The notes under the pieces: model-generated
The model's input: only the letters and a program-made list of their open reading frames with translations
Databases searched by the model: none
What the model was told of the DNA's origin: nothing
Origin: a virus
Taxonomy: Duplodnaviria > Caudoviricetes
IMG/VR virus record: IMGVR_UViG_3300009678_000039
Span: 1-38,013 of that record
Reading direction: 5' to 3' (one strand)
Length of the DNA: 38,013 nucleotides
Shown: positions 1 to 38,013 of the stretch, one piece after another
Layout of the letters: each line of letters starts with the position of its first letter
Position numbering within the stretch: the stretch's first letter is position 1
Position numbers and translations under genes: made by a program

Positions 1-9628: not shown

Positions 9629-11347
9629 CTATAATTGTCTTACGATGAAGTATTGAACAATTGAATCATCCCCTGTTGCCACAGTGGCATCAGTCGGGTC
9701 ATAGGCTGTAATTACAAAGTCAGTAGCTGGTGTGATTACATACCCAAATACACCCAGTTCCGTTGATCCATTTAGATCGCTACGTGATATATAGATCTGG
9801 TCTGCAGCGGCTATATTCGTATTTGCAATTGTTGGGCTGACACCATTAGCTAGTGTAGTAGTACCGATAAAGTCCGTAGCCGCACCACCTTCTACTCGGA
9901 ATTGGGTTGCCGCTGTAGGTAAGGTAAAACTGGTATTACATGTGACAAGACCAGTGCCTGCCATAAGATCAATACCACCAGCTGCACCAGATGCATTAAT
10001 TACAATTGCATCGCCAGCTGATTCAGTAGCCACGATGGATACAGAGCCGCCAGTATTAGTAACGACAATATCTTGGCCTGCTTCGCCTACTGCATCAATA
10101 TCGATACCGCCTGCACTTGCTATGATGCGTACTGCATCGGCTGCATCTTGAGAAGAGGCGATATTAACTTGTAGGGCTCCATCTATATCTACGCCACCAG
10201 CAGCAGCTGTAAGATTGATCGCATCGGCTGTTGCAAGGCCAGCAGTTACTGTGATACCACCAGCTGTTGATACAAGCTCTACAGAAGCAACTCCTGTACC
10301 TTGTGCAGCGGTTACTGTGATTGTTTCAGCAACTCCACCATTAGCAGATAGAGCAATTGCGCCAGCTGCGCTTTCTGTAGAGTTAACTTTAATTGATCCA
10401 CCAACAGAGGATAAGGTCAAATCTTGTCCTGCGCCTGTTACAGTGAAGTTGGACGCAGTTGCGCCATCAACACTAATGCCAGCTGCTGAATCTACAGTGA
10501 CTGCGCCTGCTGCTGCATTACCTACAGCAATAGAGCCCGCTGTTTGTGTCGCACCAATAGAAATTACGTTTGCCCCAGTTCCGCCGACATTAATTGTTTC
10601 AACTACAGCAGCTCCTGTACCTATGTTAATAGTTAGAGCAACTGCGTCATTACCAATTGATATAGCGCCTGCGCTTGAATTTAGCTCCATTACGCCATCT
10701 GAATCCAATAACATGGTGTCATCGGAATTAATTATAATATCACCAGTACTTGCAGTTTGTATTACAATGCCGCCTGTGCCCGCTAGAACGTCGACACTAG
10801 TAGCGCCAGTTGTGTTACCGAAGGTATTGACAGATGCGCCAGTTGTCGCAAGAGTTGTGGCACCTGCGGATGTCAATGTGGTACCAGCAACGATGCCTGT
10901 ACCAGATGTGACAGTCGTACCAGCAGTTATAGTTGTGCCCGATAAAATTGAGGTCGTAGCTTCAATACTACCTGGCGCAATGAATACAGCAGGTATACTA
11001 AAGGTAATAGAACTACCAGCGCCTAATGTCTCGATTTGGCTTGCTGTACCTAAGAGATCGATATTACCAGCAGCTGGGGAGATTGCTCCACCTGCATCAC
11101 CAGTCAATGTATTAAGTGGACCTGTGTTTGTACCACCTAGTACCCATGTCGCAACGCCGGCACTTACGTCTGTTAATATGAAAAAGTCATCGCCGATCTT
11201 GTCGATCCATTCTTGTCCAAGTGGATAACCTGTATCTGATACCGTAGGTGCTCTATTTGCCAGGATTGGTGCTGTTGAATATCCTACGAAATTAGGCTGT
11301 GGCGACCCAGAAAGTGTCTCAGCCTGTGGTCTTAGTTTTTGTGCCAT
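9629..11347 (-). CDS. Tail fibre protein with G/A/T-rich repeats
   Basis: 572 aa with repeated A.DAI.I.A.AGGIDI units; N-terminal LANRAPT.SD..Y.LGQEWI motif; RBS gagg. Confidence 0.75.
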   Translation of the reverse strand: MAQKLRPQAETLSGSPQPNFVGYSTAPILANRAPTVSDTGYPLGQEWIDKIGDDFFILTDVSAGVATWVLGGTNTGPLNTLTGDAGGAISPAAGNIDLLGTASQIETLGAGSSITFSIPAVFIAPGSIEATTSILSGTTITAGTTVTSGTGIVAGTTLTSAGATTLATTGASVNTFGNTTGATSVDVLAGTGGIVIQTASTGDIIINSDDTMLLDSDGVMELNSSAGAISIGNDAVALTINIGTGAAVVETINVGGTGANVISIGATQTAGSIAVGNAAAGAVTVDSAAGISVDGATASNFTVTGAGQDLTLSSVGGSIKVNSTESAAGAIALSANGGVAETITVTAAQGTGVASVELVSTAGGITVTAGLATADAINLTAAAGGVDIDGALQVNIASSQDAADAVRIIASAGGIDIDAVGEAGQDIVVTNTGGSVSIVATESAGDAIVINASGAAGGIDLMAGTGLVTCNTSFTLPTAATQFRVEGGAATDFIGTTTLANGVSPTIANTNIAAADQIYISRSDLNGSTELGVFGYVITPATDFVITAYDPTDATVATGDDSIVQYFIVRQL

Positions 11348-11384
11348 ATAAATTTTGACCTCTACGCCATGTGTTAAAAAAATT

Positions 11385-11415
11385 ATTATATAACACGATG
11401 CGCTAGATATGTCAA
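11385..11415 (-). promoter_or_regulatory. Candidate sigma70 promoter for the tail-fibre operon
   Basis: TTGACA (11415-11410) with TATATA at 17-nt spacing or TATAAT at 19-nt spacing. Confidence 0.5.
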
Positions 11416-11458
11416 AAAATTATTTTAAATTATCATTTTCGTGGCGTTACGAAATAGG

Positions 11459-11487
11459 TTGAGGTAAAAAATCAGAAATGGTATATT
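11459..11487 (+). promoter_or_regulatory. Candidate sigma70 promoter for the moron cassette
   Basis: TTGAGG-17 nt-TATATT with extended -10 TG. Confidence 0.45.
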
Positions 11488-11555
11488 AGTTGGCTTATTG
11501 AGAATGAGATGCTTAAACATTTAGAATTTATTGAAAGATGGTAGGAAGTGATATA

Positions 11556-11819
11556 ATGGAATATATTGAAATTGCAAAGTTAATAGGAGAATCGGGTGGA
11601 GTCCTTGGAATTATATATTTGATAATAAAAGTTGGTAAATTCCTTCAGAAATTTGACAGTTTTGTAATTAGTACTAATGAAAAATTTGCAAAGATTGATA
11701 CACGCATAGATAAAGTTGAAGAAAATTTGACCAAAAGAATTGATAAATTAGAAGACAGAATCTTTTGGATGATGGCAGATAAAAGCTCATTTCATAATGA
11801 AAAAGTGAAAGAGAAATAG
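11556..11819 (+). CDS. Single-TM coiled-coil protein (moron)
   Basis: N-terminal TM, then KIDTRIDKVEENLTKRIDKLEDRI. Start at 11538 or 11556 (aggaag precedes 11556). Confidence 0.7.
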   Translation: MEYIEIAKLIGESGGVLGIIYLIIKVGKFLQKFDSFVISTNEKFAKIDTRIDKVEENLTKRIDKLEDRIFWMMADKSSFHNEKVKEK

Positions 11820-11826
11820 AGAGAAT

Positions 11827-12003
11827 ATGAGTATAGCAGCACAAGCAATAATTTTGGTTTTAATTGGATTTACCGTTGGAATTTTTGTAGTAACTGGATT
11901 AATTATTGGTTGCCCACAGATTTTGTTACTAGGATTAGTGCCAATTATTATAGGAATTTTCTCTAAAAATAAACCTGATGAATGGAGAGGGAATGATTAT
12001 TGA
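11827..12003 (+). CDS. 58-aa two-TM hairpin membrane protein (not in the ORF track)
   Basis: MSIAAQAIILVLIGFTVGIFVVTGLIIGCPQILLLGLVPIIIGIFSKNKPDEWRGNDY; starts 7 nt after the previous stop. Confidence 0.6.
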   Translation: MSIAAQAIILVLIGFTVGIFVVTGLIIGCPQILLLGLVPIIIGIFSKNKPDEWRGNDY

Positions 12004-13316
12004 GCTACGAATTGCTCATAATATGAATCGTCTTTTTCTTGAGTACCATTTGAAATTAGTTTATTAGGTTTTTCTTCTTTCATTGATTTTTTAACACCAG
12101 ACTCGAGTTTATCTAAATATTTTAAAGCTAAAGGGGCGTTTCCTTTTAGTGAATTTTGGACAACTTGTGTGTAGTATCGCTTTAATTCTTGGCTTTTATA
12201 TATATGTTGTACTATTTGAGATGCTTTAGAAAAACCATATGTCCCAATAGCCCCACTTATAGTCTTTGGAAGACCTACTCCTAATCCAAATAATGTTCCT
12301 GTTACATATCCAGATGGTGTTTTTAGATGTTTTTTTAAAAATGTAGATACTTGTTGACTATTTTCGAGAGTACCATGGGCTAAATCAGCAGATGTATGGG
12401 CATTATAAAATTCAGGATTTTCAATCCCATATACCTCGATAGAATTATCTACAGCATCAGCTATTTCATTAAATAATTGACGATCATCTTTTGATGCAGC
12501 ATATTGAGTGCGATTATCATTTATTTTTCTTTTAGCGGCTGTTAACTCATTAATTTCAATATTACCATCATCAATTCGATTTCTTAAACTTCTGGAATAT
12601 TCTTTAACCTTTTCACTCGCTTGACTCGTACCGCCTTTAGCAGCTTTTTGTTCAACTGCATGTAATCTTCTTAATAAAGTATCCGCTTTTGTCGAAGCGC
12701 CTTGTGGCAATAATGCATCACGTTTCTCATATAATTGAGATTTGTAAGCTTTTACTCCTCCTGGATTTATTGAACCCAATAGAAACATAGTTCCTAGCTT
12801 GGCATATCCTTGTGCTTTTTCACCTCCACCTAATTTCTTAACCACTTGAGATGCTATATTGCCCCCTGCTGCCACACCAAGACTTCTAAGTACACCCATT
12901 CCACCAGGCAACACGAATAGTGGTGTAGCATCACTAATAATATTGCCACCGAGTTCTTCCCATTCCCCACGTGGCGCTGTATATCCTTTAGTGAATTTTT
13001 CACTACGTTTACGCAATTCAGCAGATGTTGGAATGCTTTTACTACGAATAGCAGCTTGTTCTTCTGTTTCATGTAAATATGGGATTTCTTTGCCTGCTAC
13101 TTTTTCTGCTCCAGCGGTAATTAAACCACGGAGACCTTGTCGAATATCTCCAGATAAACCTAAGACTGTTTCGCCGGCACGAGATGCATATTGAGTAGCT
13201 ATTCTAGGGATATCTTTTGCTGTAGTTGGTTCATTAGAATAATATTGCTTTTGATCAGGTGTTGCAAATTGTTCGTAATAGGCATTGTCTTTTTCTATTT
13301 GATTATTGGGATTCAT
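11997..13316 (-). CDS. Putative internal virion/DNA ejection protein
   Basis: 439-aa helical protein with G-rich hydrophobic stretches; third of a trio after the nozzle gene, as in P22/T7-like podoviruses. Confidence 0.6.
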   Translation of the reverse strand: MNPNNQIEKDNAYYEQFATPDQKQYYSNEPTTAKDIPRIATQYASRAGETVLGLSGDIRQGLRGLITAGAEKVAGKEIPYLHETEEQAAIRSKSIPTSAELRKRSEKFTKGYTAPRGEWEELGGNIISDATPLFVLPGGMGVLRSLGVAAGGNIASQVVKKLGGGEKAQGYAKLGTMFLLGSINPGGVKAYKSQLYEKRDALLPQGASTKADTLLRRLHAVEQKAAKGGTSQASEKVKEYSRSLRNRIDDGNIEINELTAAKRKINDNRTQYAASKDDRQLFNEIADAVDNSIEVYGIENPEFYNAHTSADLAHGTLENSQQVSTFLKKHLKTPSGYVTGTLFGLGVGLPKTISGAIGTYGFSKASQIVQHIYKSQELKRYYTQVVQNSLKGNAPLALKYLDKLESGVKKSMKEEKPNKLISNGTQEKDDSYYEQFVAQ

Positions 13317-14514
13317 TTGTATTAAATCCCTTTAAAATGGCACCTTGAACATCCATTACAGGAATATTATAAGCCTTACCATTTTTGAACATGCGTAATG
13401 GTTTATAGCGCGTAATTTGTTCGGCAAATTGATCAGCTCTGCGTTCTATTTCTTCCTGTGCTTGTTCAACAACTTCTTCACGTAAATTAATTGGTAAATT
13501 TGTTCCTTTTTCCGATAAATCCATGTAGGTATCGAATGTAATCTTTCTAGATTCATTTAGATTTTGTAAGTCTCTAATTACACGTTGACGACCTTCTTTT
13601 GAATTCAATAAAGATGGGATTGATTTAGCATAATTTTCTACTTCCAATTGATTTAATCGAGTACCATAAACAGATTGAATATCACTCATTAATTGTTGTG
13701 TTAACTTTTCGAATTCTTCAGAACTAGGATTACTTAGGAATCCAATTGGAAGATCTAATTTTTTCAATAATGTAGCCATAAATGGAGTAGTCAATTCTTC
13801 TTTATCATTCAAATTTTCCATTTGACGAAGAACGTTTTTCTTTTGAGTATATTGTTCTCTTCCTCTAAGGACTTCAGCTTTAAATTCCTTATTGGCCTCT
13901 AATCCTAATTTACGTTCTTCATTGAATTGTTTTAGTAATTCTCTTCGATCTTCTGGAGCAGCATCTTGAATAACTTTCATGAATTGTTCTTGACGCTGTT
14001 TTGCTGTTATCTTTGGTGGTTTAATAGGTTGTTGGCCTTGTTGCGCTTGCTGTGGAGATAATTGCTGAGGTTGTTGTGGCTGCATTTGTTGCGCTTGATC
14101 AGGAAACTGAGTGCCTGGTGCTGCTTGCATTTGGGGTACTTGTTGTGGGGCTTGTTGCATTGGTTGATTACCACCAAAACCAGGCTGTCCAAATTGATCT
14201 ACTCCTGATCCATATAATGTATTTAATCCCTGTGCATATGCGGCTTTTTGGGCCTCTTTCTGTGGCCGTTGGATAAGATCGTTAGCAAATGCCGCTTGTA
14301 AGTTCGGTGGCAACTTAGATAGAGCTCTTGGATCTCTCGTTTCTAGAAAATTGGCAATTGCTTCGCCTTGCGTTACTTGCTTTTTTTGTTCAAGCATCTT
14401 TTGTATTTGCGAACTCATGCCTTCTTCAAAGCCACCGCCTAGACCAGTGCCCAAAGCTTCCGCAATATGTGACCAAGAAGATTTATCTGGCTGTTGTTGG
14501 AAGAAATGTACCAT
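13303..14514 (-). CDS. Putative internal virion/DNA ejection protein, Q/P-rich
   Basis: 403 aa; N-terminal ALGTGLGGGF and a Q/P-rich linker; gene position. Confidence 0.6.
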   Translation of the reverse strand: MVHFFQQQPDKSSWSHIAEALGTGLGGGFEEGMSSQIQKMLEQKKQVTQGEAIANFLETRDPRALSKLPPNLQAAFANDLIQRPQKEAQKAAYAQGLNTLYGSGVDQFGQPGFGGNQPMQQAPQQVPQMQAAPGTQFPDQAQQMQPQQPQQLSPQQAQQGQQPIKPPKITAKQRQEQFMKVIQDAAPEDRRELLKQFNEERKLGLEANKEFKAEVLRGREQYTQKKNVLRQMENLNDKEELTTPFMATLLKKLDLPIGFLSNPSSEEFEKLTQQLMSDIQSVYGTRLNQLEVENYAKSIPSLLNSKEGRQRVIRDLQNLNESRKITFDTYMDLSEKGTNLPINLREEVVEQAQEEIERRADQFAEQITRYKPLRMFKNGKAYNIPVMDVQGAILKGFNTNESQ

Positions 14515-14520
14515 AGAATA

Positions 14521-15237
14521 TTACTCCTCATCTCCAAATCCTTTAGCGAATCTCTCTCCCAATCCAGTTCCAATACCTTTAAATATTCCACCTGTAATTG
14601 GCGCAAAACTAGAGGCCCAAGCACTTGGTTGTTGTGGTGGAGGTAGACCGATACCTGCGTATTTTTCCTGCCTTTGGAAGTTTGGATGAAATGCAGTTGA
14701 TAACAATCCCTGTGCTTGTTCACCTGGCGCTAAAGCAAATGGCAATGCGCTAGATAAGCCCTGCATTTGGAGACCAGATCTAAGGGAGGCCAGGCGTTCG
14801 GATAGACCAGCACCTGCTTGTGCTAGTGCTTGATTAAATCCAGATGATTTCTGCGCGTCTAAAGCTGAAAATCTTTCGGCAAGCTGAGGCACAACTTCTT
14901 CTTGGAATTGACGCTTATATGGTGCTTCAAATGCAGAGAATGCGCTACCTGATGGATCATATAATTGCTGTAAGAATCGATTAGCGCCTTGATATGTCGG
15001 AGACGCGCCAACGCCACCCCCATATTGTTTTTCCAACATCTGACTAAGGCGTTGTTGCAACTTCTTCTGACGCTTATCTAAAGTCTCGTATTTCTTGTAC
15101 TTTGCCTTGATCTTTTGCACGCCGCGATTAGGGTGCTTCTCACGTCTTCGACGTTCTTTTTTTTCAGATCTATGCCCAAGAAATCCTGAAAGGGCGCCTG
15201 CTCCAAGTGCTGCAGCTCCAAGCCAAGGGAATGGCAT
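14521..15237 (-). CDS. Putative DNA ejection/pilot protein (P22 gp7-like position)
   Basis: N-terminal PWLGAAALGAGALSGFLG, Q/A/G-rich body and G-rich C-terminus. Confidence 0.65.
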   Translation of the reverse strand: MPFPWLGAAALGAGALSGFLGHRSEKKERRRREKHPNRGVQKIKAKYKKYETLDKRQKKLQQRLSQMLEKQYGGGVGASPTYQGANRFLQQLYDPSGSAFSAFEAPYKRQFQEEVVPQLAERFSALDAQKSSGFNQALAQAGAGLSERLASLRSGLQMQGLSSALPFALAPGEQAQGLLSTAFHPNFQRQEKYAGIGLPPPQQPSAWASSFAPITGGIFKGIGTGLGERFAKGFGDEE

Positions 15238-15299
15238 AATTTCACCTATTATAGTTTCTTTCTATCGTAGCATTAAAAAAATTTGTTTACAATAGTCGT

Positions 15300-15788
15300 T
15301 TAAGACCTTAGGTATTCTAAAATAATCAGCCCACTTGTGATATTAGGCCCCGCTGCCCCATTGATTACATTGATATTGACCGCATCTACATTGATCTCGA
15401 TCTGCTGATTGGCAGCAGCTGCAGATGCATATGGTATTGGCCTATTATCCACTACATCAGTAATACAAGTGCCATAGATATGGGTATATACCGTAGCGCC
15501 AACAATACCATGGGCAACAGCTGTAGTAGCGCCAGCTGCTGTTGCTGGCAAGACAAAGGTCTTGCGGTACCCAAAGCGCTTTGTTTGCGCTGTGCCCGTT
15601 GTAAAGAATTGCTGGCCATTTAATAGTTCTACTGTTTCAAATTGAGATATTTCACGGATATTAACAGCATTGGCTATGTCAATATAGTTCTGTGTCAAAT
15701 TGAATAATAACTGACTAGGATCTTGAGAGAAGACCTGGCTTGTTGGTAAAAAAGCGTTTCGGCTATTTGTTGGTAGAAATGTTGACAT
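15300..15788 (-). CDS. Putative virion structural protein
   Basis: 162 aa, starting right after the nozzle gene stop. Confidence 0.65.
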   Translation of the reverse strand: MSTFLPTNSRNAFLPTSQVFSQDPSQLLFNLTQNYIDIANAVNIREISQFETVELLNGQQFFTTGTAQTKRFGYRKTFVLPATAAGATTAVAHGIVGATVYTHIYGTCITDVVDNRPIPYASAAAANQQIEINVDAVNINVINGAAGPNITSGLIILEYLRS

Positions 15789-15789
15789 A

Positions 15790-18117
15790 TTACTGCGTCA
15801 TTCGTGCATTGTTTGATAAATATAAGGTCATAGCATGTAATACAAAATCAGATGAATTGATATTAGTATCTGACATCTGTCGATTACTCAAAAAGAACTT
15901 TAATTGGAAATTCTGACAAACAACTGATGTAAAGAATCGTTGCCAAATTTTATCTTGAGCTTCTTGAAATGGTATTTGTGGATTTGATTTTGTATTAACA
16001 ACATTTGTTCCTAAAATGCCATCATTTCCAGGGCTATCGGGATCTGATAAAGATGTGCTATCATCTTCATTGATGAATAAATCGATACTGATTTCTCCAT
16101 CCTCTGTATTTTCTAATAGAAAATCAATATAAGGAAGCCTACATTGCTGTGCTATTTCGTAATAAGGAGCAAATACTTTAGTGTGTAAATTTATGTTGTT
16201 TATAGGAATAAGTTCACCACCACCGAAATATGTACCTCCAGCAGGTAAGTTTACATTATCCATTTGACCAGTCGTAGTATTATATTGCTGTAAGCTTATA
16301 GTATCCGCATCAATTCGAGTGATACCGAAAATTCCATCATTCAATGTATTTGGATTAGTACTGCCAGCACCTGTTCCGATTATATTCTCAACTTGTACGA
16401 AGTTGAGATCAATATCATCTAAATTATGATTTATCACAGTTAATTGTACTGGATTGCCTGGAATTATCGCTGAAATATATAATGATCTGTCATTGTATGG
16501 ATGTTGATTCAATATAGAAACATAACCTTCTTGATTACCACCAACAATATTTGGATAAGAAGTTGATTGTTGTGGAGAGCCCCAAGGTACATTCCAGCTA
16601 TCCCAAGTTGCATAGGGAAGAGTCGCCCATGTATAATCAGTAGGTAATGTAAAATATCCAAATGCAGTAAAGCTATCATTAAATAGCGCATATGAATTGT
16701 TCACATAATTGTATACAAGAATCTTATTTGGGAATTTTATATCAGGTGCTGATCCGCTATCATCTGGATAGGCCCATAAAGCAAGTTGTTGTGCAAAGTC
16801 TCGAATGCCATAAACTCTCTGGTCTCCAAAATTATCCGAGTTAAATTTGAATACTTGATTAGGAATAACCTGATCAATTCTTTCTACGTTAACGCTATCG
16901 TCTGTTGTAATACCAGTGGTACCAACTGTAAAGATACCGCGATCAAAAGGAACATTACTAAAAGTTGATTGCGCTCCAAGTTCAGTATTAATCTTTTGCC
17001 AAACAAATGGTAATGTTTCATTACCAGTATATAAGATCTTCCAAGAAGACTGTCTGAATTTAACAACCAATGTATCTTTAATAAATTCTGTGCTGACAAT
17101 TGGTTCATTAGTTGGAGCATCAATAAAACCACCACGGCCCACAATATCATCACGCCATCCATTTACTTGATCTGTTGGATCACCATTTTGAGAGAATCGT
17201 AATCGCTGCGGAAATTGAGTAGATGCGGCTAATGTCGCCCCTTCATATGTATTGAATGCAAGTAATCTATTCTTATAAGGCAATAATATCAATGCTTGAT
17301 GAAGCTCATTACCACCATTAATTGTCGGAGCAAATGTTGTCCAAGTTGTCCCATCATAATAACGAATTGGATCGGGAGTTCCTGATTTGTTGAAATTTGT
17401 CGTCCAGAATAAATTATTATTCGTTAATAAATAATAGTTCGTTGTCCAGAATAGGTTATGATCTGCACCCTGCCAAGTAGTTGGTGCGGTTGATGGTAAC
17501 TCTTGAAATAATCCAGTACCATTGACAAATTGATAAGCGTATTTTGTATCAAAAGCATCTAGTTCTGTATCTGTATTCGTTAAAATTTGACGTGTTGGTA
17601 ATCCCATGACAGGAAGTCCTGGATAATAGGCACCTGTAAAGGTAGCGGCTGATACACCAGCAGCCCCAGAAAACGTGATTGATAGTACCCCCGTCGCGTA
17701 GTTAATTGTGGCAGCAGTGATGGGCCCTGCGCCCACAACTGTCATGGTCTGTGTCCCTGTGGCATTGGTTAGCGATTGGCTGATTGGAGCGCCTATAGCG
17801 ATTGTAATAGGGGTAAGAGAGCCCAATTCGATATTGGCATTTGGTTCGGTCACTAGTAACCCTAGGCCAGTGAATATATTAAAGTCGAATGTACCAGCGC
17901 CAGCTGCTGTTATATTGCCCATTGCAATTGTAGTTAAAGAGCGTCTTAGTCTACCGAGAAATGTATATCCTTGGCGACGTCTAATGCGCCCACGCCATGC
18001 ATAACAGTCTTCCATAACGGGGAATGCTTTTTCTGGGGCTAAGAATGGCTCAAAATAGGTAAATAATCCTGTGTCATTTTCGTAAGAAGAGATGTAATGA
18101 GGCACATACGCAGACAT
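15790..18117 (-). CDS. Tail nozzle/packaged-DNA stabilisation protein (P22 gp10/T7 gp12-like)
   Basis: 775 aa from ATG 18117 (MSAYVPH); beta-propeller-like motifs YKNRLLAFN..QRLRFSQNGDP; position after the adaptor. Confidence 0.7.
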   Translation of the reverse strand: MSAYVPHYISSYENDTGLFTYFEPFLAPEKAFPVMEDCYAWRGRIRRRQGYTFLGRLRRSLTTIAMGNITAAGAGTFDFNIFTGLGLLVTEPNANIELGSLTPITIAIGAPISQSLTNATGTQTMTVVGAGPITAATINYATGVLSITFSGAAGVSAATFTGAYYPGLPVMGLPTRQILTNTDTELDAFDTKYAYQFVNGTGLFQELPSTAPTTWQGADHNLFWTTNYYLLTNNNLFWTTNFNKSGTPDPIRYYDGTTWTTFAPTINGGNELHQALILLPYKNRLLAFNTYEGATLAASTQFPQRLRFSQNGDPTDQVNGWRDDIVGRGGFIDAPTNEPIVSTEFIKDTLVVKFRQSSWKILYTGNETLPFVWQKINTELGAQSTFSNVPFDRGIFTVGTTGITTDDSVNVERIDQVIPNQVFKFNSDNFGDQRVYGIRDFAQQLALWAYPDDSGSAPDIKFPNKILVYNYVNNSYALFNDSFTAFGYFTLPTDYTWATLPYATWDSWNVPWGSPQQSTSYPNIVGGNQEGYVSILNQHPYNDRSLYISAIIPGNPVQLTVINHNLDDIDLNFVQVENIIGTGAGSTNPNTLNDGIFGITRIDADTISLQQYNTTTGQMDNVNLPAGGTYFGGGELIPINNINLHTKVFAPYYEIAQQCRLPYIDFLLENTEDGEISIDLFINEDDSTSLSDPDSPGNDGILGTNVVNTKSNPQIPFQEAQDKIWQRFFTSVVCQNFQLKFFLSNRQMSDTNINSSDFVLHAMTLYLSNNARMTQ

Positions 18118-18118
18118 G

Positions 18119-18679
18119 TTAAAACCCAATTGCAATAAAGTAGCAGTTTGCGGCTGGATTACTAGAAAAGCCGGTAAAGCCAAGATTCGTAACGGCAGCC
18201 ACCGATAATCCAATATTAGCCGATCCAGCGCCCTCTGTTTGTGCAACAATAGCAGGTGCTGCTGTAAATGGAACGGCGAATACAAAGGCAGTACCTGCAT
18301 TACTAAAGGCCACAAGGGATGATGTGTAGTTGATAATTAAGCCAGATGCAGCACGGAAGCCTGTCATGCCACCAGCTACTGTTGTTGTAGCGCCTGTGAT
18401 CTGGAATACCGATGTCGAATTGGCAAAGAATGCCTGTGCAACACCAGCTACTGTTTTAGTATAAATTTGGCCAACTGTGCCAGCTAATACGGGATCTCCA
18501 ACCGATACAATTGGAAAGGTCACTTTGCGATGTAGTCCACGATTGGCAACCGTTGCATCATTCCATGCTACGTGGTCATCGTTGAAGATGGTATTTAATT
18601 GCTGGAAATTAATCAGAAGCTGACCTTGTGATGCACTAGGTCTATCTGTTGCTTGTGGAATATTTGGATTGAAACTCAT
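18119..18679 (-). CDS. Small tail fibre-like structural protein
   Basis: N-terminal FNPNIPQATD; C-terminal SGLII...F.VPF..AP.I...GFT...YFIAIGF typical of fibre tips. Confidence 0.65.
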   Translation of the reverse strand: MSFNPNIPQATDRPSASQGQLLINFQQLNTIFNDDHVAWNDATVANRGLHRKVTFPIVSVGDPVLAGTVGQIYTKTVAGVAQAFFANSTSVFQITGATTTVAGGMTGFRAASGLIINYTSSLVAFSNAGTAFVFAVPFTAAPAIVAQTEGAGSANIGLSVAAVTNLGFTGFSSNPAANCYFIAIGF

Positions 18680-18694
18680 ATAAATATCCTTAAA

Positions 18695-19771
18695 TTATGT
18701 GGTACCAAAAAGGTTGCCAAAACCATATTGATTTGGCCCTGATTGTTCTGTATAAATTGTGGCTGTTCTTTCGCTTGTTTGTTGTACAATAGAGCGCCTC
18801 ATTACAAGCTTCATTTGCTCTTCTAATAGTGGTCTAAATTTCTGTAAGTTTTCCATATCGCCACTATCAGCAAATATCTTATCCGCTGCGCCATAGGCCA
18901 ACAACTGCCACCACTCTTTGACTTGTGGTACGGTAGCCACTTCCCCTTGTGTTGGATCTGCGTTAAGCGCAACAGGGTATTTATAGGCTTCAAAGGACAC
19001 GGTATAGGCTTGATCTGGCACTGGATATAAGATCATCTGATCTTGGAAGAAGACAACCGATTGAGGCCTCGATGCGACATATGGTATGTACTGCACATTG
19101 ATCGGATTGCCCGTGTCAACAGCTTGCACAAAGCCTGTGCTATTGATGTTGATGGCGCCTGTTAAATAGTTGATTGTACCGCGTACAACTGGCAGCGATG
19201 GCGGAGTTGCTGGATCAGTTGGGGATATGAGACTACCACGGCCATCATCGACAAGAGTGGTTGATTCGCCAGTTGCATCGACACCAGATACCACGACGTT
19301 CCAGTTTATAAATTTTGCTTGACATGGGGTAGCCGAAAAAGCACCAGGTGGATTTGGCTGAAACCCCTGTAAGATTGGAGTATTGGTTAGAAATTGGCCA
19401 GTGTAAGGACCTGTTGTGTTGTTACCAGTGTATACCGATCGCTGTAGAAAATTAAGCTGTTGATTAATGCGGAAAAAGTTCTCGCGGGATTGAGTCATAT
19501 AGGACTGATAACCTGCGATAAATACAGGCGGCATATCAGTTAAATAAAGATCCGTAGGAAAGTCATATACAGCGACATTAGTCTCGGTGACAAATTGATA
19601 ATTAACACGTAACGACTCCATCTTTAAGTGTTCTGGCATGTCATAAATATAGAACGTATTTATGTACCGTAGGATCTCGATATCAGATATCTGATTAGTG
19701 CTAGGACGGCCAGTAATGCGCCTTACTTTTGTTATGATATCTGTTAATGTATTTGGTAGTGGACTTGTCAT
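18695..19771 (-). CDS. Head-tail adaptor protein
   Basis: TLTDIITKVRR N-terminus, LYPVPDQAYTV and WQLLAYGAA motifs typical of podovirus adaptors. Confidence 0.7.
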   Translation of the reverse strand: MTSPLPNTLTDIITKVRRITGRPSTNQISDIEILRYINTFYIYDMPEHLKMESLRVNYQFVTETNVAVYDFPTDLYLTDMPPVFIAGYQSYMTQSRENFFRINQQLNFLQRSVYTGNNTTGPYTGQFLTNTPILQGFQPNPPGAFSATPCQAKFINWNVVVSGVDATGESTTLVDDGRGSLISPTDPATPPSLPVVRGTINYLTGAININSTGFVQAVDTGNPINVQYIPYVASRPQSVVFFQDQMILYPVPDQAYTVSFEAYKYPVALNADPTQGEVATVPQVKEWWQLLAYGAADKIFADSGDMENLQKFRPLLEEQMKLVMRRSIVQQTSERTATIYTEQSGPNQYGFGNLFGTT

Positions 19772-19774
19772 GTG

Positions 19775-20116
19775 TTATGTACCAGAAATAGGGGTTGATG
19801 CGTTTTGTTCTGCATTTACCAATGTACTAGCCACACTAGCAAAAGGGATAACTTGTGCTTTTTGGATTGAACTTGTAGTAAAAGCGTCAAAATTTAATGT
19901 ACTTGCATTTAATGAAAATGTAGTTGGACTAAGCACTGTAATCAAGTAGGACTTACCGCGTACTTGGTTCATACCAAATGCGCCAGGCAGAAACAATTGC
20001 ACATACAATCCATCATTATAGCCATGGGCTGTGGTTGTGGTAACAACCCCTGGATTGGCTACTGTGATGGCTGCAATTTCTTTCGATGCTGGCGTAAATG
20101 GTATAAGTGCGCTCAT
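19775..20116 (-). CDS. Virion protein consisting of one E1-FCCH-like beta module
   Basis: IAAITVANPGVVTTTTAHGY.DG..V....GAFGMNQVRGKSY.ITV. Confidence 0.65.
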   Translation of the reverse strand: MSALIPFTPASKEIAAITVANPGVVTTTTAHGYNDGLYVQLFLPGAFGMNQVRGKSYLITVLSPTTFSLNASTLNFDAFTTSSIQKAQVIPFASVASTLVNAEQNASTPISGT

Positions 20117-20121
20117 GTCTA

Positions 20122-20571
20122 TTACACCAAGCCGAATTCAGCACTTTGGAAACCATAGCGTTTCTTACGCTTTTGTTTACTTAAAACTGGTACGCCATTT
20201 TTATCCATTAGATATGAGTGGATTGGATAAGAACAGGTACCGAGTTGTCCATTAATTGCAGTTGCTGTTGCATCGATACCATTTAGGTGTCGTGCGATGT
20301 AGAGTGGTACTTCATATGCTTGACCATCTTGTAAGGTCTTATCATAAAAGTAGCCGGGGTATTTACGTACCTGTACACGAAGAGCTAAGCCAGGTGTTTC
20401 AAAGTTCTGGAAGATACCTTTTACAAGCTTCATTTCTTCATGCATAATTAGGTCTAATTTTTCTTTCCCAAGGTCTTTCTTGCTTTTTGTGCCAATAGTT
20501 GGAAGTACAACTTCTGGAGTTGAACTAGTTGGTGTTACTGCACCCTTTACATTTAATGTTCTTTTTGCCAT
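20122..20571 (-). CDS. Hypothetical protein in the head module
   Basis: 149-aa ORF with RBS agga. Confidence 0.65.
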   Translation of the reverse strand: MAKRTLNVKGAVTPTSSTPEVVLPTIGTKSKKDLGKEKLDLIMHEEMKLVKGIFQNFETPGLALRVQVRKYPGYFYDKTLQDGQAYEVPLYIARHLNGIDATATAINGQLGTCSYPIHSYLMDKNGVPVLSKQKRKKRYGFQSAEFGLV

Positions 20572-20592
20572 TTACTTTTGATTCCTACCTTT

Positions 20593-20616
20593 AAAAAAGG
20601 GGAGATTTCTCTCCCC
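20593..20616 (-). terminator. Intrinsic terminator after the capsid genes
   Basis: GGGGAGA-GAAA-UCUCCCC followed by UUUUUU on the minus strand. Confidence 0.85.
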
Positions 20617-20630
20617 ACGATTAATATCAA

Positions 20631-21605
20631 TTACTGTGATACTGCTCGATAAGCAATCCAACGAATTACATCGGCATTGCCACCTACTACAGAAGAACCA
20701 ATAGACATTTGATATGCTGATTGGTTTACTGTTGCATCATCTAACAAGTTCTGATACGGACTTGTTGCGGCCTCACCAATTGGTACTACTTGGGCGAATG
20801 TTACGCCTGTTGCAGCAACAGCTGATGTTGGGAACGCAAAAGTTGTAAAAGCAGTACTATCGATATCTACAGTGATAGTATTGTTTGCTACGCTGATTGC
20901 AGTAATAGTTGCTTGTTGACCATTCATTTGGGTCATTCCAAAGGCACTTGGTACATAAATACGTACTAGTTGGCCTACAGTAAACTGATGAACTACAGAC
21001 ATTGTAATTACAGCAGATGCTGCTTTGGAAATCTTCGTAATGAATCTACGTTTTGGATAATAAGGCCCTAGAGAAGGTAAAATTCTATAGAAACCTGTCG
21101 TACCAGCCGCCGCAAATCCACTCGCATCAAGGAATTTCAATTGGAAACTAGTGTTTGCCACAATAGTACCAACTGTAAAATCCATACCAGAGATCTGTTG
21201 CATTGCTGCTACGTTAATCATACGGACAACTGTACTACCTGCAATTAAACCTGTGGTAGAAGCTGTAGAAGCAACCGCAGGGTTTGCTGCAGTAACTGCA
21301 GTAGTTGCAACAGCAGCACCAGGTGCTACAGATGTTGGATCTATCAAAGTAAATCCGTCAGCTGTAATCATTTGAGTGATTGCTATTGTTGCTGCTCCGT
21401 TTGTTTTTGCACCTAAATACGCACCAGCTACTGGAAGATCTTTAATCCAGCTTGCTTGAATCATTGGCGTTGCAGCTGCCGCTGATCCAAATTGCGTTTC
21501 GTTAAACACTTCAAATTTGACAATGTCCGATGGGACAGTGATCAATTTTGAAACGCCGTCAGAACTAAATGTACCGCTTAAAGTCGCGTTAAATGGAATA
21601 CTCAT
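20631..21605 (-). CDS. Minor capsid/decoration protein with two FCCH-like modules
   Basis: Directly after the MCP with RBS aggagg; VTAANPAV...MQQISG and ITKISKAASAVIT..H.F.VGQ.V..FGMTQMNG. Confidence 0.7.
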   Translation of the reverse strand: MSIPFNATLSGTFSSDGVSKLITVPSDIVKFEVFNETQFGSAAAATPMIQASWIKDLPVAGAYLGAKTNGAATIAITQMITADGFTLIDPTSVAPGAAVATTAVTAANPAVASTASTTGLIAGSTVVRMINVAAMQQISGMDFTVGTIVANTSFQLKFLDASGFAAAGTTGFYRILPSLGPYYPKRRFITKISKAASAVITMSVVHQFTVGQLVRIYVPSAFGMTQMNGQQATITAISVANNTITVDIDSTAFTTFAFPTSAVAATGVTFAQVVPIGEAATSPYQNLLDDATVNQSAYQMSIGSSVVGGNADVIRWIAYRAVSQ

Positions 21606-21623
21606 TTGTTGTTGCCTCCTGCC

Positions 21624-22259
21624 TTATGCCAATGTACATCTGAGATTGAATACCCAGGTGTCATTAGTGATTCTAGGAACTTCAGCAAACTTGTAACCAA
21701 CAGAGCAGTTCAGTGCTAATGGTCCATCAAAAATTGGTGGACGATAGATGAACGATGCACTGTAGCCATCTTGTTCGATTGCTGCATACGCTTCGCGCCC
21801 TGTCACAAATATATTTAGTACATCTGCGCCAAGTAAACTTGCGTTCAGTGTCTTACTACCGATTGAAGACAGTAAGAATCTAACGTTGGCAACTGTACCC
21901 CATTCAGAATCAAGTGTTGATTGCTGATTTGGGTAGTTCCATTTTTGTATAAATCCAGCTACTGTGTCTAATTGACCAATTAGGTCTGTATGACCTAGGC
22001 CAAAATAGGCATCACGAACTGGTGCAGTACCGAAGCGATTTTCGCCTTCAACTCCTGTTAAGAAGCTGTAAGCGTTATTGCCACGTAGTGTTCTAACAAC
22101 AAAGTCAACATCTGATCTTGTGATCTCAGTTGGATTATCGCCATTTGTACCGCCTACGCAGTTAATAAATGCCGCAGTACCTGCTAACATATCTCTCATC
22201 AACTCGTCTTCAGTCTCACGTAAAGACACTCCAAGACGTTGTGCAGCTTCATTAAGCAC
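21624..22259 (-). CDS. Major capsid protein (N4-gp56 family), exon 3
   Basis: VLNEAAQRLGVSLRETEDELMRD...EWGTVANVRF...DGPL...SVGYKF; continues the QNQDP of exon 2. Predicted spliced MCP is 88+16+211 = 315 aa. Confidence 0.9.
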   Translation of the reverse strand: MLNEAAQRLGVSLRETEDELMRDMLAGTAAFINCVGGTNGDNPTEITRSDVDFVVRTLRGNNAYSFLTGVEGENRFGTAPVRDAYFGLGHTDLIGQLDTVAGFIQKWNYPNQQSTLDSEWGTVANVRFLLSSIGSKTLNASLLGADVLNIFVTGREAYAAIEQDGYSASFIYRPPIFDGPLALNCSVGYKFAEVPRITNDTWVFNLRCTLA

Positions 22260-22966
22260 CACTCTGTTACTTTCAGCTCATGCTTACTGACCACTTTAGT
22301 GGCGGGATCGGCACTTCAACCAATCCTCTCATAGTTTCCTATGAGTTCAGACTATCGCTTCAAAAGGCGCTGAAAAATCGCGTCCCCTTTTGCCTTTGGA
22401 CTTAGTCGTTGCTGGTATTGAAACCACTCCGTTGAGTTTCCTCATTGTCATCCAAGCTCTTTCTCTTTCCGATTGGATTTCCGGAGTTATTTTGGCTCCA
22501 TTAAAGCTCACCCATTCTTCTACGAATTTGAGAGCTAACTCTGCTTGTTCATTTTTAACAAGTAGGTAAGGGAGAATTAGCTTGAGGAAACTTGTAATAT
22601 CCGATTTAGATCTTGTCATCCATCTGAACATTGGTCTTTGCTTTAAGTATGGTTTTTCTTCCCATACCTCACCAATTCCAGTTGTTTTTACAATGAGATC
22701 TAAAGGTTCTCTTCTTTGCATCCCAACTCGAATGCAAGGATGATAATGTGGATGAAAACATCCTCTTTTCGCTCTTTGTTCCATAAAGGACTTTGAAGCC
22801 TGTCTCATTATCATTATCGAACCTTCACCGTCTACTATTCCTGCTATATAAGCCAATTTTTCAACTTCCATCTGGTTACCTTGTGTTATATGTTCCGTTA
22901 AGATCATATATCATTTAGGCTTTCCAGTAAATCACCTAAGGTTTAAAGACCCCATATTAAATGGTT
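22260..22966 (-). mobile_element. Group I self-splicing intron (707 nt), MCP intron 2
   Basis: Exon AAGACCCU pairs with IGS GGGGUCUU (U-G at the splice site). P4/P5 CUGGAAAGCC...GGUAACCAG; R element GCAACGACUA (22412-22403); S element AAGCGAUAGUCU (22360-22349); P9 CUCAUAG-GAAA-CUAUGAG; terminal G at 22260. Confidence 0.92.
22347..22871 (-). CDS. Single-motif LAGLIDADG homing endonuclease (intron-encoded)
   Basis: LAYIAGIVDGEGSI motif and FLKLILPYLLVKNEQAEL. Start at 22871 (alternative 22907). Confidence 0.92.
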   Translation of the reverse strand: MEVEKLAYIAGIVDGEGSIMIMRQASKSFMEQRAKRGCFHPHYHPCIRVGMQRREPLDLIVKTTGIGEVWEEKPYLKQRPMFRWMTRSKSDITSFLKLILPYLLVKNEQAELALKFVEEWVSFNGAKITPEIQSERERAWMTMRKLNGVVSIPATTKSKGKRGRDFSAPFEAIV

Positions 22967-23014
22967 AGGGTCTTGGTTTTGGAGCGTTACTTGCTCATTG
23001 AGCAGTATGTAGGT
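22967..23014 (-). CDS. Major capsid protein, exon 2 (48-nt micro-exon, TYILLNEQVTLQNQDP)
   Basis: Fills the gap between ...DFYG and VLNEA..., restoring the YG.Y.........DPVL.E pattern expected for this MCP family. Not in the ORF track. Confidence 0.85.
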
Positions 23015-23053
23015 CAATTACTCCAAAACTCATTACGGCACCTACGCTGCTTT
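23015..23053 (-). other. 39-nt core-less group I-like mini-intron, MCP intron 1
   Basis: AAAGCAGCGUAGGUGCCGUAAUGAGUUUUGGAGUAAUUG; four in-frame stops; P1 UUACGGU/GCCGUAA; P10 GUAGGU/ACCUAC; ends in G. Confidence 0.8.
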
Positions 23054-23317
23054 ACCGTAAAAATCCATCTTCGCATCAATGTTTACCGCGGTCAACTGTT
23101 GAGCCGGTGGAGTAATTCCCCCCGTTCCAAGTGGTACCGGAGCGGTTGCCAATGGATTATAACGGCGCATCCTCAAATCTGTGCCACCATTACGAGGCAT
23201 AGCTTTAAGATCTGCTGGGATTTTATGTATCATATAAGGCACAGGGACCGACAGGAGCTTGTAACTGAAGCTCTGAGCGACGGGCGCTGGCAAAATATTT
23301 GTAGTTGTAATTCCCAT
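23054..23317 (-). CDS. Major capsid protein (N4-gp56 family), exon 1
   Basis: MGITTTNILPAPV...KLL...MPRNGGTDLRMRRYNPL....PL..G.TPP...L.......FYG is an N4-gp56-type N-terminus; follows the scaffold gene. Confidence 0.9.
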
Positions 23318-23383
23318 TACAAAAAACCTATAAGTTTTTGTGCCAGGACTTACATTTCAACTTTGCTCAAACACCTGAATTAC

Positions 23384-24139
23384 TTATGACCTTTTTGCAG
23401 CGTCTTGCATCTCTTTATACAACTGCTTCTTTAATTCTGGAGTTAGTCCATTTTCAAACATATGGGCATTACCAAGAGCAGACTGTTTTGCAACTGCGTT
23501 AACCGATTGCGGTTTCTGTGAATTCTTTATAGCCCTTTCTTTATCAGCTAATGTTGTTTTTGCAACTTGAGAACCCACATTTACCCCCATCATTTTTAAC
23601 GTATCATAAAGTGCTTCTGCCTGAGCATAAGGATCAGGGTTATGAGCTAAAGATGAAGCAAGTGCTGGCTTTTTTTGTTTTAAAAAGTCAATGTTTTCTT
23701 GCGTCACTATGTCATCAAAATCTGGATACTTTGATTTGATCCTATCCTCAACTGTCTCAGCTTCTCTTTCCCGAATGGCTTCTATCGCAGCTTCTTTGGC
23801 CATTTTCATTGCTATTTTCTTAGCAACGGCCTTTGTGATGATATCGTCATCTCCGAGCCGATCAAGCTCATCTACTTCTGGAGTAGATTGCTTCGGTGTG
23901 TGTTGCTGATGCAGCTTACTAATATAATCGTCTCTTTCTCTAATCTGACGATCTAGCTCTTGCATCTTGCGCCTAGCTTCTGTCCAATTATGTTCAACAT
24001 CTTTATGTTGTTTGGTATCGGCAGTAGCTGCGCTTTCTTTTTCTGCTACATCTGACGATTCAGGGGCTGTAGCGACTGCCTGCGAAGCGACGGGATTTTC
24101 TTCGTGCGCTTCTACGCTACTTGTTTCTTCTTCGGTCAT
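23384..24139 (-). CDS. Capsid scaffolding protein
   Basis: Acidic N-terminus, coiled coil and KYPDFDDIV; immediately upstream of the MCP; aagga precedes ATG 24139. Confidence 0.75.
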   Translation of the reverse strand: MTEEETSSVEAHEENPVASQAVATAPESSDVAEKESAATADTKQHKDVEHNWTEARRKMQELDRQIRERDDYISKLHQQHTPKQSTPEVDELDRLGDDDIITKAVAKKIAMKMAKEAAIEAIREREAETVEDRIKSKYPDFDDIVTQENIDFLKQKKPALASSLAHNPDPYAQAEALYDTLKMMGVNVGSQVAKTTLADKERAIKNSQKPQSVNAVAKQSALGNAHMFENGLTPELKKQLYKEMQDAAKRS

Positions 24140-24292
24140 AGATGCTTCCTTTGGATTGGCGAGATCCATTACGCCTCAAGCAAACATTGAATCTGATGGC
24201 AATTGACGCATGCCTGCGATTATCAAATTCAAATTTAATTTATATATAGAAATACAGAGATTTGTTGTAAATAGATATTTTAAATAAATTAT

Positions 24293-24853
24293 TTACACAG
24301 AGAGATTGCTAAATGGATTAGTAGGTTGGAAATAAGAAACTTTAGACCCAGGACTTGGATCTTGGTCAGGGCTATCTAGTTTGCCATCCATACAGTCTTC
24401 GATCCATTTGACTAGTTCTGGAGAATGGTTAGCTTTATTCTTTAACACGGACTTACATTCTTCAAAGCCAGGTAATGACCATAGAACATGTACAGTTCCA
24501 ACTTCGTGATTGACCCGATATAAGGTCTTGGTATGGTGCGGATATTCGCACATCATATCTAAGCCACTAGGCGCTGTTTTTCTGGTGATAAAGAAATTGC
24601 GAACTACGTTACAAGCCCACATCTCTTTCTTGGTTAGTACAAAGATATAGAAGTCGCCTCTAAAGCCTTTTTCTACGCCAATTTGTACCGCTTCTTCGAA
24701 CTGCTTTAGGTACTCTGGAGCTGCTGCATCTAGGGTCTCTTCAACCGTCTGTTCTGGATTGTCTTTAGATAAGATATCGATAACGGCTTGACCTACGCGC
24801 TTGCCTTTGGAGTTAAATCGATTGTAGTCGTATCGCTTGTCTTTTGCGTCCAT
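24293..24853 (-). CDS. Hypothetical protein
   Basis: 186-aa ORF with RBS gagg. Confidence 0.7.
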   Translation of the reverse strand: MDAKDKRYDYNRFNSKGKRVGQAVIDILSKDNPEQTVEETLDAAAPEYLKQFEEAVQIGVEKGFRGDFYIFVLTKKEMWACNVVRNFFITRKTAPSGLDMMCEYPHHTKTLYRVNHEVGTVHVLWSLPGFEECKSVLKNKANHSPELVKWIEDCMDGKLDSPDQDPSPGSKVSYFQPTNPFSNLSV

Positions 24854-24979
24854 GATTCAATGTCCTCATAAAGGAAGCTTTTATATACATGATCCCAGAA
24901 TCGCTCTGCTTCATGTTTTTCAATTAACAGAAAATGATCGCAAAGATCAATGTCATCTGCGTCTTGATTAATACTAATA

Positions 24980-25135
24980 CTAGTACTTGCTAGTAGCTTT
25001 TTTCTTTCCACGTCTTGCTTCACTATAAGCTATTGCAACTGCTTGCTTTTGTGGTTTTCCAGCCTTCATTTCACGACGCACATTAGCGCCAAACCCTAGG
25101 CGTGTTTTTGCTTTTGGACCTTTTACGAGCGGCAT
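24980..25135 (-). CDS. Small basic phage protein (51 aa, not in the ORF track)
   Basis: MPLVKGPKAKTRLGFGANVRREMKAGKPQKQAVAIAYSEARRGKKKATSKY; the GKPQKQAVAIA motif is common in phage head modules; RBS gaggtg. Confidence 0.8.
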   Translation of the reverse strand: MPLVKGPKAKTRLGFGANVRREMKAGKPQKQAVAIAYSEARRGKKKATSKY

Positions 25136-25229
25136 ATAACAATCACCTCTATTTGTCTTTATTAACAGATAACCAAACCATGGTAAATGCCATGAAAAGT
25201 GCTATGATTAAACAACTTACGAATATCAC

Positions 25230-25382
25230 TTACTTCGGTTTCTTTACCTTAAATTGTTCTGTCGCCTTACGAATCATATTCTGGAAAACAACTTTATTTT
25301 CGCGTATAAGAGGATGGCTGTCTTCTGCTTTATCATGCACAGGTGGTCTCGGTTTCTTTGGCTTGTTATTGTCTGCTTTCAT
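25230..25382 (-). CDS. Small basic protein (50 aa, not in the ORF track)
   Basis: MKADNNKPKKPRPPVHDKAEDSHPLIRENKVVFQNMIRKATEQFKVKKPK; starts 4 nt after the upstream stop. Confidence 0.6.
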   Translation of the reverse strand: MKADNNKPKKPRPPVHDKAEDSHPLIRENKVVFQNMIRKATEQFKVKKPK

Positions 25383-25386
25383 TAGA

Positions 25387-25518
25387 TTAATGCTGTAAAA
25401 ATGGTGTCGTTGGTTTCATGCGTTCTACGCGCTGTTCTTTTGGTACTTTGATACCTTTCTTCTTCATGACTTCTTTGGCAATTTTAGTTGGTTTTCCAGG
25501 TGGCCTAATCATTACCAT
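25387..25518 (-). CDS. Small basic protein (43 aa, not in the ORF track)
   Basis: MVMIRPPGKPTKIAKEVMKKKGIKVPKEQRVERMKPTTPFLQH; RBS aagga. Confidence 0.6.
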   Translation of the reverse strand: MVMIRPPGKPTKIAKEVMKKKGIKVPKEQRVERMKPTTPFLQH

Positions 25519-25527
25519 AAAGATCCC

Positions 25528-25743
25528 TTAACTACGCATATTTTCATCAATATCAGACACGGCCTCGACATCAACTGTAAAATTGTTAACGATGCCATCA
25601 CGATAGCCATGCTTGCCGCTAAACTTGAGTAGCATTGGTTTCTCTGGCATGTTGGCATATTGACCATGACCCATTGGATGAGCTGGATCAACTTGCTTAA
25701 AATCGTAATTGGCGTTCTTCTCTTTTGCGCTTGATTTCTTCAT
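25528..25743 (-). CDS. Hypothetical protein, paralog of 25748..25960
   Basis: MKKS start and GHGQYANMPE motif. Confidence 0.7.
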   Translation of the reverse strand: MKKSSAKEKNANYDFKQVDPAHPMGHGQYANMPEKPMLLKFSGKHGYRDGIVNNFTVDVEAVSDIDENMRS

Positions 25744-25747
25744 TGGA

Positions 25748-25960
25748 TTAGTGCTGGTCTGATACGTATTTAGAGCGCTTGCCTTCTGAATTACGCATAC
25801 AGCTATCAATGCCTGTAATTGTGTCATCTAGACGGTCAGATGCCATTGATACCTTTGGATATAGTTCTTTGACCACATCTTGTGGCATATTAGCGTATTC
25901 GCCTTGGCCCCATGCTTTCTTCTCTTGTTCAGAAACACCAAGTCCTGTAGATTTCTTCAT
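25748..25960 (-). CDS. Hypothetical protein, paralog of 25528..25743
   Basis: MKKS start and GQGEYANMPQ motif; RBS ggagg. Confidence 0.7.
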   Translation of the reverse strand: MKKSTGLGVSEQEKKAWGQGEYANMPQDVVKELYPKVSMASDRLDDTITGIDSCMRNSEGKRSKYVSDQH

Positions 25961-26016
25961 AGTTGCACGCCTCCATAGACGTTTAATTGATTTATATAAA
26001 CCTATAAATAATTTTT

Positions 26017-26274
26017 TTAATCATTAATTGCATCATCTTTTTTCAATGGTGCTGGTTGTAGCGATCTTTCGATGTAATATTTTCGATGATTCGGCAGCTT
26101 CTCTTCATCAATTGAGATAAGATCAATGCTACAATCTAAGTGATCTTCATCAAGATCAGTTGCATGTTTTTCTATGATCTCTTGGATGTAATTTAATGCC
26201 TTACAGCGGCAATCGAAATACTGCTTCGATTTAGGTAAATAAGAGCCAGTTCTTACAAAATATACAATTGCCAT
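26017..26274 (-). CDS. Hypothetical protein
   Basis: 85-aa ORF directly after the portal; RBS aaggt. Confidence 0.6.
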   Translation of the reverse strand: MAIVYFVRTGSYLPKSKQYFDCRCKALNYIQEIIEKHATDLDEDHLDCSIDLISIDEEKLPNHRKYYIERSLQPAPLKKDDAIND

Positions 26275-26283
26275 ATAGTACCT

Positions 26284-28329
26284 TTATGCTACTGCCTGTT
26301 GTGGCTCGGATGAGCCCCTTTGTTGGTCGCTATTAGTAGGGGTCGCTTCCTGCCTTTGAGATTCTTGTACCATGCGCAAGATATTAAGTGCTTGTTCTAG
26401 TTGGTTAAGATCGATGTCTGTAAGCTCTTTAACCGCCCTAATTCGATCGAGTGTACCCATGTCACGATCTTTCTGCGCTTCTGCCAAGCGTTCAATAGCA
26501 AGTGCCCTATTCTCTTGTACACGGGATGCTCGCTCCACGCCCAATCCTTCATTAGCCATTGCACGTGCTTTGCTCTCTTCAATCTTTGCCTTAAGTACTT
26601 CAATTTCAGCGGCCGCTTGATCTTGCGCCATTTGGGCTTGCTGTTCTTCTTGTTCTTGTATCGCATCGACAAGTTCCTGTTTATTTTGTAAAGTAGAAGT
26701 CTCTATTAATACATTAATTGGAACAGGTACGCCCATCTCACGAAGTTGTAATAGTTGTGCAAATTGAAGCTGGCGTTGTGTACTTGTATTAAGACCTTCT
26801 TCCACAACTGCGTCATATTTGCCAAAGGCGCGGTTATAAAATTGTGCACTTGGCTCTTCACCTAAGATGCGCTGTACTTTACCAGGTGTCCAGTGCTGCT
26901 GTATGAGTGCAATACTGATATCGCCAAGTAACTTCTGCGCCTGATCCAGGTTGTCAAATACCACCTGTAAAGTGGTAAGCCCAGCCCCCGATCTAAGCAT
27001 GGACAAAATGCCTGATTTGTCATCAATTGCACTACCCAATAGCTCTTCATTGACACCAGATATCTGGGAAATCTCAGCCCCTAGTAGTTCAGATAATTGG
27101 ATCATGGATGGTGGGATTTGTGGCGCCTGTACTTGTACAACATCTGCCCTTGGATCATAGTTGTCTTTGATTGGTAAGCCGCGGCCTTGGCCCTGTAGAA
27201 ATGCATCTTTTGGATTGACAAGAGCTCCCTCTTTATAGATGAAGCCGGATGTGATCTGGGACTCTAGGATATCTAGTTCGATTACACGGCGTCTATTGTA
27301 TAGATATTGCGCATCTCTTAGGCCACGTACAACGCCCTGCACACGCCACGGGAAATGTGGTATGTGTGGTTCATAATAAGCCCACACAGGCACGAATGGA
27401 TAACGGTCAATGCCCAGGGGGTTTTCTCCATGGTACATGACTTTGCCTTGTACAACGATTGCAAGTTTGACAGTTGGTATCTCTTGGTCAAAGGCGACAA
27501 CTTGAGAGAACATAGCCAAGTAGTCTTTTAGGTCCTCGTCGTTACCGCGCCATTCCATGCATTCGCCAGTTAGAACATCCGATAACATCTTCTGTTTACG
27601 TGTATCTAAATACCAAAATTCATCGTAAATTAGTAGATCCTGCATGCCATAATTATAGCTCTCCGGCATGAACTGGAACTTGCCATCACGATTACCCCAG
27701 CCACGCATGTTGACAATCTCGTCATTACGGCCTGGTAATAGCGCATTTACTTGGTTTCGGCTTAGGTACTTACGTGTCCAAATTGAATTGCAATCTGAGA
27801 GGTCTTTCTTCTTGAAATAGGGGTCTATGAGATAACCATTATAGGCCACATTATCAACGCAGATATCGCCATTAACTGGGTCATTTTGGAAGTTCATCCA
27901 GATGGACAATAAATTCATGCCAGTTGTTATACCTCCATCAAAGGCGTCCGATATAGTCTCTAGTACATGGCCATTGGAATTAGCATGAAACATCAGCTTT
28001 GTAAACTGGTCGGCTGTTTCTTGGTCACTTGATTCGATAGGGGAGACAATTGTAGATTTACGGTGCTGACGCTGATACCCTGTAATCATATTGGTTACAC
28101 GCCGAATACGATTGAAGGTGAGCTGCTTTCTACGGAAGGCGGGCACGTTGCCATATATGTCATTTATTAGGGACTGATCGCCTGCCTTAAAACGTGTATC
28201 GGTATCGGCTTCTGACCAAAAGCTTTGGTTAATGGTTATGTTCTTTGCATATGTATAATCCATTAACTTTAAGATGTTGTGATCATTATCTACATAGTAC
28301 GATTCTGAGAGTTGTGGGAATAGTGTCAT
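26284..28329 (-). CDS. Portal protein (P22-like)
   Basis: RFKAGDQ...LTFNRIRRVTNMITGYQ, YPFVP..Y...GVVRGLRDAQ..YN and a C-terminal coiled-coil barrel. Confidence 0.9.
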   Translation of the reverse strand: MTLFPQLSESYYVDNDHNILKLMDYTYAKNITINQSFWSEADTDTRFKAGDQSLINDIYGNVPAFRRKQLTFNRIRRVTNMITGYQRQHRKSTIVSPIESSDQETADQFTKLMFHANSNGHVLETISDAFDGGITTGMNLLSIWMNFQNDPVNGDICVDNVAYNGYLIDPYFKKKDLSDCNSIWTRKYLSRNQVNALLPGRNDEIVNMRGWGNRDGKFQFMPESYNYGMQDLLIYDEFWYLDTRKQKMLSDVLTGECMEWRGNDEDLKDYLAMFSQVVAFDQEIPTVKLAIVVQGKVMYHGENPLGIDRYPFVPVWAYYEPHIPHFPWRVQGVVRGLRDAQYLYNRRRVIELDILESQITSGFIYKEGALVNPKDAFLQGQGRGLPIKDNYDPRADVVQVQAPQIPPSMIQLSELLGAEISQISGVNEELLGSAIDDKSGILSMLRSGAGLTTLQVVFDNLDQAQKLLGDISIALIQQHWTPGKVQRILGEEPSAQFYNRAFGKYDAVVEEGLNTSTQRQLQFAQLLQLREMGVPVPINVLIETSTLQNKQELVDAIQEQEEQQAQMAQDQAAAEIEVLKAKIEESKARAMANEGLGVERASRVQENRALAIERLAEAQKDRDMGTLDRIRAVKELTDIDLNQLEQALNILRMVQESQRQEATPTNSDQQRGSSEPQQAVA

Positions 28330-28418
28330 CAATAATCCAGACAAGTAAATAGTTGAATATTTACCCTACCTTATAGATTTGCCTAATTCTTTTCAAAAAA
28401 AGACTTTATAAAGTTTAT

Positions 28419-28673
28419 GATTTTTGCCGTAAAACCCAGTTCTTTAGGGCTGGGATGTAAGGCCCTTGTTTTAAATTCACTAACTTGTTAAACTCATCAC
28501 ACTTTCGTGCAGGCTGAGACAAGTTCCTCTAAAAGCACTATTAAATACTGCTCTCGGAATAGATAGCATTGGTACCCAGTCCATAGTAGCCCTCGTCACA
28601 TAATTTGGTGTGACTAAGAGCGAAGGCCCCTTAATCGGGAGAAGCCTTCTGCTTTAGCTGAGGGAGTATTCAC
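28419..28673 (+). mobile_element. Non-autonomous IS200/IS605-family element (PATE/MITE-like), 255 bp
   Basis: Left end TTAT|...gccgt-AAAA-cccagttc-ttta-gggctggg; right end GAAG-ccttctgc-ttta-gctgaggg-agtat-TCAC; no transposase or nuclease ORF. Confidence 0.75.
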
Positions 28674-28704
28674 ATAAGAATATTGTTGTAATTAATTTTT
28701 GAAA

Positions 28705-29115
28705 TTAGTTATTCTGAGGGGTTGCCCGAATTTCCTGGAGACATTTTAGACAGCGCACCATATACCAGTGGTTCTCACATACAAGGGTTCCGGTTCTTCC
28801 GCACTTCTCACAAACATGGGCACTTTGAGACTCTGCTTCATGAATAAGATCATCTGTCTCTTCCCATGAATAAGAGGTGTAATAGCATAGTGTGCCGAAC
28901 TTCTCCTTGACCTGTCTTGCATAAAGCCCCGAGTTCTCATCATCTAGGCCGATTGTGATGTGATGCTCTTCTGCTGCTTTAATGAGGGCCCCCGATAGCT
29001 TATACAATATATCGAACCAGCCATCTAAGCATTCAAATCCACAGCCAAGCTCGCCATAGAGTCCTGGGAAATCGGTCTTTAGCTTGTCAGATAATTCCTG
29101 CTTCATAAGATGCAA
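28705..29115 (-). CDS. Conserved phage hypothetical protein with Zn-ribbon
   Basis: GFECLDGW...QVKEKFGTL..Y...AE..S...CEKCG...CLKC. Confidence 0.75.
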   Translation of the reverse strand: MHLMKQELSDKLKTDFPGLYGELGCGFECLDGWFDILYKLSGALIKAAEEHHITIGLDDENSGLYARQVKEKFGTLCYYTSYSWEETDDLIHEAESQSAHVCEKCGRTGTLVCENHWYMVRCLKCLQEIRATPQNN

Positions 29116-29204
29116 GATATTTGATTCCGCGATTACAATTCAATAGATTAAATCGCAATGCATATTGTATTCTGGAGTGCTATTGTAGAAACGGAGAAAA
29201 CCTC

Positions 29205-29486
29205 ATGACCACTACCATTAAGCCATTAGAAGGCAAAGTACTATTAAAAAAAATCATCAAAGAGCAGAAGGTAGGTTCTCTCGTAATCCCTGACTCAGCA
29301 AATCAAGAAACACAATTCTATGAAGTTGTGGCAATTGGTCCAATTGGGAAAGATAATATCCATTTCGCAGTCGGTAATCAGGTAATCTTGGCAAGACATG
29401 CGGCGCTGCCAATCTTATTAGACAAATCCGAATTCTTTATAGTGCGCGTGGAAGACATTATTGCAACCGTAATTAAATCACATTAA
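29205..29486 (+). CDS. groES: Co-chaperonin GroES (Cpn10)
   Basis: IKPLEGKVLL...GSLVIPDSA...EVVAIGP...VGNQVI...IVRVEDIIA; RBS ggag. Confidence 0.9.
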   Translation: MTTTIKPLEGKVLLKKIIKEQKVGSLVIPDSANQETQFYEVVAIGPIGKDNIHFAVGNQVILARHAALPILLDKSEFFIVRVEDIIATVIKSH

Positions 29487-29500
29487 TTTTAAAGGTATCA

Positions 29501-29824
29501 ATGAGCAAAATACATGACATAGACAAAATACAAGCTGAAAATATTGCATTAGATCCAGAGTCACCCCATTATGCGTATGCATTATATGCCAAGCAATTAG
29601 CCCACAAACACCACCATCTTGTTCTTAGTGAGATTGCATTCGATGAAAATATGGTACATGTTGCTTTGAATACAGCGGCTAGAATGTTAGCGCTCACTGT
29701 GAGAACATTTATACGAGAAGAAAAATGGGATAAACAATTAGATGCGATGATTGAACATTCCCGACTTATCATGAAAGAATATTCAGGGCATATAGAAGAA
29801 AAGGAAAAAGAGGAGAAGAAATAA
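29501..29824 (+). CDS. Hypothetical protein
   Basis: 107-aa ORF with RBS aaggt. Confidence 0.7.
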   Translation: MSKIHDIDKIQAENIALDPESPHYAYALYAKQLAHKHHHLVLSEIAFDENMVHVALNTAARMLALTVRTFIREEKWDKQLDAMIEHSRLIMKEYSGHIEEKEKEEKK

Positions 29825-30186
29825 TGTATATAAAAACAATACTTGATTTTTTTCTAGGCACTAATTCAACTACTACATCCTCAACATCAACGACAAATAT
29901 TCATGATGATTTCTCAGAAAAATACGGCGATGTTGTTTTGAAAGTAGCTGAGGCTGTTAGTAAATTTGTATATGATGAATTAGGTAAACAAAACATTCCT
30001 ATAAAAGATCGTTTAGATGTATCGATATCAACTCTTGAATTTAGTAGTTCAGTTGCCTTTGGAAGTAGATTCCATGCGGATAAAATAACAACTCTTACGA
30101 AAGAACAAGGCGATAAATTGGGCCAGATGAAGCGAAATCAGATTATCAACGTGTTGACGGTTTTGCAGAAAGAGCCGAAGAAGTAA
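29824..30186 (+). CDS. Hypothetical protein
   Basis: 120 aa, coupled to the previous gene by TAATG. Confidence 0.65.
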   Translation: MYIKTILDFFLGTNSTTTSSTSTTNIHDDFSEKYGDVVLKVAEAVSKFVYDELGKQNIPIKDRLDVSISTLEFSSSVAFGSRFHADKITTLTKEQGDKLGQMKRNQIINVLTVLQKEPKK

Positions 30187-30203
30187 AATATAGGAAGTTT
30201 AAT

Positions 30204-30404
30204 ATGGAATGGTATCAAGTAGGAACAATAGTCGCAGCTAACTTAGGTTTATTTTTATGGACGGTGCGTCAAAGTCGCGCAGATTATCTACATTGTCAAA
30301 GATCTATAGATACCTTTAAAGATTTAATGCTCAAAGAAACCAAGGACTTTCACGGTAGACTATGCGCTATTGAAGAGAGAGGTAAAAATACGGGGTTATG
30401 CTGA
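30204..30404 (+). CDS. Small single-TM coiled-coil protein
   Basis: MEWYQVGTIVAANLGLFLW..RQSRAD...KDFHGRLCAIEER. Confidence 0.7.
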   Translation: MEWYQVGTIVAANLGLFLWTVRQSRADYLHCQRSIDTFKDLMLKETKDFHGRLCAIEERGKNTGLC

Positions 30405-31159
30405 GTTTTCATAGTGATCCAGCAATAAAAGAAAAGTATTTGACGCGTGTGATAGCGCACCGTAAAGCCGATAATATTATCCAAGGCACAGGATGGGTAG
30501 AAGGTCGCGGATGTGCGGTAGGCTGTACATTGGAGAATTACGATCCTTCGCTCTATCCCGTTGAGCTTGGCTTACCTGAATGGTTGGCGCGATTAGAAGA
30601 TATTATTTTTGAAAGTTTACCGGAAAAAGACGCTGTGGAATGGCCTGAGAAATTTTTAGAGGCTATTGCGGTTGGCGTGAATGTCGAGATGGTACGTCCA
30701 AAATTAGCAATCCGTAGATTAGATCGTTTGATTGTTTTTCAAAAAAGTCTAGCTGAAAAAAATCCATCGGTTAAAGAAGCGATCGAGCAAGTTATTGCGG
30801 CACTCGATTTAACAAAACAACTTCATCAAACAGAAATAAATGAACCTTTTTGTAATATAGAATCTGCTTGGAGTGCTGAGAGTGCTGCTAGGAGCGCTGC
30901 TAGGAGTGCTTGGATTGCTGGTAGGGGTGCTGCTGAGAGTGCTGCTAAGAGTGCTTGGATTGCTGCTAATAGTGCTTGGATTGCTGCTAATAGTGCTGCT
31001 GAGAGTGCTGGGAGAACTGCTAATAGTGCTGCTAATAGTGCTAGGGGTGCTGCTTGGAGTTCTGTTTGGGGTGCTGAGAGTGCTAACGGTGCTGCTGAAA
31101 GGGCTTCGTACAAACAAGAAGCCAGTGATTTATTAGAGTTACTGAAGGAGTGTGTATAA
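30398..31159 (+). CDS. Phage protein with Ser/Ala low-complexity repeats
   Basis: FH.DP.IK.KY..RV.AH..AD...GCAVGCTL...ELGLPEWLARLED N-terminal domain, then SAA repeats. Confidence 0.75.
   Translation: MLSFHSDPAIKEKYLTRVIAHRKADNIIQGTGWVEGRGCAVGCTLENYDPSLYPVELGLPEWLARLEDIIFESLPEKDAVEWPEKFLEAIAVGVNVEMVRPKLAIRRLDRLIVFQKSLAEKNPSVKEAIEQVIAALDLTKQLHQTEINEPFCNIESAWSAESAARSAARSAWIAGRGAAESAAKSAWIAANSAWIAANSAAESAGRTANSAANSARGAAWSSVWGAESANGAAERASYKQEASDLLELLKECV
30863..31100 (+). repeat. Coding tandem repeat of 9/12/21-nt units (e.g. gagagtgctgct, aatagtgcttggattgctgct)
   Basis: Encodes SAWSAESAARSAARSAWIAGRGAAESAAKSAWIAANSAWIAANS... Confidence 0.85.
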
Positions 31160-31391
31160 CATGATAGCATCAAATGTAGAAGAGAAAGGTTTAATGGAAT
31201 GGATTGACAGAGAAGTATGTTTCCCAGACATCGATCGAATCCTGTGCTTTACAGGTAAACATGTTTTCATCTGTGAATTATTTGAAAGCAAATGGGGGAA
31301 TTTCTATCACCCCACAGACCGGGGACATGTAGAGCTTCAAGATACACTAGAATGGACACATTGGATACCGTTACCTGTGGTGCCTAAATAA
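31152..31391 (+). CDS. DUF551-like protein
   Basis: MEWID...P...WTHWIPLP. Confidence 0.7.
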   Translation: MYNMIASNVEEKGLMEWIDREVCFPDIDRILCFTGKHVFICELFESKWGNFYHPTDRGHVELQDTLEWTHWIPLPVVPK

Positions 31392-31591
31392 TGACCTGGA
31401 TTAGCGTGAAGGATAGGTTGCCAGAAGAATGGGTGCGCGTGCTTTCTATCAATATCAAATCCACTAGTCCTGAAATTAAAGTAGATTATATTGTACATGG
31501 TTCTACGCAGTCTGTATGGGCCTGTAGATTATATAGAGACGAGGATATGCCTACCCACTGGATGGCGCTTCCACAACCACCAGGAGAATGA
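31391..31591 (+). CDS. DUF551-like protein
   Basis: MTWISVKDRLPE...PTHWMALPQPP. Confidence 0.85.
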   Translation: MTWISVKDRLPEEWVRVLSINIKSTSPEIKVDYIVHGSTQSVWACRLYRDEDMPTHWMALPQPPGE

Positions 31592-31592
31592 T

Positions 31593-31823
31593 ATGGAATG
31601 GATTAGTGTGCAAGATAAGTTGCCAAAAGATCTACAATTAGTGCTATGTTTTGGAGATTTTATCTCTAATTTCCATAAGGATGAAAAAGGATACGCGATA
31701 AAAAAAGAGTATTGGCCAGCTATTTATTATTCACAAGGATACTGGAGTCCTCATTTAAGACCATTAGATGCGAAAATTATGCAGGTAACACACTGGATGA
31801 CCCTACCGGAAGCGCCGAAATGA
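31593..31823 (+). CDS. DUF551-like protein
   Basis: MEWISVQDKLP...VTHWMTLPEAPK; RBS aggag. Confidence 0.85.
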   Translation: MEWISVQDKLPKDLQLVLCFGDFISNFHKDEKGYAIKKEYWPAIYYSQGYWSPHLRPLDAKIMQVTHWMTLPEAPK

Positions 31824-31887
31824 CCGAGAAATCCCTTGCTATAGAGCTACACTTCATGTATAGTTCATCCTTAAACTAGGGAGGAAC

Positions 31888-32070
31888 ATGGACTACGTAC
31901 AATTTATTACCTTACTCGGAACAACCGTTACCGGATTTGGGTTCATGTATAAAGAATTCAAAAGCTTTGAAAAGGATATCCGCGATGATATTAAAATCCA
32001 AGCTGCTAGATCTGATAAGCTTTATGAAAACTTTTGTGATCTTTTAAAGCTCAGAAGAGACCACCATTAG
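31888..32070 (+). CDS. Small single-TM coiled-coil protein
   Basis: MDYVQFITLLGT..GFGFMY...QAARSDKLYENFCDLLK; RBS ggagg. Confidence 0.7.
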   Translation: MDYVQFITLLGTTVTGFGFMYKEFKSFEKDIRDDIKIQAARSDKLYENFCDLLKLRRDHH

Positions 32071-32260
32071 GCTTCCTTATATTATTTGCGATATGAATGG
32101 AAAGGTTTCTGGAAAATTAGCCATGGAAATAGCTGATAATTTATGGCATGCGATATCAGGATATAATATTTCTGTGTGCATCCCATAAACTAGAGATTGA
32201 TATGATAGAATTCTGCACCCTTATATTTATTACTGAGGAGAAGAAAAAGAATACCGTATT

Positions 32261-32500
32261 ATGTTAAAAGGAGGCTACATGTATCCGATTGAAGAACTAG
32301 AGAAGACCTTTTTATTGCATCATAAAAAAGCAGTAAAGGAGAATCAAGAGCTGATTAAACGATATAAGGAAGACTACCCGGGTGAGCCGCTACCCGACCA
32401 CCTCGAAAGCGACTTCAGCCTCCCCCTCGCCCTACACTCCATATGCTTAGTAATCGCTGAGCTTAGAAGAACCGCTAAAACCGATACGCCTGATCCATAG
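32261..32500 (+). CDS. Hypothetical protein
   Basis: 79-aa ORF; likely start MYPIEE after aggagg. Confidence 0.6.
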   Translation: MLKGGYMYPIEELEKTFLLHHKKAVKENQELIKRYKEDYPGEPLPDHLESDFSLPLALHSICLVIAELRRTAKTDTPDP

Positions 32501-33767
32501 GGTCACTATAAAACCGCGGTAGTTCTGGCCCTTGTTTCATGACCTCGCGATAAGCCTTATCCCAGTCTACTTTGGCAGTTGATTTGTTGAAGAAGTGCGA
32601 GTAAACGCAATAGCGCAGGGCATCTAAAGCATGGTCGTTCTCCTTCAAGGGCTTATCTTCACCCTGTTTATGCGACTTGCTATCCCACACGTAAGACTGC
32701 ATCTCAGCTATCAGATTCCTACATTTGCGACAGATCTTGAGTGTCCCATTACCAATGAATGAGGAGACAAAGCGAATCCCATCTAGTACTTCATTCTCTG
32801 CATTAAAGAGATTGAGGACTTCTTGCTTTTGCAACTCTACTTTAAAAGAACTTGCACTCGGATCTACGTAAATAGCGCTCACATTCTTGCCCTTAATAAA
32901 CTCTTTTAGATCATCAGCATATTCAGAGTCCGTCTTCTGACGCTGCTGATCTCTTGAATTATAATAATACTCATCCTCTACCCAGATATTTGGGAACTTG
33001 GAGCGATTAACGCCAATAAGTACAAAAGCACACGGATTAGTAGTACCATAATCGATCCCCACAATATAGTACTCAGCAATCCCAGGAGGATGAGTGATAG
33101 CATGAATATCCATTTCAAAAAAGTCATAAATAGCACCTTCAGCTTGTACCCATCTACCCTCAATAAATCTCTGGTACCAGACACCCTTATACTGACGGCA
33201 GAGGTAATCCTTTTCCTCTTGGGTAAGTTCTGGATTATCGTTTAATGTGAATTGCCACTTAGCGACGTCGATATTGTCTTCAAGATAATCCTTTTTTAGC
33301 CAGTGATAGGGAGAATCTGGGTTCGTCGTGCAAAAGATTCGAGCCCCTTTCATAGCGCATCTTGATATGAGCATCTTAAAGCTTGATTCTGGGATCATGC
33401 TGGCTTCATCAACATAGGCGCCACAAAATGTAGAGCCTCTTAGCTTAGCTTCGGATCTCTCATCATCACAACCAATTACATAGATCTGTTTACCCCAGAT
33501 GCTGAGCTCGCGCTTACCTGCATACCATTTGGCATCTGTGTGAATCATCTCAGTTAATGTCTGCAATATATTACGACGAAACGTGTCATAAGTCCTTGAT
33601 AGTATGGCATATGAGCCAGGTGGACCATGAATGATTTCGTCCAGAAAGCGTGCCATGGAGACATACGTTTTGCCACTACGAACAGCGCCTTCCCAGATGT
33701 TTATCTTGGCATTTGACTCTTGGAAAGAGAGTAACTGCTTATCGCTAAATGTTTTAAATATAGGCAC
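32475..33767 (-). CDS. terL: Terminase large subunit (PBSX/Terminase_6 type)
   Basis: Walker A EGAVRSGKT, Walker B AYVDEA, TTNPDSP.HWLK; nuclease GIDYG..NP, YVDPSA, NDHALDALRY. Confidence 0.95.
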   Translation of the reverse strand: MPIFKTFSDKQLLSFQESNAKINIWEGAVRSGKTYVSMARFLDEIIHGPPGSYAILSRTYDTFRRNILQTLTEMIHTDAKWYAGKRELSIWGKQIYVIGCDDERSEAKLRGSTFCGAYVDEASMIPESSFKMLISRCAMKGARIFCTTNPDSPYHWLKKDYLEDNIDVAKWQFTLNDNPELTQEEKDYLCRQYKGVWYQRFIEGRWVQAEGAIYDFFEMDIHAITHPPGIAEYYIVGIDYGTTNPCAFVLIGVNRSKFPNIWVEDEYYYNSRDQQRQKTDSEYADDLKEFIKGKNVSAIYVDPSASSFKVELQKQEVLNLFNAENEVLDGIRFVSSFIGNGTLKICRKCRNLIAEMQSYVWDSKSHKQGEDKPLKENDHALDALRYCVYSHFFNKSTAKVDWDKAYREVMKQGPELPRFYSDPMDQAYRF

Positions 33768-34034
33768 TTATGATCTTTTCTTTGGTTTATCTTTAACAAG
33801 TATGGTGTACTCTTTGGTTGAGCCTATTATTTCGTATCCGTCCCGTATGTTGGATTGGAGGAATTCGCTATTTCCATTAATCATACGCTTAAAATCTACA
33901 TCTCTCTTAAGGACTAACTCCTGTGTATCACATCTATCATTTATCAGATTTATCTCATATTCCACATGGTGTAGCCTACTAAGCGCCTCTGTAATCTTCG
34001 ATTCTAGTTCACGTAATTTCTTCTTATTGAACAT
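33768..34034 (-). CDS. Hypothetical coiled-coil protein
   Basis: MFNKKKLRELESKI...; lies between terS and terL; aggag precedes ATG 34034. Confidence 0.6.
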   Translation of the reverse strand: MFNKKKLRELESKITEALSRLHHVEYEINLINDRCDTQELVLKRDVDFKRMINGNSEFLQSNIRDGYEIIGSTKEYTILVKDKPKKRS

Positions 34035-34035
34035 A

Positions 34036-34479
34036 CTACTCCTTTTTTTGTTGGTTTTGTATTGGTCTTCTTTCTTTGCGCAATTTGTTAAACTCGTGTT
34101 GCGCCTGATCACGTGATAGATTGCCTTCTCGATGTTCCTTATCCCAACCGAATTTATTTCTCATAAACATCTGATATATAGCGGGTTGGCACTTTACAAT
34201 CTCACCGACTAACATCTTAAAACCGAGTGCTTCCCAGAATGCAAGGGACTTGGCTTCAGCGGTTTCCATGTGTTCGACAGGAAAGTTAAGTGGCTCTTCC
34301 CGGATGTATCTATCCATGGTTTTATAGGTACAGGTAAGCGTCGGGTGTTCGAAGACAAAAGACTGTCTTGATTTACCAGATGCAACCCACGCGCAGTATT
34401 GTTTGTACGCTTCACGGCGTGAATCTGTATCGCCTTTCTTAAACTTTTTATTGTTTTGGTTACCTTTTGGTGGGCCCAT
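34036..34479 (-). CDS. terS: Terminase small subunit
   Basis: MGPPKGNQN start and C-terminal MRNKFGWDK; upstream of terL. Confidence 0.7.
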   Translation of the reverse strand: MGPPKGNQNNKKFKKGDTDSRREAYKQYCAWVASGKSRQSFVFEHPTLTCTYKTMDRYIREEPLNFPVEHMETAEAKSLAFWEALGFKMLVGEIVKCQPAIYQMFMRNKFGWDKEHREGNLSRDQAQHEFNKLRKERRPIQNQQKKE

Positions 34480-34622
34480 AACTTTATAGTTTGTTCTTTG
34501 AAATATTAAACATTTACTTAGTATGTTTTATATTTACACGCAATGGAAATATTTGAATAAAATGAAAAACTATTTGTCAGAAATACTCAAACACACTATG
34601 TAAAACTACTTGGGAGAGTATC

Positions 34623-35150
34623 ATGATTCAACTCGAAGTGTATGGTAAACCTGAACCTTGGAGCGCCCCGCGATTAGGTCGCACTCATGCATATGATCCC
34701 AAAGCTAAAGAGAAAGAAAGTGTACGATGGCAGATCAGATCGCAATATCGTGAGGAGTTGATTACGGGCCGTGTTCAAATAGACATGACGTTCTTCTTTC
34801 CCATCCCAAAGAATACATCTTGGATCAAACGCAAACAGATGCTTGCACATATCATTACACCAGTGATCAGACCTGACACAACGAACCTGTACAAGTTTTA
34901 TGAAGATTGTTTAAAGGGGATTGTAATCACAGATGACAATAGCAATACCGATATTTCGGCAAGAAAACGTTACAGTAATCATCCGCGAGTTTTAATTCGC
35001 GTTATTCCGATGATCCAAAACAAAGTATCTACGGAAGAAAAAGTGCCTGGTATAGATAATAATCCAGACCTTATTGAAACCGTAGAACCAAGGCAAAAAA
35101 AATGCGCATCGTCAAAGAAGAAGTTGATACCGATTACTTCATCGATATAG
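34623..35150 (+). CDS. rusA: RusA-family Holliday junction resolvase
   Basis: GKP....PR...YDP, F.FPIPK, RPDTTNLYKFYEDCLKGIVITDD, KRYS..PRV.I. Confidence 0.9.
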   Translation: MIQLEVYGKPEPWSAPRLGRTHAYDPKAKEKESVRWQIRSQYREELITGRVQIDMTFFFPIPKNTSWIKRKQMLAHIITPVIRPDTTNLYKFYEDCLKGIVITDDNSNTDISARKRYSNHPRVLIRVIPMIQNKVSTEEKVPGIDNNPDLIETVEPRQKKCASSKKKLIPITSSI

Positions 35151-35284
35151 TGTTATCTATTACAGAACTGAATGCTATTAAGGAGTACATGGTATTAGCT
35201 GAAGAAGTTGAAGTGGGGGATAAGATGTTCAACATTGGCGTTCGCTGTTTAATGAAGGATGAGCTTGAAGCAGATATCGCATGA
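35102..35284 (+). CDS. Hypothetical acidic protein
   Basis: 60-aa ORF overlapping the rusA tail. Confidence 0.5.
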   Translation: MRIVKEEVDTDYFIDIVLSITELNAIKEYMVLAEEVEVGDKMFNIGVRCLMKDELEADIA

Positions 35285-35543
35285 AACATTAGAAAAGGTT
35301 GCAGAATTTATTGTACATTACGGATTAGATCTTAATCTGTTGAAGCATGATTTCTATGCATTGTACTTATTGGTTGATCGCATACAACGAACACATGATA
35401 TAGATATCGATCCAGAAAATGACAATACAAGCGATGAGTTCTTAGCCAATCTTATTTTCTTTTCTGATAGATATCAGCAGTTCATAAATATTATTTCATG
35501 TATTAGTAATTTAGCTGATGACGATGAAATATTTTTTACATAG
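35259..35543 (+). CDS. Hypothetical acidic protein
   Basis: 94-aa ORF. Confidence 0.55.
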   Translation: MSLKQISHETLEKVAEFIVHYGLDLNLLKHDFYALYLLVDRIQRTHDIDIDPENDNTSDEFLANLIFFSDRYQQFINIISCISNLADDDEIFFT

Positions 35544-35694
35544 TTTGTCAAATAATTTTCATGCCCTCACATGCTGTTGTGAGCCAGGTTGGAAATTTTA
35601 ATTTCTTTCTCTATTGCAAGTAATTATAGCTTAGTGAGATATGAAAATTACGTTATGTCATAAGATATATTATCAGACTATTTAGGGAGTTAAA

Positions 35695-35838
35695 GTGGAC
35701 AAGCAGATTAAGAAGACCGAAAAGACGGTTAAGAAAGCTGGAAAGCAATTGAAGTCATTAGAAAAGGCAGATAAGAAGCGTGATAAGGTGTGCGATTACG
35801 GCAAGAAAATGAAGTCTAAGAAGAAGAAAAAGAAGTAG
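35695..35838 (+). CDS. 47-aa very lysine-rich protein (not in the ORF track)
   Basis: GTG start after gggag; MDKQIKKTEKTVKKAGKQLKSLEKADKKRDKVCDYGKKMKSKKKKKK. Confidence 0.65.
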   Translation: MDKQIKKTEKTVKKAGKQLKSLEKADKKRDKVCDYGKKMKSKKKKKK

Positions 35839-35909
35839 GCTAAAACCCCCTATGCCTAAACCTATATCAAATAGGGGGAAACAAACCTCTAACTGAAGAG
35901 GTCATGTTT

Positions 35910-36389
35910 TTAAGCATATCTTTCTAGTTTAAAGGAGAAAGTGCTGTTCTCGTTTCTGGTATAGCTCTCTAGGTCTTCCTTGAGAATTACCCACCTGGAA
36001 CCAATACGCCTTCCTTTTAATTGGCCTTTCCATAGCCAATCATACACATGAGTAATAGGTACAGGGCGTTTTAACTCTTCACTTAGAATTTTTGCTACCT
36101 GCAAAACAGAGTACCTTCCCTTTTCAAGATCAAAGAGAAGTTCACCTTCATATCGAATATTATCTCTATTGAACTTTGAAAGTTTGTACTCGTCTAGATT
36201 TTTACGTAGAAAGAAGCTATAGTGAGCGATTTTAATTCCTTTTAATCGTCTCACAAATACAGCAGCATAAAGTGATGGGAGTCTTATTTTGAGATATTCG
36301 GCAGCCTCTATGGTAGATAAATAGTCCCCTTTGGCCTTTAGTTCTTCAATCTTTTTTAAAATCTCTGAGTTCTTCAAATGGCACCTCAT
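35910..36389 (-). CDS. Tandem excisionase/MerR-like (HTH_17) DNA-binding protein
   Basis: YLSTIEAAEYL...LKGIKI and YSVLQVAKIL...VYDWL.KGQLKGRRIGSRWVI..EDL. Confidence 0.8.
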   Translation of the reverse strand: MRCHLKNSEILKKIEELKAKGDYLSTIEAAEYLKIRLPSLYAAVFVRRLKGIKIAHYSFFLRKNLDEYKLSKFNRDNIRYEGELLFDLEKGRYSVLQVAKILSEELKRPVPITHVYDWLWKGQLKGRRIGSRWVILKEDLESYTRNENSTFSFKLERYA

Positions 36390-36543
36390 TATTTGTAAAT
36401 TCTGCTATTATTAGTGCATTCTTCATGCTGGCTGTTTTTTTTGCTTTTTGTAATCTATATATAGTAGGCAACGGTATTTCTGTCATAATAGCAAACTTTT
36501 TGGGAGTTAATCTCTTTTTATATAGATATTCTTTTAATTTCAT
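36346..36543 (-). CDS. Cro-like HTH regulator
   Basis: MKLKEYL...LT.KKFA...I...TIYR......S..NA..I...T...V..EEL; divergent from the nuclease gene. Confidence 0.75.
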   Translation of the reverse strand: MKLKEYLYKKRLTPKKFAIMTEIPLPTIYRLQKAKKTASMKNALIIAEFTNNEVPFEELRDFKKD

Positions 36544-36631
36544 AATATGTGGTCTCGAATTGCTTATAAAGGGATATAGACAGTAAAATAGCGTGCATAT
36601 CTTGTCAAGGAAAAAGAAATGGGGGTTCTCT

Positions 36632-37207
36632 ATGCTCTGGATAAAAGATGGTAAGAAGTATGTGCGTGTCTCAGATGTTCTTCGTCCTTTAAAAGACTTT
36701 TCTGGAATACCAGAAGCGATCTTAGAGAAGAAGCGAGAGATTGGCCAAGATATCCACAAAGCAATAGATGAAGATATCAATGGAACTTTTCCAATTATCT
36801 TCCCAAATACGACTGGTTACTTTGAGAGCTATGATAAATGGGTGCATGAAATCAAGCCCAATTTTGTCGAAACAGAGGCGCGCTATTACGATGACGAGAA
36901 GATGGTTACAGGCTGCGTAGACGCTCTTGCTTTAATGCCAGGGGACAGCCTACCTGTACTACTTGATTGGAAGACCTCTGCCTCAGAAGACCCTGTAGTA
37001 TGGCCTTTACAGGCTCATCTCTACTATTACTTAATCGCCTCGCATAATAGAAAGGTAGCCAAGCGCTTTCTCTTTGTTAAGTTGTCTCGAAATGGAGAAC
37101 TTCCCAAGGTATATCAATATCAATATGACTCTAATTTAATGGCCCATGCGATGGAATTAATTGATAAATTCTGGACTACTTATGATTCTCCTGTTGATAA
37201 AATATGA
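36632..37207 (+). CDS. PD-(D/E)XK exonuclease (lambda-exo/Cas4-like fold)
   Basis: VSDVL, GQDIHKAID, ETE, GCVDAL, LLDWKTS, LQAHLY. Confidence 0.85.
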   Translation: MLWIKDGKKYVRVSDVLRPLKDFSGIPEAILEKKREIGQDIHKAIDEDINGTFPIIFPNTTGYFESYDKWVHEIKPNFVETEARYYDDEKMVTGCVDALALMPGDSLPVLLDWKTSASEDPVVWPLQAHLYYYLIASHNRKVAKRFLFVKLSRNGELPKVYQYQYDSNLMAHAMELIDKFWTTYDSPVDKI

Positions 37208-37237
37208 TAGATTATGATAATCTAACTGTCGTTAAGT

Positions 37238-37271
37238 AAAAGAAAGAAGCCCCTAACTATGAATTAGGGGC
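37238..37271 (-). terminator. Intrinsic terminator on the minus strand
   Basis: GCCCCUAAU-UCAUA-GUUAGGGGC followed by UUCUUUCUUUU; the U-G pair forms only on the minus strand. Confidence 0.6.
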
Positions 37272-37349
37272 CTCACCAAGAAATAAGAAAAAAGAAAGCT
37301 CTTTGGAAGCTTAATTTTTAAAATTCATAAAACAACATACGGAAATCTT

Positions 37350-37523
37350 ATGAACAGCCACAAATTATCAAACGTACCCGAATTAATCAACAGGATCTTT
37401 GATCTAGAACTCGAATTATCCAGAAAAGATGTGCAAATTGACATCCTGGAATTTGAACTCGAAGTTTTGAAAGATCTTGATAAAAAAATTAATTATCACA
37501 ATAAGCATGTCTTTGCGGGGTAA
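37350..37523 (+). CDS. 57-aa hypothetical coiled-coil protein (not in the ORF track)
   Basis: MNSHKLSNVPELINRIFDLELELSRKDVQIDILEFELEVLKDLDKKINYHNKHVFAG. Confidence 0.55.
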   Translation: MNSHKLSNVPELINRIFDLELELSRKDVQIDILEFELEVLKDLDKKINYHNKHVFAG

Positions 37524-37525
37524 TT

Positions 37526-37705
37526 ATGACAATCGGCCCAGTTCCGAGCCAACCAACTAATAACAACACAACCAATGACAATCTGAGGCCACCCTTTTTT
37601 TGTCACCAATGTGGCTATGAAGGCAAAGCCGTACTAGGCATTTTCATGCATTGTCATTGTTGTGAAGATCACACAGATGAAAAAGATTACCAAGAAGGCC
37701 AGTAA
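37526..37705 (+). CDS. 59-aa Zn-finger-like protein (not in the ORF track)
   Basis: MTIGPVPSQPTNNNTTNDNLRPPFFCHQCG...HCHCCEDH; two CxxC pairs. Confidence 0.55.
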   Translation: MTIGPVPSQPTNNNTTNDNLRPPFFCHQCGYEGKAVLGIFMHCHCCEDHTDEKDYQEGQ

Positions 37706-37720
37706 GAAAAGAGAAACAAT

Positions 37721-38013
37721 ATGAATAATTACATACCAATAGAAATAGAACAAAATATACCTACAACAATAATAGAAGAAGCATCAAGCACAGATATCCA
37801 AGTCGTAGATATCGATATAGAGCAGCCAATAACGCAGCTTACAGATCTCATTAGAGAGCTGTTACAAAGGGCTCAGAAATTGGTTGTAAGCGATTCTAGC
37901 ACTCATAATATCAATACGCAGCTATATAAACATGCACGAGAATGGCGCAAGTTAATAGATGCCAAAAGAAAAGAGATGGTAGAGCCATTTAGAGCAAAAA
38001 CCGCTGAAATCAA
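37721..38013 (+). CDS. 5' part of the junction-spanning 221-aa protein
   Basis: MNNYIPIEIEQNIPTT... continues in frame into 1..496. Confidence 0.8.
   Translation, partial: MNNYIPIEIEQNIPTTIIEEASSTDIQVVDIDIEQPITQLTDLIRELLQRAQKLVVSDSSTHNINTQLYKHAREWRKLIDAKRKEMVEPFRAKTAEI
37891..38013. repeat. Terminal direct repeat, right copy
   Basis: Identical to 1-123. Confidence 0.95.

Follow-up and report, generated by a model that had tools for sequence, protein, structure and literature searches.

The capsid gene and its two insertions

The window analyzed here is the whole 38,013-nt stretch of viral DNA, a phage genome in which the portal, terminase and major head genes are encoded on the minus strand; as assembled, it is probably a complete circular genome of ~37.9 kb. 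An exact direct repeat of 123 nt is found at its ends (1-123 and 37891-38013), and imperfect internal repeats with 76-80% identity are located in two ORFs (30865-31096 and 7902-8254). The major capsid gene is split by two insertions, a short insert and, starting 48 nt downstream of it, a complete group I intron (Table 1). Removal of both leaves 948 nt encoding 315 aa without an internal stop, and the spliced protein is 89% identical to the intronless capsid protein P0004. Among 38 homologues of 315 aa, the residues at the insert site are FYGTY in 33, FYGTF in three, FFGQY in one and FYGQY in one, with extra residues in none, as anticipated in the first-pass annotation of the window, which had expected contiguous FYG-TY in intronless capsid proteins. 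The four matches found among cultured phages show at most 27% identity.

Table 1. Elements of the split major capsid gene (window coordinates)
Feature	Position	Strand	Details
Major capsid protein exon 1	23054..23317	-	88 codons, ending in ...FYG; phrog_1357 major head protein, profile 23-114
Mini-intron	23015..23053	-	39 nt, core-less; preceded by U, terminal G, 4 in-frame stops
Mini-intron P10 strand, GUAGGU	23040..23045	-	pairs with the first 6 nt of exon 2 (ACCUAC); sequence and covariation
Mini-intron internal guide sequence, GCCGUAA	23033..23039	-	P1 with exon UUACGGU, 23054-23060; covariation
Mini-intron tether strand	23020..23032	-	core GUUUUGGAG, 23021-23029; one bulged A
Exon 2	22967..23014	-	48 nt, TYILLNEQVTLQNQDP; contains P10 target, tether target and helper P1 exon strand
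Tether target in exon 2	22975..22985	-	core CUCCAAAAC, 22976-22984; ends 8 nt ahead of the 5' splice site of the helper
Complete group I intron, inferred helper	22260..22966	-	707 nt; preceded by U, terminal G
Helper guide sequence	22946..22953	-	8-bp P1 with 22967-22974
LAGLIDADG homing endonuclease ORF	22347..22907	-	inside helper; single-motif, 186 aa; I-CreI family, best E 1.2e-12
Helper P7	22350..22407	-	GACUA 22403-22407 with UAGUC 22350-22354; sequence; same helix by covariation in relatives
Major capsid protein exon 3	21624..22259	-	third of the three pieces of the capsid gene

The in-frame stops of the short insert are UAG, UAA, UGA and UAA. Given that the insert is unchanged both in one contig of run X1, which is possibly the source of the window, this contig showing zero differences across the region, and in one contig of run X2, which bridges 22772-23400, likewise with zero differences, and that 86 different inserts occupy the same site in viral contigs, an assembly error was ruled out as its source. 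The last 7 nt of exon 1 are the exon strand of the P1 helix of the insert, with a U.G wobble at the exon 1/insert junction, and every base of the insert is assigned to P1, P10 or a third helix, the tether described below, so that the P3-P9 core is absent; a profile of related group I cores does not match the insert. The first-pass annotation, made from the letters alone, had described the 39-nt insert with its four stops, the 7-bp P1, the P10 pairing and the last base G, and had found no room for P3-P9; all of this, including the coordinates, was reproduced. By these features the insert, hereafter the mini-intron, is a group I-derived intron that has retained P1, P10 and the terminal G in the absence of a catalytic core, which makes it a group I-like substrate and not an autonomous member of the group.

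The guide of the 707-nt intron is followed by UAAA and then by P3 (22935-22941 paired with 22393-22399). The G-C pair of P7 belongs to the guanosine site of group I introns; P7 with this pair is intact in 75 of the 77 helpers for which both ends are available, and the two misses, one of them the helper of the window, are due to input cut at 185 nt. The families in PHROGs that match the endonuclease ORF are labelled HNH, as opposed to the LAGLIDADG assignment made from its sequence, and the 3' end of this ORF passes through the intron core, with the stop just after P7. The helices P3, P4, P6, P7, P8 and P9 are paired in 96-100% across 44 compact relatives of 185-235 nt, all of the same gene family, and carry compensatory changes. 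A profile of these relatives matches the window only at 22957-22915 together with 22481-22261 (E 6.9e-17), within the 707-nt intron, so that no second group I core was found in the genome. The Rfam group I models gave no match at E<=1 in the window, finding neither of the two introns, and none in six loci with compact introns. The capsid family of loci L016-L200 is an intron hotspot, in which more than 20 sites carry group I introns, up to five in one gene; some are compact (193-235 nt) and others endonuclease-bearing, and P1 is joined to P3 via UAAA without P2.

The mini-intron family and its neighbor

At least 174 distinct inserts of 28-79 nt were identified in related phage capsid genes; these counts refer to distinct sequences and not to independent lineages, and the scans took exon motifs from a single capsid family as anchors. 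In a protein-similarity sample of 80 loci, a short insert at this codon boundary was found in five, one of them identical to that of the window. Two pattern scans of viral contigs, in which only exon codons were fixed and any glycine codon and any 28-58 bases were allowed, yielded 107 loci with 86 distinct inserts. All 86 are preceded by GGU and end in G, neither of which was fixed by the pattern, whereas GGU is present at the site in only 15 of 51 mini-less clusters. A metagenome scan with the guide and terminal G fixed and 14-74 bases allowed yielded 99 loci with 88 distinct inserts of 28-56 nt, 43 of them new. Scans anchored on the helper, counted with fixed exon lengths after non-capsid rows had been left out (3/86, 8/63 and 3/57), provided 45 further mini-introns, the longest of 79 nt; 21 of them lie at a second site. 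The mini-introns of this second family (L318, L321, L332 and 18 other loci) are found in a diverged capsid clade, five bases upstream of the main site and with a 31-nt exon 2; their guide passes into the tether with almost no linker, and the helper P1 is 7 bp long.

Of the 128 mini-introns analyzed in depth, 100 shift the reading frame and the other 28 contain stops, so that their removal is obligatory. A P1 helix is formed by five exon/guide combinations, namely TACGGT/GCCGTA, TATGGT/GCCATA (4), TTCGGT/GCCGAA (11), TTTGGT/GCCAAA (3) and ATTGGT/GCCAAT (21), with a mismatch in one mini-intron (L396). Position 3 of P10 is a Watson-Crick pair in 126 of 127 homologues (83 C-G, 18 G-C, 16 U-A and 9 A-U), compared with a maximum of 78 in 10,000 shuffles; one mini-intron has no P10. 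The covariation in related capsid genes that the first-pass annotation had proposed to look for is thus present in both helices.

These observations bear on explanations that do without RNA splicing: the ribosome might bypass the insert or shift frame, the capsid gene might be dead, or the assembly might be wrong. Spliced RNA was not seen: runs X1-X4 are DNA contigs without exon joints, X5, guessed to be RNA, holds only pieces of a relative that are unspliced and do not cover the mini-intron, and the exon joints in X6 are DNA of intronless relatives. Furthermore, the length of the insert in the window is a multiple of three, as such explanations would allow. Against them stand the occurrence of insert lengths in all three frame classes, the invariant terminal U and G, the covarying P1 and P10, the number of distinct inserts, the identity of the DNA in two runs and the flanking exons, which are open and conserved (exon 2 residues are conserved in part because the search pattern required them, and their conservation is not counted as evidence); we accordingly regard this whole group of explanations as very improbable. 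Translational bypass elements of the T4 gene 60 type have matched take-off and landing codons around a stop. This candidate was rejected: the homologues require G and then T with no insert-coded residue, and the ends of the inserts vary, only the U and the G being fixed.

A full intron is located 26, 48, 50 or 86 nt downstream of the mini-intron in 128 of 129 cases (85/86 viral and 43/43 new metagenomic), the helper being resolved by its 5' end only in 8 viral rows and in the metagenomic rows, and set by eye in L233. The sole mini-intron without a helper (L101/L234, the same contig) lies on a contig that ends 50 nt after it and was left out of the 128. In the protein-based sample clustered at 95%, an intron is present at that position in 5/5 mini-bearing and 8/51 mini-less clusters (p=3e-4; L019, a cut contig, was left out of this base-rate count). 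The co-occurrence with a full intron, which the first-pass annotation had expected to be strict, is thus nearly complete. The dependence is one-way: 35 of the 138 introns at the 26-nt site have no mini-intron.

The tether and the predicted shared core

A third helix, absent from the first-pass annotation, connects the mini-intron to exon 2. This tether of 9-12 bp lies flush with the P1 of the helper; in the window, its two strands are the cores given in Table 1, paired with each other. In the minimum-energy fold of 22940-23066, the P1 of the mini-intron, the tether and the helper P1 follow in series, and the fold of the stretch from exon 1 to the helper P1 has z = -3.42, with 1 of 200 shuffles as good. 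The tether target shifts with the position of the helper across the 26-, 48-, 50- and 86-nt classes, and in 122/128 mini-introns, across all four classes, 7-9 nt separate the end of the longest tether helix from the 5' splice site of the helper; for the 86-nt class, the tether energy is -15.4 kcal/mol at the proper window versus -3 to -4 at the other three. Since pairing of a mini-intron with its own exon is stronger than with the class-average exon in 127/128, compensatory change is implied. Comparison with shuffled mini-introns gave p<=0.05 in 123/128. An earlier candidate, pairing of the 3' part of the mini-intron with the P9 region of the helper, was dropped when covariation pointed to exon 2.

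The geometry of this stretch is nearly constant. The linker between guide and tether is 3 nt long in 118/128; that of the window has 2 nt and a bulge. The helper P1 is 8 bp in 123/128, the gap between the tether and the helper P1 is zero in 103/128 with a 1-nt overlap in 24/128, and the P1 of the mini-intron, the tether and the helper P1 all have a pair probability above 0.5 in 127/128. From the end of the tether to the 3' splice site of the mini-intron there are 3-17 nt by strict contiguous pairing, mostly 4-9. At the site occupied by the helper of the window, an 8-bp P1 is found in 7/7 introns directly behind a mini-intron, in 0/8 with an intervening intron and in 6/39 without a mini-intron (7/7 versus 6/47 for the rest, p=1e-5, calculated on distinct sequences with kinship uncorrected). 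Among the available lines of evidence, the tether appears to be the strongest for a role of the neighboring intron; it is predicted to set the P1 of the mini-intron at the P1 of the neighbor.

The explanation that we consider best, with a probability of roughly 0.86, is that the complete intron starting 48 nt downstream provides the core for excision of the mini-intron in cis, with the predicted tether as the anchor. Under this scenario, the tether and the helper P1 would stack end to end, and the P1 of the mini-intron would leave this junction via the 3-nt linker at the point where the UAAA of the helper enters P3, so that either P1 could dock. Hinged at the same point as the P1 of the helper itself, the P1 of the mini-intron could dock in the active site of the helper, its terminal G could enter the P7 site of the helper, and P10 would align exon 2 for ligation. 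Group I splicing requires a docked P1, guanosine in P7, and P10, as described in the sections available from PMC10020454. No hold of the P9.0 type is evident for the terminal G of the mini-intron. Excision of the mini-intron by the neighboring full ribozyme had been proposed in the first-pass annotation, and this proposal is supported by covariation, co-occurrence and the tether, the catalysis itself being inferred. The description of the mini-intron as a parasite of an intron fared less well: its dependence on the neighbor is supported, but the term is too one-sided given that the helper P1 is co-adapted, and the helper could presumably no longer be lost as long as the mini-intron stays.

With regard to the order of events, we incline tentatively to a sequence in which the helper splices first and stays on the ligated exons via its guide; its freed 3' G would then be the nucleophile at the 5' splice site of the mini-intron, as in laboratory trans-excision-splicing (TES). 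This order is favored because it has a laboratory precedent, in which the terminal G of the ribozyme is the first nucleophile (PMC2532722, from the portion of the text available), because the native reaction of the helper would not have to be blocked and because there would be no risk of skipping exon 2.

The layout of mini-intron P1, tether and helper P1 recalls P1-J1/2-P2-P2.1 of Tetrahymena, and the 3-nt linker (118/128) in particular recalls its J1/2. The latter resemblance speaks for a variant with the same cis helper and tether that differs in order only, in which the mini-intron is removed first by free guanosine, with the tether and the helper P1 acting like the Tetrahymena P2 and P2.1, and the helper splices itself afterwards. 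We consider this variant a substantial possibility, although the less probable one. All three of its helices can form before the core is transcribed. The undocked P1-P10 of the Tetrahymena-type arrangement is described as stacking on P2, touching P2.1 and travelling about 50 A (PMC10020454, sections available). On the other hand, the native P1 of the helper would have to wait, or transcripts would be lost, and the helper's own terminal G would compete, resulting in exon skipping of the kind reported for Twort orf142 and the Coxiella 23S rRNA in the accessible part of PMC10136302. P10 of at least 4 bp can be formed with exon 2 in 69/77 and with exon 3 in 11/77; P10 thus distinguishes exon 2 from exon 3, and this preference would limit exon skipping.

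A further feature, which would suit retention of the helper after splicing and hence speak against removal of the mini-intron first, is a segment of the helper P1 loop complementary to exon 3. It was found in 48/80 helpers at the 26-nt site with a mini-intron versus 7/36 without one, a comparison that is confounded by clade; it also occurs without mini-introns and is absent from the helper of the window. This segment covaries with exon 3 through Watson-Crick changes in 26 of 32 rows and through wobble in 5. The introns at the 26-nt site in L406-L483 have P1 loops of 35-65 nt, with a conserved UCUUUGA motif before the segment that pairs with exon 3; a search for a consistent partner of this motif in the long helper P1 loops found none.

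The cis scenario with a tethered helper was also weighed against splicing of the mini-intron in trans, for which any group I intron set free from a transcript of the phage or its host could suffice, or which could involve a protein; the tether would then serve only for local folding. Group I cores do act on separate substrates in vitro, according to the available parts of PMC4094466 and PMC2532722. Splicing in trans nevertheless leaves unexplained why the tether is flush against the P1 of the first downstream intron at four distances, why the 8-bp P1 is confined to that intron and why mini-introns without a neighbor are absent, and we consider it improbable. Even less probable is autonomous splicing, in which the mini-intron and adjoining exon sequence would together fold into a minimal ribozyme comparable to the 67-nt PaSSU intron of Phialophora. 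PaSSU-type introns have P1, P10 and a pairing of their middle with the 3' exon (PM), and their splicing in vitro is reported in the available text of PMC3160393. In mini-introns of 28-29 nt, however, P10, the guide, the linker, the tether and a tail of 4-5 nt use up nearly all of the sequence, with no room for P7; a GACU/AGUC helix with both halves is found in only 1/128, and an autonomous element would need no neighbor.

Known systems, origin and spread

To our knowledge, each group I intron is regarded as having a core of its own. Group I cores that act on other segments are known from engineered systems. The comparative data indicate that the element described here is real, conserved and widespread, and their support for a shared ribozyme appears unusually strong. 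We consider it very probable, at slightly lower confidence than excision in this locus, that the mini-introns represent a class of non-autonomous group I "satellite" introns that is natural and widespread and depends for its removal on the ribozyme of the next, co-evolved intron. The system would be new as a whole, with parts that are known group I components. The first-pass annotation knew of no described phage example, and none was found in the open-licence literature, where a natural helper-dependent group I intron of any kind was likewise not found; nor is such an intron described in the available parts of papers on CPR rRNA insertions, Bastillevirinae introns, Thiomargarita and organellar introns.

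Several known systems share individual features with the mini-introns. The PaSSU introns of Phialophora (fungal SSU rDNA, 63-78 nt) are likewise core-less, with a U.G-ended P1, P10 and a pairing of the intron middle with the 3' exon (PM, which corresponds to the tether of the mini-introns), and their splicing needed downstream sequence. They differ in that a P7 of their own is credited to them, that they end in U and reside in eukaryotic rRNA, and that no neighboring helper is described in the sections available (PMC3160393), whereas the mini-introns are 28-79 nt long, end in G (86/86), have no room for P7 and are tethered to a full intron in phage capsid mRNA. In TES ribozymes (PMC2532722) and spliceozymes (PMC4094466), as in the proposed helper, the core removes a segment outside itself, and in TES the terminal G of the ribozyme is followed in step 2 by the G of the substrate. 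According to the parts of these sources at hand, they are laboratory constructs in which the guide comes from the ribozyme, whereas the mini-intron is natural, would be excised in cis and has its own P1/P10 and a tether; by analogy, they would appear to be only a partial precedent, given that the ribozyme supplies the guide. The LittleE intron interrupts a capsid gene, as here, but is described in the available text of PMC3706429 as a single ordinary group I intron with its own core. The phage group I introns used for comparison share with the window, as far as their descriptions were available, the location in a capsid gene, a LAGLIDADG ORF, short exons between introns and splice-site cross-talk. 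In Twort orf142 and the Coxiella 23S rRNA, the introns have their own cores and cross-talk removes an exon (PMC10136302, accessible part), in contrast to the arrangement proposed here, in which one core would serve two introns and the exon is kept. The group III introns of the Euglena chloroplast resemble the mini-introns as short degenerate self-splicing derivatives without a core but belong to the group II lineage, and no tethered neighbor is described for them in the sections of PMC8393795 available.

If the proposed scenario is correct, one RNA active site processes two introns of one mRNA, which would represent a natural step from self-splicing toward a splicing machine used in common; the helper would, moreover, be locked into the gene by its satellite. 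A natural family of this kind would show that non-autonomous group I introns exist and would provide a natural, testable model of how substrate and catalyst became separated, a step invoked for the origin of machine-run splicing. Given that compact helpers are about 195-210 nt and their mini-introns 28-56 nt long, a test would fit in one transcript of <400 nt; examples of such pairs are L108, with a 56-nt mini-intron and a 208-nt helper, and L160, with 28 and 199 nt, respectively. The succession of P1, 3-nt linker, tether and helper P1 could furthermore serve as a compact design for RNA editing by excision. For annotation, the inserts make capsid genes of uncultured phages appear broken, and both the mini-intron and its helper are missed by Rfam.

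A clue to the origin of the mini-introns comes from L333, where the mini-intron's own site is occupied by a complete group I intron of 217 nt that has the same guide and a P10 (the insert lies upstream of the match at 1501-1529), and a second full intron follows 26 nt after the first. This arrangement is likely to be the ancestral state, and, given the shared site and guide and the presence of a P10, it suggests that the core was lost from a full intron at this site. Spread by co-conversion with the homing endonuclease of the helper appears likely. In a capsid tree built from residues 125-312 of 103 rows by a quick method with weak support, the presence of the mini-intron requires 18 changes, compared with a shuffled mean of 32, and at least 4 are forced by well-supported branches. 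The nearest rows to the window in this tree have no mini-intron. In a comparison aimed at co-conversion, exon 2 of L018 is 94% identical to that of the window, against 68-73% elsewhere, but the mini-less L012 and L014 also reach 94%. The tree pattern fits repeated gain or loss, for example by hitch-hiking on the homing of the helper.

Among 13 loci in genome assemblies, whose organism labels span unrelated phyla, the mini-intron is present in none and full-size insertions are present in seven. In 22 loci of terminase relatives, neither a group I intron nor a mini-intron was found. One of the terminase relatives (L493) contains an in-frame, intein-like insertion of ~510 nt after residue 379.
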